Virus record (IMG/VR): IMGVR_UViG_3300049048_000052
Span: 124,001-188,000 of that record
Reading direction: 5' to 3' (one strand)
Length of the DNA stretch: 64,000 nucleotides
In this document: positions 1-64,000 of the stretch, piece after piece
Layout: every line of letters starts with the position of its first letter
Position numbering within the stretch: position 1 is the first letter of the stretch
Made by a program: the position numbers and the translations under genes
The notes under the pieces: model-generated
Databases searched by the model: none
What the model was told of the DNA's origin: nothing
The model's input: only the letters and a program-made list of their open reading frames with translations

Positions 1-55
1 TCAAAAGAGGGCACCCATAGGTAATACTGAAACTACGCTTTGTCTCATTAAGCAT

Positions 56-301
56 GTGCCAACAGGTACTCTAGGTTATGGGACTGGGGGTGAATGGAGG
101 GTACCTGAGTACATTATCGATCAGCTAAATGAATGTGGTGAGATGGGTAAGACTCAGGTTAAGGGTGCTCAACCCTTAGATAAGCTAGCTATTGGTGGTA
201 GTGTTATTGATGCTATCACAGGTGGGAGATGGAATAGGGTTGACCAAATAGAGGTTGCCACTATACATGCCCTTGCTTATTTGTTACATGAAGTAGAATA
301 G
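56..301 (+). CDS. hypothetical protein
   Basis: ORF track; followed by a hairpin at about 308-323 and tRNA genes. Confidence 0.5.
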   Translation: MPTGTLGYGTGGEWRVPEYIIDQLNECGEMGKTQVKGAQPLDKLAIGGSVIDAITGGRWNRVDQIEVATIHALAYLLHEVE

Positions 302-328
302 ATCATAGCCCCTTAAGTGGGGCACCAC

Positions 329-402
329 GTCCCTGTGGTCCAACTGGTAGAGGTAACGGACTTAAAATCCGTGTGTTGTGGGTTCGAATCCCACCAGGGA
401 CA
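329..402 (+). tRNA. tRNA-Leu(UAA), short variable loop
   Basis: Acceptor GTCCCTG/CAGGGAC+A; anticodon arm ACGGA-CTTAAAA-TCCGT; T arm GTGGG-TTCGAAT-CCCAC; 5-nt variable loop; no CCA. Confidence 0.9.
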
Positions 403-405
403 TTT

Positions 406-480
406 GCCGCAGTAGCCCAATTGGGTAGAGGCTGTAGGTTGAGGGCTTACATGTTACAGGTTCAAATCCTGTCTGCGGTA
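406..480 (+). tRNA. tRNA-Leu(GAG), short variable loop
   Basis: Acceptor GCCGCAG/CTGCGGT+A; anticodon arm GTAGG-TTGAGGG-CTTAC; T arm ACAGG-TTCAAAT-CCTGT. Confidence 0.85.
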
Positions 481-501
481 TTATCACTATAAAGGATATG
501 T

Positions 502-2526
502 ATGTTTGAGCAATTAAGATCGGCCGTTAAGGCTCGTTTTGCTTCCCTCGTTGTAGGGAATGGTGAGAATATGTTTGTCCTGGATATCTCTAGGGATGAT
601 CTATGGAACACTTATATAACTGGATATCCAGAGGGCGCTGAAAGACAAGAGAACAACTGCAACGCCTGTAGATCTTTCATTAAGAATTATGGAGGTCTTG
701 TATGGGTAGACCCCAACACCTATGAGCTCCATAATATCTGGCAGCTAGAAGGACCCATGGCTGACTATGGCCCAGTTAAGGCTCTGAGAGAATTGGTAGA
801 ACTAGCTACTATTCGGGATGCGTTCATTAACGATACCCGTAAGTTAGGTGTTGACTATAACTTCGCCGCTGAGAGTATGACCAAGTGGACACATCTCTTC
901 TATGAGATGCCTAGGTCATTTCCTACGCAGGTACGTAGTGAAGTGCCTACCCTGCTTAATGATATTAGGACTGGTGCTAAGGCGTTTGAAAGGGCTCTAA
1001 TTGAGCTAACTACAGACAGTGTAGAGACAGTCCTAGAACTCATAGAGACTAACTCAATCTATCGAGGTGCTGAAAGTAAGGGGGTCCTTCAATCCTTCTT
1101 AACCCTAAAGCAGACCTATGATGCCTTACCAGATTACTCTAGGAAGCAAGCCTTCGCTTGGCTTACCTCTAGGAGGAATCCTGGTATAAGCCGTATCAAG
1201 AATACGGCTATCGGTACTCTGCTGGAGGATATATCTGGGGGCATGGAGCTAACCCCTGCTGTTCACAGATTTGTGGATAAAATGGATCCCAATAAGTACC
1301 AGAGACGTACTGCTGTAGTATCCTCTGGTATGATCAAGCAGGCAGAGCAGAAAGTCCTAGAGTTAGGTCTGGATACAGCCTTAGCTAGACGACACTCGAC
1401 CCTGGATGACCTGCGTATTGAGGATGTCCTCTATGTTAATAGAGATGCTGTCAAGGGAGCCCAGTCTCTCTTTGGTGAGATCATGGGAGAGGTAGAGACT
1501 AAGGTTGATCCCAAGAAGTTTGAGGACCTCAAGGATGTTACAGTAGATACGTTCCTAGAGAGTGTACTACCCGGTGCATCTAAGGTAGAGGTTCTCTTTG
1601 AGGGTAGACACTTCTCTAACCTGGTCAGCTTGACTACCGCAGTTAACCCTGATGCCAAGTATCTCTTCAAATGGGATAACCATCACTCCTGGTGTTACAA
1701 TGGGGCCCTTGCGGACTCAAGTACTAAGGCTTTGGTTAAGGCGGCAGGTGGTCAAGTAGAGGGTATACTTCGGTGTTCTCTAGGTTGGGGCAATGGAGAT
1801 GATCTAGACTTGCATCTTGAGGAACCTAACGGTTTCCATATTTACTTTGGATCTAAGAAATCTCCAACTGGAGGGGCCCTAGATGTAGATATGAATGCTG
1901 GCGGTATTGACAATAGTACCAACCCAGTAGAGAACATTATCTACCCCTATGGTAGTAACATGAGGGAAGGGGTGTATAAGGTCTGGGTAAATAACTACTC
2001 TAAGAGATCCAACGATGGCTCTGGCTTTGAGGTAGAGATGGAGTTTGGGGGACGCATCCTGAAGTTTGTCCATCCTAAACCACTGACTAATCACTCTAGT
2101 TACACTGTAGCCACCTTCAGCTACAGCAAGACAAAAGGTATCGAGCTAATCTCAGGTACTCCAGACAGCACAGGCAGCCTAAGTAAGGAGATATGGGGTA
2201 TCCAAACAGATACCTTCCATCCCGTGCAGGCTGTAACCCTATCCCCCAACTATTGGGGAGATAAGCAAATAGGTAACAAACACATGTTCCTATTCATCGA
2301 GGCCTGTAAGAATGATGGCATCGTCCGAGGACTCTTTAATGAGTTCCTACGTCAGGAATTGGCCCCGCATAGGACCGCCTTTGAGTTATTAGGAGCCAAA
2401 CTTCAGGTAGCCCAGAGTGATGGTCCTCAATTAAGCGGACTTGGCTTCTCATCCACTCAGGCTGCAGACTTTGTAGTCAGAGTGACCGGGAAGACGGTTC
2501 GTATGTTACGTGTGAAGACTTTGTAG
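502..2526 (+). CDS. large phage protein with C-terminal YfaP/DUF2135-like domain
   Basis: 674 aa; LGWGNGDDLDLHLEEP...LDVDMN...ENI motif; N-terminal CNAC. Confidence 0.6.
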   Translation: MFEQLRSAVKARFASLVVGNGENMFVLDISRDDLWNTYITGYPEGAERQENNCNACRSFIKNYGGLVWVDPNTYELHNIWQLEGPMADYGPVKALRELVELATIRDAFINDTRKLGVDYNFAAESMTKWTHLFYEMPRSFPTQVRSEVPTLLNDIRTGAKAFERALIELTTDSVETVLELIETNSIYRGAESKGVLQSFLTLKQTYDALPDYSRKQAFAWLTSRRNPGISRIKNTAIGTLLEDISGGMELTPAVHRFVDKMDPNKYQRRTAVVSSGMIKQAEQKVLELGLDTALARRHSTLDDLRIEDVLYVNRDAVKGAQSLFGEIMGEVETKVDPKKFEDLKDVTVDTFLESVLPGASKVEVLFEGRHFSNLVSLTTAVNPDAKYLFKWDNHHSWCYNGALADSSTKALVKAAGGQVEGILRCSLGWGNGDDLDLHLEEPNGFHIYFGSKKSPTGGALDVDMNAGGIDNSTNPVENIIYPYGSNMREGVYKVWVNNYSKRSNDGSGFEVEMEFGGRILKFVHPKPLTNHSSYTVATFSYSKTKGIELISGTPDSTGSLSKEIWGIQTDTFHPVQAVTLSPNYWGDKQIGNKHMFLFIEACKNDGIVRGLFNEFLRQELAPHRTAFELLGAKLQVAQSDGPQLSGLGFSSTQAADFVVRVTGKTVRMLRVKTL

Positions 2527-2542
2527 TTGTAAGGAAAGACTA

Positions 2543-2932
2543 ATGCAAGACATGATGTATAAGAAGGCTGTTCGCATGAAGCTGCGTTTCCAGGCAGCTA
2601 AAGGGCAGATTACAATGGAGGACCTATATGGTCTTTCCTTGGAAGTCCTAAATGGCATGGCCAATGAGGTGAACGAACGCCTCAACAAGAATGCCGTCAG
2701 CTTCATCCCTGATGCCACCGTCAACAAGGGTAACGAAGAGGATACACTAAGACTGGAGATCCTCAAGGATGTAATCCTGACTAAATATCAGGAGCAACAG
2801 GCCCGAGCCAATGCTGCAGAGTTAGCCCGTAGGAAACAAGACCTTATGGATGCTTTCCATCAAGTGCAGCAGAAAGATCTCTTGAGTAAGACCCCTCAAG
2901 AGATTGAGGCAATGATTGCAGCCTTAGGATAG
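2543..2932 (+). CDS. hypothetical coiled-coil phage protein
   Basis: 129 aa, KLRF...G.IT.EDLY motif; co-transcribed with the upstream gene. Confidence 0.7.
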   Translation: MQDMMYKKAVRMKLRFQAAKGQITMEDLYGLSLEVLNGMANEVNERLNKNAVSFIPDATVNKGNEEDTLRLEILKDVILTKYQEQQARANAAELARRKQDLMDAFHQVQQKDLLSKTPQEIEAMIAALG

Positions 2933-2943
2933 TCGATAACCTA

Positions 2944-2965
2944 GAGGGGGTAGTAATACCCCCTC
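2944..2965 (+). terminator. stem-loop, probable terminator
   Basis: GAGGGGGTA-GTAA-TACCCCCTC. Confidence 0.6.
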
Positions 2966-3006
2966 AACGTCAAGGCTTAGTTACAATAGTTAGTTAGGAG
3001 ATAACT

Positions 3007-3405
3007 ATGAGGAAGGCTAAAGCGACCAGGATAGGTTCTACGAAGAGTAGAATCTCAGTTAGTAGGAATGGTTTGTGGGAGGCTCAGGGGGCTATTGTAG
3101 CCTTAGCTGGGACTTTAGCCACAGATCCTTTCGTTATGGCTAATCTACTTAGCATAAGGAAGAGATTACCACGGGCCCCTATTGCTCATACCTTAGAGGC
3201 ATGTCAAAAGATCAGTGCTTCTCTAAGAGGAACCGCAATCTACTTAAGACACGACACAACCAACGAGTTAGTAAAGGTGGTAAATGCCGCTCAGTTCTGC
3301 AGAGAACGAGGGCTACATAGCAATGGTAATGGTATAAGCATGATGCTAAGAGGTAGCGTCAGGAGTTACCATGGGTGGCGGCTGGTAGGACAGAACGATT
3401 TATAG
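3007..3405 (+). CDS. NUMOD3/NUMOD1-like DNA-binding protein (homing-endonuclease remnant?)
   Basis: ACQKISASLRG and NAAQFCRERGL...ISMMLRG..RSYHGWRL; no nuclease motif seen. Confidence 0.5.
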   Translation: MRKAKATRIGSTKSRISVSRNGLWEAQGAIVALAGTLATDPFVMANLLSIRKRLPRAPIAHTLEACQKISASLRGTAIYLRHDTTNELVKVVNAAQFCRERGLHSNGNGISMMLRGSVRSYHGWRLVGQNDL

Positions 3406-3460
3406 ATAAGATACAATAGGCCCTTGATCTTTATCTTGGGCCTTATAGAGGACAATAACT

Positions 3461-3679
3461 ATGGCAAACGATTGGGATACTTTGGATAAAGGAATCGACG
3501 CCCTAGACCAAATTGTGACTAAGTGTGAGGAAGCTAAGTTTAATTACTTCCATGGTGATAGTGATATTCATGATTTTGAGGGTGGTAGGCTAGTAGGTGC
3601 CTTTGAGTTAGCCCGTGAGATTATACATATAATAAGGAGCATTAGGGATGACGGATCAGGAGAAACTGAAAGTAATTAA
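3461..3679 (+). CDS. hypothetical protein
   Basis: ORF with GAGG SD. Confidence 0.6.
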   Translation: MANDWDTLDKGIDALDQIVTKCEEAKFNYFHGDSDIHDFEGGRLVGAFELAREIIHIIRSIRDDGSGETESN

Positions 3680-3792
3680 GGATATGTGTAATGGTGCCCT
3701 GAAGGAGACTTATGAGTCCTGGGATACAACTTGGGATTGCGGTTTCATATCAGGTAAAAAGGATTTATCAGAGAGTATATTGAAGGTCTTAG

Positions 3793-4392
3793 GTGATGGT
3801 TAAGAAAGTAAAAACTAGGTGTAAGAGAATCCTAGAAACGTACGGGAGAAGATATAGCAATATAGTAGATAAGATGTCTGCTGCCCTAAGTTGTGAAGTA
3901 TATAAGCTTTGTACCGATTGGAAGATTAACTTCAAACCACAGGTATTGTGGGGCCTTGGATTTACATGCGCCTATTCCTATAGAGGTAAAGAGATCCACT
4001 ACAACATGGGAGTCAGCTTTGATAAAACCATCGAGGTTATGGACCTAGACCTTTACAAAGCTATGGATACCTATGTAGGTCTAAAGTCACATACGCCCAT
4101 TGGTAACCTAGTAAAGGACTGGGACTGTTCCTTACTTTATGAAGAAGAGGCTACCCTTATTAAGATTGGGACTGGCTTTAAGGATGACCCAAAAGGGAAA
4201 GAGTTAAGCCTGGTGGCTTGCAATGAGGACCTAATATTTGAAAGAGGTTTCAGTTATGTAGGTCCTGTATATAAGGATAGAGCGTTAGAAGTGGCTGAGG
4301 TTTACCAGAACAATCCTGAGCAAGGTAAATGGGCAGTAACAGGTCTAGGTTATTTTGGGCCTAATGAATTAGAGAAGCTAACTAAATCCTAG
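3793..4392 (+). CDS. hypothetical protein
   Basis: 199-aa ORF in gene array. Confidence 0.6.
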   Translation: MMVKKVKTRCKRILETYGRRYSNIVDKMSAALSCEVYKLCTDWKINFKPQVLWGLGFTCAYSYRGKEIHYNMGVSFDKTIEVMDLDLYKAMDTYVGLKSHTPIGNLVKDWDCSLLYEEEATLIKIGTGFKDDPKGKELSLVACNEDLIFERGFSYVGPVYKDRALEVAEVYQNNPEQGKWAVTGLGYFGPNELEKLTKS

Positions 4393-4418
4393 GATCTATG
4401 GTATACTCCATATACCAA

Positions 4419-4490
4419 CGGGGTGTAAGTCACCGGTAGACGTTCTGATTTGGGGTCAGAAAGAAGTTAGTTCGATTCTAACCATCCCGA
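4419..4490 (+). tRNA. tRNA-Pro(UGG)
   Basis: Acceptor CGGGGTG/CATCCCG+A; anticodon arm TCTGA-TTTGGGG-TCAGA; T arm GTTAG-TTCGATT-CTAAC. Confidence 0.9.
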
Positions 4491-4554
4491 CTTTACCTAC
4501 AAATAGTCCATGGGTTACCCTCTATAATCACCAGTATTATAGAGAGGTACTGCT

Positions 4555-4827
4555 ATGAGCTATGAGAGTCCTAATGATCTTATTGTGGGATTCTATGTCA
4601 ATAGGATCTTAGAGTTAGCTGAGACAGACCCTGAGCTAGAGGAAACATTTGACTATATAGAGGAGAACCTTAGCGATGCTACTGAAGAGATCATAGCTGA
4701 GGTTACCATCAAGGTAGGTAGAAGATTAAAGGATAAACATAAGGGTAAGTACATATTGTTCTTAGTCTATATGTATGGACCTGATACTGAAGATATATTA
4801 CAGATAGATAGGAAGATCATATGTTAA
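4555..4827 (+). CDS. hypothetical protein
   Basis: ORF with GAGAGG SD. Confidence 0.6.
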   Translation: MSYESPNDLIVGFYVNRILELAETDPELEETFDYIEENLSDATEEIIAEVTIKVGRRLKDKHKGKYILFLVYMYGPDTEDILQIDRKIIC

Positions 4828-5375
4828 TAGAGAGGCTCCTAATGGAGGGGGCGGATGTATCTATATATTACATAGATAACCTTGATACGGCAATGTTAAT
4901 GGATGAGTTAACAAAAGCTGTAGAATGGGATACTATGGGTGGTACTAGAAGGAAGATGGCATGGTTTGGAAGGGGAGAGTATACCTATCGGGATAGACTT
5001 CATAAACCTCAGGATATGCCATTGGTCGTTAAGATAGCTAAGGCACCAGTAGAACGAGTGACTGGCCACACCTACAATGGTTGTCTAGCTAATTGTTATG
5101 AGAATGGGAGGATAGGGGTTAACTGGCATTCAGATGATGAGTCTATACCAGGTTCACCTATAGCCATACTATCTCTAGGTGCAACCCGTACCTTTAGGAT
5201 GATGCATAAAGTATTAGGTATCAGCAGGGAGTGGAGACTGGCAGCAGGTACTGTACTTGTCATGTCTGGTCCTACTCAAGAGAACTGGATGCATTGCATT
5301 CCTAAAGAGGGAGAAGTTAAAGAGGCTCGTATCAGTCTTACATACAGACAAACTAAGTTGACCTCCGTAGATTGA
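4821..5375 (+). CDS. alkB: AlkB-family 2OG-Fe(II) dioxygenase
   Basis: N.CLANCY..G....WHSDDE, SLGATRTF, WMHCIPK, RISLTYR motifs. Confidence 0.9.
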   Translation: MLIERLLMEGADVSIYYIDNLDTAMLMDELTKAVEWDTMGGTRRKMAWFGRGEYTYRDRLHKPQDMPLVVKIAKAPVERVTGHTYNGCLANCYENGRIGVNWHSDDESIPGSPIAILSLGATRTFRMMHKVLGISREWRLAAGTVLVMSGPTQENWMHCIPKEGEVKEARISLTYRQTKLTSVD

Positions 5376-5417
5376 GGGGTTATGCTTAGAGTATATAGTT
5401 AGTAATCTTATACTCTA

Positions 5418-5831
5418 ATGCATAGCAAGTCGAAGGGTAACATAGGGCAGTTTTATGCTGCTGCTAAATTGGCCGAGTTAGAGTTCGCCGTATTCACTGA
5501 GGAGGGAGATAACTCCAAGGTGGATATAATAGGGGTTAAGGATAATATAATACTTAGGTTTCAGGTAAAAGCTGTAACTCCTAAGAATAATACATTAGCT
5601 TTAATGCTGAAGAAATCTGGTCCTAATTATAAGTTTAAGTATAAAGAGGAGATGTTTGACTACTTTATAGTAGTTGACCTTATTAGCTTTAAAGTATATG
5701 CTGTAAGTTCGGAGGTACTAAGAACCCATCAAGATACTTTTACTATAAGATTAGTAGCAGCGAAAAACAAGCAGAGTTGTAATACGAATGAGGCAGACGA
5801 TTACCTCATGGAGAAAGTTTTGGGTCATTAA
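5418..5831 (+). CDS. PD-(D/E)XK homing endonuclease (I-Ssp6803I-like)
   Basis: SKSKGNIG, VDII...RFQVK, Y..EMFDYF motifs; stop codon lies inside tRNA-Lys. Confidence 0.75.
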   Translation: MHSKSKGNIGQFYAAAKLAELEFAVFTEEGDNSKVDIIGVKDNIILRFQVKAVTPKNNTLALMLKKSGPNYKFKYKEEMFDYFIVVDLISFKVYAVSSEVLRTHQDTFTIRLVAAKNKQSCNTNEADDYLMEKVLGH

Positions 5832-5894
5832 CTTAGCGGCTAAAGTACCTAGCTTTTAACTAGGGAACCGAAGGTTCGAGTCCTTCATGACCCA
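5822..5894 (+). tRNA. tRNA-Lys(UUU)
   Basis: Acceptor GGGTCAT/ATGACCC+A; anticodon arm CCTAG-CTTTTAA-CTAGG; T arm GAAGG-TTCGAGT-CCTTC. Confidence 0.95.
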
Positions 5895-5953
5895 CTGGTT
5901 CTATAAAATAGAACTGGTTGAGGGGGAGTGGTGTAATGGTAGCCACGCAGGTC

Positions 5954-6499
5954 TTAACTCATTGGAGTTAGTTGGTGTATTAGTTTATAAGCGTTCTTAA
6001 CTAGATCTCTAGAGAGCATCTTACCACCAGATATCAATTTTATAATTGGGTTCTTGCGTGAGTGGTCTAACTGAAATCTAGCTTGAGGATATAAGTCCAG
6101 GAAGGATGTGGCAGTATCTTTATTAGAGGCAGCTATTTCTATCCTATAAGTCTTAACTTTATAGACTTGTACTAAAAGTTGCTTTATCAGATCTATTAAA
6201 GTAGGATCCTGGTTGCAGAAGTAAACATGATTTGTTTTATCTGTATGCCAGCCCTCACATAAATAGGCCGTATGGGCAGCAATGGAAAGAGGTGTTAGGA
6301 GTAAATCATCTGTAGGGGAGATATAGTTCTTCCTAGCTAGAAAGTTATACTCTGAGGCAGATCTCATTGGTATATGGTACTTCCTTAAGTAAGACCTAAT
6401 AGTCTTATGGTTACAGGCTAGTAACTGACCTATCTGATAGGGATTAAGTTCCTGAGTCAGGTATAGATCCTCAAGTACCTCTTTATTAATTAACTTCAT
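5954..6499 (-). CDS. intron-encoded HTH + LAGLIDADG-like endonuclease, antisense to the intron
   Basis: N-terminal HTH (LEDLYL...QIGQLLACNHKTIRSYLRKYHI); AYLCEGW...VYFCNQDPTLI LAGLIDADG-like block. Confidence 0.7.
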   Translation of the reverse strand: MKLINKEVLEDLYLTQELNPYQIGQLLACNHKTIRSYLRKYHIPMRSASEYNFLARKNYISPTDDLLLTPLSIAAHTAYLCEGWHTDKTNHVYFCNQDPTLIDLIKQLLVQVYKVKTYRIEIAASNKDTATSFLDLYPQARFQLDHSRKNPIIKLISGGKMLSRDLVKNAYKLIHQLTPMS

Positions 6500-6753
6500 A
6501 ATCCTGAGCCTTCATGTAGAAATACATGTTGTGAACGAAGCTATATGCGGGAAACGCTTAAAGCCTACAACACTATATGTCTACCAAGATATAAGTAACA
6601 GTTTGTAGGATGTAACAATAGCCAATCCGCAGGGAAGATACCTAGGTATCCCCTCAGAGACTAAACGCTTTGCACCTTAACGTAGAGACGAAGGTGATGA
6701 TATAGTCCAGACTACAACAGCTTACGCTGGCCTATGAAAGTAGGAGTAGTAAG
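5956..6753 (+). mobile_element. group I intron in tRNA-Leu anticodon (after U34)
   Basis: Exon ends in U, intron ends in G; core elements ATATGCGGGAAA (P), AATCCGCAGG (Q), TCAGAGACTAAA (R), GATGATATAGTCC (S); IGS-like GAGCCT at 6506-6511. Confidence 0.9.
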
Positions 6754-6908
6754 AGGAACCTGTGCCGCAAGGCGTGAGAGTTCGAATCTCTCCTCCCCCA
6801 TTTACAGTAGTGAGCACACGGTATGATGTAGGGTTCCCCCTACTTGTACTAAGGCTAATACCTTTGCTATATTCACTACTGTAAACATATTGATTGTTTC
6901 TAATAATT

Positions 6909-7325
6909 ATGGAAACACAAATGGCATTATTTGGTTTTGGTGGTTCTAACTCTGCTATCGATGAGTTAAGCCGTGTCTTAGGTGCAAGTAGCTCTATTGC
7001 TAGCCAACAGAGTCCCCCGTATGAAATTGGGATCTCTGATCGTAAACTAGTAGTTAAGTTCATAGTACCTGGTATCGATAAGGATACTGTTGATGTGACC
7101 ATCCATGATAAGTACGTAGAGCTATATGGCATGCGTAAGAAGGATGATAAGTTAGCAGTTGAACTGAGTGAGTTCTATTACGGTAAGGTTTATCGTACAG
7201 CCCCACTAAGTCAGAGAGTAGACAGAAACTCTGCCTCTGTATCTTACTCAGATGGTATTCTGACTCTCTCTATGGATCTATTACCAGTTAATCCTCCCAC
7301 TGCGGTTAGGGTTAAATTAGGTTAA
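6909..7325 (+). CDS. hsp20: small heat shock protein Hsp20
   Basis: VPGIDKDTVDVTI, EFYYGKVYRT, ASVSYSDGILTL alpha-crystallin motifs; start moved to ATG 6909. Confidence 0.9.
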   Translation: METQMALFGFGGSNSAIDELSRVLGASSSIASQQSPPYEIGISDRKLVVKFIVPGIDKDTVDVTIHDKYVELYGMRKKDDKLAVELSEFYYGKVYRTAPLSQRVDRNSASVSYSDGILTLSMDLLPVNPPTAVRVKLG

Positions 7326-7347
7326 ACATTATAGGAGTTATTGATCT

Positions 7348-7860
7348 ATGCAGTTAAACATTATGAGTGGTTCTACGGGGGATCCACCTTGGAGAACAGA
7401 TGATGTGGGTAGGCGTATCCCAGACCGAACTGGGACAACTAAGGGTGGTTATATACCGGACTATCCTGGTATCGGTTTCCCTAAGCCTCCTAATACTTTC
7501 TATCACCTAATTAACTCAACCTATAAGGCACCTGCTGATATACCATGTGATGCTAATAGTGTTGGCACTCAGTTCATCGCTGTGTTCAACTTGGGTGGTG
7601 TAAGGAAGGAGGATATTGATATCACTGTCCATCCTGACAGAGTAGAGATATCTGCTACTAGAAGTCTCAGCGGCCCTAAGTCGTTGAGTCTTTATAGTAG
7701 TGAAGTCTCCTGCGGTAAGCTAAGGCGCACCATCCCATTTGAGGATACTAAGGTCAACATCGAGACAGCTAAGGCTGACTATGATAATGGACTGGTAACT
7801 CTCACAATGGACCTGCTTCAACCTAAGCCGCCACCGGCCGTCAAGGTAGAAATCAAATAA
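7348..7860 (+). CDS. hsp20: small heat shock protein Hsp20 (second copy)
   Basis: LGGVRKEDIDITV, GKLRRTIPF, AKADYDNGLVTL. Confidence 0.9.
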   Translation: MQLNIMSGSTGDPPWRTDDVGRRIPDRTGTTKGGYIPDYPGIGFPKPPNTFYHLINSTYKAPADIPCDANSVGTQFIAVFNLGGVRKEDIDITVHPDRVEISATRSLSGPKSLSLYSSEVSCGKLRRTIPFEDTKVNIETAKADYDNGLVTLTMDLLQPKPPPAVKVEIK

Positions 7861-7924
7861 GAAGGATACCTTCCTTACTGTATAACTGCTATAGTTATCA
7901 TTAGTAAGGAAGGTATTAACTTAT

Positions 7925-8272
7925 ATGGAAATGGATATATTTAGCCCCTCAAGACTCGTCTGTATTCACTATGGAAATAATGCTATAGATGAGATAATGG
8001 ATGGTAGAGCTGAGGAAGCCCTAGATAAACTAGAGAAGGCTCGTGAGGATGATATGTTCGATATGGAGCATTATCAATCTATACTGCTCTATGTGGGTGC
8101 ATGCCTTAAACAAGAGAGCATGGGCCATTATATACAATTCCTATTGACTATCTTTGATGAAGATGATATTACTAGTATTAACACCGCAGATTCTAAGGTC
8201 AATGGTGTCCTAGCGGAAGCGGCAGCAATCCATAGCGGGGATGGAGCAACGGGAGGCTCGATGGTCTCATAA
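7925..8272 (+). CDS. hypothetical protein (3' end overlaps tRNA)
   Basis: ORF with AAGGAAGG SD; stop codon falls in the anticodon loop of the tRNA at 8234. Confidence 0.55.
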   Translation: MEMDIFSPSRLVCIHYGNNAIDEIMDGRAEEALDKLEKAREDDMFDMEHYQSILLYVGACLKQESMGHYIQFLLTIFDEDDITSINTADSKVNGVLAEAAAIHSGDGATGGSMVS

Positions 8273-8308
8273 GCCATACATCGCTGAGTTCAATTCTCAG
8301 CCCCGACA
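8234..8308 (+). tRNA. tRNA-Met(CAU), initiator-like body, irregular acceptor stem
   Basis: D stem GAGC/GCTC; anticodon arm ATGGT-CTCATAA-GCCAT; T arm CTGAG-TTCAATT-CTCAG; only CGGGG/CCCCG of the acceptor pairs. Confidence 0.7.
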
Positions 8309-8310
8309 TT

Positions 8311-8535
8311 GTCAGTTTACCTGTCCTGACGTTGTGAAAAGATAGGTGTAGGTCATAGGCCTAACTAGCAAGAATTGAGTTCGAATCTCAACAGGTCCAT
8401 TTCGAGGGCCTGACTTGGTAATCGATTGTTAGCATGAGGAACTATGACTGAAGGTGTGTACAACCAAAGTACAGAACAACAAGTGCAACCAATAACATTG
8501 TACCCTTCTCAAGGGTAAGTTCTATAGTAGTGTAA
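8311..8535 (+). ncRNA. ssrA: tmRNA, circularly permuted (two-piece): acceptor piece about 8311-8399, coding piece from 8406; tag ORF 8485-8535 ATNNIVPFSRVSSIVV*
   Basis: T arm TTGAG-TTCGAAT-CTCAA and CAGGTCC-A lie upstream of the 5' strand GGGCCTG (G3:U70); P2 helices GTCATAG/CTATGAC and CTAGCAA/TTGTTAG; pseudoknots at 8311-8347 and about 8453-8473; cyanobacterial-type NNIVPF tag. Confidence 0.9.
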
Positions 8536-8540
8536 TCTAC

Positions 8541-9305
8541 TCAGGCGTTTAGTATACTAAACGCCTGCTCTTTTTTACGCATACAGTAGGGACCACCTAA
8601 GTTATATAACCTAAATATAAAAGTCTTAAGGATTTTACCTTGAAAGGAGAAACCGTACTGATTATTCCAGTTGGGATTCTTACTTTGCAAGTCCCTCATA
8701 TGTACATTAAGGGATATATCTAGTAGTTTGTTGAGCCTAGAGGCTAGAGTATACATAAAAGACTTTGAGCATCCATAGGCTGTAAGTCTACGGGAGGACC
8801 AACACCCGTCAGAGTCTAGATATCCTCTAATGAAATCTAACTCGTAGACGCTGTCTATAAGAGGCTCAGGGTAAATCATAGTCTTGGACTTATTACTTTC
8901 TAACTTTAGGATAGTAGTTAGATCTCTATGTAGACTAGTGGAACATATAGCGAGCTGAAGACAGTTAGAAGCTATATTCCTTATTTTATAATCGGTATTG
9001 AGGTTAGATTGTATCTGTTCTAGAATATCCCTGTCCGAGGTAGTAAATACTATCTGACATCCATTTCTATGTAAGTGACCATCCCCATACAATACACCTA
9101 ACATCCAAGCTTTAAAGGTGTCCATAGGGAACAATTTATAGTTCTTAAGCTTAGATAATGGCTTATAGGACATTGCCCCGGAGCTCTGCAGGACTTTGTA
9201 TATACAATAAGAGGATAGCCCTAATTTAGAACTAATATTTGTAACAGACTGACCCTCCTTATACATAGTTATAATAGGCGTTGGGTTAATATGAGTAGAT
9301 TTCAT
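8541..9305 (-). CDS. double-motif LAGLIDADG homing endonuclease with N-terminal HTH
   Basis: AWMLGVLYGDGHL and DFIRGYLDSDGCW motifs. Confidence 0.9.
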   Translation of the reverse strand: MKSTHINPTPIITMYKEGQSVTNISSKLGLSSYCIYKVLQSSGAMSYKPLSKLKNYKLFPMDTFKAWMLGVLYGDGHLHRNGCQIVFTTSDRDILEQIQSNLNTDYKIRNIASNCLQLAICSTSLHRDLTTILKLESNKSKTMIYPEPLIDSVYELDFIRGYLDSDGCWSSRRLTAYGCSKSFMYTLASRLNKLLDISLNVHMRDLQSKNPNWNNQYGFSFQGKILKTFIFRLYNLGGPYCMRKKEQAFSILNA

Positions 9306-9369
9306 AAAATTTGTATTGACTACATGCTTATATTACTAAAGTAATATAGGAAAGAGTGGGTTAATGTTC

Positions 9370-9405
9370 GTACCCTTTGCACGCACCCGCGTAGCAGTAG
9401 GTTAA
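9370..9405 (+). other. displaced 3' half of the tmRNA tag reading frame (VPFARTRVAVG*)
   Basis: GTACCCTT direct repeat with 8500-8507; translates as a cyanobacterial-style tag C-terminus. Confidence 0.75.
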
Positions 9406-9409
9406 TTTA

Positions 9410-9436
9410 GAGAGGGCTCCTTGGGGGGGCCCTTTC
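9410..9436 (+). terminator. GC-rich stem-loop terminator
   Basis: GAGAGGGCTCC-TTGGG-GGGGCCCTTTC. Confidence 0.6.
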
Positions 9437-9451
9437 ACATTAGGAGGGTGT

Positions 9452-9706
9452 ATGGACTCTGATCTCTTAGAGAAGTGGATACTACAATTCTTGGCAGAGC
9501 ACAAAGGGAATCCTAGACTAGTAACCCAAATACTACACGGTGTAAGGATGGATAGTCTAGGTGCGGACTACATTCAAGTAGGTAAGGCTTTACGTACTTT
9601 AAAGGTAAAGGGTCTTATCAAAGTACATAAGATGTATCTAGGTCAGCATTCAAAGAGGTGGCGGCCCTGCTATGAGTTAGAGGAGGTATTCTTAAATGAA
9701 TATTGA
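9452..9706 (+). CDS. hypothetical protein, possible winged-helix
   Basis: GGAGG SD; ILQFL...VGKALRTLKVKGLI pattern. Confidence 0.55.
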   Translation: MDSDLLEKWILQFLAEHKGNPRLVTQILHGVRMDSLGADYIQVGKALRTLKVKGLIKVHKMYLGQHSKRWRPCYELEEVFLNEY

Positions 9707-9911
9707 TACATGTTCCTATGTATTAAATATTGTTGATAGAATATGTCACAGGATACTGTTATACTTATTGGCAACAGCTATAATACATCTATTACTAGAG
9801 CGCTTGGGTATAGGCGCATGGTTAATAGAGGCCGCAGTATTGGCTACCTATAGTATAATAGCTGTGCTTGATATAAACCTTTGTATCCGTATCCAAAAGA
9901 AAGATGAATAA
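9696..9911 (+). CDS. small membrane protein
   Basis: two hydrophobic segments; overlaps neighbours. Confidence 0.5.
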   Translation: MNIDTCSYVLNIVDRICHRILLYLLATAIIHLLLERLGIGAWLIEAAVLATYSIIAVLDINLCIRIQKKDE

Positions 9912-10122
9912 TCTAGATGAGATCGAGCAGGTGTTGGCTTACTTTGGGTTCGTAGAGAAGCTATTCGTAGGAGTACTACTCTCCTTGTTAGCTGTTATCT
10001 TAATTAGATCCTGTACTATACCGTGGTTAGATGTAACCATAGCTATATTAGGAGGGCTGGTTATACCAGTTGCTACCTTATGGTATATAGACAGTTGTAG
10101 TAGTAAATGGAGAGACTGGTAA
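9904..10122 (+). CDS. small membrane protein
   Basis: two hydrophobic segments. Confidence 0.5.
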   Translation: MNNLDEIEQVLAYFGFVEKLFVGVLLSLLAVILIRSCTIPWLDVTIAILGGLVIPVATLWYIDSCSSKWRDW

Positions 10123-10128
10123 ATACCT

Positions 10129-10200
10129 GCCACCTAGGCCAAATGGTGCGGCGGTGAGTTCATACCTCACTTATAGTAAGTTCGATTCTTACAGGTGGTA
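10129..10200 (+). tRNA. tRNA with CAU anticodon (Met or Ile2)
   Basis: Acceptor GCCACCT/AGGTGGT+A; anticodon arm GTGAG-TTCATAC-CTCAC; T arm GTAAG-TTCGATT-CTTAC. Confidence 0.85.
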
Positions 10201-10220
10201 TTGTCGAGTTAAAGGAATAT

Positions 10221-10640
10221 ATGAGTCTTAGTCAGCAAGTAAAAGATTTCTTAAGTGTGGCCCCAGCTAGCTGGATTCCTCCAAGGAAACTTATCACTAC
10301 TAAGTTGAGAGAGCCTATCAAGGGATGTCCTCAACTGAATGTTTACCCCCTGAACCAAGTACTAGAAATTAGCATGGATGGGGCACCCTTCTATCAACCC
10401 AATACTATATGTAGACTAACGGATTCAGATTTCCAGTTCACTATGGTCTACGTTCCAGGAAGGGGTCCCATAGAAGTCTATGTGATTAAAGATCAGAGTA
10501 CTGCCTATGTGTTTGAGGATCAGGTAGAGGCCTTTGCATTCCTCTACACTATTAAGCCCTACGAGCTAACTCAACTGGACGGAGATCCAACCTATGAGTG
10601 GGCACAGTTCAGATCTCACCTAGCCCCAGTACCCGCTTGA
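10221..10640 (+). CDS. hypothetical protein
   Basis: 139-aa ORF with AAGGA SD. Confidence 0.65.
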   Translation: MSLSQQVKDFLSVAPASWIPPRKLITTKLREPIKGCPQLNVYPLNQVLEISMDGAPFYQPNTICRLTDSDFQFTMVYVPGRGPIEVYVIKDQSTAYVFEDQVEAFAFLYTIKPYELTQLDGDPTYEWAQFRSHLAPVPA

Positions 10641-10648
10641 TATAATTA

Positions 10649-10672
10649 TGACTACAGTATATACTGTAGTCA
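10649..10672. repeat. perfect 24-bp palindrome
   Basis: TGACTACAGTAT-ATACTGTAGTCA immediately 5' of tRNA-Thr. Confidence 0.8.
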
Positions 10673-10675
10673 CTG

Positions 10676-10747
10676 GCACCCTACCCCTATATGGTGAGGG
10701 ACCTGCCTTGTAAGCAGGACAACACAGTTCGAGTCTGTGAGGGTGCT
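10676..10747 (+). tRNA. tRNA-Thr(UGU)
   Basis: Acceptor GCACCCT/AGGGTGC+T; anticodon arm CCTGC-CTTGTAA-GCAGG; T arm CACAG-TTCGAGT-CTGTG. Confidence 0.9.
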
Positions 10748-10750
10748 TTT

Positions 10751-10919
10751 ATATGTGCCTATCTTATTCAGTCGGCATATGTAACTATATAAATATCTCC
10801 ATCAAACTGATAGAGTCATAGAGCCTATATGGTCTCTGACTAAGAGCTGATACGGATGGAATATTGGGGGATAGGTACTCCCGATGAGGGCCCCAGCTCT
10901 CAACACAAATATCAGCTCT
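10751..10919 (+). ncRNA. unassigned structured RNA candidate
   Basis: ORF-free; several complementary segments (ATATGTGCC/GGCATATGT, TCCATC/GATGGA, AGTCA/TGACT, AGAGCTGATA/TATCAGCTCT, TGGGG/CCCCA). Confidence 0.45.
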
Positions 10920-10922
10920 CCT

Positions 10923-10991
10923 AGCAACTAACTGGCTTATGCTAACCCTTAATCAGGTAATCATATATTGGTTCAACTCCAATAGTTGCTT
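10923..10991 (+). ncRNA. tRNA-like RNA / pseudo-tRNA
   Basis: Acceptor AGCAACT/AGTTGCT and T arm ATTGG-TTCAACT-CCAAT intact; D and anticodon arms degenerate. Confidence 0.55.
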
Positions 10992-11061
10992 TTCCCAGTC
11001 GCATAACTTGCGTTCCCAACTGGGATTCTTAGCAATGGTTGGCTTAGTCCAATCATTTCTT

Positions 11062-11134
11062 GAGGCTGTCGTCTAAAATGGTAGGACTCCCCAAGTTAGT
11101 GGGGCAGATGTAGGTTCAAATCCTACCGGCTTCA
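11062..11134 (+). tRNA. tRNA-like RNA with 6-nt anticodon loop (undetermined isotype)
   Basis: Acceptor GAGGCTG/CGGCTTC+A (G3:U70); D stem GTCT/GGAC; CCCCA-AGTTAG-TGGGG; T arm GTAGG-TTCAAAT-CCTAC. Confidence 0.7.
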
Positions 11135-11139
11135 TTTAT

Positions 11140-11211
11140 GCAGTGTTGGTCTAATGGATAAGACGTCTCCAAACTAAGGAGTTAATGTAGGTTCGATTCC
11201 TGCTAACTGCG
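11140..11211 (+). tRNA. tRNA-like RNA, loop AAACTAA (nominal ACT, no U33)
   Basis: D stem GTCT/AGAC; CTCC-AAACTAA-GGAG; T arm GTAGG-TTCGATT-CCTGC; 5-bp acceptor GCAGT/ACTGC. Confidence 0.6.
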
Positions 11212-11316
11212 TTTGTGATTTATACAACTTAATATAGTGACCATAATCACCCCACATTACACAAAGCATATCCTCTTAATATTCAGTATTAACTACTGTA
11301 GGTATTAGAGGATATT

Positions 11317-11598
11317 ATGAGTAAGTGGGAATGTCCCCAACAATGCCCCTATCAGGCAGATGATTCTAAGTGGCCCCATATCCGACTCTTCCTCTTAACT
11401 GTGGTTGCGGTCGGCATCCTCTGGGGAACAAAGATATATAAGCAGCAGGACATAGAACCAGCTGATTGGGGTATAGGCTTAACGGCCCTAGTCCTAGCAT
11501 CTAATCACCCTGAGACCCTACACAAGATAACTACTAAGGCAGCTAATAAGTTATTGGACTTAAACCCTGCGGAGGAAGATGAAAGTGAGGGAAGATAA
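11317..11598 (+). CDS. small membrane protein
   Basis: two hydrophobic segments, acidic tail, AGAGG SD. Confidence 0.6.
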   Translation: MSKWECPQQCPYQADDSKWPHIRLFLLTVVAVGILWGTKIYKQQDIEPADWGIGLTALVLASNHPETLHKITTKAANKLLDLNPAEEDESEGR

Positions 11599-12155
11599 TG
11601 ACAAGTACAACGTCCTTAAGCCGCTTCCTAGAGTGGCTTAAGAGTCTGTTCTATAAGAAATCTAAGGGTGAAAAGAGCCATGTCAGGATTATTGAAGAAA
11701 TTAAGAGTCCTATATCCAGGACTATTCGGATTAACAGGGATTACCCAGGGGCAGTTGATACCTGGAAGTCCATACCAATGTATGAGTCAGCCTATGACTT
11801 TTATTGCCTCGTTGATAGAACGAAGCGGGAGGAAATGGGCCGAGATAACCTGTTCTTGCGAGCAGGCAATACCACTATACGAGTTAGAGCTGATCCAAGG
11901 AGTGGACTGGGAGGGGATATTAACTCTTCACATAGAATCACAATCGTTGGAGTCTCAAGACTACCAATAGGTAAAGGTCAGTATCAAACTGAGGTCCTAT
12001 ATGTAGGCCTATTTAATCTAGTTAAGTCCTTCAATTCATATGATAGTGTAGCTAAGGTCTTAGCTCATCGTATAGCTAAAAAGATGAGTGTTGTTATAGT
12101 TGATAATATGGATTGGTGTACATTTATAAATGATGAGAAGAATAGGTTGATATAA
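11598..12155 (+). CDS. hypothetical protein
   Basis: 185 aa, coupled to the previous stop (TAATG). Confidence 0.6.
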   Translation: MTSTTSLSRFLEWLKSLFYKKSKGEKSHVRIIEEIKSPISRTIRINRDYPGAVDTWKSIPMYESAYDFYCLVDRTKREEMGRDNLFLRAGNTTIRVRADPRSGLGGDINSSHRITIVGVSRLPIGKGQYQTEVLYVGLFNLVKSFNSYDSVAKVLAHRIAKKMSVVIVDNMDWCTFINDEKNRLI

Positions 12156-12221
12156 TGATTCTCTATTAGTTACTTTAGGACCTCAGGGTGATTACCTTGG
12201 GGTCTTATCTTTAGGAGGGAT

Positions 12222-12365
12222 ATGTCTAGGAGTGATCCTTTACCTGTTACTTGTCAGACCTGTAAGGGCCATGGTAAGTTGTTTGATAGGAGACCAGGTC
12301 GTGGGGATGGCAAGAAGTGCTATGAGTGTGATGGCAGTGGTTTCTCAGTGCAGTCTAATGATTAA
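12222..12365 (+). CDS. 47-aa DnaJ-type zinc-finger miniprotein (not in ORF track)
   Basis: AGGAGG SD; CQTCKGHG...CYECDGSG. Confidence 0.65.
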   Translation: MSRSDPLPVTCQTCKGHGKLFDRRPGRGDGKKCYECDGSGFSVQSND

Positions 12366-12382
12366 AGGGTGTGATGTAAGTT

Positions 12383-12592
12383 ATGTCTAGAGGTGGTGGT
12401 TGGGCAGTCTGTCATGTATGTAATGGTACTGGCGTATTGCTAGATAGAGAGGACGAGGTCATCGACTGTAAGACCTGTAACAATAGCGGTTTAGAAGAAG
12501 TAGATAATGACTTTACTAAGGTTAAAGACCTATGGAAGTTATTAGTAGGTCAAACACTAGTAGAGAGGATGAGTGCTAATGTCGGGGCCTAA
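12383..12592 (+). CDS. DnaJ-type zinc-finger miniprotein
   Basis: CHVCNGTG...CKTCNNSG. Confidence 0.65.
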   Translation: MSRGGGWAVCHVCNGTGVLLDREDEVIDCKTCNNSGLEEVDNDFTKVKDLWKLLVGQTLVERMSANVGA

Positions 12593-12838
12593 GGAGGAAA
12601 AGGATGATGCGGTTGTGTTGAGTATGGGGGATGTCACCTTTGTTCTCTTTAAGAATGCTAATGGAGAGGTAGTTGCCCTTCCAGTAGATGAGGATGATGA
12701 AGATGACATGCCCTTTGGGATTCAGATGCCCCAATGAACCTTGTAACGAATGGACCGACTGTGACTATAAGGATAGATTAATATATCTACCTGAGAAGCA
12801 TGAGGACCCTAATGATTGGCAGGATGCCAGTTAAGCCT

Positions 12839-12918
12839 CCCCGCTACGTCCTAAGGTAGGACACCTGCCTTCTAAGCAGGCGCCTTGAGCATAACAGGTT
12901 CGATTCCTGTAGCGGGGG
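12839..12918 (+). tRNA. tRNA with UCU (Arg) anticodon and 13-nt variable arm
   Basis: Acceptor CCCCGCT/AGCGGGG+G; D stem GTCC/GGAC; CCTGC-CTTCTAA-GCAGG; variable CGCCTTGAGCATA; T arm ACAGG-TTCGATT-CCTGT. Confidence 0.85.
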
Positions 12919-13943
12919 TTAATACATTTGGAGAAGAGTATGTCGGAAGTCTGGTTGGCTATAGGTATTACTATGTGGTTATGTGTAGGTATAGGAGCTA
13001 TGTTCCTTAACCTCTTTAAGATTAGTATAAAAGAGTTTATGGGAGTGAAGACTGATGCGGTCCATCTTACGTTAATGTCTTTATCTATCATTGCTCTGGG
13101 CCCAATAGGTCTAGCCATTGTTATTTGGGGGTAATATGAAGGATCCAAAACAGAATCCTGGTCAGGCCGCTGCTGCGGTCGCTATTGTTGTAGGCTTGAT
13201 TGCAGGGGGCGCAGTTATAAGGGACGAGATCGTTAGGAACGTCAATACTCAGGAGCAAAAGCATGACCGATAAGAAAGAAGAGAAGGATACTGGTAAAGG
13301 TTCAAGTAATAAACCGATAACTAAGGAAAGCGATAAACCAAACGGCGGATCACAATATATCGGCGGTATACCTGGCCTGGGGGATAAATGAAGTTAGTGT
13401 CTATTTGTCTAGGGTTCCTAGCAGTAGTTACGGGACTGTGTTTTATATCTATTCAATCCAACCTACCCTGCGATTCGTGGGTGATGGGGATGGCTATGAC
13501 TTACCTATTATCATTGGGAGGTATATCCTTCCTCTTATACACTGTTTGATTAATGAAGGGGCCTCAATTAAGGGGCCCATAAAAGGAGAAAGATGATTGG
13601 AACAATGTGGAGAAATAGAGTCAGTGGTATACCCCATTGGGTGGTAGGTCATATGATTATAAATCCTATAAGATTAGATACCCACACTAATACTCACGGT
13701 ACGTGGATCATATTAGAACATAGGGCAAGTGGACCTAAGGAACTATATGTTTCTGAGCATGAGCTATCTGAGCTCTATAATATGGAAGGCAATATATGAT
13801 AATGGAATTCTGGATGCAGCCTGTTATACAGGAGTTTGCTACTGTAATATTGCTTTCTATCGTGGCCCCTATATTGATATCATTGCTATTCTATTGGTTG
13901 TATAAGGATTAATTGATTGGTTACTTAGTAAGGAATCAATATA

Positions 13944-14273
13944 ATGGCAGTTATCCAATTAGATAATGGTATTCACTTTGAGGGTACCAATGAGGCTGTG
14001 CTAATGGTTGCAGAGGCAGTTAAGCCAGTTAAGCCTTTAGCCACTGACCTGAAGAAGCATGAGGATTATGTACACATGTCCCATGGCGGCCCTATTAAAG
14101 TCGGTGCTATGTCTAAGCAACATATGGCTAACCTTATAAAGAAGGACATAGAGACCTTGGTTAAGTTCTCTAGTCTTAGAGATCTGTGCGATATAGCAGA
14201 GCTATTAGGCGGACGTCTTGATAGAAGGGCTATAGAGTCTATCATTAAGGTAGCTAGGGCTCGTAATTATTGA
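13944..14273 (+). CDS. hypothetical protein (paralog of next gene)
   Basis: GIHFEGTNEAV...M..QHMANLI shared pattern. Confidence 0.65.
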   Translation: MAVIQLDNGIHFEGTNEAVLMVAEAVKPVKPLATDLKKHEDYVHMSHGGPIKVGAMSKQHMANLIKKDIETLVKFSSLRDLCDIAELLGGRLDRRAIESIIKVARARNY

Positions 14274-14305
14274 TTGATATATATATATATAAATAGGAAG
14301 TACTT

Positions 14306-14611
14306 ATGAAGGTTACTGTAAAAGGTGTAACGATTGAGGGTAGTGAGGATCAAGTAGCGGCAGTCCTTAGGGCTATGGGTGAGGGAGATGGTGAGTTGTT
14401 CTATAACTCTACTAGCAAAGGTCTAATACTCATTGCTAGTATGAATGCGGTTCACCTTAGGAATGCACTTATGGTTGAGTATGAGAAGTGGTTAGCCAGC
14501 CTAAAAGCTTTGGATGTTAACAAACTAATTGCTGCTATTGAGGAAGGTCCTACGGATAATAAAACTCTCATGGCCCTATACAAAGAACTAAAGGGTAGAC
14601 CTGCTCATTAA
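14306..14611 (+). CDS. hypothetical protein
   Basis: GVTIEGSEDQV...MNAVHLRNAL. Confidence 0.7.
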   Translation: MKVTVKGVTIEGSEDQVAAVLRAMGEGDGELFYNSTSKGLILIASMNAVHLRNALMVEYEKWLASLKALDVNKLIAAIEEGPTDNKTLMALYKELKGRPAH

Positions 14612-14674
14612 TATTATATATTGACTGATTACTTAATAGGTGACTAGGAGGCCAATGGCCCCTTTCTTATAACT

Positions 14675-15109
14675 ATGACTATTGAAATACAAGTACACAA
14701 TAGAGAGACTATTGTTAAGGCAGTAACAGAGTTGCCCAAGGGCAACCGTACGATGGTTATCAGTATAACCAATGAGCAAGACTGGCCTCGACTACCTCCT
14801 GTGAAGCTAGAGGAGTACGTTATGCTCAGCTTCTATGATAATGATGGGCCTGATAGTTGTACACCATGTATGACCAGGGGACAGGCTAAGAGAGTAGTAT
14901 CTACCTTTATGGCATGTAAGGATAAGCTAACCCATCTGCTAATCAATTGTGATGCTGGAATATCCCGAAGCGCAGGTATGGCAGAAGCTTTCTCGCTACT
15001 TGTGTATGGTAAGGACTATTACTATACATGTGATAGAATCCCCGCCCCTAATGCTTGGGTGAAGAGGCTGACATTGGAGGCCGGGGGTCTTGCTCATGGC
15101 TACCAGTGA
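14675..15109 (+). CDS. protein-tyrosine/dual-specificity phosphatase-like protein
   Basis: CX5R loop NCDAGISRSAG; ISIT, LSFYD and PN motifs. Confidence 0.8.
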   Translation: MTIEIQVHNRETIVKAVTELPKGNRTMVISITNEQDWPRLPPVKLEEYVMLSFYDNDGPDSCTPCMTRGQAKRVVSTFMACKDKLTHLLINCDAGISRSAGMAEAFSLLVYGKDYYYTCDRIPAPNAWVKRLTLEAGGLAHGYQ

Positions 15110-15368
15110 TGATAAGGAGAAGGCTGAGAGGCTTAAATATAGGAAGTCAGTCCTAGGACCTACTATTGTTAAGGCCCATGATGCTCTATCAACTATGAGT
15201 AAAGGGGAGAGAGCCGATCTAATAGAGGAGCTCAAGTTAGACCCATCTATATTCGATGTTAAAAAAGCGCCTAAGAAAGAGAAGGATGCACTGACCATAT
15301 GGGATTTCATATGGTTCAGTCTATGCCTTCTGTTTGGTATTAGGGTTGTCATAGTTCTTATGAGGTGA
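15090..15368 (+). CDS. hypothetical protein with C-terminal TM helix
   Basis: ORF track. Confidence 0.5.
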   Translation: MLMATSDDKEKAERLKYRKSVLGPTIVKAHDALSTMSKGERADLIEELKLDPSIFDVKKAPKKEKDALTIWDFIWFSLCLLFGIRVVIVLMR

Positions 15369-15371
15369 GGA

Positions 15372-15674
15372 ATGAATATCGCTTTGGCACTGACGCTGGT
15401 TAGTCAACCGGTATTATTAAGTCAGTTACCTAAATGTAATGATGCAGCAGGTAGCTACTCCTATGTTTCTATTCCGGCTATTAAGAGGTCTCAAGCACAG
15501 TCAGATATGGCCCAGGCTCTTAGAGACTCAGGAGGTGGTAGTCAAGCTACCTGTATTGGCGGTGATAATAGTACTAAGACTATTGGGTTTGCTCTAAATA
15601 GTAATCATGCTTTTAGAGAACTACCCCGTAAATTAAGAGCTATGGGATACTCACCTGGTATTCATTACCGGTAA
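15372..15674 (+). CDS. hypothetical, possibly exported protein
   Basis: hydrophobic N-terminus; GAGG SD. Confidence 0.55.
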   Translation: MNIALALTLVSQPVLLSQLPKCNDAAGSYSYVSIPAIKRSQAQSDMAQALRDSGGGSQATCIGGDNSTKTIGFALNSNHAFRELPRKLRAMGYSPGIHYR

Positions 15675-15683
15675 TTCCAACTT

Positions 15684-15718
15684 TATTGACTTTATTGATT
15701 GGTCCGCTTTTATTGATT
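15684..15718 (+). promoter_or_regulatory. tandem TATTGAYT motifs (recurrent upstream element)
   Basis: copies at 15684, 15693 and 15711; same motif upstream of many + strand genes. Confidence 0.55.
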
Positions 15719-15756
15719 GTGAAAACAAACACAAACAAAAAGGATCAATTTCTATC

Positions 15757-16206
15757 ATGGCTAACGTAATCACTGCACAAACCCCCATCCGTATCACCAT
15801 TGCTACCCCCGGTCGTAATGGTAATATCAGTGGGGATATTGTATCTCGTGTAGTAATGGCAAGCGTACTGGGCTTCCCCAAAGAGGGTTTGGAAGCCCCA
15901 GTATTCCCTCAACAAGAGGTAGCATCTATCAATGGTAATGAGAAGCTGACGGCCGCTGATAAGCAGTCCCGTGTTAACGCTATCATTCTTGAGTACACTG
16001 AAGCCCAGAATGCATTCCTGCATTCTGGTGGCGTCAATGCATTGGATATGGTGCCCTCTGCTGTTGTGGATTATCTGGTAGCACATGAAGGCTTCTCTGC
16101 TAATGGTAGAGATGAAAAGCCTTATGTTCGTGCTACGGACTTGGTTGCTAACTTCGTTGAAGATGGCACCGCTGTCCAAGTTTATCCTAGCGCAACCTGG
16201 GGTTAA
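15757..16206 (+). CDS. putative ubiquitin-like (MoaD/ThiS-type beta-grasp) protein with insertion
   Basis: C-terminus VEDGTAVQVYPSATWG* matches the register of MoaD-type L.DGD.V.F.PPV.GG*; first gene of the operon containing the E1. Confidence 0.6.
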   Translation: MANVITAQTPIRITIATPGRNGNISGDIVSRVVMASVLGFPKEGLEAPVFPQQEVASINGNEKLTAADKQSRVNAIILEYTEAQNAFLHSGGVNALDMVPSAVVDYLVAHEGFSANGRDEKPYVRATDLVANFVEDGTAVQVYPSATWG

Positions 16207-16258
16207 TACCTAGGCATATTGATTTTATTGATTGTCCCTATTAGTTTGAATTAGGACA

Positions 16259-17746
16259 ATGGAAGTGGATAGAGTTAGTTACAGACAATACAGTCCTGCA
16301 CTGAGAAGATTAAACCTCAGGGATGGTAAATACTATCTGGACTATGGGTATGATGATATAGAAGTAAAGCTGCAGCCCTTATCTGAGTTAGGTAAGAAGC
16401 TACTGGGTGATAATACTTCTAGAGTTATAGATCGTAGATTACTCAATAAGTATGACTTTGATGATGGGCACTGGAGGATCAACGGTAGATTCTGTAAGAC
16501 TCCTGTGGTACCAGTCTATCTAGACTCGTTACTGAATAACTCTCACCCTCTAATGACCTTGGGTGATGATGTGGCAGGTATTGTAGAGCTAGGGGAGAAG
16601 CTCTTAGCTGACTTTCAGCCCCCTCAGATCAATAATGAGGGCTACACTAAGATACTTACTCAGGGTACACATGATAGATCAGGTCACTTCTACCCTCGTC
16701 TGACTCAGGTTACAATCAATGGCAAGGGGGGAATAGATGATAAGACTGAGGAACTCTACCGTCTTATCAGTAGTTACTTGGAGATCCTTGATGTCTCTGG
16801 AGTGGCAGTTAGGGATAGTGCTATCTACACATCCGTAGTCCATCAGAAACTTAAGGAGGCTAAGGTCACCATAAGAAACGCTAGGGATGAGCATGCTGGA
16901 GGTGGTCGCCCTGATATCCTGTTTGCGGATACGCTAAGTGTTCCCAAGCTTACGGAGGAAGAGGCAGCAAAGCTAATCATGAACGCACGTAGAGAGAATA
17001 GGTTGAGAGGTTACATAACTGATAAACCTACACTCTCTGAGTTGGAAGATAACACTGAGATGCTAGCTAAGTTCCAGGAAGCTACTAAGTCTATTAAGGG
17101 CTTAGTTATTAGCTATCTCCGTAAGCGTGATCCCATTGTATTCACCGCAGGTAGTAACTTCGGGGTTTCACCTGAGGCTTGGAATATGGATCTTGAGGAG
17201 AAGGATAGAATGGGACCCCTAACCGCTATCATAGATCATGAGGGTAATATAGGTTGGGGTAGCCCTCATAAAGAGGGTAACCGTATGATCTCCAACAATG
17301 GTCCTATTGTTCACTATATGGGCCCTAGCTGGTGTGTTAGATTCCATTATGTGAATGATGAGGGTGTTACCATCGATGTGCTTCAGGATAATGAGATATT
17401 CTGCGTCACAGGTCAGATGTATGCAGATGCTATTAGACCTTACCGGCCAGACCTGCTAGAGTTATGGCAACCAGATCCTGAGGCTATCTACTTTGTATGT
17501 AGCTACTGGTGCCAAAGAAGTGGGGCCTTTGCTAAGCATAACGGTATCCTGGACTTCTATAATGTCTTCCGTATGCGTTGGACATTGGCAGAATGGATTA
17601 CATATTCTCTAGTGCCTAAGTGTGTAAACATGGGTATTAACATACCTGGTTACAATGAGAAAGCCATGGTTGATGGACAGACTCAGTCCGCCAGACTTGC
17701 AGCTATCAAGGATTATCTAACTAAGGCTAATGCCCTTAAAAGTTAA
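16259..17746 (+). CDS. hypothetical protein in Ubl/E1 operon (E2-like C-terminus possible)
   Basis: 495 aa; Cys/Trp-rich C-terminal region; position between Ubl and E1. Confidence 0.7.
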   Translation: MEVDRVSYRQYSPALRRLNLRDGKYYLDYGYDDIEVKLQPLSELGKKLLGDNTSRVIDRRLLNKYDFDDGHWRINGRFCKTPVVPVYLDSLLNNSHPLMTLGDDVAGIVELGEKLLADFQPPQINNEGYTKILTQGTHDRSGHFYPRLTQVTINGKGGIDDKTEELYRLISSYLEILDVSGVAVRDSAIYTSVVHQKLKEAKVTIRNARDEHAGGGRPDILFADTLSVPKLTEEEAAKLIMNARRENRLRGYITDKPTLSELEDNTEMLAKFQEATKSIKGLVISYLRKRDPIVFTAGSNFGVSPEAWNMDLEEKDRMGPLTAIIDHEGNIGWGSPHKEGNRMISNNGPIVHYMGPSWCVRFHYVNDEGVTIDVLQDNEIFCVTGQMYADAIRPYRPDLLELWQPDPEAIYFVCSYWCQRSGAFAKHNGILDFYNVFRMRWTLAEWITYSLVPKCVNMGINIPGYNEKAMVDGQTQSARLAAIKDYLTKANALKS

Positions 17747-17758
17747 CTAGGAAATAGA

Positions 17759-18463
17759 ATGAATCTAATATTAGTTGGGGCTGGGCAATTGGGCTCAGCC
17801 TTTATCTTGGAATTGCTTAAACGGATATCGGCTACAGGTTTCACTGCTATCACTATACATATCTATGATGATGATATCGTAGAGGATAGGAATACCCATG
17901 TACAGTATTTCACCCCCAGGGATCGAGAGAAGCCCAAGGCTGTGGTTATGGCTGACCTGGCTGCAGAGTATGGTATAAAGGCCATCGCCCATGTTGAGCG
18001 CTTTGCCTTCCCAGATCTACAAGCTATGGAGAACGTGGTAGTGGTTGATGCTGTAGACAATGTCAGCACCAGGTATGCTCTGTGGAACTATGCGGTAACA
18101 CAGAATGTACCCCTGATGACTATGGGTAATAGCCTGAAGGGTAATGGCTTTGTCACATGGACCTGTGCTGCCTTTGATCACAACACCTGGGGCCTAGGTG
18201 CAGGTAGCTACACTGCAATCATGAATGCAATCGAGAAAGAAAAGGAACCTGAAGAGAAGGTACCCCCTTGTGAACTAACTAAGTATAGAGGTCTAGCCCT
18301 TAATACTGCGTTGGCCGCATGTGAGGCATTCCTTATCTATTGGGGTCAGGATGTCATGATTAGAATAGACCCTGAGGTATATCAAGCTGGCTTCGTCACT
18401 GAGTGGCGTATCAAGCCCGAGGGTTATGAGTTGGTTCACATTAGTTATATGGAAGGTAAGTAG
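17759..18463 (+). CDS. ThiF/E1-like adenylating enzyme
   Basis: VGAGQLGS, YDDDIVEDRN..Q, KPKA, DAVDN..TR, MGN; PPC (Cys171) candidate thioester Cys; no CxxC Zn motifs. Confidence 0.9.
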   Translation: MNLILVGAGQLGSAFILELLKRISATGFTAITIHIYDDDIVEDRNTHVQYFTPRDREKPKAVVMADLAAEYGIKAIAHVERFAFPDLQAMENVVVVDAVDNVSTRYALWNYAVTQNVPLMTMGNSLKGNGFVTWTCAAFDHNTWGLGAGSYTAIMNAIEKEKEPEEKVPPCELTKYRGLALNTALAACEAFLIYWGQDVMIRIDPEVYQAGFVTEWRIKPEGYELVHISYMEGK

Positions 18464-19798
18464 ATGGTTTATTATCAAGCAGCAGCAAGTCTAACTCCTA
18501 AACTCTATGTAGAGGTTGTAGGTGGTATCAATTGGCATATCACATCAGCCACTCAGTACCTTATCAATATTGTTAAGGAGCATATGGATTGCTTCGAGGG
18601 TATTGCTGATGGGGTAAAGTATGTTAAGGCCTTGATCCCGCCAGAAAGAGCGGCCTACACATCATCAACACCACAGGTCCTTACTTGTGGTCTAGTGGCA
18701 ACCTCAGCCTACATGAAACACAATCTGGGGATGGAAACAGATAACCATGATGAGTACTGGTACAAGACTCATCCTCTATGTGTTGCATCTGGTTTACCTC
18801 AGCAACATACGCTGAGTGTTATCCATCATCTGGTCAACCCTTATGGCCTGGGTATCTCTAAGGTATTCCATCGACGTGGAGTATCTATGAGCCCTGATGC
18901 TATTAAGTGGATGACTTATCTACCTCCTAATCCTATGGGCTATGGTAATCGTACTACTAGCAATAAGGAATATGCGGAGCTATGTGGCTTTGATCCTAAA
19001 GTTGTAGAGTCGGAGTACTCTACGGAGTTCGTGGATAAGCCTAAGGGTCCTGTTATCCTGTTCAATGCAGTGGCAGCTACTACATCCTTTGCTAGTGGAG
19101 GGGGCCACGCTAGTTATGCAGGTCCTAGAGCTAAATTCCATAGTTGGGAGATGGCCATCCGACTTGATAGACTGGAGAGGATCAACTATGCAGTTGAACC
19201 TGAGATCGTTGAGGTTGAGCCTAAGCTAAATCAAGTCCTAGATGTATGGAAGTGCTTGACCAAGGATGGTGCAACTCTTGAGAGCAAGAAGCCTCAGGGT
19301 ACTACCTTTGTTGTGCCTCCTATGCAGAAGAGTCTATTGCCTCTATTACCCTCTAATAATAGTCTTATTATCAGTAAGGGAGAGTTTGAGGACTTCAAGA
19401 GATATAATCCTAACCGGATTACGGATGATGACTATAAGGAAGTATTGAAGCATCCTGTAAATAAGGAGAGGGTAGAAAGCTTCCTTAGTATGTTGATGAA
19501 TGAAGTCGATAAACTAGGTGAGACATCTGACATTCTGGTGGCGGCGGGTGGTGTTAAACTAAAGGATCTATCTCAGAAGATAGGCGCTGTCCAATGTATC
19601 ACAGACTTGAAGAATAAGTTATGTGCTATAGCCAAGGGTGTTACTGAGCTTACCTTATCAGATATCATCTATTTCAACCGGCAGTTGGTCGAGGATAAGA
19701 CCTATGATATTATCTGGGCACTTGGTGACGAGATGCTAGATAACATGTTGGATGAATGGATTCTGAACCTGTATGGTGTTAACGACTATACTAAATGA
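18464..19798 (+). CDS. hypothetical protein in Ubl/E1 operon
   Basis: 444 aa, start abuts the E1 stop codon. Confidence 0.7.
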   Translation: MVYYQAAASLTPKLYVEVVGGINWHITSATQYLINIVKEHMDCFEGIADGVKYVKALIPPERAAYTSSTPQVLTCGLVATSAYMKHNLGMETDNHDEYWYKTHPLCVASGLPQQHTLSVIHHLVNPYGLGISKVFHRRGVSMSPDAIKWMTYLPPNPMGYGNRTTSNKEYAELCGFDPKVVESEYSTEFVDKPKGPVILFNAVAATTSFASGGGHASYAGPRAKFHSWEMAIRLDRLERINYAVEPEIVEVEPKLNQVLDVWKCLTKDGATLESKKPQGTTFVVPPMQKSLLPLLPSNNSLIISKGEFEDFKRYNPNRITDDDYKEVLKHPVNKERVESFLSMLMNEVDKLGETSDILVAAGGVKLKDLSQKIGAVQCITDLKNKLCAIAKGVTELTLSDIIYFNRQLVEDKTYDIIWALGDEMLDNMLDEWILNLYGVNDYTK

Positions 19799-19856
19799 GT
19801 ACTTTTAGTACTCTAACTATTGATTGAATTGATTTACTCTTTATTATTGGTCCAGT

Positions 19857-21968
19857 ATGGATAGAAGATATTTTGAACTGATTAAACCTAAGTACTTGAC
19901 TTGGGAGTTTCTATCTAAGTATGTGGAGGTCAAGCCTCCTTTTGGGGCTATAGGACCCATCGTATATCTAAGGACATACTCTAGGTTTGTCCCTCAAATG
20001 AGCAGGAGGGAGTTGTGGTGGGAGACCTGTATGAGGGTAACTGAATATAGTATGTCCCTATTCCCAGCTAAGCCTAGGTACCCTATGTCCTTCGAGGAGT
20101 TACAGGCAGAGGCAGAGGAACTCTTTGATAACCTATTCTGGATGAAGGTCTTTGCTGCAGGGCGTACTATGTTCACTGGAGGGGCCCAACTGAAGACTGG
20201 GGACTCTCAATTCAATTGTAGCTTTATTGCTGTTAGTGAGTTGAAGGCATTCAAGGATGCCCTGTATCTCCTGATGAATGGTTGTGGTGTTGGTTTCTCA
20301 GTTGAGAGGCAGTACACGGAGAATCTACCCAGGTTCAGACAGGACTTTAAGGTTAGACATCTGGATTATAATCCGATAGCTAGGGGAAAAAGAGAGGACA
20401 TCACTCGTCTTGAAGAGGATGATAACAACCACATAATCAAGATAGGAGATAGTAAGGAAGGCTGGTGCGATGCACTGTTTGGTTTCCTGTCTAACTTAGC
20501 AGATCTGAGCTGTTGGAAGAACTTTGTATTTATATACAACGATGTCAGACCTGAGGGTGAGAAGCTTAAGACCTTTGGTGGTAGAGCCAGTGGGCCTGCA
20601 CCCCTAAGACTAATGTTCGAGCGTATTGAACAGACCATCAAGGAAGCGCCTAAGGGTCATCTGAGACCTGTAGACGTAATGGATATCATGAATATCATTG
20701 CGGCCGCAGTAGTTGTAGGTGGTGTCCGTAGGTCCTCTGAGATTGCCTTTGGTAACCTAGATGATGTGGACTTCGTAGAGGCTAAGCTGAACCTATGGTC
20801 TGATCCAGATAAGCAAAGGTACCAGGCTACTAGAGTTCTCTCCAATAACTCTGTGGCTATATGGGAGAAACCTAGTAAGGCCCAGCTAGTAGATATATTT
20901 GAACGTATTAAGAATAATGGTGAGCCTGGCATCTCTATTGCAGGTAATGCCGCTAAGAGAAGACCTAACTATAAGGGCTCTAATCCATGTCATGAGATCC
21001 TATTGGATCATAATGGAGTATGTAATTTAACTACTATAAATATGGCTGCCTTTGTGGAGGCTGATCGTATCTTTAACTGGAAGGCCTTTGAGAGAGCGCT
21101 TTATCATGCAGTCCGTATGGGTTCCCGTATTACCAATGTTAATATGTGGGATCCTGATTGGGATTATGTTCAGAAGAGAGACCGCCTACTAGGTGTATCC
21201 CTAACTGGTCAAATGGACTGCTGGAATAAGATGGGGGTAGACTTTGATAGTACTACTGCCATCAATATACTCTCTAGTGCTAAGGCTTATGCTAGGGCAT
21301 ACGCAGATGAATACCATAATATCATGGGTATTCCTACATCCCTTCTGATTACTACTGTTAAACCAGAGGGCACGATCTCTCAGTTACCTACAGTAAGCAG
21401 TGGGGTCCATGCTAGTTATGCTCCTTATTACATTAGGAGAGTAAGGATTAGTAGTAATGATCCTGTGGCTAAAGCACTAAGGGACATGGGTCTAGAACCT
21501 CAGCCTGAGAATGGACAAGGTAAAGACCTGGATGCTCCTGACTGTTCCACCTGGGTATTCAGCTTCCCCATTAAGACTGATGCTAAGATCAGGGCCATTG
21601 ATGAGCCTGCGATCCGTCAGCTTAAGAGGTACAAGGTTATGATGGATGAGTATGTTGATCATACTTGTTCTATTACCGTTACTGTGGCCCCGGATGAATG
21701 GGATGAGGTAGTAGATTGGGTCTACGACAATTGGGAGTCCTGTGTAGGTATTGCATTCTTACCTAGGTTTGATCCTAGTGAGCCGGGTAACATGTACCCT
21801 CAGATGCCATATGAGACATGTACTGAAGAACAGTACCATGAGATGGTTAAGGCCATGGGTACCATCGATGAGGATGAGCTTGTAGCTTTGATCTCAGTCT
21901 TTGAGCAGGAGTACGAGGAGCATGAGCTTGATGCAGGCTGTGCTACTGGTATGTGTCCCGTTAGATAA
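19857..21968 (+). CDS. nrdJ: class II (B12-dependent) ribonucleoside-triphosphate reductase
   Basis: YLRTYSR, FNCSF, GCGVGF, NPCHEI, CNL, TTVKPEGTISQL, C-terminal CATGMCPVR. Confidence 0.95.
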   Translation: MDRRYFELIKPKYLTWEFLSKYVEVKPPFGAIGPIVYLRTYSRFVPQMSRRELWWETCMRVTEYSMSLFPAKPRYPMSFEELQAEAEELFDNLFWMKVFAAGRTMFTGGAQLKTGDSQFNCSFIAVSELKAFKDALYLLMNGCGVGFSVERQYTENLPRFRQDFKVRHLDYNPIARGKREDITRLEEDDNNHIIKIGDSKEGWCDALFGFLSNLADLSCWKNFVFIYNDVRPEGEKLKTFGGRASGPAPLRLMFERIEQTIKEAPKGHLRPVDVMDIMNIIAAAVVVGGVRRSSEIAFGNLDDVDFVEAKLNLWSDPDKQRYQATRVLSNNSVAIWEKPSKAQLVDIFERIKNNGEPGISIAGNAAKRRPNYKGSNPCHEILLDHNGVCNLTTINMAAFVEADRIFNWKAFERALYHAVRMGSRITNVNMWDPDWDYVQKRDRLLGVSLTGQMDCWNKMGVDFDSTTAINILSSAKAYARAYADEYHNIMGIPTSLLITTVKPEGTISQLPTVSSGVHASYAPYYIRRVRISSNDPVAKALRDMGLEPQPENGQGKDLDAPDCSTWVFSFPIKTDAKIRAIDEPAIRQLKRYKVMMDEYVDHTCSITVTVAPDEWDEVVDWVYDNWESCVGIAFLPRFDPSEPGNMYPQMPYETCTEEQYHEMVKAMGTIDEDELVALISVFEQEYEEHELDAGCATGMCPVR

Positions 21969-21972
21969 ACAA

Positions 21973-21996
21973 TAAGGGCCCCATATGGGGCCCTTA
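21973..21996. terminator. perfect palindromic stem-loop
   Basis: TAAGGGCCCCAT-ATGGGGCCCTTA. Confidence 0.7.
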
Positions 21997-22151
21997 ATAA
22001 TTAGAGGATATAAATATGAATAATGAAGAGCGTAGAACACACCTCAATAATCAGAGGGACCGTATAACTAAAAGAATGGAAGCAGCTAAGGATAACCCTG
22101 AGTTGCTAGCTATTCTAATAGAAGAGGAGAAGGGTCTCTGGAATCAGCTAT

Positions 22152-22916
22152 CTAAGCTGAAATAAAGTGAGCCCACATACCTATTGAGTCAACGCAGGTT
22201 TCTGTCATCATGTTATATGAGTACAGGACCTGCTTGCCCTTGGCTGGGTTGGAACTGTCATTCCTATCGTAGCCCCATTGGTACCACTCACCATAAGGAT
22301 CATTTACAATGAAGCCCTTGCTATTGTAACCGACCAGCGTAACTATGTGACCAGAGGAAGTAAAGTAGCCATGGACAACAACAGGGAAGCCCTTACGTAA
22401 CCATGCCTTTACCTCATCAAAGTTAGCATTATCAACGAAGGTATCCTTAAATCCGAAACCCTTAACAGCCTCAGCCAAGTGTTGAGGAGAGTGTCTAGAT
22501 AAACCATTAGACTCTACCCACATCTGAATTTCATCCTCTAACTGATCAGGGCCCGAGGCACTTAGACCTAGGTATGCCATGGCCATAGCTATAGAGGTAA
22601 CATTACAGGAGCCATATGGATACATCTTATTATCCAATTGGCTGAAGTAAGGTACATCTAGTAGTACCTCACCATTAGGTGCCTCCTTGATCTCATGGTC
22701 TACAGAGCAATGACCCATGAATACATACCAGGTATTCATATTGTTAATAAGGTTAGCAGGGTTAAGTACTACTCTATAATGACCTTTCTCAGTAGCAAGT
22801 GAATCAACAATGAAGGACTTACCTTTAACTACTGCAGCCTTCTGATCCTTAGGTAGTTCACTAGCCTGAGCATTGGATCTTTTGAACGTAGTATCAACGT
22901 TTACTATTAATTTCAT
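22152..22916 (-). CDS. C39-like cysteine peptidase with cyanobacterial-type N-terminal domain (possible endolysin)
   Basis: LDVPYFSQLDN, SCNVTSIAMA, GHIV, VNDPYG catalytic motifs. Confidence 0.85.
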   Translation of the reverse strand: MKLIVNVDTTFKRSNAQASELPKDQKAAVVKGKSFIVDSLATEKGHYRVVLNPANLINNMNTWYVFMGHCSVDHEIKEAPNGEVLLDVPYFSQLDNKMYPYGSCNVTSIAMAMAYLGLSASGPDQLEDEIQMWVESNGLSRHSPQHLAEAVKGFGFKDTFVDNANFDEVKAWLRKGFPVVVHGYFTSSGHIVTLVGYNSKGFIVNDPYGEWYQWGYDRNDSSNPAKGKQVLYSYNMMTETCVDSIGMWAHFISA

Positions 22917-22958
22917 ATGATTGGTATTGAGGAAATAACTATAACATTATACTAACTT

Positions 22959-24077
22959 ATGGACAGTGAAATAGTAAGCAAGAGGACAATATTGTTAGGC
23001 CTTGGGGGTAGTCATTCCTATGGTCTAAATGTAGAAGGTTCTGATATAGATGGTAAGGGTATATGTGTAGGGCTAAAGGAGCATTACCTAGGCTTCACTA
23101 CATTTGAACAGAAGGACGCAGGTTGGGATATAAGTAAGACGTTATGGAAGGATCATCCTATTAAGATAGGTGAGGACCTAGTTGTATATGAACTACGTAA
23201 GTACCTGCAGTTGGCTGCGGATGCTAATCCTAATATACTAGAACTCCTATGGTTGAAACCAGAGCAGTATCTATTACAGACAGAGGTAGGTGCTGAGCTG
23301 ATAAAGCATAGGCAACTGTTTATGACTAGTAAGTGTAAATGGACCTTTAGTGGTTATGCCCATAGCCAATTAAAGAAGATACAGGCTCACCGTAAGTGGT
23401 TATTGGATCCACCGGATAGGAGACCTGAGCCACAGGACTTTGGTCTTGGTCTGGGTAATAAAGATCCTATGACCAAGGAACAACTACATGCCTTCTATGA
23501 GTTTCTATATATCCTGGTTAGAGATGCTATCGAATATGCTCAACCAGCTGAGGACTTATATAACATATTAATTGCTCGTATAGATTACAAGGGTCTATTC
23601 AAACAACATCCACTATCTATAGGGGTACTGCCCTATGTACAATCCTTAACTAGATCCTCTGATGACTTTATAAGTCTACTGCATGCTAGTCAGGAGTATA
23701 GAGGAGCTCTGACCCGTTGGGATGCTTATCAGAATTGGAAGCTTAATCGTAACAAGAAGAGGGCAGCTACTGAGGCCGCTATTGGTTATGACAGCAAACA
23801 TGGTATGCATCTAGTAAGACTGTTGTCTATGGGTATTGAGATCCTAGAGACAGGGGAGCTTATAGTGGATAGAGGCATAGCTGGGGATAGAGATGATCTT
23901 ATGGCCATACGTAACTGCGAGTGGCCCTATGAGAAGCTAATGGACTATGTTAGTCTCTTAGAGCAAAGAGTAGAGGATGCGTTTAAGCAAACTAGACTTC
24001 CTAGATCCTGTGACCGAACTAAGGTCAATGAGTTGTGTATTGAGTTAGTTGAGATAATGGGTTGGTATGACTATTAG
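22959..24077 (+). CDS. Pol-beta superfamily nucleotidyltransferase (YcgL/RlaP-like)
   Basis: GSHSYGL...SDIDGKGI, NPNILELL, FSGYA..Q, GYDSKHGMHLVRLL. Confidence 0.85.
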   Translation: MDSEIVSKRTILLGLGGSHSYGLNVEGSDIDGKGICVGLKEHYLGFTTFEQKDAGWDISKTLWKDHPIKIGEDLVVYELRKYLQLAADANPNILELLWLKPEQYLLQTEVGAELIKHRQLFMTSKCKWTFSGYAHSQLKKIQAHRKWLLDPPDRRPEPQDFGLGLGNKDPMTKEQLHAFYEFLYILVRDAIEYAQPAEDLYNILIARIDYKGLFKQHPLSIGVLPYVQSLTRSSDDFISLLHASQEYRGALTRWDAYQNWKLNRNKKRAATEAAIGYDSKHGMHLVRLLSMGIEILETGELIVDRGIAGDRDDLMAIRNCEWPYEKLMDYVSLLEQRVEDAFKQTRLPRSCDRTKVNELCIELVEIMGWYDY

Positions 24078-24567
24078 GAAACTATACGGGGACATTGTCA
24101 GTCTCGCCATTGATGCTTCTACTACACATAAGATAGTGATAGCCCATCAGGTTAATTGTATCCCTATTATGGGAGCTGGATTAGCTCTGCAAATAGCGAA
24201 TGCTTTTCCTAATGTGGAGAGGGAGTATCGTCTTAAGCATGATGGTTGGAGATTAGGGGATCTACAGATCGTAACCACACATTACTACCCTAATATCTGT
24301 GTGGCTAACCTAGCAGGTCAGAGAGGTGTAAAGAGCCGTACTAATCCAGTACCCACTAATCTGAAGGCCCTTAGTTTGGCTTTGGAGGGTTTGTCTCAGT
24401 GGAGATCCTCTGATGAGGCTACTGGGTACAAGCTATTATTCCCTATTGGTATGGGTTGCGGTCATGGGGGAGAATCCTGGGAAAGGGTTCAACCTATTAT
24501 TGAGGAAAGGATGCAGCCTCATCATGAGTTCTGCTTCTTTGTTAAGAGAGACAGAAGAAGGACGTAA
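24067..24567 (+). CDS. macro domain (ADP-ribose processing) protein
   Basis: GDI...IAHQVNC..MGAGLALQI, ANLAGQ, FPIGMGCGHGG..W. Confidence 0.9.
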   Translation: MTIRKLYGDIVSLAIDASTTHKIVIAHQVNCIPIMGAGLALQIANAFPNVEREYRLKHDGWRLGDLQIVTTHYYPNICVANLAGQRGVKSRTNPVPTNLKALSLALEGLSQWRSSDEATGYKLLFPIGMGCGHGGESWERVQPIIEERMQPHHEFCFFVKRDRRRT

Positions 24568-24600
24568 TTAGGGGGCCTATAACAGGCCCTCATTAACAAT

Positions 24601-26688
24601 ATGAAACTAGCTATACCCACAGTAAATATAGAAAGATCGGACGTTACTACTGAGGTGGTAATGGGTATTGATGATGCTAATAAGCACGTCATTATGAACT
24701 TATTGAGATCAGAGCTGTACTCTGACCCTATAGGATCCTTTGTCAGAGAGATTATTAGTAACGCTGTTGATGCACATACTCGATCTAAACAGGATCGGCC
24801 TGTAGAGGTAACATTACCTAATCCATTTGCCCCTGAGTTAGTAGTTAGGGACTATGGATACTCTATGACTATAAAGGTTATAGAACTTATATATTCTCAG
24901 TTAGGTACCTCTACTAAAAGAGATAGTAATGAGGAGTTAGGATGCTTTGGTATTGGCGCAGCCAGTCCTCTATCCTATGCTAGTAACTTTAGTATAGAAA
25001 CTATTACATTAGAAGATAATAGGTTTATTAAGAGACTTTGGGTACAGTATGTAGATGAAAGTCTCATCGGTAAGCTGAGTCTACTTGGTGAGGAGGAAGT
25101 TGAGGGCCCTACAGGTACCACTATCAAAATACCTATAGAGAAGGATGATTATACAACTGTGTCTAACTCGGTTGTGTACTTTACTCAGTTCCTAAGGGAT
25201 AGGGTTAGTATTACCAATATTGGTAATAGGAGCTATAAGGAGTATACCTACTATCATGAACAGGATGACTGGAAGTGGATAGGCAGTCATGTTGGTAGCC
25301 CCTATCAGATGGATCGGGTTGCTGATAACTCACTGGTCATCATGGGCGGCATACCATATCCTATAAACACTAGCTCGTTAGGTTTAAAGGATAGTAAGAT
25401 GGTAACCCTAATGAAGTCGGGTCTACATCTACATGCCCCATTAGGTTCTGTTACTCTAACACCTAGTAGGGAGAATCTTAAATATAGCGATAAGACTAAA
25501 CAGTATTTAGCTAATAAGCTTATTGAGATATCTGCTGAATTAACTAAGGTAGCCGAACGTTCTGTAGCGGACTGTAAGTATATACATACAGCAGCTAAGA
25601 CTTATAGTGAGTTGCCTCAAGCATTGAAGGCTGTCGTGAATTGTAGCCAATGGAGGGGTCATGTCCTGAAGTCAGGTATAAACCTACCTGAGGGATTAAG
25701 GGCTGAGTCTTTTGGTGTTGAGAATGCTTATACTAATCAGGGCTATAAGGAAGTTGTTAAGTCTAAGAAGTTAGCTAGTGTAGAGCTATTACGTGATACC
25801 ACCTTCTGGATTAATGATCTAGGAGGTAAGATAGCTAACAAGGAGATCGTCACCAAATATGTCATAGAGAAGAAAGGGTCCCTTGTTGTATTCACAACCC
25901 TAGAACCTAGTGATGAAATAACTGAGTTCCTTAAGTTGTTCGATACAAGTCTCATGAGCACCTTATATCCTAACTTTGTTAAGACAAAGAATAGAGCATT
26001 AAGAGGTCATGTCGATGGATATACCTTTGACCCTGATCTACACAGATCTAATACAAGAGGGATACATGCTAACTTATTACCTACTAAGATACCAAGGGAT
26101 AAGGGCGGTATATATCTAGTTGTGGATGGGGGTATCCGCTGTACTCATGCTGTTAGTATGGGGGCCTGGTATTACGGTCAACAACCTGCAGAACTAGATA
26201 GACTAACTAAGACCTTAGGTTGTGAGGTAAAGGGTATGCCTGTCTTTAATAAGTCTGTCCTACAGAAACTAGATGAGACATGGTTGACCTTTCAGCAGGC
26301 AGTAGATAACTATGTGGATGCTCTACCTAATAAGGAGCAACTCATGTCTAACCTATTGGATACTGACTATTATTATAATAAGCAATACTCACAGCTCTAT
26401 AAGCAGAGTAAGGACTTTCTAGAAGGGTTAGATCCTAAGTCAATGTTAATTACTTATATGGTAACGTCCTCTACGAAAGAGGTTAAGATGCGGGATGATA
26501 AGACCAGTCCTTATCATATGATAGCCAGCTGTACTCAATATCATACCTATAAATTAGAAGGTAAGTCAGAGTTAAAGGATTTATATACAGCCTGCAGATC
26601 AAGGTACCCAATGTTAGAACTTGGAACCTATGTAACTCCTGCTGATAAGTTAGTAGACTATATAAAGCTAATGGATAGCCTGGCCTAA
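24601..26688 (+). CDS. rIIA: rIIA-like protein with GHKL ATPase domain
   Basis: LYSDPIGSFVREIISNAVDAH, RDYG, STKRDSN...GCFGIG, GTTIKIP, PSRENLKY. Confidence 0.85.
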   Translation: MKLAIPTVNIERSDVTTEVVMGIDDANKHVIMNLLRSELYSDPIGSFVREIISNAVDAHTRSKQDRPVEVTLPNPFAPELVVRDYGYSMTIKVIELIYSQLGTSTKRDSNEELGCFGIGAASPLSYASNFSIETITLEDNRFIKRLWVQYVDESLIGKLSLLGEEEVEGPTGTTIKIPIEKDDYTTVSNSVVYFTQFLRDRVSITNIGNRSYKEYTYYHEQDDWKWIGSHVGSPYQMDRVADNSLVIMGGIPYPINTSSLGLKDSKMVTLMKSGLHLHAPLGSVTLTPSRENLKYSDKTKQYLANKLIEISAELTKVAERSVADCKYIHTAAKTYSELPQALKAVVNCSQWRGHVLKSGINLPEGLRAESFGVENAYTNQGYKEVVKSKKLASVELLRDTTFWINDLGGKIANKEIVTKYVIEKKGSLVVFTTLEPSDEITEFLKLFDTSLMSTLYPNFVKTKNRALRGHVDGYTFDPDLHRSNTRGIHANLLPTKIPRDKGGIYLVVDGGIRCTHAVSMGAWYYGQQPAELDRLTKTLGCEVKGMPVFNKSVLQKLDETWLTFQQAVDNYVDALPNKEQLMSNLLDTDYYYNKQYSQLYKQSKDFLEGLDPKSMLITYMVTSSTKEVKMRDDKTSPYHMIASCTQYHTYKLEGKSELKDLYTACRSRYPMLELGTYVTPADKLVDYIKLMDSLA

Positions 26689-26731
26689 CTTAATTCATTT
26701 CTATTTATTCATTGATTCGTACTTTAGAATC

Positions 26732-27238
26732 GTGAATGTTATGAGAACAGTTACACATGATATGTATGAACAGGCCTTAGAAGATAAGGGCCTGATGGAT
26801 AGAGTTAATAAATATCTAGTTAAGCAAGGTGATCATGATTGCTGGAACTGGGTGGGAGCCACGTTTAATGGTGATCTGCCTAGAATTAGATGGTCTGGTC
26901 TTAAAAAGGGAGAGTCACTCTCAGTTAGAAGTCTAATGTATGTTGCTAGTGGTAGGAAGCTCACCAACAGATATGTACGTACGATCTGCGGCAATCCTTT
27001 ATGTTTGAACCCTAACCATCTTACTTGTGGACCTAGAGCGGAGATCCAGGAGATTTATGTACCTAATGGCGTAGCCTACAAAGGTGGTCCTGGCTATAAG
27101 CTAACCAAGGAAGATGTATCCCTAATGCTTTCCATGTTTGAGTCTGGGCTTTACACTCAGGGGAAACTAGCGGAGATGTTTGATGTAACTCCCTGCAATG
27201 TAAGTAACATAGTAAGAGGTAGAACTTGGTTCCTCTAA
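26732..27238 (+). CDS. HNH-endonuclease-like protein with C-terminal HTH (possibly inactive)
   Basis: CWNWVG...VRTICGNPLCLNPNHL (first His absent); TQGKLAEMFDVT...IVRGRTW. Confidence 0.7.
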   Translation: MNVMRTVTHDMYEQALEDKGLMDRVNKYLVKQGDHDCWNWVGATFNGDLPRIRWSGLKKGESLSVRSLMYVASGRKLTNRYVRTICGNPLCLNPNHLTCGPRAEIQEIYVPNGVAYKGGPGYKLTKEDVSLMLSMFESGLYTQGKLAEMFDVTPCNVSNIVRGRTWFL

Positions 27239-27423
27239 ACTACCAGGGACACGCTGACTTCGCGTATGAAGCCCGAGACTATATAGCCGAGCAGGGCTTC
27301 TACTATGCAGACATGTATGATGAAGATATGCTAGAATTAGATTTAGAGCTAAGGGATGATAACCCAGACCCTCGAATGTCTAAACCTATTATTGATTTTA
27401 AGAAATATAAAGGAACAAATATA

Positions 27424-27705
27424 ATGACTGAAGTAAACCAAGCCGAAGTAGTACTTAATGAAGTTCAGACGCTATTAGAATTTAAACCAGTAGCTGGAAC
27501 TATTATTGTTAGACTACGTAATGGCAAGCCTACAGTTTCTAGTGTGCTCAAGTCAGTAAGAGCGGGTCAAAAGAATGTTAACCTGGTTGTAGCTGGTATG
27601 AAGAGTGGTACTAGCGCATCTACGACTGAGAAGTATCGTAAACTGGAAGTGCTTGTATCAGAGCAGGTATATGCTGAGCTAGTTGCTCGTGCTGCAGCTG
27701 AGTAG
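27424..27705 (+). CDS. hypothetical protein
   Basis: AAGGA SD before ATG 27424; TATTGATT at 27390. Confidence 0.6.
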   Translation: MTEVNQAEVVLNEVQTLLEFKPVAGTIIVRLRNGKPTVSSVLKSVRAGQKNVNLVVAGMKSGTSASTTEKYRKLEVLVSEQVYAELVARAAAE

Positions 27706-27722
27706 AACAGTTATATAAAGTA

Positions 27723-27750
27723 ATAAGGGGGACCAATTGGTCCCCCTTAT
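27723..27750. terminator. bidirectional terminator between convergent blocks
   Basis: perfect 28-bp palindrome ATAAGGGGGACCAA-TTGGTCCCCCTTAT. Confidence 0.8.
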
Positions 27751-28311
27751 TTATTGGTCCCCCTCTTTGGGTAAACTTGGACTGTCCGGACCTAATGCTC
27801 TAACGAATGTAGAGGCTATAAACAAAGACTTACTACCAGGCTCTAACATGTAAGTATGAGTGTTAAGGGCTGGGAACGCATACACCTTTCCCTTCTTAAG
27901 ACTAATAGCCTTGTGGTGTCTGAACTCTAACTTAGCGTCCTTGGCACAATCAAGCACAAAGATAACCTTCAGCACTCTCTCTAAAGTATCAAAGCCTTCG
28001 TTATTGGAGATCCAATGGGCAGGCTTTTTAGTCCACTCCTGAATCTGATATCCTTCATCTACCAATGATTGATATAAGAAGGGTATACCTAAGTCTGTTA
28101 TGTACTCACCAAGTAGTGTGGATATAGCAGCTATCAGAATAAGCTCTGCCTGTGTGGCAGTCTCAATATAAGAGGTATAGCCGACGGTACTCCCGTCTAG
28201 TGCAAGATTAATCTCTGACCTAGTTTCATTTAATGCTTTAAACTCTTTTACCAGTAGGGCAGCATCTTCTCTACTAAAGGGGCTACCGTAGGATCTAACG
28301 AAGTCTTCCAT
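27751..28311 (-). CDS. degenerate 2OG-Fe(II) oxygenase-like protein
   Basis: GYQIQ...RVLKVIFVL...LEF...KKGKVYAFPA fold pattern; HxD...H triad not evident. Confidence 0.6.
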   Translation of the reverse strand: MEDFVRSYGSPFSREDAALLVKEFKALNETRSEINLALDGSTVGYTSYIETATQAELILIAAISTLLGEYITDLGIPFLYQSLVDEGYQIQEWTKKPAHWISNNEGFDTLERVLKVIFVLDCAKDAKLEFRHHKAISLKKGKVYAFPALNTHTYMLEPGSKSLFIASTFVRALGPDSPSLPKEGDQ

Positions 28312-28344
28312 ATGATTATCTGTATTATGTACAGACCTATAATA

Positions 28345-28737
28345 TCATGACTTCAGACCGCTTACTATGAGTTCTCTGCCTTCACCTTGTCTAAGTATAA
28401 ATCTACGAGGTAGCCTAGAGACATATGCCCTATATAGTCTAGGGTTAAGTACAGTAAAGATGAACTCTGTACCCTCAGGACTTAACAGGATAACCTCCTC
28501 TAACATATCCATGGCCCATTTGAAGGCTGTATAGGAGGATCCTCCAGTAGTTAGGTTATGGAACCTATCAAAAGAAAGAGACAGTAAGTAACTCTCTACT
28601 ACTGTCCTACTTCTATGAAATATCATAAGTACCTGATAACTAGAAGGAGTATTAGGCTCAAAGACTAAGCCCATGTATACCCCCTCAGCATTCTTCTGGA
28701 TAAACTTATGGCGCCTTAATGGTAAAGTCAAATCCAT
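28345..28737 (-). CDS. hypothetical protein
   Basis: ORF in minus-strand operon. Confidence 0.55.
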   Translation of the reverse strand: MDLTLPLRRHKFIQKNAEGVYMGLVFEPNTPSSYQVLMIFHRSRTVVESYLLSLSFDRFHNLTTGGSSYTAFKWAMDMLEEVILLSPEGTEFIFTVLNPRLYRAYVSRLPRRFILRQGEGRELIVSGLKS

Positions 28738-29320
28738 GTTTCTTCAGTAACGAGTTAAGTAGCTTGAGATCAGAGGCAGCTAGTCCACCCTCTAACCCAT
28801 TTATCAATAGGTTCAGAGAGGATTCAATGCGAGGATCATCAAAGAGTACTGTCGTATTAACTACTAGGTAAGTCAGATGAATCATATTAGAACTCTGACT
28901 TAACTTATCCATTAGACCTGAGCTCTGAAGGGCCTGTAGGAAGTTAGTATACTTGGACATTGGATTCTCTACCTCGGCTGAGGTAAAGCTCTCCCTCATC
29001 TTAGCTAGTTGAGCTTTAGAGGCCTCATCCCTAGCTGCTTTCTTAGCTACTAGTTCCTCTACCTTAGATAAGAATAGATCACCCTTAGCCCAGTTGGGAT
29101 CTAGGTACACCCTATTAGAAGGATCAAACTTCTTGAGGGCCTCCTTACGATCTAGGTAATGATTGACACCTGGCTCATAGTAGCTACCCACATATTGTGG
29201 TGGTAGATCATAAGGAGTGTCTACATCTTTGAGGAATTGCTCTAAGGTCTCCACATAAGAGATGCCATCCCTCATTATGGTTATATAGTTATCTTGATTG
29301 TGTTGAAAGAAATTAGGCAT
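28706..29320 (-). CDS. tail-associated hypothetical protein
   Basis: coupled to the tail collar gene. Confidence 0.6.
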   Translation of the reverse strand: MPNFFQHNQDNYITIMRDGISYVETLEQFLKDVDTPYDLPPQYVGSYYEPGVNHYLDRKEALKKFDPSNRVYLDPNWAKGDLFLSKVEELVAKKAARDEASKAQLAKMRESFTSAEVENPMSKYTNFLQALQSSGLMDKLSQSSNMIHLTYLVVNTTVLFDDPRIESSLNLLINGLEGGLAASDLKLLNSLLKKHGFDFTIKAP

Positions 29321-30300
29321 TAGCTGACCCTCATAATAAATGCTAGAGCGTAGAAGGGGTTAGTGATGTTTAAGGTCTGTGTAGGTATGCTAATGGTGTG
29401 AGTGTGAGCTGCAGTGCTACCTAATACGTTGTGAGCGTGAGGTGCTCCTAAACCCTTAGCCGTATAACCTATAGTACTAACGTAACCAACAAGCTGTGGG
29501 TTACTACCTTTCTTACCTCCACTACCTCCAGTATAGATAGGATACTCTGAACCACCTGGGTAGAGTAATGTATTAACAGGAGTATGAACGTGAGGTGGCA
29601 TCTGGTTCTCATTGATAGAGGTACCATCTGTATACAGACCACCTGCAGGAACACTAGTAGCGCCTGTTGTACTGTTAATACTAAAGGTAGTAGTAAAGGA
29701 CCCACCCGTGGCGCCTACTGTTCTAGTACCCCCAGCACCAATAATAAATCTATCTCTTAGATCAGGAGTTCCATTGGTACCATCACATAGTTTGTATTTA
29801 CCTGGTATAGCATTTATGCCACCAGACCACATAACTATAATACCAACAGGACTTACCTCGTCTACCTTGCCTTCTAATACAGTCACCCTAGTGTTAAGTG
29901 TATTATAAGCTGCGGTAAGAGAACTGCAACAAGTCTCTAGTGCTTCTAACCTATTATTAACTGTTACTAGTATGGCCTCTATATCAATGATCTTATCGTT
30001 TATCACGTTGATAAGATTCATCAGCTCAGTTCTCAGGTTATTAATGGCCTGATATACTGCACCGCTAGTATCATAGATCTCTATCTTTAACTGATTAATC
30101 TCAGTAGTCAGATCAGCACAACACTGTATTAAATCTTTTATATATTGAAAGTTACGGACGCAGAGCTCTAGATCATATATAGAGTTACAGGGTTGGGTGC
30201 CAGTATGGTTGGCCCTATCAAGTAACCTATCTATATTCTCGTCAAACTCTGCACATGTTAGAGGACGATTGAGGTCACCTCTCTTTATAGGCTTAGGCAT
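29320..30300 (-). CDS. tail fibre / tail collar domain protein
   Basis: coiled coil, then PVGIIVMWSG..IP..Y.LCDGTNGTPDLRDRFIIGAG, HxH repeats, PFYALAFIMR. Confidence 0.9.
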   Translation of the reverse strand: MPKPIKRGDLNRPLTCAEFDENIDRLLDRANHTGTQPCNSIYDLELCVRNFQYIKDLIQCCADLTTEINQLKIEIYDTSGAVYQAINNLRTELMNLINVINDKIIDIEAILVTVNNRLEALETCCSSLTAAYNTLNTRVTVLEGKVDEVSPVGIIVMWSGGINAIPGKYKLCDGTNGTPDLRDRFIIGAGGTRTVGATGGSFTTTFSINSTTGATSVPAGGLYTDGTSINENQMPPHVHTPVNTLLYPGGSEYPIYTGGSGGKKGSNPQLVGYVSTIGYTAKGLGAPHAHNVLGSTAAHTHTISIPTQTLNITNPFYALAFIMRVS

Positions 30301-30360
30301 AAGTTATCTCTTTGGATTGTCATCTTAATATATTCAGGTACTAAGGGTATTTAATAAGCT

Positions 30361-30687
30361 TTACTTACTGGTAACCCTACCAATAACGTATACCTTACCC
30401 GCAGCAACCCTAATAGGACTGCTCTCACCTGAAGGATATACGAACACATCATATGAGTAAGGTAGCCCCCTGGCCATTAGGAGACTAGTCTTGATGGCAG
30501 GTAGGGTTAATATGATCTTAGTATTAGCTACTATAGAACAGTCAAAACTCTGTATGACCTTCCAAGCCCCAGGACCTATCTTAATATCACTATATATATT
30601 AGTACCTGAAAGACTGAGGGTGGTATCTATAGTGGTTATAGAGGTAACACCCTGTTCAATAGTTATGTCCTGTTCTATAGCTGCCAT
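30361..30687 (-). CDS. virion/baseplate-associated protein
   Basis: DITIEQG...LTLPA..T...Y.YDV...RV..G beta-sandwich pattern. Confidence 0.6.
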   Translation of the reverse strand: MAAIEQDITIEQGVTSITTIDTTLSLSGTNIYSDIKIGPGAWKVIQSFDCSIVANTKIILTLPAIKTSLLMARGLPYSYDVFVYPSGESSPIRVAAGKVYVIGRVTSK

Positions 30688-30697
30688 GTTCTATTAC

Positions 30698-31120
30698 CTA
30701 AATATGAACTGTAGAATCTAGGTGACTCTCTGTTACTAGGAGATTCCAAGTAGACTTATGAACACTCCATTCAGTCTGCTCAGCCTCAGTTAGTTCCAAT
30801 GCTTCTATATCAGCCTTCAATTCATTGATCGCTACATATAGAGCAGGTACCGCCTTAGTAGTAGTTATAGTAGTCATAAGTACAGTAAAGGAGGTGTTAA
30901 CTCCTAAGTCTAACTTAGATTTAGCCTTAACCCATAAGAATAAGGCTAAACCTTTATCAGGATCAATCAAGGATTGGTAGAGCTTATTCCAGTCTATTGG
31001 AGGTGTTGCAGGAGGTAATAAGGATCTCCATTGGGCCTCATCGATAGGTTGTGTCATTGTACCCTGGGGTACAGCCACGGCACCCCTTGTAGGGTCCGTA
31101 GGATCATAATACATTATCAT
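30698..31120 (-). CDS. tail-associated hypothetical protein
   Basis: in tail operon. Confidence 0.6.
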   Translation of the reverse strand: MIMYYDPTDPTRGAVAVPQGTMTQPIDEAQWRSLLPPATPPIDWNKLYQSLIDPDKGLALFLWVKAKSKLDLGVNTSFTVLMTTITTTKAVPALYVAINELKADIEALELTEAEQTEWSVHKSTWNLLVTESHLDSTVHI

Positions 31121-32028
31121 AGTGTGATATCCTCATATCCTAATACATTAAATGCAGTTCTTTCATTAGCACTGTTATAGCTGCTACCTTGCCTAACAAA
31201 CCTTAACTGCCCTAAGTTATTGGTTACCCTACTTATCTCGTGTACTGTGTTGTACCAGAATAATAAGGAGCCGCTAGCATAGTAAGCAGCATAGGCAGTA
31301 CCTGATATATTACCAGAGTTACCTGCCTCGTTTGTACCACTAAGGAAGTTACCTACCTGAGCAGGACTTGTTACTAATATAGAGAATTGGTTACTGTTAT
31401 AAGCAGGAAGGCCTGGCGCTATCACACCTTGAATCCTCATGTTCACACCCGTGGGTACCGGCATGGCGATAAGTTCGGGGGTAGTAGCAACCGCATAGTT
31501 AACTAGGGCTTGCTGGACTACCTTATACTCATAATAGCGACCATACTGTGTAAAGTCCACTATAGAGCCTGCTACCACTAACACAGAACCTATCCTCCTA
31601 AAGGAGTTATAGGAACCTGGTAAGGTTGGGTTAGTAGGATTGATACTGGCTAACACATCAGTAGCTAGTGCAGGACCTGAGATTATAAATATGTGATACG
31701 TACCATTACCAAAGGTACCAGTATCTAACATACCTTGACTATCACCTACCACCCAAGGACCAAAGTTCTTAGTTATTGGTGTGGTAAGGGTAGTGATAGA
31801 TCTAACATTAGCTGTGGTCTTAGTTATGGCAAAGCCTGACCTTACTAGAAGTTGTTGATTAGCAACCCTCTGTAAGCCTAGACCCTCCATGGCAGTAACA
31901 GCAGTTGAGGGTACTAATGTACTTGACTCAAATGCGGATACCCATGCAGTACCGTTCCACGTATGTGTAATATTATTATTGTTAAATGTTTGCCCTAGGG
32001 TTGGGTTATTGGGAAAATTTAGTGGCAT
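31117..32028 (-). CDS. tail fibre protein
   Basis: NFP..PT.GQ...W.G.AW N-terminal motif; YHIFII...PTLPGSY..FRRIGS. Confidence 0.75.
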   Translation of the reverse strand: MPLNFPNNPTLGQTFNNNNITHTWNGTAWVSAFESSTLVPSTAVTAMEGLGLQRVANQQLLVRSGFAITKTTANVRSITTLTTPITKNFGPWVVGDSQGMLDTGTFGNGTYHIFIISGPALATDVLASINPTNPTLPGSYNSFRRIGSVLVVAGSIVDFTQYGRYYEYKVVQQALVNYAVATTPELIAMPVPTGVNMRIQGVIAPGLPAYNSNQFSILVTSPAQVGNFLSGTNEAGNSGNISGTAYAAYYASGSLLFWYNTVHEISRVTNNLGQLRFVRQGSSYNSANERTAFNVLGYEDITL

Positions 32029-32037
32029 AGTTGTTCC

Positions 32038-33003
32038 TTATACTGAGAAGTCCTCATATCCAAATACTCTGAAGGTGCTTTGATAGGCTGTACTATAATA
32101 GGCAGAGTTGGTACTTCTTCTAAAGTAGAGTCTACCTGAGGTATCCGTAGTACGGGTTAACTCATGAGCATTACTATCAGCGTAGGCACCATAGTATGTA
32201 GTTACAGAGGTATCAAAGTCATACCCATACATCTGCTCGGTAGGTGCATAAGGAGTTTGATCAGCACTTAGAAGAAGGATACTGATGTAGTAACCTGGGT
32301 AAGGTAGACCAACTCCTAATATACCTCTAACATTTACCTTAATACCTGTAGGCACCGGCATAGCAATAAGCTCTCCCGCTGTAGGTATAGCGTAATTATT
32401 AAGGCCCCTAACTAGACTCGTATATTCATAATACTTACCATGCTGATTAAAGTTAGGTATAGCATTACTAACAACTATAATGGAGCCTATTCTACGGTAA
32501 TGCGTGAAGCCAGCCGGTAATGAGGGCGTCAATGATCTAGAAAAGGTTATGTCACTAGTGGTACCGCTTGCATTACCTATAAGGTAGATATGGTAGGTAC
32601 CGTCAGTTACAGCCCCAGATAGAATACCGTTACCATTGTCCCCCTCACTAAATGGGGAGGCCAACTTCTTAGTAATAGAGGTAGTCCTAGCTAGGACGGT
32701 CCTGTTACCTGATATGTCAGAGGCAGTAGCCCTACCTGCTGTAATCACTATCTCTAGTGGGGCAGACCTAATAACTCTTAGACCTTCTAGACCTGTAAAG
32801 GGTAGGGTGCTACTGGTTATAACTGGGACACCCTGGGTGGTTATAGTACCTGTTACAGTTAAGCTGCCATTAACTATACCTCCATTGAGGATACTCTGGT
32901 CTATGGCCCCACTTACCCAGGACTTACCATCCCATTGGTATCTAACACCACTAGAGACGAATAGGTCACCTATATTAGGACTATTTGGAAATTCTATAGC
33001 CAT
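32038..33003 (-). CDS. tail fibre protein (paralog of 31117-32028)
   Basis: same domain order; shared GTYHI, RRIGS, YYEY, ELIAMPVPTG, GYED. Confidence 0.75.
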   Translation of the reverse strand: MAIEFPNSPNIGDLFVSSGVRYQWDGKSWVSGAIDQSILNGGIVNGSLTVTGTITTQGVPVITSSTLPFTGLEGLRVIRSAPLEIVITAGRATASDISGNRTVLARTTSITKKLASPFSEGDNGNGILSGAVTDGTYHIYLIGNASGTTSDITFSRSLTPSLPAGFTHYRRIGSIIVVSNAIPNFNQHGKYYEYTSLVRGLNNYAIPTAGELIAMPVPTGIKVNVRGILGVGLPYPGYYISILLLSADQTPYAPTEQMYGYDFDTSVTTYYGAYADSNAHELTRTTDTSGRLYFRRSTNSAYYSTAYQSTFRVFGYEDFSV

Positions 33004-33011
33004 GTCGCCTC

Positions 33012-33452
33012 CTATTTATAATTGATGTAAGGGTTAGGATCTAGCTCAGGCCATATGCTAACTAGATCATCAGTAGTCTCAGCGGCCTCAATAGCAGGAT
33101 CTATAGTTAAATCCCTAAGAGCCTGTTTTGCAGATGTAATTGGTTTAAGGTCCTCACCTTTCTCTAGAGCTATCTGGAACTTAATATCTAACTCTTTAAG
33201 TTTAGGTTCTCTACCTATTCTGAGAAAGGACCTGTGGACATCCCTAGCCTTATTCATATCTATAGAGATCTTATCGTTCTTAATAGACCAAGCATCCTGG
33301 AATATATAGCTGGGCATCTCATCCCTATCTATAACTATATACTTAGCACCTTTAGGTACATCATTCTTTAGACATTCATCTACAGAAGATTCGGCAGGTA
33401 TCATAAGGGATACCCCGGTGCCGTTATTAAATAGAATTACATTTTGACTCAT
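33012..33452 (-). CDS. tail fibre assembly chaperone
   Basis: DVPKG...FQDAW...IDMNKAR...KQALRDLT...WP. Confidence 0.75.
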   Translation of the reverse strand: MSQNVILFNNGTGVSLMIPAESSVDECLKNDVPKGAKYIVIDRDEMPSYIFQDAWSIKNDKISIDMNKARDVHRSFLRIGREPKLKELDIKFQIALEKGEDLKPITSAKQALRDLTIDPAIEAAETTDDLVSIWPELDPNPYINYK

Positions 33453-33454
33453 AA

Positions 33455-35770
33455 TTAAGCTCCGAATACAACTGCTGTAAGTGTTTGTGGATCATAAGGG
33501 GCTCCATTACCATAGGCCACAGTTAATTGAGCAAAGTTAGTATTTAAGTTAAGTAAGGTAACATCAAATACGTTTACTCCAGTAGTACCTGCTGAGGTAA
33601 TAGAACCAGCATTGCCTACTACGACATACTGATTATTAACCATTGGAACACTAAAGTTAATAGTGTAGTTACCTGCGCTCTGTCTACTAGCTGAGCTTAT
33701 GTTATATGAACTAAGGATGGTTCCGTTAGTTACAGAGTAAACAATCCATGCCTTGGCAGTACTAATAGAATGGATAACACCATTAGCTGTGGCCCTAGTA
33801 CCACCACCTACCAAGAGTGTACCACTTACGGCAAGGCTACCTGCGCTAGGTTGATAGATTCCTGTAGCAGGATCATTTAGGAAGTACAAGCTAGGAACAG
33901 TAGGACTACCTGCTGCCAAGCCAACCATACCCGAACCTGCACTAGTGCTATTAACTAGTGCTTGTGGTGTAGCATCCACCCACTGACTGGAATCCTGATC
34001 TACGTAATAGATCATCAACTTAGCTGTAGTACTATCCCACCATAGGTTGGAGTTATTGGGGCTAGGAGGAGGATTATCAGATATAGTTATAGATGCAGTG
34101 TTAGCGGCATTCTGAGGGCTAGCGTCTACCCATTGTGAACTAGTACCATCATTATAGAAGATCTTAAGCTTACCTTGCTCAGAGCTCCACCACATGTCAC
34201 CCGCTACAGGTGTGGGACTTACAGGAGGATTATCACCTATAAATACCCTACTACCTGAGGCCGTTACAGTAGAAGGCTCGTACCTATTAGTACCAGCATT
34301 AAATACTAGGGTCTGACCATCAGTCGGTGCTGTAGCTAATACGTTAACACCCTGTATCCTTCTAGCATTCCATAGGGCAGTGTCATTGCCTATGGCAGCA
34401 GGAGTCAGGTTAGTTAGACCGCTACCATCGCCACTAACAGTAGTAGCATTTAGGGTGGCCGCTGTTGTAGTACCTGTTAGTGTGACGTTGTTATATAAAC
34501 CAGCAATATCAGATGGAACTAGTACCACGCTGCCCGTCTTACCATTGACCGAGGCCACTGGGAAGTTGATAGGTGTATTGACGATAGTACTAACTCTACC
34601 CTGTGCATCTACAGCAACAGTAGGAACAGCAACCGCCGTACCGTAGGAACCTGGGGTTACTGTGGCTACGTTAGCTAGGAATATAGTATTACCTGCTTTA
34701 CCTAGACCGGTGCCAGGCTCAACCGAACCAGTAACACTAGTGTTATTAAACTTAGCGAAGCTAAGTGGCGTAGTACCTAGAGTGATGGAACCTTGGGTTA
34801 TCAGTACATACTGGCTACCAGCCTGCGTACCTTCCTCAACATAAACAAATGCACCAGTGTTAAGCTCGGCAGAAGTGTCAGCATCAATAGACCTTGTTAG
34901 GGCAGCACCTGCTGTGGTAAACACATAGATACCATTCTCAGCTGGGTTAGTCTGACCAAACAGTAGTATCCTATTGTTGGGCCCAAGGGTAATACCATCC
35001 GCTGCAGCAGGAGCACTAGCTATATTAATATTAGAGTTAACAGCAACCCTAACAGAATCCTTAGGATCATACAGACCCATTGCTATGGAATCTACATAGG
35101 CCTTGGTAGCTAGATCTGTAGCTACAGTAGGAGTAGCCGCATTAATAACCTTATACCCGTTCATATTCAGGTCGCCATTAATGGCTATACCTGTTGGGAA
35201 TATAGGGTTACTAGTGGTAGCGAATGTATTAAGGACAGTCTGTAGGTTGGTAACCTTGGCGATAGATATAGTACCTAACTCATTATCACCAATGGAACCA
35301 GGGGTAATCGTAGTAGGAATAGTAAGATTACCAGAGCCATCAAATTGACCTGAACCTGTAACAGGACCGCTAAGGGCTATCGTTCTAGCATTAGTTAGCT
35401 TATCAGCGGTACCTGCTGTACCACTAATGTTGGTAACGTTGATAGTAGTGCCGCTGCTAACATTAACAGGACCCTGTAGTATTGTCGTACCCTGTATTGT
35501 AGTGGTACCAGTTATTACTGTGTCCCCACTAATTACAGTGGTACCAGTAATGTTTACCCCGTTCCTTGTAACCGCAAAGTAGGTAGTAGCACCTGAGTTA
35601 TTCTGGACCTCAAACAGGTTACCAGTAATAGGAGAGGCAGCATCCCTAAGTGTAAGGGCACCTCTACTTGGATCAAGTATTAACTCAGGGCTATTAGAGT
35701 TGTTATAGGCTGTCTGTATTGTGCTAGTAGTAGTAACTGCACTAGACCCACCGTATCTATTAATTGGCAT
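33455..35770 (-). CDS. long tail fibre protein
   Basis: 771 aa G/T-rich; ARTIALSG, DLATKAYVD, KDSVRVA, ENGIY, SVNGKTG; two WW.S..KL.I.Y.D..S.QWVDA repeats. Confidence 0.85.
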   Translation of the reverse strand: MPINRYGGSSAVTTTSTIQTAYNNSNSPELILDPSRGALTLRDAASPITGNLFEVQNNSGATTYFAVTRNGVNITGTTVISGDTVITGTTTIQGTTILQGPVNVSSGTTINVTNISGTAGTADKLTNARTIALSGPVTGSGQFDGSGNLTIPTTITPGSIGDNELGTISIAKVTNLQTVLNTFATTSNPIFPTGIAINGDLNMNGYKVINAATPTVATDLATKAYVDSIAMGLYDPKDSVRVAVNSNINIASAPAAADGITLGPNNRILLFGQTNPAENGIYVFTTAGAALTRSIDADTSAELNTGAFVYVEEGTQAGSQYVLITQGSITLGTTPLSFAKFNNTSVTGSVEPGTGLGKAGNTIFLANVATVTPGSYGTAVAVPTVAVDAQGRVSTIVNTPINFPVASVNGKTGSVVLVPSDIAGLYNNVTLTGTTTAATLNATTVSGDGSGLTNLTPAAIGNDTALWNARRIQGVNVLATAPTDGQTLVFNAGTNRYEPSTVTASGSRVFIGDNPPVSPTPVAGDMWWSSEQGKLKIFYNDGTSSQWVDASPQNAANTASITISDNPPPSPNNSNLWWDSTTAKLMIYYVDQDSSQWVDATPQALVNSTSAGSGMVGLAAGSPTVPSLYFLNDPATGIYQPSAGSLAVSGTLLVGGGTRATANGVIHSISTAKAWIVYSVTNGTILSSYNISSASRQSAGNYTINFSVPMVNNQYVVVGNAGSITSAGTTGVNVFDVTLLNLNTNFAQLTVAYGNGAPYDPQTLTAVVFGA

Positions 35771-35774
35771 TTAA

Positions 35775-36182
35775 TTACACCCAGTATTCTATTTCTACAA
35801 CAGTGCCAGCAGTAGGACTGGCGAAGTAGAGTGTACCTGTAAACCTACTATTTATAAAGTCCTCGCTCTTCTCACAATCAATAGGTAGTGTCCTAAAGTT
35901 AGATACACCGGATGCAACCACGTTGTTAGCATAGGCAAATCTAATGACCGTATTACTCTGTCTAGATGCAAAGGATACCTTAGCAACGTTATTTAGGTTA
36001 ATACTATACTGCGTATCAGCATTAACAAGTATTATCTGAGTGATAGTAGGTGTTAGGGCTACACTACTGATAGTGACCGGGGGCATCACATCAATATTAT
36101 GGTGAGGTATATGTTCCCCACTAACTACGGTACTCTTAAGGGCGTTCGGGCTGTTATTCCCGTCTCTTACATTAAGTGTCAT
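35775..36182 (-). CDS. virion-associated hypothetical protein
   Basis: in tail operon. Confidence 0.6.
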   Translation of the reverse strand: MTLNVRDGNNSPNALKSTVVSGEHIPHHNIDVMPPVTISSVALTPTITQIILVNADTQYSINLNNVAKVSFASRQSNTVIRFAYANNVVASGVSNFRTLPIDCEKSEDFINSRFTGTLYFASPTAGTVVEIEYWV

Positions 36183-36332
36183 ATTATATTAGTCCTAGAT
36201 ACATAGAATTAGCGGTCTTGTTGTTACTAAAGTCAAGGTTAGGGGAGAGTACAGGTACCTCTATTGTTGTGTTATCAGGGATAACCGCGGTCCTAGCCCT
36301 TGGGGGATATCTTACTTTTCTACCGGATAACA

Positions 36333-37898
36333 TTATAGGGATCTACCTATTGCATTACAGAAGGCTACATATGCGTTGTACAAGGCACTCATCTCTCCTG
36401 AGGTTAAAGCATCACCTACAATGGCAAAGGATAGAGGCCTAGCACTCTGGAACCTAGCAGTACCTAGGGTAGTGTCATGCATACCAAAGAGGTGTATATT
36501 ACCTGAGGGTTGTGCACCCGTAACTGAGTTTGTGCTACTACCTAGGAGAGTACCGTTGCCATATACACCAAGGTTATCTGAGGCCGTTCTGTTTGATATG
36601 AATAGACCTTTGCCTGCTGTAGGATTAAGAGTCTGTAATCTACCGGCCTGACTATAAGAATCAGTCATAGCGAAGCCGCCATTATTGATGGTGGATAACA
36701 AGAGTCTATTGTTAGTAAAACTGTCATCACCAATACCCATATCAACCGTATCAAAACCCTGAGGGGCCTGAGTACTATGACTATAAACACCGATAGCATG
36801 ATTGTTATTGGTGAGTACAGTGGCCGGGTTTATACCTGTATCTAACCAGGGGCCTGCAGTACCAGGAGTAAACCCAGTTGCCTGAGCATAGCTACCTGAT
36901 GTAAATCCATTATTAATAAGTAACTGGTTAGCGGCCGTATGTTTAAGGGCAACTAATCCAGCTGCTAATTGATCACCTGCAGCGGTCCATAGCATCTTGG
37001 CCTTAGCCCAAATACCAGCAGACTTAAGTGTCTCAACAAAGTTGTTGGTAGTTAGTAATGCGGTATTAGATATACTACCGCCGTTAGCTATGATGGAGTT
37101 TTGATAGGCTATTGTTTCAGCATTAAGGGTTACGGTAGGAGTAGTAGGAGTGTTGGGTGGGAACTGTACACCGGCAGCCTCTAGTAATACCATTTCTTTA
37201 GCAGTGTAAGGAGTACCTGCTACAGGCCCTGCTACGTTAACCGTCTGGACACATACAGCAGAGCCTTCCATTACATAGGAGGCATCTGGTGGAATCTTAA
37301 TAGATCCAGGGGCTGCGCTAGCATTAGCACCAAAGTTTAACCATATCTCATAGCTGCCTACGTTCTGAAGGAAGAAGTAACTCCTATCAGCATTGGACAT
37401 TGCTATGGTCTGGTTAGTATTAGCATTCTGTATAGTGCCACTCCTATCCAGCATTACTCCGCTAGAAGGGTGTATGGTAACACTATCAAAGTCCTTATTA
37501 AGTTCTCTGATATGACATAACAGGCCCCCACTTGTTTTGTCTATAGCTAATTGAGCATCTGCCCCAATAGCATAGGAAGGTGCATAAACAGGTCCGTCAA
37601 CTGCTATTGCTAATAGGGGAGTTGGGGGCGTTGGTGTCGTATTATTATTTATAATATCTACCTTAAGCCTGTCATTAACTAGCACAGATGGAAGTCTGCT
37701 TATAATGGCACTAACATTGGCATTTATAAGATCTAGCTTTTGCTGTAGGGGTAACGTATCAAAGTTACCTGAAAATGTACCACCTGTAATATTGATCGGA
37801 CTATTAGGTGATAATATAATACGCCCAAGATCATCTGTGGCGTAAAGGGGATTGAGAATCGAACCTCTCATATCGTTCTGTGTTCTCCTGGGGGACAT
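36333..37898 (-). CDS. virion structural protein with C-terminal ConA/LamG-like domain
   Basis: LKSAGIWAK..., WLDTGINP, IGDALTSGEM.ALY...A...AIGR pattern. Confidence 0.7.
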   Translation of the reverse strand: MSPRRTQNDMRGSILNPLYATDDLGRIILSPNSPINITGGTFSGNFDTLPLQQKLDLINANVSAIISRLPSVLVNDRLKVDIINNNTTPTPPTPLLAIAVDGPVYAPSYAIGADAQLAIDKTSGGLLCHIRELNKDFDSVTIHPSSGVMLDRSGTIQNANTNQTIAMSNADRSYFFLQNVGSYEIWLNFGANASAAPGSIKIPPDASYVMEGSAVCVQTVNVAGPVAGTPYTAKEMVLLEAAGVQFPPNTPTTPTVTLNAETIAYQNSIIANGGSISNTALLTTNNFVETLKSAGIWAKAKMLWTAAGDQLAAGLVALKHTAANQLLINNGFTSGSYAQATGFTPGTAGPWLDTGINPATVLTNNNHAIGVYSHSTQAPQGFDTVDMGIGDDSFTNNRLLLSTINNGGFAMTDSYSQAGRLQTLNPTAGKGLFISNRTASDNLGVYGNGTLLGSSTNSVTGAQPSGNIHLFGMHDTTLGTARFQSARPLSFAIVGDALTSGEMSALYNAYVAFCNAIGRSL

Positions 37899-38024
37899 AC
37901 TTGTGTCCTTAGGCTAATCTGATATGGAGAGTGATTTGTGTTCATGTTTGCCTCTTCTGTTCCTACCTTCTACTACGGTTAGGCTGTATAAGATTAGTCA
38001 ACCATTCCTACATAAGGAAATAGT

Positions 38025-38747
38025 ATGACTAAGAGAAGACTGGCCTTGAAGGAGAAAGAAGTTGTGAATAACGCCCCTATCTCCTTTCCTATAAAGACAG
38101 ACACACTAATCAAGCCTGCTAATTATAATCAGAGGGAGTTAGTCAGAAGCATAAAGCAGAATGATATAACCCTAGCCTATGGTCCTGCAGGTACGGGGAA
38201 GACATTGGTCTCCCTATTTACCGCAGTACAGATGCTAAATAACTCTGATAGTCCTATAGAAAAGATCATTTATATAAGAGCTAATGTGGATTCTAGGGAG
38301 GAGAAAGAACTAGGCGCATTACCTGGTGGTTTCATAGATAAGGTTAAGCCCCTTGCCTATCCAATCCTAGATAACCTTATCCACTTCATGCCTAACAATC
38401 AGGCTACCTACTTAATAGAGAGTGGTAGGATTGAGATTAGTCCCCTAATGATGATCAGAGGCAGATCCTTAGCCAATACTTTTATTCTTGCTGATGAGGT
38501 GCAAAACATTAGCCCTAAAGCTATGAAGACATTACTTACTCGTATATCCTATGGGAGCCGTATGGTCCTAGTGGGAGACCCTGAGCAGGTGGATGTAACT
38601 CATAGAGGAAGGGATGGACTCTCTGATGCGGTCAGTAGACTAGGATCTATTAGGGAGGGCGTGGGTATGATTAGGTTTACAAAGGCTGATATTGTACGTC
38701 ATGGTCTAACAGGAGAAATACTCGATGCCTACGAGGGAGTGTACTAA
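38025..38747 (+). CDS. phoH: PhoH-family protein
   Basis: GPAGTGKT, LGALPG, RGRSL, ILADEVQN, LLTRI, GDPEQVD, DIVRH. Confidence 0.95.
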   Translation: MTKRRLALKEKEVVNNAPISFPIKTDTLIKPANYNQRELVRSIKQNDITLAYGPAGTGKTLVSLFTAVQMLNNSDSPIEKIIYIRANVDSREEKELGALPGGFIDKVKPLAYPILDNLIHFMPNNQATYLIESGRIEISPLMMIRGRSLANTFILADEVQNISPKAMKTLLTRISYGSRMVLVGDPEQVDVTHRGRDGLSDAVSRLGSIREGVGMIRFTKADIVRHGLTGEILDAYEGVY

Positions 38748-39225
38748 TCCCCACTATAGCCATAAATATGGGGTATCTAAAGGCAGGTACCCCATAAAAC
38801 AGATTCGTGATCTGGTAAGACAATATGGTTCATCTTCGGATCCTACTAGGATAGATTTAGATGGAGATCTGGTCTGTGTTACTAGTGAGAGACTTAGAAC
38901 TTTCGCTTCTAAGGGGGTTCAATGTGTCCGTTGTGGTATTACAGGAGATCATTATATTAAAGAGAAGAGTCATATAAGCGATCTCTTCTTTCATCTCAAT
39001 CTGTATAGCACACATAGAAATGGTAACTTCATACTCATGACTAAGGATCATATAATCCCTAAGAGTGCAGGAGGTAGTAATAGCTTGTCTAACCTTCAAC
39101 CTATGTGTGCGCCTTGTAATAGAAAGAAAGGAGATAGCTATGGGCATGGCAGTGAGGGCAAAGACGAGAAAGAAGGTCATTCCTGCTCCGATGAGACTTC
39201 AGGTCTTCCTAAAGGAGTCCATTGA
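38725..39225 (+). CDS. HNH endonuclease
   Basis: CVRCG...MTKDHIIPKSAGGSN.LSNLQPMCAPCN..KG. Confidence 0.85.
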   Translation: MPTRECTNPHYSHKYGVSKGRYPIKQIRDLVRQYGSSSDPTRIDLDGDLVCVTSERLRTFASKGVQCVRCGITGDHYIKEKSHISDLFFHLNLYSTHRNGNFILMTKDHIIPKSAGGSNSLSNLQPMCAPCNRKKGDSYGHGSEGKDEKEGHSCSDETSGLPKGVH

Positions 39226-39670
39226 ATTACCTAAGTCTGTGGCCTCTGTGTCTATTAAGCAGGTAATGTACTGGAAGGGACAGGGTTTAGACTCTATTCT
39301 TCTTCATGGCTTAAATGTAAGACTTGATACTCAAACATTAACCACCTTCAGGAATTCAGGTGTTCACTGTATGATATGTGGTATAAAGGGGATCGTATTC
39401 AATCTCTATCACTTCCTTGATAACAGAGGACGTGAGACTGGGGATGGCTATCTTGTCCTTCATGCTCCTAATCCTAGATATGGGGGTTTCCCTAATCTTA
39501 AGATGGGCACAGATCATATAGTACCCAGATGTATGGGTGGTTCTGATCATATCGATAATCTGCAGACGTGTTGCTGTCAATGTAATGGTACTAAGGGAGG
39601 TGATCTGGATGGGGCTATTAAGGCCCTAATTAAGATGAGACTAGAGAGGAAGGAGCTCCTCAGAGGTTAG
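39140..39670 (+). CDS. HNH endonuclease (paralog)
   Basis: CMICG...DHIVPRCMGGSD.IDNLQTCCCQCN.TKG; GGAG SD before ATG 39140. Confidence 0.85.
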   Translation: MGMAVRAKTRKKVIPAPMRLQVFLKESIELPKSVASVSIKQVMYWKGQGLDSILLHGLNVRLDTQTLTTFRNSGVHCMICGIKGIVFNLYHFLDNRGRETGDGYLVLHAPNPRYGGFPNLKMGTDHIVPRCMGGSDHIDNLQTCCCQCNGTKGGDLDGAIKALIKMRLERKELLRG

Positions 39671-39716
39671 GATAATAGGTGGGGTCAACACTCCACCCAT
39701 TATTTTAAGAGCTAAT

Positions 39717-41257
39717 ATGAAATTAGAAGTACTAGATAAAGGTTTTATAGAGGTGGTCGATACCTTAGGTAGCGATCTAACCGTTGTTAATAGCGCTAGG
39801 GTATCCTTTGGACATCGTAAGGAGTCCCTTGATAAATCAGATATTAAGTTAATTGGATATTTAAAGAAGCACAAGCACTATTCTCCATTTCGCCATATGA
39901 TGGTGCAGCTGCATATCAAGATGCCTGAGGTGGTGGCAAGACAACTGTTAACAGAAATGGTGACCAGTAAATACAACTCCCTTGTATTAATCTAGTAATA
40001 GATTATGCAAAGGATAAATCAATGATTCTAGAGACTAAGGGCGATAAGGTACTACGTAGATGCGATACCTGTGGTAATGAGAAGTGGGTTGAGAAATGGA
40101 AGTACTATAAACTAGAGGAGCACACCTGTAGAGATTGTTACTGCCGATTAAAAGCAGCAGCACGTAAAGGTAAACCTTCTAGATACAAAGGTATTATTAG
40201 GCAACCCAATCCTAAGAGAGGGAGTACTTATATTAATTCCTCAGGTTACGTCGAGGAGTATATAGGTGCTGTAGATAATAATAGGAAAGGCAAGTATTAT
40301 CTCCAACACAGATTAATAGTTGAGAAGTACCTAGGTAGAGTCCTTGATAAATCAGAACTAGTTCACCATATTAATGGTGACAAAACTGATAATCGACTTG
40401 AGAACCTATACCTATGTCAATCTATGTCTCACCACAAGACTCTACACCAACAATTAGAGCAAGTATCTATGCAATTGGTTAAACTAAATCTTATAGAATT
40501 TGATAATGAAGCTGGTAGCTATAGAATAGCAGCCCATATCAGTAATGATATGGTGAATAATCCTGTGAATTCAGGGGAACCCCTAACGTATAATGACGAG
40601 GGCAATCCTGATCCAAGCTTTGAAGAGTAGTCTTCATTGAAGGAGCAACGACTATCCGTAAGGAGTAGGGCTCAAGGGAGCTCGAAGCGCAGGACATCCT
40701 AATAGGATGATGATATAGTCTGAGCTTTAGGGAGACCTAAAGAGAGTGTATGGAGCCGATATACTCGTAACATAACTGATAAACATGTCGTAGGTATTGA
40801 GACCTCCTCTTCCTCTGTATGTAAGGATCATGCATGGAATGAGATTAGTAGACGTTATGTAGAGATAGATGATTACTATGTGCCAGACATCTGGCGCCTG
40901 CAGTCTCCTTCTAATAAGCAAGCATCTCAGTTAGATGAACACGGTAATCCTATAGTTAACGAGGCTATACAAGAGTGGGCCTGTAAGGAATACGCAGACT
41001 TTATAGCTTCCCTAGATCTTAAGGTTAAAGCATTTATAGCTAAGGGTATTGCTAAAGAGCAGGCACAGATCATGCTGCCTATCTCTTTCTATACTGAGAT
41101 CTATTGGACCGCATCATTCCAGGCCATCATGAACTTCATTGAGCTTAGGAATGACAACCATGCCCAATGGGAGATTAGGCAGTATGCCCTTGCACTCCTC
41201 CGAATAATGGAGCAATTATTCCCAGTCTGCACTAATGCATGGTTAGAGAATAGCTGA
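39717..41257 (+). CDS. thyX: flavin-dependent thymidylate synthase, split by group I intron (exons 39717-39948, 40779-41257)
   Basis: NSARVS, HYSPF; spliced junction restores VARQLYKHVVG...WNEISRRY; HAQWEIR. Confidence 0.95.
39949..40778 (+). mobile_element. group I intron in thyX
   Basis: U|...G| boundaries; AATTCAGGGGAA (P), AATCCTGATCCAAG (Q), GCAACGACTA (R), GATGATATAGTCT (S); IGS GCAG at 40529-40532. Confidence 0.9.
40022..40630 (+). CDS. intron-encoded HNH homing endonuclease
   Basis: CxxC pairs; QHRLIVEKYLGR.L...E.VHHINGDKTDNRLENL. Confidence 0.9.
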   Translation: MILETKGDKVLRRCDTCGNEKWVEKWKYYKLEEHTCRDCYCRLKAAARKGKPSRYKGIIRQPNPKRGSTYINSSGYVEEYIGAVDNNRKGKYYLQHRLIVEKYLGRVLDKSELVHHINGDKTDNRLENLYLCQSMSHHKTLHQQLEQVSMQLVKLNLIEFDNEAGSYRIAAHISNDMVNNPVNSGEPLTYNDEGNPDPSFEE

Positions 41258-41290
41258 TATACTCTTGCTAAGGTATTTATAGGTATTTAT

Positions 41291-41785
41291 ATGGAAGATT
41301 CAATAGAAAGCTGTTTACAGGATACTGATGTTATAGCTGTTTATAGGCAGTACATAGAGGTATCAGATCCAGAGAAGTGGACCATAATGCCTCTTAAGGA
41401 ATGGGTAGAGAATGTAGATAAGGGAGACCGTAGAGGTTACTCACTAAAAGAGTCTGTACTATCCTGCATCAGAACTGCTATATGGCATAGGACTACTTCC
41501 TGGGAGGACCAAATGAAGCTAGCCAAGCCTATGGATACTGAGAAGATGCGCTCAATGGGAATGAATACCCAGAAAGCATATCAGTTCTTCAATGAAGATC
41601 CTATAGAGGCTTCTATAGACGATTGCACCCTAGAGGATAGTCTCAAGGCTAGGAAGCTAGAGATCTATATCAAGGAATTAGATATTGATAAGTTAAGAGA
41701 GTTCATATTGGGCTTCTATAAGCAGACGCTTATGAAGGAGGCCCTATATAAAAAGATGTTAAAGGTAAATATAAGTGGAAGCTAA
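41291..41785 (+). CDS. nblA: protein with C-terminal NblA (phycobilisome degradation)-like domain
   Basis: TLE.....R...........D....F....YKQ....EA.Y...LK aligns ungapped to the NblA pattern. Confidence 0.65.
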   Translation: MEDSIESCLQDTDVIAVYRQYIEVSDPEKWTIMPLKEWVENVDKGDRRGYSLKESVLSCIRTAIWHRTTSWEDQMKLAKPMDTEKMRSMGMNTQKAYQFFNEDPIEASIDDCTLEDSLKARKLEIYIKELDIDKLREFILGFYKQTLMKEALYKKMLKVNISGS

Positions 41786-41871
41786 GTCGACAGGCTACGA
41801 GCCTAAGGATCACACTAAGTATACTTGGAGGAAGCTAAAGGTAGACTTAGTCCGTACCCAAGCAGATAAGA

Positions 41872-42261
41872 ATGGTAACTACAGACCTATCTGAACTATT
41901 TAAAGCAATTAAGTCAGGCTCCCTTACAGTAGAAAGGCCTGACTTAATTCCTATTAGAAGACTAGAAAAATATATAAGATACTGCGATTGTCTGGATAGG
42001 ATGAGCGCAGCTATCGCTTATTCTATCTGCTATAACCATAGAGTAGGGGAGGAGTGGACTATATACTATGCAGTAGGACATAAGAGAATTAAGAACATTG
42101 CCCTTTATGTAAAGGGCAATTCTATAAGCTCTTTTGATTCAATTAAGGCTATCGACTATTCAATCCTACTCTCTGATTGCTCTGGTAAATTCTTGGATAA
42201 ATATCCAATGATAAGAAGTAGTATAGTATGGCAACTATCGAGGATCAAGAATGGACAGTAA
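41872..42261 (+). CDS. hypothetical protein
   Basis: ORF track. Confidence 0.55.
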   Translation: MVTTDLSELFKAIKSGSLTVERPDLIPIRRLEKYIRYCDCLDRMSAAIAYSICYNHRVGEEWTIYYAVGHKRIKNIALYVKGNSISSFDSIKAIDYSILLSDCSGKFLDKYPMIRSSIVWQLSRIKNGQ

Positions 42262-42481
42262 CTACTGGACTATAAAACATATAGTTAACAATACTCACAG
42301 CCGTCCTATGAGGATAGTTAGTGGTGAGTATAAGGATATTAACGATAAGTTCATACAACCAAATAGCGGGGTTATGATCACGGTGGACGTACCCTTTGGT
42401 TGTAAACCCTACCATATGAATTATGTAAATATAGATAGCGAGCCTAGTATATACATAGGCTATGTTGATGCAGACTATTGA
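42251..42481 (+). CDS. hypothetical protein
   Basis: ORF track. Confidence 0.5.
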   Translation: MDSNYWTIKHIVNNTHSRPMRIVSGEYKDINDKFIQPNSGVMITVDVPFGCKPYHMNYVNIDSEPSIYIGYVDADY

Positions 42482-42900
42482 CCTATAACCATTACCTCTA
42501 TAAGAGCACTAGGTGTAACTGAAGGGTTCTCTAGTTTAATCTCTAAGGGTTTGGTATAAGTATTAGCAGTAGTCAGGTTACCTTGGGGCACGTCATCATA
42601 CATATCTATAAGTACTGTCCTAGTAAGATGCCAAACATTACCACCAAGGCTATAACCAAACTGCACATTAGACTTAAGGAGTATGGCTCTAATATAGGTC
42701 ATACCTAAGGCTGATAGATCTATAGTCTTGCTTTGCGTAATAGGTATAAGTATATCTAGTTTGAACTGCTTACCCTCTGGTAAGACGTTAGCCATAGCCT
42801 GTCTAAGTGAATCGCTTACTGTCTCTGATCTATTAGAGGGGGTAAGACCTATTGTCTTCTCTGTTTGTAGAGAGACGGCGTAGGAGAAGTTTAAGGACAT
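42475..42900 (-). CDS. hypothetical protein
   Basis: 141-aa isolated minus-strand ORF. Confidence 0.6.
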   Translation of the reverse strand: MSLNFSYAVSLQTEKTIGLTPSNRSETVSDSLRQAMANVLPEGKQFKLDILIPITQSKTIDLSALGMTYIRAILLKSNVQFGYSLGGNVWHLTRTVLIDMYDDVPQGNLTTANTYTKPLEIKLENPSVTPSALIEVMVIGQ

Positions 42901-42953
42901 ATTGTTATCGGTAAGTATAGTCTCCCTATTAATGTAATATTGGTGATATAGAT

Positions 42954-43484
42954 ATGTGGGATATGTACGGGGATGATTATGGCAACATGGAGGGCTGTCC
43001 CCCTGACTTTGCTAGTAACTGTGCCCTTGGTGTAATTGGCTGTCCTAAGTGTTCTGCTAATGGTAAGGGGGATAGACTACTTTATCAACCCATAAGCCCT
43101 GATCTACCCTTAAAGTCCCATCCTACCTATGCTAAACCGGTCAAGGAGACTAAGGTTAAGGATGCTAAAGCTAGGGCCTATAATAGAAAGGGTAGATCCA
43201 TTGAGAAGAAGATCATGAAAGAGTTAGGAGCTAAGTCAACATATATGAGCGGCGCCACTAATCATGATGGTGATGGCCATATAACTATCAAGGGCTTCAA
43301 GTATAGAATAGGTCATAAGAATAGATTTAATAATAGAAATACGTTGGGCCCTACCTCATCCGAGATGAAACAGGATAAGGCAATGGGTATTACTATATGG
43401 GTAACATCTAGTGAGAAGGATGGCTCTATAGTAACTATGAGTAAAGAGTTATTCGAAGAGTTATTGGGTTATATAAATGAGTAA
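42954..43484 (+). CDS. putative PD-(D/E)XK Holliday-junction resolvase-like nuclease
   Basis: Cys cluster; KGRSIEK...SGA...GDG...HK; adjacent to recA. Confidence 0.55.
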   Translation: MWDMYGDDYGNMEGCPPDFASNCALGVIGCPKCSANGKGDRLLYQPISPDLPLKSHPTYAKPVKETKVKDAKARAYNRKGRSIEKKIMKELGAKSTYMSGATNHDGDGHITIKGFKYRIGHKNRFNNRNTLGPTSSEMKQDKAMGITIWVTSSEKDGSIVTMSKELFEELLGYINE

Positions 43485-44550
43485 TAAAACTATTGATACG
43501 GCACAACTAACCTCGGCCTATGCTGAGCTAGATAAGAATCTCAGCAAGAAGTTTGGTGAGAAGTACTTTGGCTTTACTACGGGTCGTAATATAGGTGAGG
43601 TAACCAGGATAAGTACTGACTGCATAACGCTTGATAGAGTGTTAGGTGGTGGTATACCTGAGGGTAGGATGATAGAAGTCTTTGGACCTCCATCAGCCTC
43701 TAAGACTACCCTATGCCTAAGCATAGTTAAGGCATACCAAAAGGCAGGTCTAGCCTGCTTCTGGGTGGATGCTGAACGTGCCTTTGATCCTAAGTATGCT
43801 AGAGCATGTGGCGTAGATCCAGATACTCTAGGTATCCTAGAACCCCTCACTGCTAATGATGCTCTTGAGAGTGTACGCCTAGTAGCTAAGAGTGGTGTTG
43901 TATCCCTAATCATATTAGATAGTACTGCGGCCTTGGTGCCTCAAGATGAATATGAGAAGGATGCAGGCTCAGGTATGATTGGCTCTGTGGCTCGTATCAT
44001 GAGTCAGATGCTTAAGCAGATAGTAAATATAGCAGCAGATAATAAGTGTACTGTTATATTCATTAATCAATTAAGGGCCTCTAATCTAACTGGCTATGGG
44101 TCCAAGACTACTACTACGGGTGGTAATGCACTTGAGTATTATTCCTCTATAAGACTAGAGGTTACCAAGGCAGGCTTCATTGAGGATAAGGGTGAGAAGA
44201 CTGGTATAAATATTAATATACAAACTAAGAAGAATAAGACCCATAGTCCCTTTAAGATAGGAGAACTGAGTGTCTACTTCCCCTTCAAGTATAAGGGTGA
44301 GGTAGTTGCTGGGGTCGATCGAGTTGGTGATATATTAGATAATGCACTTAATTATGATGTTATAGCTAAAGGCGGCTCATGGCTTACCTATAAGGACCAG
44401 AAGGTTCAGGGTAAGGATAAGATGAGGGCCCTACTATTAGAGGACGAAGCTTTACTAGCTGATCTTGAGGCTACGGTAAGAACTAAGTTAAATGATATAG
44501 ATATTAAGGAACAAGATGACGAACAATCAGGAAAAGCCCAAGAGGACTAG
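43477..44550 (+). CDS. recA: RecA recombinase
   Basis: LGGGIPEGR.IEVFGP...KTT, DAERAFDP.YA, DSTAALVP, ARIMSQ, IFINQLR, GGNALEYYSS. Confidence 0.97.
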   Translation: MSNKTIDTAQLTSAYAELDKNLSKKFGEKYFGFTTGRNIGEVTRISTDCITLDRVLGGGIPEGRMIEVFGPPSASKTTLCLSIVKAYQKAGLACFWVDAERAFDPKYARACGVDPDTLGILEPLTANDALESVRLVAKSGVVSLIILDSTAALVPQDEYEKDAGSGMIGSVARIMSQMLKQIVNIAADNKCTVIFINQLRASNLTGYGSKTTTTGGNALEYYSSIRLEVTKAGFIEDKGEKTGININIQTKKNKTHSPFKIGELSVYFPFKYKGEVVAGVDRVGDILDNALNYDVIAKGGSWLTYKDQKVQGKDKMRALLLEDEALLADLEATVRTKLNDIDIKEQDDEQSGKAQED

Positions 44551-44968
44551 AACTAAGGCTTCGCCTTACAAGGATATGTCCCTAGTGGAACTCCTTGCTG
44601 AGAGAAGTAAGCTACAGGACTCTATCAATGACATAGATAAGTTATTGTTGCAGGCTGTTGAGGTCCTAAAGAGTAATGGTGTAATTGGGGGATACAACCC
44701 CAATACTAAAAGAAGTGGTCAGGCTCCAATTGCTCCGTATGGTAGCTACACAGACGACCCTACTAAACTAACCATACCAGCACCTCCGCCTCCTCAAATA
44801 GATAACATGATGACAGGTCCTGTTACCCCACCTCCCTTTGATCCATCTCTAGCCACCTCAGGAGATCTAACACCTATTGTGGGTATATTGGATCCCTCTG
44901 TGGAGGTAGATGCTCTGCATGATGAAATATCTAAGACTATTCAAGGTATCCAAGCAATGGATACCTAA
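44516..44968 (+). CDS. hypothetical protein
   Basis: ORF track; Pro-rich. Confidence 0.6.
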   Translation: MTNNQEKPKRTRTKASPYKDMSLVELLAERSKLQDSINDIDKLLLQAVEVLKSNGVIGGYNPNTKRSGQAPIAPYGSYTDDPTKLTIPAPPPPQIDNMMTGPVTPPPFDPSLATSGDLTPIVGILDPSVEVDALHDEISKTIQGIQAMDT

Positions 44969-45041
44969 CCTATATTGACTGGTATTAAAGACTAATGAGG
45001 GAGTCGAGAGGCTCCCTTTTATATACATATAGGAATCAATT

Positions 45042-45575
45042 ATGAATATCTCACAAGCAACGAAGATATCCTTAGTCTCTGGTATACTGCTCAACCTAGC
45101 ATCAGTCATAGATGATATATATATACCTGATGCTATGCATGAGGAGGATGAGTTTGATCATTTAGTCTCTTATATACATGAAGAGCTAGAGAAGCATGAT
45201 ACTTATAGTTCTCTAATAGCCTTGGAGAAGGCGGAGCAGATGACTCTAGTACATAGCGTACTAGTAAGTTGGAAAGCTAAAAGTGATTTACCTGTAGAGG
45301 CTATACTGGATTGCGGTCTTCTAGTTGGAAAAGAGTATAGGAACGGTGAGTTCCTACTACCCCTAAGACACAGAGAGGATGGACTTATAGACTGTATTCA
45401 TATAACAGGATCCCTTGAGATACAACCTTCAACAGTCGGAGAGATATCTCATTACTACAGTATTGAGTATGATGATGATGACGTTGAACTGGCCTTCAAG
45501 AGGGTTGAGGATTACGAGGACTATCTGAAGTCCCGTCTAGACTTAGCACTAACAGCCAAGTACCGCCTACCCTAG
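45042..45575 (+). CDS. hypothetical protein
   Basis: ORF track. Confidence 0.6.
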   Translation: MNISQATKISLVSGILLNLASVIDDIYIPDAMHEEDEFDHLVSYIHEELEKHDTYSSLIALEKAEQMTLVHSVLVSWKAKSDLPVEAILDCGLLVGKEYRNGEFLLPLRHREDGLIDCIHITGSLEIQPSTVGEISHYYSIEYDDDDVELAFKRVEDYEDYLKSRLDLALTAKYRLP

Positions 45576-45585
45576 AGATAATTAT

Positions 45586-48500
45586 ATGAAACTGATAAAA
45601 GGTTCTGAGATCGACTTCTATTACGTAACCTCTGATGTAGGACCTCTAGTAGAAGCGATCCAGGATCTAGACCTTGTCTTGCTTGATACCGAGACTTATC
45701 CATTAAGTGAGAAGTTCGGTCATACGGCTAATGGTCTAGATCCTCATACATCTAAGATAAGACTTATACAAATTGGTTGGCAGGGTTGCAATATACCTTA
45801 TGTAGTCGATGTTAAAAAGGTAAAGAATATCCAGCCTCTATTAGATCAACTAATGAGGGAGGACCTAAAGAAACTTATACATAATGCTCAGTTCGACCTG
45901 AGACATATATATTCTAACTTTGGTATATGGCTACCTAACGTGTATTGCAGTATGACTGCCATGAAGACCCTATCGGTCTCCACTGGTTGGCAAGTAGGTA
46001 GAATGAGAGGTCATTCACTCAGAAGTCTAGCAAGAGACTTCTGTGATAGACATCTGGATAAGACTGAACAGACTAGTGATTGGTCTAAGGATACACTGGA
46101 TGCTGAGCAGTTAGAGTATGCCGCTATGGATGTAGCACCTTTCATAGTTGATGCTTTCCTATCTATCAAAGAGGCCTTATGTGGACCCATACCATTAGGT
46201 TATGATGAGCCTAAACCTTTTGAGATAGATCAGGGGGCTGTTGTACCCATTGCTAAGATTGAGTATAGGGGCAATTATGTCAGCAGGGAAACATTGGAGA
46301 TCCTACTGAAGGAGTCTACTAGGTTAGCTGAGTCTCATAAACAGAAGCTATGCCAAGTACTAGACTTCCCTATTGAGAGGGAGATAGTAATGGGTGATGA
46401 TGGTCAACTACAGGTTAATACTGTGGTACCTGATAAAGTAGCTAAGTTACTCAATAATAATAAGGGTCTCGTATCACATATAAATAAACTCTTAGAGGGT
46501 TCTGGATTAACTTTAACAAATCTACAGAAAGAAGAGTTAGAGAACCGTTTAGAATTACTGTCTGAGAGTAAAGCATCAGAAGCTGATGAAGAATCTGAGT
46601 CTTCTGATGAGGATATAGATTATGACTATGATTATGGTATCAGTAGTATTAAAGAACTACTACTGTACAAGAAGTATGTAAAGTTGGTCTCAGATGTCAG
46701 TAAGCATATAGATGCTATTAATGTAGTAACAGGTAATATACATACTGACTTCCATATTATCAATGCGGCTACAGGTCGTATGGCATCCTCTTCTAATATG
46801 AATGGGATACGGGTAAACCTACAGCAGGTTAACAAATTTAGTACTAGGGCCCAGGTGCCTATTAGGTTACTAGGGGGAGAGCTGGATGAGCTAGCTGATG
46901 TTAACTTATCTCTTAGAGGCGCCTTCCAAAGTCCTGAAGGACATAGCATGGCAATATGCTTAGCTGGAGATACTCTCGTTTATACGACTAAAGGTTTAGT
47001 TGAGATAAAGGATATCCAGGCTGGGGATCAGGTCATCACTGATGGAGGTACAGCATCTGTATATCATACGAAGAAGACTGAGGGACGCCGTGTCTGGAAG
47101 CTTAAGACTAAACTGGGCTATGAGATAGAGACGACTCCAGGTCACAGATTTATGACTGTGAATGAGGAGGGTGACCTAGACTTCAAGGAGTTAAGACATC
47201 TTAAACCTAATGATTTTATAGTACTGCACAGGAATGAACATAGCTCCTATGAGGTAGACGGTGAACTCATAACTGAGTATGAGGCTACCCAGATAGGTCT
47301 CAACATGAAAGGTAGGAATAATGATAAGCAGGTACCCCCTGTTATTATGAGTGCCTCATCTAAGATTCAAGCTGCTTTCTTAAGGGGCCTCTATACAAAT
47401 GAGGGCTTCCTAGAAATGAACAGTAAGATCAGATATGTTGCCTTATCTACGGGTTCCGAAGTTTACTGTAAGCAGATACAGACCATGCTACTGAGTCTGG
47501 GTATTATATCTAGAAGGACTAGTAGAAGATATGAATGTGAGTATGGATATTATAGTGACTATTGGCTGACAATAGCTGAGATCGATCAGGTCAACCTATT
47601 TCGTAATCTCATAGGCTTCCTTGACGAAGCTAAGACAGAAGCATTAGATAGAAACTGTGATAAGCCTAAGGTATTCAATCGTAGCCATAACATACCCTTC
47701 TCTTTTGTTAAGAAGAGGATAGGTAAATCAGGTAAGCCTGGTATGGCGGACCTTAAACGTAATGGTAATAGATTTGGCACTACTACAAGGTATGCGGTTA
47801 ACAGAGCATACAGACAGGTACCTCATCTATTTGATCCCTCTATGCAACCTATTATAGATGGAACCCTTGCCTTTGATAGGGTGGTATCAATAGTAGATGA
47901 GGGTAAAGTCTGTGATGTTTATGATATTACTGTACCTCGTCTGAGAAGATTCAGTGCTAACGGCATAATAGTTCACAACTGTGACTATAGTAGTCAGGAG
48001 CTAATGATTGCGGCGGCCCTGTCTAATGATAGGGTAATGCTTGATGCTTTCTTTACGCAAAGGGATAATCCAACTCTTATCGATCCTGAAGGTAATGAAT
48101 ACGCTAACCCTTTGGTGGATCTACATACAGTAGCAGCCATGTCCCTATTCCCTCATCTCAATGAGGTGCCCTTGTGGAAGCTTGAGAAGGCTGCCAAGGA
48201 GATAGGTCCTGGAGGTCAGAAGTATCGAGATCTTGCCAAAGTGTTCAATTTTTCCATAATTTATGGTGCTTCTGCCCAGTCCTTAGCTCCTGGTCTTAAG
48301 TGTTCAGTTGAGGAGGCTGAGAGGTTCCTTGCGGCTTACTTTGGTAAGTTTAGAGGCTTAAAGGCATGGCTTGATAGGTCAGCTAAGTTAGCTAAGAAAC
48401 AGAAGTGGGTTACTAGTGCGACTGGCCGTAAGCTCTTCTGCTTTGAGTCTAACAATAAGGGCAGTGATAATGCAGTGGAACGTAAGGGTCCTAATGCATT

Positions 48501-48870
48501 AGTCCAAGGTCTTGCATCTGACATGATGAAGATGGCATTTAGCAGGGCCGTACCTAGGATAGAAAGACTTAATGATAAGAGAAGGTCATTAGATCCAGGA
48601 TGTAAGATAGGTTGGATACAGGCTATCGTACATGATGAGATTGTGGCTATCGTTCCAGGTACTCCTAAGTTAATTGATATAGTTAAAGCTGGTAATAAAG
48701 ACGGTACAGATAAGCTTATATATGAATTCCCAGAGATAGCTATGGAGTATGCTGAGTTAATCAGTGGCACCATGGAGGAGGTTGAGAGTGAATTACTATC
48801 ACCTCTAATTGGTCAGGACTTCCCCGCTAAGGCAGACCCAGGTCTAGGCTTTAGTTGGGCTGATAAGTAA
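45586..48870 (+). CDS. polA: family A DNA polymerase (3'-5' exo + pol) containing an intein
   Basis: DTET, HNAQFD, YAAMD exo motifs; TGRMAS, DYSSQEL, R..AK.FNFSIIYG, VHDE. Confidence 0.95.
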   Translation: MKLIKGSEIDFYYVTSDVGPLVEAIQDLDLVLLDTETYPLSEKFGHTANGLDPHTSKIRLIQIGWQGCNIPYVVDVKKVKNIQPLLDQLMREDLKKLIHNAQFDLRHIYSNFGIWLPNVYCSMTAMKTLSVSTGWQVGRMRGHSLRSLARDFCDRHLDKTEQTSDWSKDTLDAEQLEYAAMDVAPFIVDAFLSIKEALCGPIPLGYDEPKPFEIDQGAVVPIAKIEYRGNYVSRETLEILLKESTRLAESHKQKLCQVLDFPIEREIVMGDDGQLQVNTVVPDKVAKLLNNNKGLVSHINKLLEGSGLTLTNLQKEELENRLELLSESKASEADEESESSDEDIDYDYDYGISSIKELLLYKKYVKLVSDVSKHIDAINVVTGNIHTDFHIINAATGRMASSSNMNGIRVNLQQVNKFSTRAQVPIRLLGGELDELADVNLSLRGAFQSPEGHSMAICLAGDTLVYTTKGLVEIKDIQAGDQVITDGGTASVYHTKKTEGRRVWKLKTKLGYEIETTPGHRFMTVNEEGDLDFKELRHLKPNDFIVLHRNEHSSYEVDGELITEYEATQIGLNMKGRNNDKQVPPVIMSASSKIQAAFLRGLYTNEGFLEMNSKIRYVALSTGSEVYCKQIQTMLLSLGIISRRTSRRYECEYGYYSDYWLTIAEIDQVNLFRNLIGFLDEAKTEALDRNCDKPKVFNRSHNIPFSFVKKRIGKSGKPGMADLKRNGNRFGTTTRYAVNRAYRQVPHLFDPSMQPIIDGTLAFDRVVSIVDEGKVCDVYDITVPRLRRFSANGIIVHNCDYSSQELMIAAALSNDRVMLDAFFTQRDNPTLIDPEGNEYANPLVDLHTVAAMSLFPHLNEVPLWKLEKAAKEIGPGGQKYRDLAKVFNFSIIYGASAQSLAPGLKCSVEEAERFLAAYFGKFRGLKAWLDRSAKLAKKQKWVTSATGRKLFCFESNNKGSDNAVERKGPNALVQGLASDMMKMAFSRAVPRIERLNDKRRSLDPGCKIGWIQAIVHDEIVAIVPGTPKLIDIVKAGNKDGTDKLIYEFPEIAMEYAELISGTMEEVESELLSPLIGQDFPAKADPGLGFSWADK
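46957..47979 (+). mobile_element. intein (341 aa) with LAGLIDADG-type domain
   Basis: N-terminal CLAGDTLV, TPGHRF block B, FLRGLYTNEG, VYDITV...F.ANGIIVHN/C. Confidence 0.95.
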
Positions 48871-48883
48871 TTACTGGAGGACT

Positions 48884-49459
48884 ATGGCTTACAGCGATCC
48901 GTTCAAAGTAGTCTGCTTAGGTTTAATGATGGAGGCATGTGGGGAGCCTGATAACAATAAAAGGCTCCTTGATATGCGTAGTTTAGCTATGGATGGTCCT
49001 GCTGAGGAAGAAGAGCCCTCTAAGGCTGATTATGCTAATTGGTTAGCTGCGGTGGCTCAAGGTCTACTCAATGTACAGGACCTATGGGTATCTTATGCTC
49101 ATAGTTGTCATAAGTACAATATGATCGAGGGTCATGCTGCAGACCAGCAGAGTAATATGCACCTATCCAACATTCAGAATAGGGTGGAACAGTGTCCCTT
49201 AGGTAATGTAGCCCTAATGCCAAATCGTATTGTGGTTTGGCTACTACTACGCTACCGGGGTACCATTACGGATCTTGAGGAGCCTATGACTGAGATAGCT
49301 CATATAGAGTACGCTCTACTGGCCATCAAGGATACTTTGCAAGATATAGGAGCGGCTCAGGCCTTCCAGACAATACAAATATTGTCTACTCCCAAACCTG
49401 GATTTGAACTCCCGGATGATCTACTGCTACCTTACTACCCTGACTTTATCTCGTTTTAA
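48884..49459 (+). CDS. hypothetical protein
   Basis: GGAGG SD. Confidence 0.65.
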   Translation: MAYSDPFKVVCLGLMMEACGEPDNNKRLLDMRSLAMDGPAEEEEPSKADYANWLAAVAQGLLNVQDLWVSYAHSCHKYNMIEGHAADQQSNMHLSNIQNRVEQCPLGNVALMPNRIVVWLLLRYRGTITDLEEPMTEIAHIEYALLAIKDTLQDIGAAQAFQTIQILSTPKPGFELPDDLLLPYYPDFISF

Positions 49460-49539
49460 GTAGATGAAATTCAGGAGCCGTTGAGCCCTAATATGTTCTA
49501 CGACCTTGTGGAGTTTAACCAGTACAATTAAAGAAGACA

Positions 49540-50316
49540 ATGAAGAAGATCACTGGACTGTTGTTATTGTTCACGTTGTGGAGTTCACTAACTGTTCTTG
49601 CTGCCTGTAATGGCAGCACGGTTCAATATGTTAGTCCTGAGACAGAAGATGTGGTACTACCCCCAGCAACTAATGTAGGGGGTATCGTTGACGGTACCTA
49701 TATTGTTACCGCTGCCACTTTGAATACAGGTACTAATGAGTACACCTTTAACTTAAAGGGTGTCCCTACTAGTATCACAATACCCATGCAGAACTTAGTA
49801 TGGGGTCGTGCTCGTGGTAGTAAACAGACGCTAACCGTGTTTGGTGGTACCTATAAGTTCAACATACATCCAGGTACTCGTATCACTTGGATGCAAGCTA
49901 ACTACCAGCCTGTTTATTGGAGCCCCTATAGCTCCTCTTTAGATAGCTCTGGTCCCAGCTTTTACATTGCGCCTCCCCCTCGTGCAAATGTAACTAATGT
50001 TAATGTTTACACAGGCGGTACAACAGGCCGTAACTACAGTCAAGTTAGGGAGACTGTCAGTAAAAGGTATGGTAAGACCTACCAATTGCCTGCAGCACCT
50101 AAGGTGAGGGATCGTAGTGCCATCAGGACTACTGGCTACAATGTTAGTAGCAGCGATAGTAATACCTCCATTAACAAGACTGATAGTAGGAGAGGTAAAT
50201 CAACCTACAACAGTTCTTCCTACTCCAATAGGAAAAGCAGCTCCCCTTCTACTGGCTTTAGTAATAGAGGAGGTGGTGGAGGTAGATCTGTGAGTACCAG
50301 TAGAAGTAGAAGGTAG
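49540..50316 (+). CDS. putative lipoprotein with S/R/G-rich tail
   Basis: MKK + hydrophobic stretch + LAAC lipobox. Confidence 0.65.
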   Translation: MKKITGLLLLFTLWSSLTVLAACNGSTVQYVSPETEDVVLPPATNVGGIVDGTYIVTAATLNTGTNEYTFNLKGVPTSITIPMQNLVWGRARGSKQTLTVFGGTYKFNIHPGTRITWMQANYQPVYWSPYSSSLDSSGPSFYIAPPPRANVTNVNVYTGGTTGRNYSQVRETVSKRYGKTYQLPAAPKVRDRSAIRTTGYNVSSSDSNTSINKTDSRRGKSTYNSSSYSNRKSSSPSTGFSNRGGGGGRSVSTSRSRR

Positions 50317-50378
50317 TAACAAAGGGCCTGCTCGGGGGGCCCACCCTATTATTGATTGGTTACCCTTAGGGAACCATT

Positions 50379-51542
50379 ATGTTATTAGTACAAGAGTATC
50401 TGTCTTCTGGCAAGTCACTAGAAGACTTATCAAATGAGTTAGGATTAAATATTAAGCATCATCCTGTCGATCCTCTAGTCATCATTGACTATGATCAGAT
50501 CAGGAGTCCTAGAAAGGATCCTATTGTGCGTGAGTGCAGAGGTCTTGTCCTAGAGAAGGATACGTGGAAGGTAGTAGCCAGATCATTCAATCGCTTCTAT
50601 AATTGGGGAGAGTTCCCTGAGGAGGAGCACCTATTTGATTGGAAGAATGCTACCTGTGATGAGAAGATAGATGGATCTATGATCATCCTCTACCATTACA
50701 ATGGAACCTGGAGAGTTAACACTAGATTCAGTTGGGCTGATAGTATAGTGGGCGATGGTCCCTATACCTGGACCCAATTGTTTGAGATAGCTATGGGTAA
50801 AACACTACAAGAAGTTGGGGATATCCTAATAGCTGAGAATAATAGGTCCTATGTATTCGAATTGGTATCTCCGTATAACAAGGTAGTCCGCTGGTACCCT
50901 AAACCTAAACTTTACCTATTAGGGGAGTTTAGGTTGGATGTGGATCACGATGAGTACCATGATGCGGGTTTAGCTTTGCATGCGGCCTTCCTTGATGTAG
51001 ATAGGCCTAATCGCTATATCCTCAATAATATAAGGGCTATCAAGAAGTACCTAAGGGAACTAGAGGCTAATGACCCAACTAATGAGGGTGTAGTCATCAA
51101 TGATGGTATTCACTATTGGAAGTTAAAGAATGAGAAGTACTTGGTCCTCCATAAGATGAGGGGCGACTCAGGTAACTTATATCATCCTAAATACTTAGTA
51201 CCCTTTATTCTTACTGGTGAGACCTATGAGCTACTCACTTACTTCCCAGAGGTAGAGGATAAGTTACTAGAGTATAAGGCTCGTATAGATAAAGAGTATG
51301 ACCTATTACAAAAGGTATGGGCTGATGCTTGTGGCATACGCTCTAGGAAAGACTTTGCTCTTGCTATCAAGGATGCTACTAGATTCAATAGTCTACTCTT
51401 TAGTCTTCGTAATGAGACCGATGTAATCCTATTCCCAGAGGAGGAACTAGGAGATAGTATGGACCGCCTAGATGAGATGTGGCGTAACTCTTTAGACTTA
51501 ATACTAAAAGTATTATTTGCTAAGGAGGTTGTTCATGTCTAA
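50379..51542 (+). CDS. RNA ligase, T4 Rnl1 family
   Basis: ECRGLVL, FNRFYN, EKIDGS, FELVSP, EGVV, KLKN. Confidence 0.9.
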   Translation: MLLVQEYLSSGKSLEDLSNELGLNIKHHPVDPLVIIDYDQIRSPRKDPIVRECRGLVLEKDTWKVVARSFNRFYNWGEFPEEEHLFDWKNATCDEKIDGSMIILYHYNGTWRVNTRFSWADSIVGDGPYTWTQLFEIAMGKTLQEVGDILIAENNRSYVFELVSPYNKVVRWYPKPKLYLLGEFRLDVDHDEYHDAGLALHAAFLDVDRPNRYILNNIRAIKKYLRELEANDPTNEGVVINDGIHYWKLKNEKYLVLHKMRGDSGNLYHPKYLVPFILTGETYELLTYFPEVEDKLLEYKARIDKEYDLLQKVWADACGIRSRKDFALAIKDATRFNSLLFSLRNETDVILFPEEELGDSMDRLDEMWRNSLDLILKVLFAKEVVHV

Positions 51543-52038
51543 GGCAGGTATAGTATTGATAACCATTGGTATACCTGGATCCGGTAAGTCTACATTCATA
51601 AAGGAAAAGATAAAGGCGTTTCCTGATGCGGTCTATATAAATGCTGACAGTATTAGAGAGGAGCTAACAGGTGATGCTGGTAATGGTACTAGGGACCGTC
51701 AGGTTTGGAATCTATTAGATGAGAGATACCTAGAGGCCCTAAGAAGTGAGAAAGAAGTTATAGCATTAGACTGTACCTTTACTCGACCCAAGAGAAGGAA
51801 GCCCTATATACAACGGGCTAAGAGCTTTGGTTATATAGTACATTTATTGTTTATGGATTGTCCTCTCGAATTAGCAATAAAGAGGCAGGACTATAGAGAT
51901 AGGAAGGTGCCAATAGATGTCATCAAGACCATGTATGATAAGCTAACAGGTGCCACAGAATACGAGGAGATAAACTGTCGTGTACATAGAATTACTCAGA
52001 AGGATAGTGGACCTAATGGGGGACTGCGATTACCGTAA
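51535..52038 (+). CDS. polynucleotide kinase (AAA_33) domain protein
   Basis: GIPGSGKST, NADSIR, D.T....RR, R...R.RKVP.DVI. Confidence 0.85.
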   Translation: MSKAGIVLITIGIPGSGKSTFIKEKIKAFPDAVYINADSIREELTGDAGNGTRDRQVWNLLDERYLEALRSEKEVIALDCTFTRPKRRKPYIQRAKSFGYIVHLLFMDCPLELAIKRQDYRDRKVPIDVIKTMYDKLTGATEYEEINCRVHRITQKDSGPNGGLRLP

Positions 52039-52300
52039 GAACCAGAATGGTACCTATACTATGACAGTGGGTTACCATGAGAGCTATAAATCTTTTAATG
52101 GGCCTACTATAGAGGACGTTACAGAGCAGGCATGTAAAGAATTAAATATTGGAGATGACAATGAACAGGCAGGAATTGCTAGGTGATCTAAATAAGAGAT
52201 TGGCAGCTATGGACATCCTTACTCTTAGAAAAGCAGCTAGGCTTATCAGCAATATAGAAGAGAACAAACAGACTTGGACTCTACACAGAGTAGGGGACCA

Positions 52301-53017
52301 ATGAGATACGCACTTATAGCTGATGTACATGGCTGTTATAACCAATTAATAATAGCACTTAAGTATCTAGGGTTTTATAGAGATGAGGAGGGTACCTGGA
52401 CCACTAATGGTAAGTACTTCGTTATTTCATTAGGAGACCTTAATGATTATAGACACAAGGAAGGTCTAGAGAAGTCTAGTTCTATAGGTTGTATTAATAC
52501 AATGATGCAGCTAAATCAACTAGGCTGGTCAGAGACCGTTAACTCTAATCACCAGGATAAGTTTGTCCGTTGGCTTAGGGGTAATAGGGTAACTACTACC
52601 TGGGGTCTAGAACATACTGTTGAGGAGTTCAAGAGGTATGCCTCTGAAGGCACTAGGGAGGAGGTTAGGCAAAGACTACTTAAGTGGCTTGAGTGTAGAC
52701 CTAATTACTATTACTTTGAGGAGGATGGTAAGAAGTATGTGGCAGCACATGCTTATTACTCACCCAATACACCTAATAAGGAACCTAAGCAGGCTAAGGA
52801 TATATCTATATATGGACCTAGAGTAGGTGGTGGTTCTAATCAGCGTGCTGAGTGGTGGAAGTATCAGGCGCCTCATGACCGGTTTGTTATAGTGGGTCAC
52901 TATCATGAAACATGGTTCCTTGAGGGATCCGCTGGTATAGATGGGGGTGCAGGAGAGGGAGGACCTCTTAATATCTACATACCCTCTACCAAGGAACTGA
53001 TAAGTATAGAATACTAA
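52301..53017 (+). CDS. metallophosphoesterase (Pnkp-type phosphatase)
   Basis: DVHG, GDLND, SNHQDK, AAHA, VGHYH, IDGG. Confidence 0.85.
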   Translation: MRYALIADVHGCYNQLIIALKYLGFYRDEEGTWTTNGKYFVISLGDLNDYRHKEGLEKSSSIGCINTMMQLNQLGWSETVNSNHQDKFVRWLRGNRVTTTWGLEHTVEEFKRYASEGTREEVRQRLLKWLECRPNYYYFEEDGKKYVAAHAYYSPNTPNKEPKQAKDISIYGPRVGGGSNQRAEWWKYQAPHDRFVIVGHYHETWFLEGSAGIDGGAGEGGPLNIYIPSTKELISIEY

Positions 53018-53058
53018 TTATTGATTTTATTTATTGTTTACATTCAGGAACTATATGT

Positions 53059-53607
53059 ATGAATCCATATGAATTAATGGTGGTATTAGGTAGCACAGCT
53101 ATGGCTTCTGTGGTAGAAGATGCCAGTATAAAACTATGCGAAGAAGAGTGGGGTAAATGGGTAATAGAGGGGTTTTATAAGGACACTCCGCTTCTAATCA
53201 GGTTAAATTGCTTAGAAGAAGTAGAATTTAACCTACCACTTATTACCTGTGATAGTACCTTGTCTGAGTCTATATTAACTCCCTTATTAATAAGTTGTGA
53301 TGGTCTGTCTGGCACTATAGGTATATGTAGATCTTATAGCGATGCAGTCTTTCTTTGCTACAAAGTATCGGCCCTATTTGATTTGAGTGATAAGGAAGAT
53401 TATGTGGCCATAGCTACGACTATTAAATCTGAGTATTTAGCTATTCGTGGTAGGTTTAAATCTATAAGAAAGATGATGGGCGCACTCAATAAGAGTACGG
53501 ATGAGCCTACTAGTAAAGCTCCTACTCCAGTTGCTTTTAGTCTAGATAGTCTTAATAAAATGTTTGATACAGATAATAAAGAAGAGCAAGAAGACGATGA
53601 AGTTTAA
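53059..53607 (+). CDS. hypothetical protein
   Basis: ORF track. Confidence 0.6.
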   Translation: MNPYELMVVLGSTAMASVVEDASIKLCEEEWGKWVIEGFYKDTPLLIRLNCLEEVEFNLPLITCDSTLSESILTPLLISCDGLSGTIGICRSYSDAVFLCYKVSALFDLSDKEDYVAIATTIKSEYLAIRGRFKSIRKMMGALNKSTDEPTSKAPTPVAFSLDSLNKMFDTDNKEEQEDDEV

Positions 53608-54748
53608 TGTAGAAGATATCGCTACTTATAAGAGAGTGGTGGCTGCTGTAGCTAGTCTAACTAGTAGTAAGATCAATAGTCCTATCGAGCAGTGTGTTAA
53701 GGTAGAGGCTACTAAAAGGGGTGTGACCTTAACTGCTTTAGAGAGTGATTCTCATTGTATGAGTGTCACCGTACCTGCCATGGTTCAGGAAGAGGGTGTG
53801 GTATATATATTAGGCTCTAAGCTTAATGGTATGACCAAGAAGTTAACACCTAAGGCAGTTCTAGCTGTAACACTAGCTAATAACAATCTGATATATAAGT
53901 TACCTATCTTAGGTGCTATAAGTGAATCTATATTTCATGATCAGGCTGGCTTTAAGCAATCTATAGTAACTCTTAAAGATAATGAGTTTACGGATTTGTT
54001 AGGAGGATCTGATCTATTACCCTCCTTACTCAGGAGTATATGTTCATCAGTCTTTGCTAATAAGAATGTATTAATGAAGACTGATGTTAATAAGGTCTTT
54101 ATGTACTCTCAGTTCAGTGAGACTGGATACATTAAGTATGTCCTCCCTGCTATATGCGGTGAGCAGTGTGCTATTTACTTGTCTCCTAATCTACTGAGGA
54201 TGGCCTCCTCGTTGGGTGAGGAATTAGATGTTTATTATAATAAGGCTAATAAGGTCCTAAGATTTAAATGTGATGATAGTGTGCTAACTGTTAAGGGGGA
54301 CACCCTAGATAGTAAGAGTCACATTGTTGTAGATAGTCTATTGGATCTAGCACCGGTGGGTGAGGCCGTAGTTAATCATGCCGACCTCACCTCAGCCCTT
54401 AACTGGCAAAGTTATGGTGCTGGTGTAGGTCAGGGTGTTGAACTAGATGTTAAGGATGGTAATCTGATAGTCCGTAGCAATAAAACTGATAATCCTGCTA
54501 GCATTGGTTGTGATCAGGATGTAGGATTCCAGGCTATTAATGTACCCTTAGTATCCTTAGTTACTGCCCTTAAAGCTATAGGCAATTCTAAGAACGCAGT
54601 CCTTATGGTTAATAGTGTGAGCCTAGAGGAGAGAGTCCATAAGGTTGGGGATATGGAGATAAAACTCCTATCGATATCCCCGGCTGATGATGTGGATACT
54701 CTGGGTAGAGCATTGATATACGAACAAGTAAGATCTAGTAATAAGTAA
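53597..54748 (+). CDS. dnaN: DNA polymerase III beta-clamp-like protein
   Basis: MKF.V...V....SSK...PI...V.VEA....VTLTA; about 380 aa; near clamp loader. Confidence 0.7.
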   Translation: MKFNVEDIATYKRVVAAVASLTSSKINSPIEQCVKVEATKRGVTLTALESDSHCMSVTVPAMVQEEGVVYILGSKLNGMTKKLTPKAVLAVTLANNNLIYKLPILGAISESIFHDQAGFKQSIVTLKDNEFTDLLGGSDLLPSLLRSICSSVFANKNVLMKTDVNKVFMYSQFSETGYIKYVLPAICGEQCAIYLSPNLLRMASSLGEELDVYYNKANKVLRFKCDDSVLTVKGDTLDSKSHIVVDSLLDLAPVGEAVVNHADLTSALNWQSYGAGVGQGVELDVKDGNLIVRSNKTDNPASIGCDQDVGFQAINVPLVSLVTALKAIGNSKNAVLMVNSVSLEERVHKVGDMEIKLLSISPADDVDTLGRALIYEQVRSSNK

Positions 54749-54754
54749 GAATAT

Positions 54755-56250
54755 ATGATGAACTTTATAAAAACTATTCAATGGGTGGCCTTACCTCATT
54801 GCCCACAGGGGCAACTAATTAAACCAGGGGACCCTACGGATGCTGGTTATGATATCAAGGCAGCTAAGGATATGATTATCCGGCCCTTTGTTGAGCTTCC
54901 CTTTGAGTGGGAGAGCATAGGTAATATCAAGGATAAGGATCCTGAGTTCGTGGATGAGCTTAGAGCAATGGATGAGAGGAGACCTAAATTCTATGATATT
55001 AAAATAGATGAGGATGGTAATATCCTACGTCAAAAGTTCAAGCCTCAGTTGGTCCCCACAGGTATTAAGTTACAGCCTAAGGATCTAATGTGGTGTGGTA
55101 TCTATAATAGATCAGGTAATCCTGGTAAGTACAATTATGCCTTAGCTAATAGTGTAGGTGTTATAGACTTTGAACAACAATAACCACTATGTTAGTTGTA
55201 TAGACTAGTTATAGTTTATGTATTAGCTTATGCAACTAAATTGTGTTATATGTGAATCTAGTTTCGAGAGATATGGTAAACAAGCTCTGACAGCTAAGAC
55301 CTGTTCCAGGGAGTGTATGGGAGTTTATCTTAGGGCTCCTAAGGATCTTACCTGTGATTACTGTGGCACTTCCTTTCATGTAAAAGTTAGCCGAGTACAA
55401 AGATACAAGAGGACTCTTGGTCTGTTTTGTTCTAGGTACTGTGCTAGTCAAGCTAAAAAGGAAGCTTACTTAGGAGAGCTCAATCCTAACTTTAGGAATG
55501 TAGGTAAGGAAAATGGATACCTTGTAGACTACAAACCTGGGGAGAAAAGGATTATGTCGCATAGAAGAGTGGTCAAAGAGTACCTAGAGATAGCCAATAT
55601 ACCTAAAGGTTATGAGGTTCATCATAGGGATTGCGATAAGACTAATAATAATGTGGGAAACCTAGCATTATTAAGTAAGTCAGATCATTGGTGGTTACAT
55701 AAAAACTACGGTATAGATGCCCTCTCTGCAATTATTAGAGGGGCTGTAGCTCTAGATGTAGCCGCTACCTGGTCTTCAGATCCTAATAGAGCTCTGAGTC
55801 TATTGAAACTAGATATAACTAAACAACTTGAAGTCTTTAAACTGGGTGAATTCGGTGAAAGTCCTGAAGAGGGTAACGCCGATCCAAGCTATTCCTAGCT
55901 AGAAGGGAATAGAAGGAGTAGAGCATAGAAGGTGAGTAGCTAACAATAATCCTTCCACGAGCGCCCAGCTTCTATATGAATGTAGAAGATGACATATGCC
56001 GAGCTACGTTTATAACATAATGAAGACGTAGAACTAGGGGATAAAAAGCCCCTAGGATAACATAATGAAGTACGGTAATGAGTTATTCGTTCTTATGCAT
56101 GCTATATGGGCCCCTACAATAATCAGCAGGGGTGAGAGGATTGCTCAACTTATTCCTATGACTCAGATGCCCCTTGAGCTGAGGGAAATGTATCCTGATG
56201 AGGAGTTCACCAATGAAAGAGGTGGATTTAACTCTACAGGCTTATTCTAA
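54755..56250 (+). CDS. dut: dUTPase, split by group I intron (exons 54755-55171, 56068-56250)
   Basis: AGYDI, VPTGI, RSG; spliced GVIDF|KYGNEL; GERIAQLI, RGGFNSTG. Confidence 0.92.
55172..56067 (+). mobile_element. group I intron in dut
   Basis: IGS GAAGTCT (55830-55836) pairs exon AGACTTT with U:G; AATTCGGTGAAA (P), AACGCCGATCCAAG (Q), P7 GCATA/TATGC; ends in G. Confidence 0.9.
55230..55898 (+). CDS. intron-encoded HNH homing endonuclease
   Basis: two Cys-rich zinc modules; HRRVV...EVHHRDCDKTNN..GNL...H..LH. Confidence 0.9.
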   Translation: MQLNCVICESSFERYGKQALTAKTCSRECMGVYLRAPKDLTCDYCGTSFHVKVSRVQRYKRTLGLFCSRYCASQAKKEAYLGELNPNFRNVGKENGYLVDYKPGEKRIMSHRRVVKEYLEIANIPKGYEVHHRDCDKTNNNVGNLALLSKSDHWWLHKNYGIDALSAIIRGAVALDVAATWSSDPNRALSLLKLDITKQLEVFKLGEFGESPEEGNADPSYS

Positions 56251-56305
56251 CTATTAAATAAAAGGAGATGACTGGTACTCTTTTACAGTACCAGTCAATT
56301 AAACT

Positions 56306-56986
56306 ATGGTTTACTTTAGAATTAAGGATTTAGATCTTAGGTGCAAGAGATGTAACCTAAGTACAGGCCAGTCAATCTTTGGTCAGGCAGAAGTCCCGTT
56401 AGATGATGTCTGTCTAGCAGTTATATCTGCATATCCTGGTAAAGAAGAGCTTAAACAGAATATTAGTCTGGCTCCTATAGAGAAAGGATTCAATGCTGGT
56501 AAGTTCTTTAGGCTATCTATAAGTGCTACTTTTGATAATGATGATAGGATACCTGAGACCTATAAACCCTTTATAAAGAAAGTCTTTATTACTAATGCTA
56601 TTAAATGCAGTCCTGCTAAGGGTGGAGTTAAACCACCTAATATAGCTAAGTGTAGAGATTGGTTAGAAATGGAGATGAGGTCCTTACCTCCTAATGTCCC
56701 TATATTGTTAGCTGCTAGTGAGGCAGTTAAGAGTATATTGGGATCAGATCAGGGTCTCTATACTAATAGGAGAAAGACTGAGCTTACATGGGAAGGTCAC
56801 CCTCTAGTGGTTACATTCAATCCTATTGAACCTCTGAGGTATGCCCTAGAAACCCAAGTGGGGGATAGTGACAAGTTCACCTTCTGGAAACCCGTTCCTT
56901 ATGGTGAGATGCGCTGGCACTACATGAATGACCTCGAACTAATCAAGACGTTTGTAATTAGATATCTGGAAAGTAAGCATGGCTAA
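56306..56986 (+). CDS. family 4-like uracil-DNA glycosylase
   Basis: CKRCNL, .YPG.EE, ITNAIKC.P, I.KC..WL..E. Confidence 0.8.
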   Translation: MVYFRIKDLDLRCKRCNLSTGQSIFGQAEVPLDDVCLAVISAYPGKEELKQNISLAPIEKGFNAGKFFRLSISATFDNDDRIPETYKPFIKKVFITNAIKCSPAKGGVKPPNIAKCRDWLEMEMRSLPPNVPILLAASEAVKSILGSDQGLYTNRRKTELTWEGHPLVVTFNPIEPLRYALETQVGDSDKFTFWKPVPYGEMRWHYMNDLELIKTFVIRYLESKHG

Positions 56987-57326
56987 GACAAAGGTAAAAG
57001 AGGCTACCATTAATCCTAATGGTAGAGTTATGCGTACCGAGATCATTGTGGTAGGAAATATAGATTTCACCCTAATAATGATGGAAGGCATGGTGGTACC
57101 TGGGGGTAAGGATCTAAATCCTGTTGCTTTTGTACAAGGACCTGGCACCTTTGCTGGCTTCTCATTCCCGGAATGTAAAGCAATGAGGCCTGGTAAGCGA
57201 GGTAAGGAAGTAGAACAAAGCATTAGTGCCTATGAGGCTACCAGGGATAGGGCTGTAGATTATATCAATAAGATAGGAAGAAGTATAAATGAGCCTGGCA
57301 AACCAACAGAGACCGACGAAGCTTAG
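56979..57326 (+). CDS. hypothetical protein
   Basis: ORF track. Confidence 0.55.
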   Translation: MAKTKVKEATINPNGRVMRTEIIVVGNIDFTLIMMEGMVVPGGKDLNPVAFVQGPGTFAGFSFPECKAMRPGKRGKEVEQSISAYEATRDRAVDYINKIGRSINEPGKPTETDEA

Positions 57327-58533
57327 TGCCTATGTTGGTCAAGGTAATGATAGTGGAGGTCATGTGGACTACATCAAGGCGGTCATATCAAGAGGTATGA
57401 CCCCAGGGGCTATGTGGCTCACGGGTCCGCCTGGAAGTGGTAAGAGTACCTTAGCTAGGTTAATAGCTGCGGCTACCCTATGTCCCAATAGAAAGCAGGG
57501 TGAATATGAACCCTGTGGAGAGTGTGATGTATGTAAAGGTGATAACACTGATAACATAACGCACTATGTGGTTAGGGATGCTACTGAAGTAAAAGAGGTG
57601 TTCCAACAGCTTATTGATCAGGCTTACAGTGCTCCTCATAGTACTACTGATAGACCTGATCAGTTGAGAAGGTTTATTATTGTTGACGAATTACAGAACG
57701 CCAGTAAACAAAGTATTAGTATGTTATTGGACCCACTTGAGTTTGGTCCTCCAACTACTACCTGGATACTGGTTAGTATGGACCCAGATAAGCTGGATCC
57801 TATAGTAAGGGATGCTATCGAGTCTAGATGTAAAGAGATAAACCTTAACAAGTTATCTGTATCTGATATAAAAGATACTATGACTAAGGCCTATCCAGAT
57901 TTAGATGAGAGTGGCGCCCTGGCTATCGCTAGACTATCTAACGGTAATATGAGACGTGCCTGGTCTGTACTAGAGATGTACATGACCACTAAGCATATGT
58001 CCGATATAACTGAGGCGGTGGTACTTGGAGATCGAGCAGGAGGGGCCTCTAGGAATAAGAGGAAGATCTTATGGGATTTAATGAAAGATCAACGTAATGT
58101 AAGTAAGGTAAGGGATCTCGTAGATTCTTGGACGGCTAAGGCCGATCCTGAATCTGTAGCTCAACTTCTAATAGAGGACATACTTAGGGATCATATAAAG
58201 GATCCTGTTTGTCTAAGGTTATTGGCAAGCTTATCTCGTTGGATCTCTGATAAGCATAAGGCCCCGCTGTCCACTTACTTCGTGTTACATGTCTATGACC
58301 GGCAAATAAGAGGAGAAGTCCCTGAGAATGTTGATCTTCCTAAGATAGAGGACTTTCCTACAACAGTAGGAGTTCTGGCTACTGTGGATCAACCCAGTCC
58401 TGGTCTTGAGGATAGGGTAAACGCTAAGATATCTCAGTTATGCAGTGCTCTGTCTAAGATGCAATTGGGTAATAAAAGAGATGGCTTAGAGCTGCCAATG
58501 TCCTTTGCAGAGTTAATGGAGAAGTACGGGTGA
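57289..58533 (+). CDS. dnaX: clamp loader, DnaX (gamma/tau)-like
   Basis: RP......VGQ, GPPGSGKST.AR, EPCGEC..C, IVDE, IESRC, GNMRRA. Confidence 0.85.
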   Translation: MSLANQQRPTKLSAYVGQGNDSGGHVDYIKAVISRGMTPGAMWLTGPPGSGKSTLARLIAAATLCPNRKQGEYEPCGECDVCKGDNTDNITHYVVRDATEVKEVFQQLIDQAYSAPHSTTDRPDQLRRFIIVDELQNASKQSISMLLDPLEFGPPTTTWILVSMDPDKLDPIVRDAIESRCKEINLNKLSVSDIKDTMTKAYPDLDESGALAIARLSNGNMRRAWSVLEMYMTTKHMSDITEAVVLGDRAGGASRNKRKILWDLMKDQRNVSKVRDLVDSWTAKADPESVAQLLIEDILRDHIKDPVCLRLLASLSRWISDKHKAPLSTYFVLHVYDRQIRGEVPENVDLPKIEDFPTTVGVLATVDQPSPGLEDRVNAKISQLCSALSKMQLGNKRDGLELPMSFAELMEKYG

Positions 58534-59390
58534 TATATGTAACTGACTCCCCCATAAGTCTATTAACCTATTATGTATTAGACACCTGGAAGAGGAAGCC
58601 TAAGATAATTAGGGAGGCCAATGAGGTAGATGTTAGAGCGGCTTGTATCTCAATGGGAGGTATAGGAGATAGTCTAGACGCTATGGAACAATCTATACAC
58701 ATCCTTGAGTACAAGTCTAAGAAGATACCCTTTTTAGAGGAACATGGAGTCTTTAACACTACCTATATATGGCTGTCGGAGTTAAATGATAGTTGGGATG
58801 ACTACATAAAAGAGTGGAAGCATATAGAGTATCTTAAGTTAAGTCCTAATCTCTATAAGAAGAATGTGGATGCTCTATCTTCAATATTCACTAGGGATGG
58901 TCTGGAATACTTTTGGTATAAACTATGCCTAAAAAGGTTTGATCAGAATCCATTAAAGTGGAATATAGAGTTAAGTTCTCTCCTGGTTAAATTCTCCATA
59001 AGTAAGGAGAGGTTTACTGAGGATATGCTTAAGTCTATATATGATAAGTCAGAGGGTAACAGCTCTTACCTATCTAACATTGGTACAGACTTAGGTACCC
59101 AAGTACTAAGGGATATGGATAAATCAGAACTATGGACTATGTTCATAGGATCAGATTCCAGGCCCCCGGCACTCTATGGATATCTGATGGGTAGATGCCC
59201 AGATCTCTGGACCTATGTATCCATCCTAAGAGAGGCGGTAATAGATGGTGCTACTGACCTAAGAGTAGGCGCTATCATAATGAATGAAGGGTTTATCCGT
59301 CTAGGATTAATCCGTAAGTTTAAGACTATTGATATTGATTGTAGAGACAGTTTTAGTTTAGAAAGCTATAGGAATTTGATATATGAGTAG
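58530..59390 (+). CDS. hypothetical protein (possible divergent clamp-loader delta subunit)
   Basis: size and position directly after dnaX; no motif recognised. Confidence 0.45.
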   Translation: MIYVTDSPISLLTYYVLDTWKRKPKIIREANEVDVRAACISMGGIGDSLDAMEQSIHILEYKSKKIPFLEEHGVFNTTYIWLSELNDSWDDYIKEWKHIEYLKLSPNLYKKNVDALSSIFTRDGLEYFWYKLCLKRFDQNPLKWNIELSSLLVKFSISKERFTEDMLKSIYDKSEGNSSYLSNIGTDLGTQVLRDMDKSELWTMFIGSDSRPPALYGYLMGRCPDLWTYVSILREAVIDGATDLRVGAIIMNEGFIRLGLIRKFKTIDIDCRDSFSLESYRNLIYE

Positions 59391-60507
59391 TATTGTTAAA
59401 GGCGGCGGTGAGTTTGATGCTAATGCTTATCTAGAGCTAGCAGCCAGCCTCAATATACCTTTGGATGATGGGCATGGTGAACTGTTAGAGGGAGAATCTA
59501 ATAGTTATACAGCATTTCCCGTACCCGAAGGAGTAAGAAAGGTAGTAGATGCTTATAAGAAAGATACTATCGAATGGAATATACCTGGTCAGACTTCTGA
59601 GTTCAAAGAGAAGTTCTACAGAGTAATTGCAGGTGAGCAAGTAGAATACGGTGCTCCACTTGAAATAGGTGGTATCATCGTTGGCTATACACAAAGAGAT
59701 CATCTGGCCCATTATGACGGCGAGAACCTAAATGTAGAGTGCTCCGTTATTGGTTATAAACATCCTCAGGATGGTCTCATCAAAGAGCTGCCTCCTATCC
59801 CCTATAAGAATAAGTATGCTTGGGTTGATAAGAAGTTAGACAGGATGACGCCTGATCCTATGGTGGAGCGCCTTGGTCTTGTAGGTTCCCGTAAGATGAC
59901 TTGTGAGGAATGTATCCGTTGTGGTATGTCCTTCAAGGATGTTGAGGTCAAGAATGGCGATAAGATAGAAACTAAGACTATCGAGTGTGAGCCTAGAGGC
60001 CAACTGCTAATTGCAGTTAGCGAACTGACTAAGATCAACATTAAGAAGAGTCCTGTTAAGGGGCAAGAGCCTATTGAAGAAAGAAGCTCTATGTCTATCT
60101 ATGATCTAGTGGATGAGGATGGTAATCCTTTTACTAAGCCTCTCCTGGTTTGTCTCCCTATGTCTAAGTCCTTTATTAGAGGGGCATTCAAGTCAGGCAT
60201 CGTAGGTTATGCAGACTATATTAGAAACTTAGAGAAGAATCATAAGAATAGTCCTCAAAAGAATGTGATATTCAACTTCACTACTATTAGAATGAGGAAG
60301 GCTGAGGGTGGCGTTATATTCCAACCTCACTTCCAATCTTATGGTGTACCATCTACGGATGATATCAAGGCGGCAGTAAACAGCTATCAGAAACCTGTTA
60401 GATCTGCCATGCCCTTGGCTCTTCCTAGTGTTTCTGTTGTAGCTAACTATGAGAATAGTGATAATGGTTACAGCGGTAACAATGATTATGAAGATAGCCC
60501 ATTCTAG
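59383..60507 (+). CDS. putative ssDNA-binding protein
   Basis: acidic C-terminus ...DYEDSPF resembling the SSB tail; replication context. Confidence 0.5.
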   Translation: MSSIVKGGGEFDANAYLELAASLNIPLDDGHGELLEGESNSYTAFPVPEGVRKVVDAYKKDTIEWNIPGQTSEFKEKFYRVIAGEQVEYGAPLEIGGIIVGYTQRDHLAHYDGENLNVECSVIGYKHPQDGLIKELPPIPYKNKYAWVDKKLDRMTPDPMVERLGLVGSRKMTCEECIRCGMSFKDVEVKNGDKIETKTIECEPRGQLLIAVSELTKINIKKSPVKGQEPIEERSSMSIYDLVDEDGNPFTKPLLVCLPMSKSFIRGAFKSGIVGYADYIRNLEKNHKNSPQKNVIFNFTTIRMRKAEGGVIFQPHFQSYGVPSTDDIKAAVNSYQKPVRSAMPLALPSVSVVANYENSDNGYSGNNDYEDSPF

Positions 60508-60585
60508 ATAAACTATTTATTTAGGTTGTAAGATAAAAGGGGACCATAAGGTCCCCTTTACTATAGTTAATTGATTATATTGATT

Positions 60586-62097
60586 ATGATGATAACTGGT
60601 GTATTTGATGGTGCCACATGCTTCTTCAATGGGGATATTAGCACTAATGTTCTTAATGAGCTGAATAGACTGCTTGCCATCAGTCCCGAGGAGTCTACCC
60701 TTGCTAGCTTTAGCAAGATAATGGTTCTAAGGGATGGCCTTACCTTATTGATGAACAATGAGAATGGTTATGTGGTTCCCACTGGTCTGATTAAAAGTAT
60801 CATGTCAGTGGTAAGGGCTATAGAACCTGAGACTCAGATGCACTTTCGTAATGGGAGCATGGGGGTTAAAGCTATAGCTCAGCTTAGCCCTATACTATTT
60901 GAGCATCAGAGGAATGCAGTAGAGACTGCTATAGATAAGATAAGGGGCATCATTAAGGCGCCTACAGGCGCAGGTAAGTCCTATATCATAGGCAATCTAG
61001 CCTATAACTGTACCCAGGTATGGCTCACTACGTTCCGAGCCACCGTACTTATTACTGTTCCTACTCGTAACCTCTTATATCAAATGAAGAAAGATATAGA
61101 GGAATTCTATGAGAAGAGTGGATACGATACACCTGACATAGGATTAATAGGCGATGGTAATTATGAGTTGTCTAAGAGTATAACTATTGCTATACCTGAT
61201 ACCCTGCATTCTAGGAGAGATGATGAAAAGCTACAGAGTTTCCTAGGGAATATCTACTGTCTAATAGGTGATGAGTGTCATGAGTATGCTACACCCAGCT
61301 ATTATGCAGTTAGTTTATTGATGAAGCGTAGGAAGTACTCTATAGGTCTATCAGCTACCCCCTGGACTAACAATGGGATGAATATACTCCTTGAGGGTAT
61401 GTTTGGTCCTAGGATCGTAGATATCAATGAGGCTGATATGATAGATAAGGGTATCATCATGAAGCCTCAGTTTAAGTTCTACTATGCTCCAGGGGCATAT
61501 ATCTCTCCCAAGTTAATGAGTATGGGCTATAGTCATTGGGTATATAACCAGGCTTATAAAGCTCTAATACTCAATAATAAAGGTAGGAATGAACTCATTG
61601 TTGATCTAGCTATAGAAGAGATAAAGAAGAATGAGGGGCCTATAGTTATCCTAGTGAATAAGGTAGGTACAACTGTTAATAAGAAGACAGGTAAGCCCAG
61701 CGCCAGTCATGCTCAAGTGTTATATGACATGCTACTGGCTAGAGGTATAGACCTACCCATTGTTCATGGTGGCACTCCAGGACCCGTTCAGGATCTTATA
61801 CTTAGACAGTTAGCTGGATATGAAATAGGTGGGGTTATAGCTGGCCCGCAAGTGCTATCCGCCGGTATATCCATTCATTCTATTGTGTCCGTAATACTCG
61901 CTGGAGCAGGTAGAACAGATAATACATTAATACAGAGAGTAGGTAGGGCCCTTAGATTAAAAGAGGGTAAAGCTAGACCTACAATCATAGACTTCATAGA
62001 TCCCCTATACTACTTTGCTACGCAGTCATCTGTACGTATGGATGTAGTAGAGAGTGTGTATCCAGGATGTACGGAAGTCATAACTAGGAATAAATAA
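60586..62097 (+). CDS. superfamily 2 DNA helicase (UvsW/RAD25-like)
   Basis: APTGAGKS, DECH, GLSATP, QRVGRALR. Confidence 0.9.
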   Translation: MMITGVFDGATCFFNGDISTNVLNELNRLLAISPEESTLASFSKIMVLRDGLTLLMNNENGYVVPTGLIKSIMSVVRAIEPETQMHFRNGSMGVKAIAQLSPILFEHQRNAVETAIDKIRGIIKAPTGAGKSYIIGNLAYNCTQVWLTTFRATVLITVPTRNLLYQMKKDIEEFYEKSGYDTPDIGLIGDGNYELSKSITIAIPDTLHSRRDDEKLQSFLGNIYCLIGDECHEYATPSYYAVSLLMKRRKYSIGLSATPWTNNGMNILLEGMFGPRIVDINEADMIDKGIIMKPQFKFYYAPGAYISPKLMSMGYSHWVYNQAYKALILNNKGRNELIVDLAIEEIKKNEGPIVILVNKVGTTVNKKTGKPSASHAQVLYDMLLARGIDLPIVHGGTPGPVQDLILRQLAGYEIGGVIAGPQVLSAGISIHSIVSVILAGAGRTDNTLIQRVGRALRLKEGKARPTIIDFIDPLYYFATQSSVRMDVVESVYPGCTEVITRNK

Positions 62098-62098
62098 T

Positions 62099-62725
62099 AT
62101 GAATGTGAGAAGTAACCTAATTGCCATAGAGGGCATAGATGGATGTGGTAAGTCTATACAGACGGACCTACTAGTCCAGTGGCTTATAAGTAAGGATATA
62201 AAAGTTAGAAAGACAGCACAGTCTGGCGGTACCGCTATAGGTAGTCTTATAAGAAGATTAACCTTTGATACAGACAAACATGAGGGTGAGACCTTAGGGC
62301 CGCTGGCTACCCAACTACTATTTATGGCAGATAGGGTACATCATCAGGAAGAGGTTATTATACCTGCCCTTAATGCTGGACATATTGTTGTTAGTGATAG
62401 ATATATACAATCTGGCTTTGCATATGGTCAAGCACATGGGCTAACTGAGAATCAATGTAAGTCTATGTTTGAGGCCTGTACCTTTGTCAAACCCGCTGTA
62501 ACTATATGGTTGGATCTACCCGTACAATTAGCCCTATCAAGGGTAAGAGTACAACAAAGCTTTGAGAAGTTAGGTAGACCTTTCTATGTAAAGCTAAGGG
62601 AACATTATTGGAACCTCTTTATAGATGACCATAGTATGGAACGTATAGAGATAACTGAACATGACGATGTTGTATCCGTACAGGATCAAATAAGGGATAT
62701 TGTAAAGGAATACTTGAGGATCTAA
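62099..62725 (+). CDS. tmk: thymidylate kinase
   Basis: IEGIDGCGKS, LLFMADR..H, VVSDRY..S..AYG. Confidence 0.95.
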   Translation: MNVRSNLIAIEGIDGCGKSIQTDLLVQWLISKDIKVRKTAQSGGTAIGSLIRRLTFDTDKHEGETLGPLATQLLFMADRVHHQEEVIIPALNAGHIVVSDRYIQSGFAYGQAHGLTENQCKSMFEACTFVKPAVTIWLDLPVQLALSRVRVQQSFEKLGRPFYVKLREHYWNLFIDDHSMERIEITEHDDVVSVQDQIRDIVKEYLRI

Positions 62726-63354
62726 TGATTACAACCTATGGCCCTATTCCTAGGGAAGTAGGTCTAGCATTATCAGGTGGATGTGACTCAATGGCTGTAC
62801 TGGACTATCTACTATTAAGTAGAAGAAAGGTTACAGCCATTCATGTTGATCATGGGGATGAATACTCAGCTGAATGTGTAGACCTGGTAACTAAATATTG
62901 TAAATATAGAGATGTACCATTATACGTCTCTGAGCCTATTGGACCTAAACCAATGGGAATGTCTGAAGAAATGTGGTGGAGACAGGAACGCTATGAGTTC
63001 CTCCGGCATATACAATCTATTATTGATTTACCTATTATTACTGCCCATAACCTTGATGATCAGGTAGAGACCTGGTTAATGAGTATGATTAAGGGCACCC
63101 CCAAGTTAATCCCAAGCTATAGGGATAACCCTAATATTATTAGGCCCTTTCTACTTACAAGGAAAGAGAGTCTGAGAGACTGGTGTATACAAAAAGCTGT
63201 GCCCTTCCTAGATGACCCCGAGAATGATAATTGGGAACATGAGAGATGTTATACAAGACATCACCTGGTGTCTGCAGTAACCGATATTAATCCTGGCATT
63301 CATCGTAAGGTAGCTAAGTTAGTGAGAGACAAATATGGAGAATTATCCAGGTGA
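62725..63354 (+). CDS. tilS: tRNA(Ile)-lysidine synthetase, catalytic domain only
   Basis: ALSGGCDS, HVDHG, R..RY, TAHNLDDQVET, IRPFL, DDPEN. Confidence 0.85.
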   Translation: MITTYGPIPREVGLALSGGCDSMAVLDYLLLSRRKVTAIHVDHGDEYSAECVDLVTKYCKYRDVPLYVSEPIGPKPMGMSEEMWWRQERYEFLRHIQSIIDLPIITAHNLDDQVETWLMSMIKGTPKLIPSYRDNPNIIRPFLLTRKESLRDWCIQKAVPFLDDPENDNWEHERCYTRHHLVSAVTDINPGIHRKVAKLVRDKYGELSR

Positions 63355-63799
63355 GTGGAACCCTTATGATATATACTGGGCCAACCTAATAGTTGTGAAG
63401 TCACACCTTTGGATGCCCTATAGGCTGTCCAAAGATATGATAGGAATGGTAGTAAAGGTTGATGATGATACAGCCCAAAGACTCTATGGTCGTTACTATA
63501 ATTGGTTGACACTTCACTACCTAGTAAAAGTAGAGAGTGATCCTAAGGACAGAAGTAAACGGAGGGCTACCTGGGAGAGACCAGGAGACTATAAGGCTCA
63601 GATATATAGTGTTGATGATGCTAGCTATGGAGCTTGGTTGCTACCCCGTAAACTACATGAAATAGATTACATGTGGCATCAGATAGAATGTTTCCTGATG
63701 AACAAACAGGACAACTGGCTTGAGAAGGGGCTGAATGGGCAGAAGTTCTTAGACTTCTGTAATGACAACTTCACAGCAACTAGTTTTGATTACAATTGA
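63335..63799 (+). CDS. hypothetical protein
   Basis: ORF track. Confidence 0.6.
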   Translation: MENYPGEWNPYDIYWANLIVVKSHLWMPYRLSKDMIGMVVKVDDDTAQRLYGRYYNWLTLHYLVKVESDPKDRSKRRATWERPGDYKAQIYSVDDASYGAWLLPRKLHEIDYMWHQIECFLMNKQDNWLEKGLNGQKFLDFCNDNFTATSFDYN

Positions 63800-64000
63800 G
63801 GAGAAATGAGAATGTTGTACTATGCAATAGTCTACAATAAGGTTAGCCTTAAAAGTTCCCTAGTAAGCGCGGGCAGCCCTGGGGCTAGATTTACCGATCC
63901 TCAGGTTGCCGAGACTAGACTAAGGAATGCAATCAAATCAGAAACAGAGTTTGGCTGTGTTTATGGAGGTCTGGGTTATACAAACGCGCTTAGGCATCCT

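Follow-up and report, generated by a model that had tools for sequence, protein, structure and literature searches.

A type II tRNA-Leu(UAG) gene in the genome of a jumbo phage is interrupted in its anticodon loop by a group I intron, and the intron carries on its opposite strand a gene for a 181-aa protein, a putative homing endonuclease with a predicted N-terminal helix-turn-helix (HTH) domain and a single predicted LAGLIDADG-fold domain. The window analyzed is a stretch of 64,000 nucleotides from the IMG/VR record IMGVR_UViG_3300049048_000052, a 251,780-bp virus genome from a soil metagenome that CheckV rates as complete. The window encodes ribonucleotide reductase, rIIA, a DNA polymerase, a helicase and a tail fibre protein. 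In its default mode, ARAGORN reported ten tRNA genes and one tmRNA-like call in the window but missed the split gene, which was called as tRNA-Leu(tag), with a 798-nt intron after position 34, only when introns were allowed. The coordinates of the features are collected in Table 1.

Table 1. Coordinates in the window of the split tRNA-Leu(UAG) gene, its group I intron and the antisense gene.
Feature	Position	Strand	Description
tRNA-Leu(UAG) gene	5922-6800	+	Type II
Exon 1	5922-5955	+	G1 to U34; 5' splice site after U34 (5955)
Group I intron	5956-6753	+	798 nt; first base A5956, last base the terminal G (omega-G) at 6753
Antisense gene	5954-6499	-	181-aa protein with HTH domain and LAGLIDADG-fold domain (predicted); putative homing endonuclease
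Stop codon of antisense gene	5954-5956	-	Complement of U33, U34 and intron base 1
Start codon of antisense gene	6497-6499	-	Complement of the ATG lies 2 nt before the guide sequence
Rfam RF00028 match	6487-6728	+	66.8 bits
Internal guide sequence	6502-6508	+	UCCU (6502-6505) pairs with A35-A38 to form P10; GAG (6506-6508) pairs with C32-U33-U34 to form P1, with a G-U wobble at the splice site
Ribozyme core, P2 to P9	6509-6753	+	L2 and L9 are GAAA loops
P3	6536-6541 with 6667-6672	+	
P7	6659-6663 with 6703-6707	+	Five pairs
Exon 2	6754-6800	+	A35 G36 G37 A38, 3' strand of the anticodon stem, long variable arm, T arm, acceptor 3' strand and A73; no CCA encoded

The Rfam group I model RF00028 matches the ribozyme core above its gathering score of 50 (E = 9e-15). 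Through homologs of the antisense protein we identified nine further distinct loci on phage contigs with the same architecture, designated L006, L009, L013, L014, L015, L016, L017, L026 and L027, and the spliced sequences of all ten fold as tRNA-Leu(UAG) of 81-85 nt, that of the window being 81 nt. RNAalifold applied to the ten loci predicts P2, P3, P4, P5, a P5 extension, P6 and P9, with 52 pairs of which 32 have compensatory changes. P7 forms a pseudoknot that RNAalifold cannot draw and was counted separately together with P8; L006 keeps the five pairs of P7 through two double changes, and P8 also covaries. All of the defining RNA features of a group I intron are therefore present.

The position of the splice junction is fixed by covariation between the anticodon loop and the guide sequence, which is in effect complementary to the whole seven-base loop. 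In the alignment of the ribozyme parts, a nearly invariant (U/A)CCU|GA(G/A) lies just after the ORF start. In P1, L009 and L027 have U32 where the others have C32, and their guide reads GAA instead of GAG. In P10, U38 is accompanied by ACCU in L009 and L027, and A37 by AUCU in L006. A G precedes the 3' splice site in all ten loci. A second UCCUGAG inside the ORF (about 6451-6457) is not the homologous guide sequence according to the alignment. A hairpin read by eye at the 5' end of the intron (bases 5956-5969) could mimic a local P1 with a splice site after U33, but the base before the matching 3' site would be an A, and the aligned guide sequence explains the covariation. The original prediction, which placed the intron after U34 and derived a spliced UAG anticodon although the unspliced gene reads C5953 T T A A5957, is supported on both counts, as is its placement of the antisense ORF between the 5' splice site and the guide sequence.

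The antisense ORF is not a chance frame. It has 35 homologs at 38-61% identity, and between the close intron-borne pair L013 and L017 dN/dS is 0.09, from 44 synonymous and 19 nonsynonymous differences; the gene is therefore kept by selection. In 8 of the 10 loci the stop codon is the complement of U33, U34 and intron base 1, and in all ten the ATG lies from an overlap of 1 nt to 5 nt from the guide sequence. The gene therefore fills the P1 loop exactly, and always on the opposite strand. The complement of the guide sequence and of the 5' strand of P2 (...AAGGCUCAGG...) may offer a Shine-Dalgarno-like stretch before the ATG, although this is only our reading of the sequence. A promoter and terminator scan turned up nothing usable for the minus-strand gene.

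The original prediction of an HTH and LAGLIDADG-like protein holds at the level of fold only. No LAGLIDADG Pfam family matched the protein encoded in the window at E <= 10, or any of the 35 family members at E <= 1, and no Pfam nuclease family matches it. Only the N-terminal HTH region is recognized by sequence: PHROGs matched that region alone, and a profile search of PDB sequences found only weak HTH matches and a chance LAP2alpha match. An AlphaFold model built from the alignment has a mean pLDDT of 92. Although Foldseek against PDB with the two-domain model gave no match at E <= 0.001, an exhaustive structural search matched residues 1-50 to HTH domains and residues 57-181 to LAGLIDADG endonuclease domains, at Z scores of 9.1 down to 5.0, a range that the tool itself calls middling. 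The best was the TliVMA intein endonuclease domain at Z 9.1, then I-DmoI at 7.0, followed at lower Z by WhiA, E-DreI, I-Vdi141I, I-MsoI, I-CreI, PI-PfuI and I-CeuI. In the model each of the two beta-hairpins expected of the alpha-beta-beta-alpha-beta-beta-alpha core is instead broken by a helix. Twenty-two columns of the protein alignment are invariant, including the motif Y-x-C-E-G-x-H. The Glu-Gly of this motif, E82-G83, is invariant in 35 sequences and ends helix 70-82, which is the place of the catalytic acid of the LAGLIDADG motif; its catalytic role is inferred.

A two-copy prediction of residues 56-181 gave an ipSAE score of 0.59 against a best control of 0.00, a mark reached by 20 of 30 proteins solved as pairs of one chain and by 1 of 23 solved as single chains. 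The three runs agree in at least 93% of contacts and partner pLDDT is 86. The interface residues are 68-82, 100-107 and 171-179, with helix 70-82 packed against its own copy, as in I-CreI-type dimers. This prediction supports dimerization but does not demonstrate it. The homodimeric single-domain LAGLIDADG homing endonucleases I-CreI, I-CeuI and I-MsoI share with the phage protein the fold of residues about 60-180, an acidic residue followed by Gly at the end of the first helix, and the two-fold dimer, predicted here, through that helix. The phage protein differs in lacking sequence-level membership, in its motif, which reads AYLCEGWH, and in possessing an extra N-terminal HTH domain.

The same protein family also occurs outside introns, beside tRNA(UAG) genes and antisense to them. 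In the related loci L029, L030 and L031 it abuts and reads into the 3' half of an intact type II tRNA-Leu(UAG), and in L007, L011 and L023 it does the same with a shorter, class I-length tRNA(UAG), with no ribozyme beyond it. In L032 it lies 58 nt upstream of tRNA-Leu(UAG). Where it reads into the tRNA, the protein gains a C-terminal tail that is the antisense translation of the tRNA. These neighboring tRNAs mostly have U32 (UUUAG...), whereas most intron hosts have CUUAGGA, a difference that could make them resistant to cleavage, although this is speculation. On the protein tree the free-standing and intron-borne states are mixed, and well-supported branches force at least two switches, the direction of which is unresolved. 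Such an association with intact tRNA(UAG) genes is what one expects of an endonuclease aimed at this gene.

A 17-nt signature from J8/7-P7 of this ribozyme was found in at least 118 IMG/VR contigs. Of the 81 sites returned, 45 lie in split tRNA genes called by ARAGORN, some of them with doubtful splice sites. Twenty are in tRNA-Leu(UAA) at the classical CUU|...G|AAAA site, eight in tRNA-Arg(UCU), and three in tRNA-Leu(UAG), all three with the antisense protein described here; several others were also called. Nineteen of the tRNA-Leu(UAA) introns split into 10 ORF-less introns of 193-290 nt and 9 of 642-768 nt holding an ORF of at least 80 aa, which is on the sense strand in all but one of the nine. 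The premise of the original prediction that such introns are generally ORF-less therefore does not hold in phages. On a tree of the 3' 185 nt of the ribozymes, the ten UAG introns form one clade (SH-aLRT 96) that is sister to a clade of phage tRNA-Leu(UAA) introns, inserted at the same site, that mostly carry sense-strand ORFs; the one analyzed with Pfam (L026) is an HNH endonuclease. Support for the joint clade is 97, but the tree is unrooted, uses a short alignment, and was built with a quick method. The suggestion in the original prediction that the element could be a mobile relative of the classical trnL intron is only partly tested.

Our preferred model is of a probably mobile group I intron, and we hold it with good confidence, although splicing, DNA cleavage and homing are inferred. 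The pre-tRNA would be transcribed from the plus strand, the guide sequence would pair with the anticodon loop to form P1 and P10, and the P3-P9 core would catalyze the two transesterifications that release the 81-nt tRNA-Leu with anticodon UAG. The exon part of P1 is only 3 bp, and its two strands are about 540 nt apart. The protein most likely acts as a homodimer that cuts intron-less tRNA-Leu(UAG) genes at or near the anticodon arm, which is a natural inverted repeat in DNA, and recombinational repair during mixed infection would then copy the intron and its gene into the cut allele. No intron-less allele of this phage appeared in the four soil DNA runs that hold it when these were compared with positions 4800-8300, which yielded only the source contig, low-depth identical pieces, and tRNA-Leu fragments of other organisms. 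We infer that, with the gene on the other strand, the pre-tRNA holds no translatable frame, so that ribosomes cannot pull apart the long-range P1 pairing.

It is possible, although unlikely, that the intron splices as described but that the antisense protein is no longer, or never was, a DNA endonuclease. It could be a maturase, or an HTH regulator or DNA-binding protein tied to tRNA-Leu(UAG) loci, as WhiA is a LAGLIDADG-derived transcription factor. WhiA chains are among the best structural matches, at Z 6.7 and 5.9, no nuclease family matches by sequence, the HTH is the only part recognized by sequence, and free-standing copies lie next to hairpin-flanked AT-rich elements that could be operators. 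Instead, the invariant Glu-Gly at the end of the dimerization helix, the predicted I-CreI-like helix-helix interface, and the occurrence of the gene in both intron-borne and free-standing states beside one target gene, which is typical of homing endonucleases, favor an endonuclease. It is very unlikely that the locus is a dead tRNA gene whose intron no longer splices. Although P1 is weak and there are no RNA data, both exons still give a canonical tRNA in all ten loci, the core, P1 and P10 keep their pairing through compensatory changes, and ten diverged copies retain the same architecture. Least plausible is splicing at 5957|6756 to yield tRNA-Leu(UAA), which also gives an 81-nt tRNA in ARAGORN and is preceded by G6755, but which would place the 5' splice site after an A with no G-U wobble, breaks the covarying pairings, could not yield UAA in L009, where the first intron base is G, and would add to a tRNA with anticodon UAA that the phage already has at 329-402.

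A preprint lists 21 types of tRNA intron, with Leu.3Ug at exactly this site (CUU/a...g/AAAA) and the four classical types in subgroup IC3 (bioRxiv 10.1101/2020.01.27.920355). The Leu.3Ug site is likewise between U34 and A35 of a tRNA-Leu anticodon loop, with a short exon P1; the host gene here is the UAG isoacceptor of a phage, and the intron carries a gene on the opposite strand. The tRNA-fMet intron of Synechocystis PCC 6803 encodes I-Ssp6803I (Bonocora & Shub 2001, listed in PMC3984707), which is probably a PD-(D/E)XK protein encoded on the sense strand, whereas the protein here has a predicted LAGLIDADG fold and is encoded antisense in a phage. Antisense His-Cys box endonuclease genes are described for group I introns of nuclear rDNA (PMC9548176), which are eukaryotic and involve a different nuclease family. 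Free-standing phage homing endonucleases near their targets include T4 SegB in the tRNA cluster (PMC2330249). A 2014 review stated that all phage group I introns then known lay in protein-coding genes, despite the many phage tRNA genes (PMC3984707), and the "enigmatic" tRNA introns of Lak megaphages were subsequently reported as the first phage tRNA introns (Devoto et al. 2019, PMC6784885), the main text assigning them to no class and reporting no endonuclease gene in them. Lak-C1 holds a stretch similar to the 3' part of the ribozyme described here, next to a sequence resembling a tRNA-Leu exon 2, but the locus did not reach the Rfam threshold, its exon 1 could not be defined, and no ORF of at least 70 aa was found under code 15. 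No GenBank phage record holds a close copy of the locus or of the protein, and a plasmid collection matched only the tRNA part. In a literature search that was not exhaustive, we found no description of a group I intron in a phage tRNA-Leu(UAG) gene, of an antisense endonuclease gene in a bacterial-type group I intron, or of this protein family.

A broader and more tentative reading is that phage tRNA genes are a large, largely unrecognized reservoir of group I introns, within which one endonuclease family has moved repeatedly between a free-standing position beside tRNA-Leu(UAG) and the P1 loop of the intron of that gene, always antisense and with its stop codon built across the splice site. 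That would be a natural series showing how an ORF-less tRNA intron becomes mobile, and it would place the classical trnL intron lineage in phages as well as in cyanobacteria and plastids. The locus and its relatives are clear group I introns in phage tRNA genes, with defined splice sites, of a kind that standard tRNA finders miss. The protein defines a family, with a predicted LAGLIDADG fold, that sequence models miss and whose likely target is a short inverted repeat, the anticodon arm. The packing of an antisense endonuclease gene exactly between the 5' splice site and the guide sequence, for which we found no bacterial or phage precedent in the literature searched, suggests one way to keep translation from disturbing ribozyme folding. 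Because the family occurs both free-standing and inside the intron, the proposed route by which introns acquire endonuclease genes becomes testable.

The phage genome that carries the tRNA-Leu(UAG) intron holds a second split tRNA gene, located 2.8-3.5 kb upstream of the window start in L005, a sequence from the same genome. It is a tRNA-Arg(UCU) gene with a group I intron after U34, although ARAGORN calls it tRNA-Ser(gct) and the Arg(UCU) junction was derived by eye. That intron also carries an antisense endonuclease gene, but of another family, HNH_2. A stronger group I intron is found within the window, where a sense-strand HNH_3 endonuclease ORF runs into the ribozyme; this intron interrupts a protein-coding gene that, by eye, looks like a flavin-dependent thymidylate synthase (thyX). 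With two further RF00028 matches in the genome, one of them weak, the phage may carry up to five group I introns. A phage that has the UAG intron, represented by contig L026, also has a tRNA-Leu(UAA) gene split at U34/A35 by a group I intron, and in this case the intron carries a sense-strand HNH_3 ORF that runs into the ribozyme core.

Coordinates of additional introns, tRNA-related features and repeats in the phage genome and other phages
Sequence	Position	Strand	Feature	Details
L005	1032-1800 (G000:C1, the phage genome, about 120,456-121,224)		Split tRNA-Arg(UCU) gene	690-nt group I intron; RF00028 at 54.1 bits when searched alone
L005	1116-1586	-	HNH_2 endonuclease gene	156 aa
Window	starts near 39716		Interrupted protein-coding gene	
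Window	40022-40630		HNH_3 endonuclease ORF	Sense strand
Window	40510-40742		Group I intron	91.9 bits
Window; G000:C1	55772-56031; 676-968 (-)		Two further RF00028 matches	One weak at 29.4 bits and one at 71.8 bits
Window	6801-6813 and 6873-6885		Inverted repeat	Perfect, 13 bp, 59-nt spacer
Window	7691-7703		Copy of the repeat	One mismatch
Window	329-402, 405-481, 11061-11135, 11139-11212		Odd tRNA calls	Leu(taa) and Leu(gag) of 74 and 77 nt; one with a two-base anticodon (tt); one Ser(act)
Window	8233-8309		tRNA-Met	
Window	8310-8626		tmRNA call (ARAGORN)	
L026	4081-4918	-	Split tRNA-Leu(UAA) gene	752-nt group I intron; HNH_3 ORF of 211 aa
L031	1066-1089	-	Remnant of the 5' part of a tRNA-Leu	24 nt
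L151 (Lak-C1, MK250029.1)	331112-334172		Locus holding a stretch similar to the 3' part of the ribozyme	

An inverted repeat lies directly after the 3' end of the tRNA, and free-standing copies of the endonuclease gene (contigs L029-L032) have hairpin-flanked AT-rich elements just upstream of their start codons; these could be promoters or operators. In L031, the remnant of another tRNA-Leu lies directly upstream of the complete tRNA-Leu(UAG) that the free-standing endonuclease gene overlaps, and it looks as if an incoming tRNA-plus-gene cassette displaced a resident tRNA gene. Several tRNA calls within the window are unusual: the Leu(taa) and Leu(gag) calls are too short for a long variable arm, one tRNA has only a two-base "anticodon," and one is called Ser(act). 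ARAGORN also calls a tmRNA directly after tRNA-Met; however, Rfam reports no tmRNA family there at gathering threshold.

The ribozyme signature GAWGATATAGTCCRGAC occurs in at least 118 viral contigs of IMG/VR (among them L033-L112), although some of the short contigs may be bacterial rather than viral. Many of the sites lie in split tRNA genes, including Leu(UAA) and Arg(UCU), together with calls of Ser, Thr, Phe, Gln and Lys for which the splice sites are unconfirmed. Published, unannotated huge-phage genomes, namely Lak-C1 (MK250029.1), LR745208.1 and LR756508.1, hold stretches similar to the 3' part of this ribozyme next to tRNA-like exon 2 sequences. Some of the "enigmatic" Lak tRNA introns may therefore be group I introns. 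LR756508.1 also holds a HEARO RNA (RF02033, 144 bits) beside its tRNA cluster.

What the first reader, a model, noticed from the sequence alone, without database searches (positions are those of the whole stretch)
8485..9436. Homing endonuclease inserted in the tmRNA tag ORF, supplying a replacement tag C-terminus
GTACCCTT occurs at 8500-8507 and 9370-9377, flanking the antisense LAGLIDADG gene. Read through the left copy the tag is ATNNIVPFSRVSSIVV*; joined at the right copy it is ATNNIVPFARTRVAVG*. The two have identical length; the second is closer to cyanobacterial tags and is followed by a terminator. Inference: an intron-less HEG invaded the mRNA-like domain and rebuilt a recoded (cleavage-immune) tag end, which is tolerated because the permuted gene ends after the tag. 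Alternatively, removal of the 870-nt insert (DNA recombination or RNA ligation) switches between two tags.
Basis: partly seen in the sequence, partly recalled or inferred. Interest (0 to 1): 0.85.

Follow-up and report, generated by a model that had tools for sequence, protein, structure and literature searches.

The report
Homing endonuclease splits phage tmRNA tag
A selfish endonuclease gene has landed inside the tiny protein-tagging message of a cyanophage's ribosome-rescue RNA (tmRNA), bringing a substitute ending for the tag and leaving the original ending stranded 870 bases downstream; this layout is known from fungal mitochondrial genes but, as far as I could find, not from a tmRNA.

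Summary
A circularly permuted, cyanobacterial-type tmRNA gene starts at 8310. Its tag ORF (8485-8535) reads ATNNIVPFSRVSSIVV*. An intact 254-aa double-motif LAGLIDADG endonuclease gene lies antisense at 8541-9305. GTACCCTT occurs at 8500-8507 and 9370-9377. Reading from the second copy gives VPFARTRVAVG* and a stable hairpin.

The 8-mer repeat alone is at chance level. The downstream fragment is not: ARTRVAVG is the single best match, among 73,681 six-frame octamers in the window, to cyanobacterial tag tails.

There is no intron core, transposase or integrase in the insert. The best reading is a free-standing HEG cassette carrying its own tag tail and terminator. It replaced the native tail and displaced it as an orphan. 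This is tolerated because a permuted tmRNA gene ends just after the tag.

The new tail is itself tag-like: it keeps the family's F-S-R, ends in I-V-V and has the same minimal architecture. It was therefore probably imported from another phage tmRNA rather than rebuilt.

Not shown: cleavage immunity, tag switching and the HEG-less ancestor. No relative of this phage exists in any collection searched.

I class it as a new variant of the mitochondrial "mobile ORF with portable gene end" kind.

The parts
8310..8507 (+). Undisturbed 5' part of the permuted tmRNA gene. It holds the 3' half of the tRNA-like domain (8364-8399, T-arm plus acceptor 3' strand), the spacer, the 5' half (8406-8433, GGGCCUG acceptor with G3.U70), the long helix that joins the two halves, a hairpin just upstream of the resume codon (where PK1 would be expected), the resume codon GCA at 8485, and tag codons 1-8 (ATNNIVPF).
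   Evidence: ARAGORN. Rfam tmRNA_permuted scores 45.0 bits (cut-off 47, E 2.7e-7) and cyano_tmRNA scores 43.1 bits (cut-off 70, E 4.8e-10).
8500..8507 (+). Left copy of GTACCCTT (codons V-P-F of the tag). This is the last sequence shared with the orphan.
8508..8535 (+). Cassette-borne replacement tag tail, (F)SRVSSIVV plus the TAA stop at 8533-8535.
   Evidence: ARAGORN tag. F-S-R matches permuted cyanobacterial and cyanophage tags. The tail ranks 19 of 4254 among stop-terminated octamers. A random continuation gives an 8-residue tail with an aliphatic end in 0.09% of cases.
8501..8517 (.). Perfect 7-bp inverted repeat, TACCCTT-CTC-AAGGGTA, straddling the left junction. Its role is unknown; it may be the terminator of the HEG transcript.
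   Evidence: -7.5 kcal/mol, z -2.7.
8542..8576 (+). Intrinsic terminator of the present tmRNA gene: an 11-bp hairpin at 8542-8567 and a run of six U at 8571-8576. It lies inside the 3' coding end of the antisense HEG.
   Evidence: -16.7 kcal/mol, z -5.6.
8541..9305 (-). Intact single-chain LAGLIDADG homing endonuclease gene (254 aa) with an N-terminal helix-turn-helix. Motifs are LGVLYGDG (D75) and IRGYLDSDG (D166). The C-terminal helix is encoded across the terminator hairpin.
   Evidence: Pfam LAGLIDADG_3. phrog_4645 at 1e-24. Family alignment invariants. AlphaFold pLDDT 92.8. Foldseek hits to I-Tsp061I, PI-PfuI and I-DmoI.
9306..9369 (-). A 64-nt region upstream of the HEG, with a 9-bp palindrome at 9329-9348. 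This is the right end of the cassette.
9370..9377 (+). Right copy of GTACCCTT, where the displaced native fragment begins.
9378..9405 (+). Orphaned native tag tail, (F)ARTRVAVG plus the TAA stop at 9403-9405.
   Evidence: It is the only one of 73,681 octamers to match 6 of 8 residues of cyanobacterial tag tails. It ranks 10 of 4254 against an independent set of cyanophage tails. ARAGORN accepts the joined gene.
9410..9436 (+). Orphaned 3' hairpin of the ancestral tmRNA gene, GAGAGGGCUCCU/GGGGGGCCCUUUC. It now lies just upstream of the ribosome-binding site of ORF 9452-9706.
   Evidence: -21 kcal/mol, z -3.6. It has the same position relative to the stop codon as the new hairpin.

Best explanation
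The window comes from a 252-kb cyanophage. The phage carries a two-piece (circularly permuted) cyanobacterial-type tmRNA gene that originally read ATNNIVPFARTRVAVG* and ended in the hairpin at 9410-9436.

A free-standing LAGLIDADG homing endonuclease cassette entered the tag-coding stretch at the V-P-F codons. The cassette spans 8508-9369, with the exact boundary ambiguous within the 8-nt repeat. It consists of a 28-nt substitute tag tail (SRVSSIVV*), an intrinsic terminator that overlaps the antisense HEG's 3' end, the HEG itself, and 64 nt upstream of the HEG.

The tmRNA is now transcribed and terminated within the cassette, so it encodes ATNNIVPFSRVSSIVV. The native tail and hairpin are stranded 870 nt downstream as an unexpressed orphan.

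The most likely route is inferred, not shown. The HEG sat just 3' of a related phage's tmRNA gene and cut the HEG-less allele in the tag region during co-infection. Repair then copied the donor's tail, terminator and HEG. One repair end resolved by homology in the tmRNA body. The other resolved illegitimately or by microhomology at GTACCCTT, which duplicated that 8-mer.

The insertion is tolerated because the tRNA-like domain halves, the helix that joins them and the resume codon all lie upstream of it, and the gene needs only a stop codon and a 3' hairpin afterwards. Insertion destroys the target site, so the carrier is immune.

Shown: the anatomy, the authenticity of both tails, the intactness of the HEG and the absence of an intron. 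Inferred: the donor origin, the cut site, immunity and expression.
For: - The tmRNA call and both tags are confirmed.
- The HEG is intact. Both catalytic motifs are present and the family-conserved C-terminal R243-K244 is kept. The model is confident and has a monomeric LAGLIDADG fold.
- The orphan octamer is uniquely tag-like in the window: 1 of 73,681 against cyanobacterial tails and 10 of 4254 against an independent cyanophage set.
- The new tail is also tag-like. It keeps the F-S-R found in the Rfam cyano_tmRNA consensus (ANNIVSFSR) and in 34 distinct cyanophage tails. It ranks 19 of 4254.
- Only 0.09% of random continuations give an 8-residue tail with three aliphatic end residues.
- The new and old modules match at 19 of 43 nt in register through the stop and spacer, with an empirical p of 0.0077.
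- Both modules have only 7-8 nt between the stop and the hairpin, whereas other cyano-type permuted tmRNAs have 45-60 nt.
- No group I or II hit appears in 8100-9700 at E<=10.
- The insert has no other ORF with transposase or integrase character.
- The genome is HEG-rich: three HNH ORFs, two group I introns, and an antisense ORF inside a tRNA-Leu intron.
- A precedent for this architecture exists. Mitochondrial mORFs carry a foreign gene C-terminus, with the native C*-terminus left downstream (PMC3630166).
Against: - No HEG-less relative, and no relative of any kind, was found. The ancestral state is therefore inferred from one genome.
- The 8-nt repeat alone is at chance level.
- DNA similarity between the new and old tails is weak: 9 of 25 nt over the tail alone (p about 0.1-0.2), and a gapped alignment of the whole modules is not significant.
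- Most of the new tail's score against the cyanophage set comes from just S-R.
- Both Rfam tmRNA scores fall below the gathering thresholds.
- The orphan ends in Gly, which is unusual for a proteolysis tag.
- LAGLIDADG enzymes leave 4-nt overhangs, so the 8-nt duplication is not a simple cut-site signature.
- Neither expression of the tmRNA nor activity of the HEG has been shown.
Confidence: 0.7

Rival explanations
1. The insertion is the same, but the new tail is not imported. The HEG entered by illegitimate recombination at the GTACCCTT microhomology. The current tail (SRVSSIVV*) and terminator are whatever lay beyond the HEG's stop codon, kept or polished by selection because they still give a usable tag and 3' end.
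For: Tail-only DNA identity to the old tail is not significant (9 of 25). The gapped alignment of the whole modules is not significant. The terminator hairpin is part of the HEG's own coding 3' end. Most of the new tail's tag-likeness rests on two residues.
Against: Equal tail length together with an aliphatic end occurs in 0.09% of random continuations. F-S-R is the family motif. The in-register match of 19 of 43 nt includes the post-stop spacer (p 0.0077). Both modules share the same unusual minimal architecture.
Confidence: 0.17
2. The fragment at 9370-9436 is the remnant of a second tmRNA copy or of a partial tandem duplication of the gene's 3' end. The HEG is simply a free-standing gene that landed between the intact gene (native tail SRVSSIVV) and that remnant.
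For: Both tails are tag-like. HEGs sit next to tmRNA and tRNA clusters in other cyanophages, for example an HNH ORF about 660 nt downstream of the tmRNA in L548.
Against: This needs two events (a duplication and an insertion) exactly abutting each other. The remnant starts with an 8/8 match and then drops to about 44% identity, which looks like a recombination junction rather than a decayed paralogue. The HEG's conserved C-terminus overlaps the 'native' terminator, and only 5 nt separate the two stop codons.
Confidence: 0.07
3. The 870 nt are removed to give the joined tag, so that two tags alternate. Removal would occur either at RNA level (an unrecognised intron or ligation) or at DNA level (deletion between the 8-nt repeats).
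For: The joined form is a perfect tmRNA by ARAGORN with an in-frame 16-residue tag. The same genome has a tRNA-Leu group I intron with an antisense ORF.
Against: No ribozyme family hit appears at E<=10. Only 64 nt lie beyond the HEG, too few for a group I core. None of the possible junctions within the repeat ends the insert in G, so none fits the group I rule of -1 U and terminal G. A strong terminator follows the first stop codon. The second assembly fetched is 100% identical to the window over 19.3 kb and carries the insert.
Confidence: 0.03
4. Coincidence: the tmRNA gene is intact and native, the HEG merely lies downstream of it, and 9370-9405 is unrelated sequence.
For: The 8-mer repeat is at chance level.
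Against: The orphan octamer is the single best tag-tail match among 73,681 octamers. It lies directly in frame after V-P-F codons and is followed at once by a stop and a hairpin.
Confidence: 0.03

Closest known systems
Mobile endonuclease ORFs (mORFs) with a portable gene C-terminus in fungal mitochondria: Allomyces macrogynus atp6; Glomus sp. atp6, atp9, cox2, nad3 (PMC3630166 and the work it cites)
   Same: An intron-less LAGLIDADG (or GIY-YIG) gene sits inside a host gene. An in-frame substitute 3' end travels with it. The native 3' end is left intact but displaced downstream and is not expressed. The substitute is a diverged homologue of the native end.
   Different: Here the host gene is an RNA gene whose only ORF is a 16-codon tag. 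The HEG is antisense and not fused in frame. The substitute is only 28 nt plus a terminator. The carrier is a phage. The foreign origin of the substitute could not be shown against a HEG-less relative.
Group I introns, some with LAGLIDADG HEGs, in the T-psi-C loop of tmRNA genes (Williams laboratory tmRNA database, PMC11915505)
   Same: A LAGLIDADG HEG is associated with a tmRNA gene.
   Different: Those HEGs ride in self-splicing introns, at four subsites of the T-loop only. Here there is no ribozyme, the site is the tag ORF, and the RNA is not restored by splicing.
Free-standing phage HEGs that split or abut genes, such as mobE in nrdA of Aeromonas phage Aeh1 and the T4 seg/mob genes (from my own knowledge, not checked here)
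   Same: An intron-less HEG sits inside a phage gene, with function kept and spread by double-strand-break repair with co-conversion of flanks.
   Different: Those cases yield two protein pieces or lie between genes. None supplies a substitute gene end or leaves an orphan, and they are GIY-YIG or HNH enzymes rather than LAGLIDADG.
Genomic islands and prophages integrated in the 3' end of ssrA that carry a replacement 3' end
   Same: A mobile element is inserted in a tmRNA gene, brings a substitute 3' portion and displaces the native one.
   Different: Those use an integrase and att sites in the tRNA-like 3' end of one-piece genes. Here there is no integrase, the element is 0.86 kb, and the site is the tag ORF of a permuted gene.
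Phage-encoded two-piece tmRNAs, such as methylophage Melnitz, pelagiphages and cyanophages (PMC9004378; IMG/VR loci)
   Same: A permuted tmRNA in an aquatic phage, with a tag of the ANNIV.F[S/A]R family.
   Different: None of the loci examined has an insertion in the tag. The others carry 45-60 nt more after the stop codon.

Membership tests
Two-piece (circularly permuted) tmRNA, cyanobacterial type | tRNA-like domain with a 7-bp acceptor stem including G3.U70 and a T-arm, with its 3' half encoded upstream of its 5' half | tested here: met
   ARAGORN 'Permuted' call: 3' domain at 8364-8399, 5' domain at 8406-8433, gggcctg/caggtcc pairing with G3.U.
Two-piece (circularly permuted) tmRNA, cyanobacterial type | Score at or above the Rfam gathering threshold | tested here: not met
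   RF04321 scores 45.0 against 47. RF01851 scores 43.1 against 70. E-values are 2.7e-7 and 4.8e-10. The shortfall lies largely in the missing post-tag region.
Two-piece (circularly permuted) tmRNA, cyanobacterial type | Tag ORF starting at an Ala resume codon with the lineage's ANNIV.F[S/A]R core | tested here: met
   A-T-NNIVPF-SR in the current tag and -AR in the orphan. Compared with 22 cyanobacterial and 34 cyanophage tails.
Two-piece (circularly permuted) tmRNA, cyanobacterial type | Structured 45-60 nt segment between the stop codon and the terminal hairpin | tested here: not met
   Only 7-8 nt in both the current and the orphan module.
Two-piece (circularly permuted) tmRNA, cyanobacterial type | Alanylation, SmpB binding and trans-translation | not testable with these tools
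   Needs experiments.
LAGLIDADG homing endonuclease (single-chain) | Two LAGLIDADG motifs, each with its acidic residue | tested here: met
   LGVLYGDG (D75) and IRGYLDSDG (D166). D166 and G167 are invariant and D75 and G76 nearly invariant among 41 family members.
LAGLIDADG homing endonuclease (single-chain) | Family profile match above the curated cut-off | tested here: met
   Pfam PF14528 at 34.3 bits against 22.5. phrog_4645 at 1e-24.
LAGLIDADG homing endonuclease (single-chain) | Pseudo-dimeric alpha-beta-beta-alpha-beta-beta-alpha fold | tested here: met
   pLDDT 92.8. Foldseek probability 1.00 to I-Tsp061I, PI-PfuI and I-DmoI.
LAGLIDADG homing endonuclease (single-chain) | Site-specific cleavage of the HEG-less allele, and presence/absence polymorphism among relatives | tested here: inconclusive
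   No relatives were found in any collection. Cleavage is not testable here.
mORF-type gene hybrid (HEG with a portable gene end) | Intron-less endonuclease ORF inside the host gene, with an in-frame substitute 3' end | tested here: met
mORF-type gene hybrid (HEG with a portable gene end) | Native 3' end retained downstream of the endonuclease ORF | tested here: met
   Orphan tail plus hairpin at 9370-9436.
mORF-type gene hybrid (HEG with a portable gene end) | The substitute end is a diverged homologue of foreign origin, and the native end matches HEG-less relatives | tested here: inconclusive
   19 of 43 nt in register (p 0.0077), but the tail-only and gapped tests are not significant. No HEG-less relative is available.
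Group I intron in a tmRNA gene | Ribozyme core, a -1 U and a terminal G, and a site in the T-psi-C loop | tested here: not met
   No Intron_gpI hit in 8100-9700 at E<=10, although the model finds two introns elsewhere in the window. The boundaries and the site do not fit (PMC11915505).
Integrase-borne island or transposon in ssrA | An integrase or transposase gene, and att sites or terminal inverted repeats | tested here: not met
   The only ORF of 40 aa or more in the insert is the HEG; a 35-aa ORF at 8671-8778 (+) lies within it. No terminal inverted repeats were found.

The most novel reading that the evidence does not exclude
HEG cassettes can carry 'portable tag ends' for tmRNA. By swapping the last eight tag residues (from ...ARTRVAVG to ...SRVSSIVV), the element would change which host proteases, if any, recognise proteins tagged during infection. 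A selfish element would thereby reprogramme phage-directed protein quality control. A stronger version holds that the orphan is kept so that loss of the cassette, by deletion between the 8-nt repeats, switches the tag back.
Probability: 0.12. Interest if true: 0.75.

Novelty: new variant of a known kind. Interest (0 to 1): 0.58.

Why it matters
The largest curated survey of tmRNA genes (97,179 sequences, PMC11915505) reports HEGs only inside group I introns in the T-loop. Its authors say that other sites may have been missed.

This case shows a second, intron-free route by which a homing endonuclease can live in a tmRNA gene. It also shows that the 'mobile ORF plus portable gene end' strategy, known from fungal mitochondrial protein genes, operates in a phage and on an RNA gene.

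The case has practical value too. It gives a natural experiment on how much of a tag's C-terminus can be replaced. It offers a candidate new LAGLIDADG specificity with a predicted about 20-bp target. It is also a warning for annotation, because ARAGORN reports the hybrid tag with no sign of the insertion.

Tried and rejected
Searches for a HEG-less or any related tmRNA, all negative:
- blastn of 7300-10300 against 50,697 phage records found nothing.
- Four of the seven DNA-pattern scans of IMG/VR gave only the window's own contig or unrelated hits: tag start, T-arm/acceptor, the exact ATNNIVPF coding pattern and ANNIVPF. The seventh, an FSR-tail pattern, gave the cyanophage comparison set.
- One metagenome scan gave 26 hits, none of them a tmRNA.
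- Word-indexed protein searches with the HEG, the 84-aa downstream ORF and the upstream Hsp20 each returned only the query itself.
- The only other phage with the 674-aa marker protein (43% identity) has no tRNA or tmRNA within 10 kb.
- The second assembly (Logan SRR35214979) is 100% identical over 19.3 kb.

Other tests that led nowhere:
- An exhaustive HMMER search shows the HEG family is large (3246 representatives), but the nearest members are only 33-39% identical. The three nearest sit in unrelated contexts with no tmRNA nearby.
- A truncated cyano_tmRNA hit was sought on the orphan alone, and none was found.
- Pairing of either 3' module with the gene's 5' leader is not better than shuffles (p 0.09 and 0.45).
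- No upstream extension of the repeat was found.
- There are no paralogous cassettes or HEG copies elsewhere in the window.
- A 13/16 repeat at the right junction (9357-9372 against 9282-9297) is at chance level given all pairs in the region.
- Two literature searches were uninformative.
Full report
**What the window is.** The window is an exact part of IMG/VR contig IMGVR_UViG_3300049048_000052, which is 251,780 bp long. It encodes phage functions: RIIA, ribonucleotide reductase, DNA polymerase, helicase and structural proteins. It also carries an NblA-like phycobilisome-degradation protein, a cluster of about ten tRNA genes and several homing endonucleases. I read it as a jumbo cyanophage. 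It has no close relative in any collection I could search.

**Checking the observation.**
- GTACCCTT lies at 8500-8507 and 9370-9377.
- ARAGORN calls a permuted tmRNA from 8310. The 3' half of the tRNA-like domain is at 8364-8399 and the 5' half at 8406-8433. The acceptor stem has G3.U70. The tag is ATNNIVPFSRVSSIVV* at 8485-8535.
- Rfam agrees, but just below its thresholds. tmRNA_permuted scores 45.0 bits against 47 (E 2.7e-7) and cyano_tmRNA scores 43.1 against 70 (E 4.8e-10).
- The minus-strand ORF 8541-9305 (254 aa) is a LAGLIDADG endonuclease. Pfam gives 34.3 bits against a cut-off of 22.5, and phrog_4645 gives 1e-24.
- Joining 8499 to 9370 in silico gives an equally good ARAGORN tmRNA with the tag ATNNIVPFARTRVAVG*, also 16 residues.

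So every stated feature is present.

**Is it more than chance?**
The repeat alone is not.
- The window holds five copies of the 8-mer against 3.2 expected.
- Five other exact 8-9-mers repeat within the same 1.2 kb.
- The repeat does not extend upstream.

The decisive point is what follows the right copy in frame.
- I collected 22 distinct cyanobacterial tags of the ANNIVPFAR... type from a genome scan. I then scored every stop-free octamer in all six frames of the window against their tails.
- ARTRVAVG (9379-9402) matches 6 of 8 residues of ARQRVAVAAA. It is the only one of 73,681 octamers to reach 6.
- It lies directly after V-P-F codons and is followed at once by a stop and a hairpin of -21 kcal/mol.
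- I also scored it against 34 distinct tails from cyanophage-encoded permuted tmRNAs in IMG/VR, such as SRTRELATA, SRQAVAV and SRQRVPVAA. Against this independent set it ranks 10 of 4254 stop-terminated octamers.

The fragment at 9370-9436 is therefore a real tmRNA 3' end.

**The endonuclease.**
- Both motifs are intact: LGVLYGDG with D75 and IRGYLDSDG with D166. Their Asp and Gly residues are invariant or nearly invariant in an alignment of 41 family members.
- The AlphaFold model is confident (pLDDT 92.8). It shows an N-terminal helix-turn-helix and two alpha-beta-beta-alpha-beta-beta-alpha halves.
- Foldseek places it with I-Tsp061I, PI-PfuI and I-DmoI at probability 1.00.
- The C-terminal helix (242-253, with the family-conserved R243-K244) is encoded across the tmRNA terminator hairpin. 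The HEG's stop codon is 5 nt from the tag's stop. The cassette is therefore very compact.
- The family is large (3246 representatives at E<=1e-3), but the nearest members are only 33-39% identical. The three nearest sit in unrelated contexts with no tmRNA nearby. The enzyme's specificity cannot be inferred from relatives.

**What the insert is not.**
- No group I or II model hits 8100-9700 even at E<=10, although the same search finds two group I introns elsewhere in the window.
- Only 64 nt lie beyond the HEG, too few for a ribozyme core.
- None of the junctions allowed by the repeat ends the insert in G, so none gives a -1 U with a terminal G.
- A strong intrinsic terminator, with a hairpin of -16.7 kcal/mol (z -5.6) and a run of six U, follows the first stop codon.
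- There is no integrase, no transposase and no terminal inverted repeats.

RNA splicing, an island and a transposon are all rejected.

**The new tail.** It is not arbitrary sequence.
- It keeps F-S-R, the motif of the Rfam cyano_tmRNA consensus (ANNIVSFSR) and of every cyanophage tag retrieved. It ranks 19 of 4254 against those tails, although most of that score comes from S-R.
- Reading on from the Phe codon into every position of the window gives an 8-residue tail in 3.3% of cases. It gives three aliphatic end residues in 1.7% and both together in 0.09%.
- In register, the new and old modules share 19 of 43 nt from the first tail codon through the stop and spacer to the foot of the hairpin. 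The empirical p is 0.0077.
- Against this, the tail alone (9 of 25 nt) and a gapped alignment of the whole modules are not significant.
- Both modules have only 7-8 nt between the stop and the hairpin. Other cyano-type permuted tmRNAs have a 45-60 nt structured segment there.

I therefore think the tail and terminator came from the tmRNA gene of a related phage, where the HEG sat just downstream. I cannot exclude that they were shaped in place.

**Mechanism.** The steps shown are these.
- The tRNA-like domain halves, the helix that joins them and the resume codon all lie upstream of the junction.
- The present gene ends inside the cassette.
- The native end is displaced.

The steps inferred are these.
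- The HEG cut the HEG-less allele near the V-P-F codons.
- Repair copied the donor's tail, terminator and HEG.
- The left side resolved by homology. The right side resolved illegitimately or by microhomology, which duplicated GTACCCTT.
- Insertion destroys the target site and so gives immunity.

Some points remain unexplained.
- The intact orphan and the intact HEG suggest a recent event, or else the orphan hairpin is kept as a 5' element of ORF 9452-9706.
- A perfect 7-bp inverted repeat (8501-8517) straddles the left junction. It may terminate the HEG transcript.
- Pairing of either 3' module with the gene's 5' leader is no better than shuffles.

**Comparison with what is known.**
- The 2025 tmRNA database paper (PMC11915505) describes three gene forms: standard, permuted and intron-containing. 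It reports HEGs only inside group I introns at four T-loop subsites. Its authors note that introns at other sites may have been missed.
- Phage-encoded two-piece tmRNAs are known (PMC9004378).
- The architecture here matches the mobile endonuclease ORFs of fungal mitochondria, in which a foreign C-terminus replaces the native one and the native C*-terminus remains downstream. Examples are Allomyces atp6 and Glomus atp6, atp9, cox2 and nad3 (PMC3630166).
- The differences are that the host gene is an RNA gene with a 16-codon ORF, the HEG is antisense, the carrier is a phage, and the foreign origin cannot be tested against a HEG-less relative.

I class it as a new variant of a known kind.

**Limits.**
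- blastn against phage records found nothing.
- The IMG/VR pattern scans aimed at relatives found no related tmRNA.
- One metagenome scan found none.
- Three protein searches returned only the queries themselves.
- One synteny search found no tmRNA.
- The second assembly fetched is 100% identical to the window over 19.3 kb.

Expression, cleavage specificity, immunity and the behaviour of the two tags all need experiments.

**Verdict.** The main interpretation is supported in its anatomy, but 'recoding for immunity' is not shown and tag switching has no support. My confidence in the cassette-insertion model is about 0.7. Interest is 0.58: this is a clean and apparently undescribed arrangement that follows a known logic.

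Noticed in passing
window 5922-6800 (+), with the antisense ORF at 5954-6499 (-): A tRNA-Leu(UAG) gene is split at anticodon-loop position 34/35 by a group I intron of about 798 nt (Rfam core 6487-6728, 66.8 bits). The intron carries a 181-aa ORF on the opposite strand with weak similarity to the N-terminus of HNH/HTH endonucleases (phrog_7545 at 1.5e-5; HEG-family HMM at 6.6e-4). This is the same layout of an antisense ORF inside an RNA gene as at the tmRNA.
   Followed up: partly
window 39717-41257 (+): A thyX gene is split into an N-terminal part (39717-39995, Pfam Thy1 positions 2-79) and a C-terminal part (40880-41257, positions 101-191). The split is made by a group I intron (Rfam 40510-42, 91.9 bits) that carries an HNH endonuclease ORF at 40022-40630 (phrog_19902 at 1.3e-48).
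   Followed up: partly
window 38725-39225 and 39065-39670 (+): Two further HNH endonuclease ORFs overlap each other just upstream of thyX. The region is very rich in HEGs.
   Followed up: no
window 41291-41785 (+): An NblA-like ORF (Pfam NblA at 4e-5, 24.4 bits against a cut-off of 25). Together with the cyanobacterial-type tmRNA tag, it points to a cyanobacterial host.
   Followed up: no
window 8233-8309 (+): A tRNA-Met(CAT) directly abuts the start of the tmRNA call. It has a poor acceptor stem (Rfam 30.7 bits, mismatches marked) and ORF 7925-8272 overlaps it by 40 nt. It may be decaying, or it may be co-transcribed with the tmRNA.
   Followed up: no
window 9357-9372 against 9282-9297: The 16-mer at the right junction (TGGGTTAATGTTCGTA) has its only match of 13/16 or better in the whole window 75 nt away, inside the HEG's N-terminal coding region and in the same frame (TNINP against THINP). 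The 75-nt offset alignment gives 34 of 75 identities. This is about chance level given all pairs in the 1.2 kb, but the position is curious.
   Followed up: partly
window 11061-11135 (+): ARAGORN reports a tRNA of undetermined identity with a two-base 'tt' anticodon. Rfam tRNA scores it at 42.6 bits.
   Followed up: no
IMG/VR loci L471, L472, L464, L518 and others: Many cyanophage permuted tmRNAs encode long tags such as AKDIDTAANNIVAFSRVLTREFARTSELATA. These contain a second F-[A/S]-R-T motif, as if a tail had been partly duplicated or extended. Tag tails in cyanophage tmRNAs appear to evolve by insertion.
   Followed up: no
L548 7208-7500 and 8163-8798: Another cyanophage has a 25-tRNA cluster and a permuted tmRNA (tag ANNIVAFSRQTALV*). 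A free-standing HTH-HNH endonuclease ORF lies about 660 nt downstream of that tmRNA.
   Followed up: partly

What the first reader, a model, noticed from the sequence alone, without database searches (positions are those of the whole stretch)
8311..8535. Circularly permuted two-piece tmRNA in a phage
The 3' half of the tRNA-like domain (T arm + CAGGTCC-A, 8375-8399) precedes the 5' half (GGGCCTG, 8406), with only a 6-nt spacer. G3:U70, helix P2, pk1, an upstream pseudoknot and a cyanobacterial-type tag are all visible. Two-piece tmRNAs are established in alphaproteobacteria, some betaproteobacteria and marine picocyanobacteria; the phage tmRNAs I know are one-piece. This one is very compact, and its tag ends in VV rather than the AA degron, which may rescue ribosomes while changing the fate of tagged proteins.
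Basis: partly seen in the sequence, partly recalled or inferred. Interest (0 to 1): 0.8.

Follow-up and report, generated by a model that had tools for sequence, protein, structure and literature searches.

The report
Two-piece tmRNA gene in soil cyanophage
A 252-kb phage from soil carries a genuine split (circularly permuted) ribosome-rescue RNA gene of the cyanobacterial type. Such genes are already catalogued in marine and freshwater phages, so this is a very divergent new example, not a new kind of thing.

Summary
ARAGORN calls a permuted tmRNA at 8310-8626 with tag ATNNIVPFSRVSSIVV. Two Rfam models match with E 1e-7 and 1.8e-10 but fall below their curated cut-offs. A covariance model built from 12 homologues without the window finds one site in the window (8344-8481, 47.4 bits, E 4.9e-10), and the window forms 26 of its 27 consensus pairs, many through compensatory changes.

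- G3:U70 and discriminator A
- 6-nt spacer with no encoded CCA
- helix P2, pk1 and the upstream pseudoknot
- tag frame collinear with the Gloeobacterales tag
- stop codon in a hairpin loop, then an intrinsic terminator

The novelty premise is wrong. Buchholz et al. 2022 list 53 permuted tmRNAs in isolated phages, including cyanophages S-SSM7, S-CAM1, S-CAM3 and S-CRM01. My IMG/VR scan found 33 more viral contigs with one. Cyanophage copies share the 4-6 nt spacer, the missing CCA and often non-AA tag ends (TV, AV, TA).

This copy is new in four ways:
- it comes from a soil jumbo cyanophage with no relatives in the collections searched
- it is the most divergent copy seen
- it lacks the pseudoknot after the tag
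- its tag ends in VV

Processing, charging and tagging remain untested.

The parts
8233..8309 (+). tRNA(CAT) directly abutting the tmRNA. Its 3' processing would create the 5' end of the acceptor piece (inferred).
   Evidence: ARAGORN. Rfam tRNA 30.7 bits against a cut-off of 29. The top of the acceptor stem has two mismatches. Several marine cyanophage copies are also directly preceded by a tRNA.
8310..8399 (+). Acceptor piece, about 90 nt before CCA addition: 5' pseudoknot, 3' strands of P2, T arm, 3' strand of the acceptor stem and discriminator A.
   Evidence: ARAGORN places the 3' tRNA domain at 8364-8399. Supported by the R1 alignment and the MFE fold.
8312..8346 (+). Upstream H-type pseudoknot, the PK4 equivalent. 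Stem 1 is 8312-8316 with 8326-8330. Stem 2 is 8320-8325 with 8341-8346. Loop 3 is GTTGTGAAAA.
   Evidence: Stem 1 appears in the MFE and centroid folds. The same layout, register and loop 3 occur in two Gloeobacterales genes. By my reading, two stem 1 pairs and two stem 2 pairs there are changed on both sides (sequences). A GTGAAAAG loop also precedes P2 in unrelated one-piece tmRNAs.
8351..8371 (+). 3' strands of helix P2 (8351-8358, 8360-8362, 8365-8371).
   Evidence: Duplex with 8426-8449 is -20.2 kcal/mol, 18 pairs. The same pairs appear in the MFE fold and the model alignment.
8375..8391 (+). T arm: 5-bp stem and loop TTCGAAT.
   Evidence: Three of the five stem pairs differ on both sides from the consensus and still pair.
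8392..8399 (+). 3' strand of the acceptor stem (CAGGTCC) plus discriminator A. No CCA is encoded.
   Evidence: U70 at 8396 lies opposite G3 at 8408.
8400..8405 (+). Intervening spacer TTTCGA, removed on maturation (inferred).
   Evidence: Homologous spacers are 4-6 nt in cyanophage copies. In Gloeobacterales the equivalent is CCA plus 5 nt.
8406..8576 (+). Coding piece, about 170 nt: 5' acceptor strand, D-loop analogue, 5' strands of P2, pk1, tag frame, two hairpins and the terminator.
   Evidence: ARAGORN places the 5' tRNA domain at 8406-8433. Supported by the alignment and the fold.
8406..8449 (+). 5' acceptor strand GGGCCTG (8406-8412), D-loop analogue (8413-8425) and 5' strands of P2 (8426-8432, 8437-8439, 8442-8449).
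8453..8473 (+). pk1. Stem 1 is 8453-8455 with 8463-8465 (3 bp). Stem 2 is 8457-8461 with 8469-8473 (5 bp).
   Evidence: Stem 2 is in the centroid fold. It sits at the same position as pk1 of the homologues. Stem 1 is read from the sequence and is short.
8485..8535 (+). Tag reading frame: resume codon GCA, 16 codons, stop TAA. Peptide ATNNIVPFSRVSSIVV.
   Evidence: ARAGORN. The frame is collinear with the Gloeobacterales tag ATNNVVPF(A/V)RARATVAA, including the preceding CAAGTGC. It shows synonymous codon differences, for example Arg AGG versus CGT/CGC.
8501..8541 (+). Two hairpins within and just after the tag frame: 8501-8507 with 8511-8517, and 8526-8530 with 8537-8541. The stop codon lies in the loop of the second.
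   Evidence: MFE and centroid folds. The first hairpin is also picked up by the terminator scan on the opposite strand.
8542..8576 (+). Intrinsic terminator: 11-bp hairpin plus a T run. It follows the tag hairpins directly; there is no pseudoknot after the tag.
   Evidence: Terminator scan and fold. Eleven of the 12 homologues have a pseudoknot here; viral locus L090 also lacks it.

Best explanation
This is a genuine, probably functional, circularly permuted (two-piece) tmRNA gene of the cyanobacterial lineage. It is carried by a 252-kb phage that most likely infects a non-marine cyanobacterium.

Proposed mechanism (every step is inferred from the anatomy and from what is known of permuted tmRNAs; none is shown):
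1. The gene is transcribed together with the abutting tRNA(CAT), up to the terminator at 8542-8576.
2. tRNA 3' processing at 8309/8310 sets the 5' end of the acceptor piece.
3. RNase P cuts 5' of G8406 and creates the coding piece.
4. The 6-nt trailer is trimmed back to A8399, and the host CCA-adding enzyme adds CCA.
5. The two RNAs stay joined by the 7-bp acceptor stem and the 18-bp P2.
6. Host AlaRS charges the RNA through G3:U70 and A73. Host SmpB and EF-Tu deliver it to ribosomes stalled on broken mRNAs.
7. Translation resumes at GCA 8485, adds the 16 residues ATNNIVPFSRVSSIVV, and stops at UAA 8533.

The benefit to the phage would be to keep ribosomes free during infection. This fits the tRNA array, the TilS-type enzyme and the RNA-repair genes in the same genome.
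For: - Detection: ARAGORN permuted call. Rfam E 1e-7 and 1.8e-10. Independent model R1 gives a single hit in the window, 47.4 bits, E 4.9e-10.
- Structure: 26 of 27 consensus pairs form in the window. Many form by changes on both sides in the T arm, P2 and acceptor pair 4:69. Across the 13 sequences 97.4% of cells pair, against 42-52% when the partners are slid. The P2 duplex is -20.2 kcal/mol.
- Identity elements: G3:U70, A73 and the TTCGA T loop are intact.
- 5' pseudoknot: same register as in Gloeobacterales, with compensatory pairs.
- Tag: collinear with Gloeobacterales, 7 of the first 8 residues identical, four of those seven encoded by different synonymous codons. Among GTDB species representatives the tag pattern ATNN[IV]VPFxR was found in a tmRNA only in two Gloeobacterales.
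- Termination: stop codon in a hairpin loop, followed by a clean terminator.
- Context: the gene sits in a tRNA array, like the cyanophage homologues.
- Phage and host: rIIA, UvsX and clamp loader. DNA polymerase is closest to Microcoleus and Microcystis phages. RNR is closest to Nodularia phages. An NblA-like domain is present.
- Precedent: permuted tmRNAs in phages.
Against: - Both Rfam models fall below their curated cut-offs. Homologues score 121-182 bits; the window scores 43.
- Some positions invariant in all 12 homologues differ. GGAC before the T arm is AGAA here, TTCGAC is ATCGAT, and the 5' end GGGG is GGGC.
- pk1 stem 1 has only 3 bp. The pseudoknot after the tag is absent.
- No relative of this phage or of this tmRNA was found. 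The second soil run holds the identical sequence. Conservation within the lineage therefore cannot be measured.
- No RNA run was listed, so expression and cleavage into two pieces are unshown.
- No SmpB and no CCA-adding enzyme were found in the ORFs I scanned. Only 64 of the 252 kb were read.
- The tag lacks the usual terminal Ala-Ala.
Confidence: 0.75

Rival explanations
1. It is a decaying relic: a permuted ssrA captured from a cyanobacterium or another cyanophage that no longer works and is drifting towards the phage's A+T-rich composition.
For: It is by far the lowest-scoring member, at 43 bits against 121-182. Otherwise invariant residues have changed. The pseudoknot after the tag and the Ala-Ala end are lost. 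There are no relatives to show conservation.
Against: Drift would break helices, yet 26 of 27 pairs survive. Many survive only because both sides changed. G3:U70, A73 and the T loop are intact. The 16-codon frame is open and keeps its peptide through synonymous changes, and a clean terminator follows.
Confidence: 0.12
2. It is a modified-function tmRNA. One version rescues ribosomes but marks proteins with a tag that the host Clp proteases do not read, or that a different protease reads. The other version acts mainly as a competitor for host SmpB, as proposed for the domain-only molecule of mycobacteriophage DS6A.
For: The tag ends in VV. Other cyanophage tags end in TV, AV or TA, while the two Gloeobacterales tags end in VAA. 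PMC4131195 describes the DS6A tRNA-like-domain-only molecule as an inhibitor that may titrate SmpB.
Against: A full resume context, frame and stop are kept. A pure decoy would not need them. The end is still hydrophobic, which by general knowledge of C-terminal degrons could still be read by proteases. No experiment on any phage tag was found in the searchable literature.
Confidence: 0.1
3. It is not a tmRNA at all. It could be a chance juxtaposition of tRNA fragments, or an attachment-site remnant of a host ssrA.
For: My first pattern scan picked up exactly such a false positive, a tRNA end next to a tRNA start (locus L001). Integrating elements often carry ssrA fragments (PMC9004378).
Against: Both halves, P2, pk1, the tag and the terminator are present in the right order. 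E-values are 1e-7 to 5e-10 from three models. The tag is homologous to cyanobacterial tags. The context is a tRNA array in a large phage with rIIA, UvsX and clamp-loader genes, not an integration junction.
Confidence: 0.02

Closest known systems
Permuted tmRNAs of marine and freshwater cyanomyoviruses: S-SSM7, S-CAM1, S-CAM3, Sf-FS3, AG-345-P14 and IMG/VR loci L039, L057, L090, L117, L161. S-CRM01 is listed in PMC9004378 Table S1.
   Same: Same permutation. No encoded CCA and a spacer of 4-6 nt. Placed next to tRNA genes. NNIV-F-R core in the tag, and often non-AA tag ends. S-SSM7 and L057 appear, by my reading, to share a 5' pseudoknot. L090 shares the lack of a pseudoknot after the tag.
   Different: Those score 121-159 bits on RF01851; this one scores 43. 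Identity is only about 64%. No BLAST match exists, even at word size 11. The tag begins ATNN instead of ANNIV or an extended AKT...AANNIV. The acceptor pair 4:69 is C:G. The source is soil and the phage is unrelated.
Rfam RF01851 cyano_tmRNA, as found in Gloeobacterales (loci L165 and L169)
   Same: Same gene order. The 5' pseudoknot has the same register and a GTGAAAAG loop 3. GACTGAAG follows P2 and CAAGTGC precedes the resume codon. The tag begins ATNN-VPF-R.
   Different: Gloeobacterales encode CCA, keep a pseudoknot after the tag, end the tag in VAA and score 158-182 bits. Overall identity to the window is no higher than for the marine phage copies. A Gloeobacterales origin is therefore a lead, not a result.
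Alphaproteobacterial-type permuted tmRNAs of pelagimyophages and OM43 phage Melnitz (PMC9004378)
   Same: A two-piece tmRNA carried by a large lytic-type phage. The same proposed role of maintaining hijacked translation.
   Different: A different bacterial lineage of permuted tmRNA. Tags are of the ANDN...LAA type. Melnitz has a glutamine riboswitch at the 3' end, and Rfam found none here.
One-piece tmRNAs of mycobacteriophages (Bxz1 group) and Bacillus phage G; the domain-only molecule of DS6A (PMC4131195)
   Same: A phage-borne ssrA.
   Different: Those have the standard gene order, not the permuted one. DS6A lacks a tag frame.

Membership tests
tmRNA (any form) | tRNA-like domain: 7-bp acceptor stem with G3:U70, discriminator A, and a T arm with a TTCGA-type loop | tested here: met
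   GGGCCTG pairs with CAGGTCC, with G8408 opposite U8396. The discriminator is A8399. The loop is TTCGAAT.
tmRNA (any form) | Long helix P2 joining the tRNA-like domain to the rest of the molecule | tested here: met
   18 pairs, -20.2 kcal/mol. 14 of the 15 consensus P2 pairs form in the window.
tmRNA (any form) | pk1 just upstream of a tag frame that resumes on an Ala codon and ends in a stop | tested here: met
   pk1 is at 8453-8473 (3 + 5 bp) at the homologous position. The frame runs from GCA 8485 to TAA 8535. pk1 stem 1 is short.
tmRNA (any form) | Tag ends in a hydrophobic Ala-Ala type degron | tested here: not met
   The tag ends in Ile-Val-Val. Several cyanophage tags also lack AA.
Permuted (two-piece) tmRNA gene | The 3' half of the tRNA-like domain lies upstream of the 5' half on the same strand, separated by a short spacer | tested here: met
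   The halves are 8364-8399 and 8406-8433, with a 6-nt spacer.
Permuted (two-piece) tmRNA gene | The transcript is cut into two RNAs, and CCA is present at the end of the acceptor piece | not testable with these tools
   No RNA run was listed. The two DNA runs show only presence. CCA is not encoded.
Permuted (two-piece) tmRNA gene | Alanylation, SmpB binding and tagging activity | not testable with these tools
   These need biochemistry. No SmpB gene was seen among the window ORFs scanned.
Rfam RF01851 cyano_tmRNA | Score at or above the curated gathering cut-off of 70 bits | tested here: not met
   43.1 bits, E 1.8e-10, full-length match 1-288. Homologues score 121-182 bits.
Rfam RF04321 tmRNA_permuted | Score at or above the curated gathering cut-off of 47 bits | tested here: not met
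   45.0 bits, E 1e-7, full-length match 1-213. This is 2 bits short.
Cyanobacterial lineage of permuted tmRNA | Tag with the cyanobacterial NN(I/V)V-F-R core, and a structured 5' end of the acceptor piece directly upstream of P2 | tested here: met
   Tag alignment. The 5' pseudoknot is shared with Gloeobacterales and apparently with S-SSM7 and L057.

The most novel reading that the evidence does not exclude
The non-Ala-Ala tag ends of cyanophage tmRNAs, of which this VV is the extreme, may be an adaptation. Under this reading the phage RNA frees stalled ribosomes, but its tag is not read by the host ClpXP/ClpAP, or it sends products to another protease. The phage would then gain ribosome rescue without loading, or while re-routing, the host's proteolysis. 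Loss of the pseudoknot after the tag, and the placement among tRNA and RNA-repair genes, would make this a minimal phage-tailored rescue module used against host RNA-cleaving defences.
Probability: 0.15. Interest if true: 0.55.

Novelty: new member of a known kind. Interest (0 to 1): 0.3.

Why it matters
- It extends the known range of phage-borne two-piece tmRNAs from marine and aquatic phages to a soil jumbo cyanophage with no sequenced relatives.
- It shows that curated Rfam cut-offs miss such divergent copies. GenBank records of S-SSM7, S-CAM1, S-CAM3 and Sf-FS3 also leave their copies unannotated or call them hypothetical proteins.
- It is a natural minimal version: pk1, the PK4-like knot and no pseudoknot after the tag. 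It could be used to ask which parts of a two-piece tmRNA are needed.
- Its VV end, together with the TV, AV and TA ends of other cyanophage tags, gives a concrete and cheap test of whether phage tags are degrons.
- It is not a new class of element.

Tried and rejected
- My first collection pattern had the T stem one base out of register. It did not even match the window, and returned one false positive, a tRNA next to a tRNA.
Only 5 of 120 were tmRNAs.
- The single metagenome scan used the GTGAAAAG loop plus the T arm. It returned unrelated one-piece tmRNAs and the Aphanocapsa genome again, and no relative of the window.
- Protein routes to relatives failed. The 674-aa neighbour has one 43% relative, whose locus has no tRNA or tmRNA. 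The Hsp20 neighbour matches only itself among 5.8 billion proteins.
- The second soil run holds the identical sequence, so it gives no variants.
- No RNA run was listed.
- Pairwise identity does not tell a Gloeobacterales origin from a marine-cyanophage origin; all values are about 64%.
- I suspected that the 'nucleotidyltransferase' at 22959-24077 was a CCA-adding enzyme. It is an RlaP-type RNA-repair protein.
- The five Chloroflexota hits to the tag pattern are a conserved protein-coding motif, not tmRNAs.
- The Sharkady and Williams 2004 paper is not held.

Full report
**1. What is there**

- T arm at 8375-8391.
- 3' acceptor strand CAGGTCC at 8392-8398, followed by discriminator A at 8399.
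- Six bases, TTTCGA.
- 5' acceptor strand GGGCCTG at 8406-8412.

The two acceptor strands form seven pairs, and the third is G:U. ARAGORN calls a permuted tmRNA at 8310-8626. It places the 3' tRNA domain at 8364-8399 and the 5' domain at 8406-8433. The tag is ATNNIVPFSRVSSIVV, from GCA 8485 to TAA 8533-8535.

At Rfam's gathering thresholds nothing is reported for this site. A permissive search of 8150-8750 gives two full-length matches:
- RF04321 tmRNA_permuted: 45.0 bits, cut-off 47, E 1e-7.
- RF01851 cyano_tmRNA: 43.1 bits, cut-off 70, E 1.8e-10.

**2. Independent test**

I collected 12 homologues:
- Two Gloeobacterales genomes (L165, L169).
- Five IMG/VR viral loci (L039, L057, L090, L117, L161).
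- Five phage records from GenBank (the INPHARED collection): S-SSM7, S-CAM1, S-CAM3, Sf-FS3 and the single-cell-derived AG-345-P14.

I aligned the tRNA-like domain, P2 and pk1. RNAalifold recovered P2, the T arm and the acceptor stem. I then built a covariance model without the window.

- Searched over the window and those loci, the model gives exactly one hit in the 64-kb window: 8344-8481, full length, 47.4 bits, E 4.9e-10.
- In the resulting alignment the window forms 26 of the 27 consensus pairs.
- Many of these pairs are of types seen in no other sequence. The T-stem pairs are UA, UA, GC, AU, GC against the usual AU, GC, GC, GC, GC. Five of the six inner P2 pairs are changed. Acceptor pair 4:69 is C:G, not the usual G:C.
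- Over all 13 sequences 97.4% of cells pair, against 42-52% when partners are slid by 1-3 columns. Eighteen pairs show changes on both sides.
- The alignment was fitted to the model, which favours the structure. The window did not contribute to the model.
- The P2 duplex (8351-8371 with 8426-8449) is 18 pairs at -20.2 kcal/mol. It also appears in the plain MFE fold (z = -2.63).

**3. The other elements**

*Upstream pseudoknot.* Stem 1 is 8312-8316 with 8326-8330, and it appears in the MFE fold. Stem 2 is 8320-8325 with 8341-8346. Loop 3 is GTTGTGAAAA. The two Gloeobacterales genes have the same layout and register and nearly the same loop 3. Two stem 1 pairs and two stem 2 pairs are changed on both sides (my reading of the sequences). 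S-SSM7 and L057 appear to have a comparable knot. The other marine copies have a plain hairpin here. A GTGAAAAG loop just before the 3' strand of P2 also occurs in unrelated one-piece tmRNAs. That fits this knot being the PK4 equivalent.

*pk1.* It lies at 8453-8473, with stems of 3 and 5 bp, at the homologous position.

*Tag frame.* It is collinear with the Gloeobacterales frame, starting from the shared CAAGTGC. Seven of the first eight residues are identical, and four of those seven use different synonymous codons. Arg is AGG here and CGT/CGC there. This indicates selection on the peptide.

*End of the gene.* Two hairpins lie within and just after the frame, and the stop codon sits in the loop of the second. 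An 11-bp terminator with a T run follows at once. Eleven of the 12 homologues have a pseudoknot between the tag and the terminal hairpin. The window and L090 do not. 'Compact' is therefore right: about 267 nt in all.

**4. The carrier**

- The window is part of IMG/VR contig IMGVR_UViG_3300049048_000052, 251,780 bp.
- It was assembled from a soil metagenome. The same sequence is present at low depth in a second soil study.
- It encodes rIIA, UvsX, a clamp loader, a helicase and a family A polymerase, and a class II RNR.
- The closest isolates are cyanophages: Microcoleus and Microcystis phages for the polymerase at 33-34%, and Nodularia phages for the RNR at 47%.
- An NblA-like domain scores just under Pfam's cut-off, at 24.4 against 25 bits. 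PhoH and two Hsp20 genes are also present.
- A cyanobacterial host is therefore likely. Which one is open.
- Among GTDB species representatives the tag pattern was found in a tmRNA only in two Gloeobacterales. Overall identity to Gloeobacterales and to the marine phage copies is the same, about 64%.
- The phage DNA is about 43% G+C. From memory, cultured Gloeobacter genomes are near 60%.

**5. What is known**

- PMC9004378 scanned 18,146 phage genomes. It found tmRNA genes in 402, with 133 unique forms. Of those, 53 were ARAGORN-permuted, and 50 of the 53 came from marine or aquatic phages.
- Its Table S1 lists S-CAM1, S-CAM3, S-CRM01, S-SSM7, HTVC008M, phiCbK-like Caulobacter phages and Stenotrophomonas phages as permuted.
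- My corrected pattern scan of IMG/VR, together with the earlier loose scan, gave 36 permuted ARAGORN calls. One of them is the window's own contig, and two are contigs of one viral genome, which leaves 33 other viral contigs.
- The cyanophage copies have no encoded CCA and spacers of 4-6 nt. Their tags end in ...ATV...VAV...VTA...ATA or ...VAA.
- The GenBank records of these cyanophages do not annotate the gene.
- I found no experimental work on any phage tag.

**6. What remains particular**

- This copy is the most divergent seen. It scores 43 bits where the others score 121-182, and it has no BLAST match to any phage record.
- It deviates at a few residues that are invariant in all 12 homologues.
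- It lacks the pseudoknot after the tag, and its tag ends in VV.
- It has no relatives in IMG/VR, the JGI metagenomes or the 5.8-billion-protein set.
- Conservation within its own lineage, expression, processing, charging and tagging are all untested.

**7. Mechanism and verdict**

The best reading is a working two-piece tmRNA. It would be matured by the tRNA-processing enzymes from a tRNA(CAT)-tmRNA precursor and completed by host CCA addition. Host AlaRS would charge it, and host SmpB would use it to free ribosomes during infection. This fits the surrounding translation-maintenance genes:
- At least 13 tRNA genes.
- A TilS-type PP-loop enzyme.
- An RNA ligase, kinase and phosphoesterase cluster.

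A relic is the main rival and is disfavoured by the compensatory changes. A re-routed or non-degron tag is possible but unsupported.

Novelty: a new member of a known kind. Interest is modest.

Noticed in passing
window 8541-9305 (-): A free-standing LAGLIDADG homing-endonuclease ORF (PHROG endonuclease 1e-24; Pfam LAGLIDADG_3) converges on the tmRNA. Its last codons overlap the tmRNA terminator hairpin. This recalls the homing endonucleases in the T4 tRNA region and the LAGLIDADG genes inside tmRNA introns.
   Followed up: partly
window 40022-41257 (+), intron 40510-40742: A group I intron (Rfam 91.9 bits) precedes a ThyX C-terminal part at 40880-41257, so thyX appears to be split. An HNH endonuclease ORF at 40022-40630 overlaps the intron start. 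A second group I intron lies at 6487-6728 (66.8 bits); its host gene was not identified.
   Followed up: partly
window 41291-41785 (+): An NblA-like (phycobilisome degradation) domain lies at residues 113-158 of this ORF. It scores 24.4 bits against a cut-off of 25. It is a marker of freshwater cyanophages and a hint to a phycobilisome-bearing host.
   Followed up: partly
window 62725-63354 (+); tRNAs at 8233-8309 and 10128-10201: A PP-loop ATPase of the TilS (tRNA-Ile lysidine synthase) type (99.9 bits) sits in a genome with two tRNA(CAT) genes. One of the two may be a tRNA-Ile2 that the phage enzyme modifies.
   Followed up: no
window 50379-53017 (+) and 22959-24077 (+): A putative RNA-repair set: Rnl1-like RNA ligase, P-loop kinase (AAA_33/Zeta_toxin fold), a metallophosphoesterase, and a separate RlaP-type nucleotidyltransferase.
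   Followed up: no
window 8233-8309 (+): The tRNA(CAT) abutting the tmRNA has two mismatches at the top of its acceptor stem in ARAGORN's drawing. It only just passes Rfam's tRNA cut-off, at 30.7 against 29 bits. It may be degenerate, or kept mainly as a processing signal.
   Followed up: partly
window 8336-8342 with 8569-8575: The MFE fold pairs the A-rich loop 3 of the 5' pseudoknot with the terminator's U tract. The same A-run/U-run complementarity exists in the two Gloeobacterales genes. It could be an extra contact between the two pieces or a trivial match.
   Followed up: no
window 11061-11212 (+): ARAGORN reports a tRNA with an undetermined two-base anticodon (11061-11135), followed by a tRNA-Ser with anticodon ACT (11139-11212). 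Both pass Rfam's tRNA cut-off.
   Followed up: no
L165 2633-2946 and L169 897-1211: Both Gloeobacterales genomes have a permuted tmRNA with an encoded CCA. They give the highest RF01851 scores of all sequences tested (158 and 182 bits). The cyanobacterial two-piece form is therefore not confined to marine picocyanobacteria.
   Followed up: partly
L207-L210 (S-SSM7, S-CAM1, S-CAM3, Sf-FS3): The deposited annotations of these cyanophages do not mark the permuted tmRNA. In S-SSM7, S-CAM3 and Sf-FS3 a 'hypothetical protein' CDS overlaps it.
   Followed up: yes
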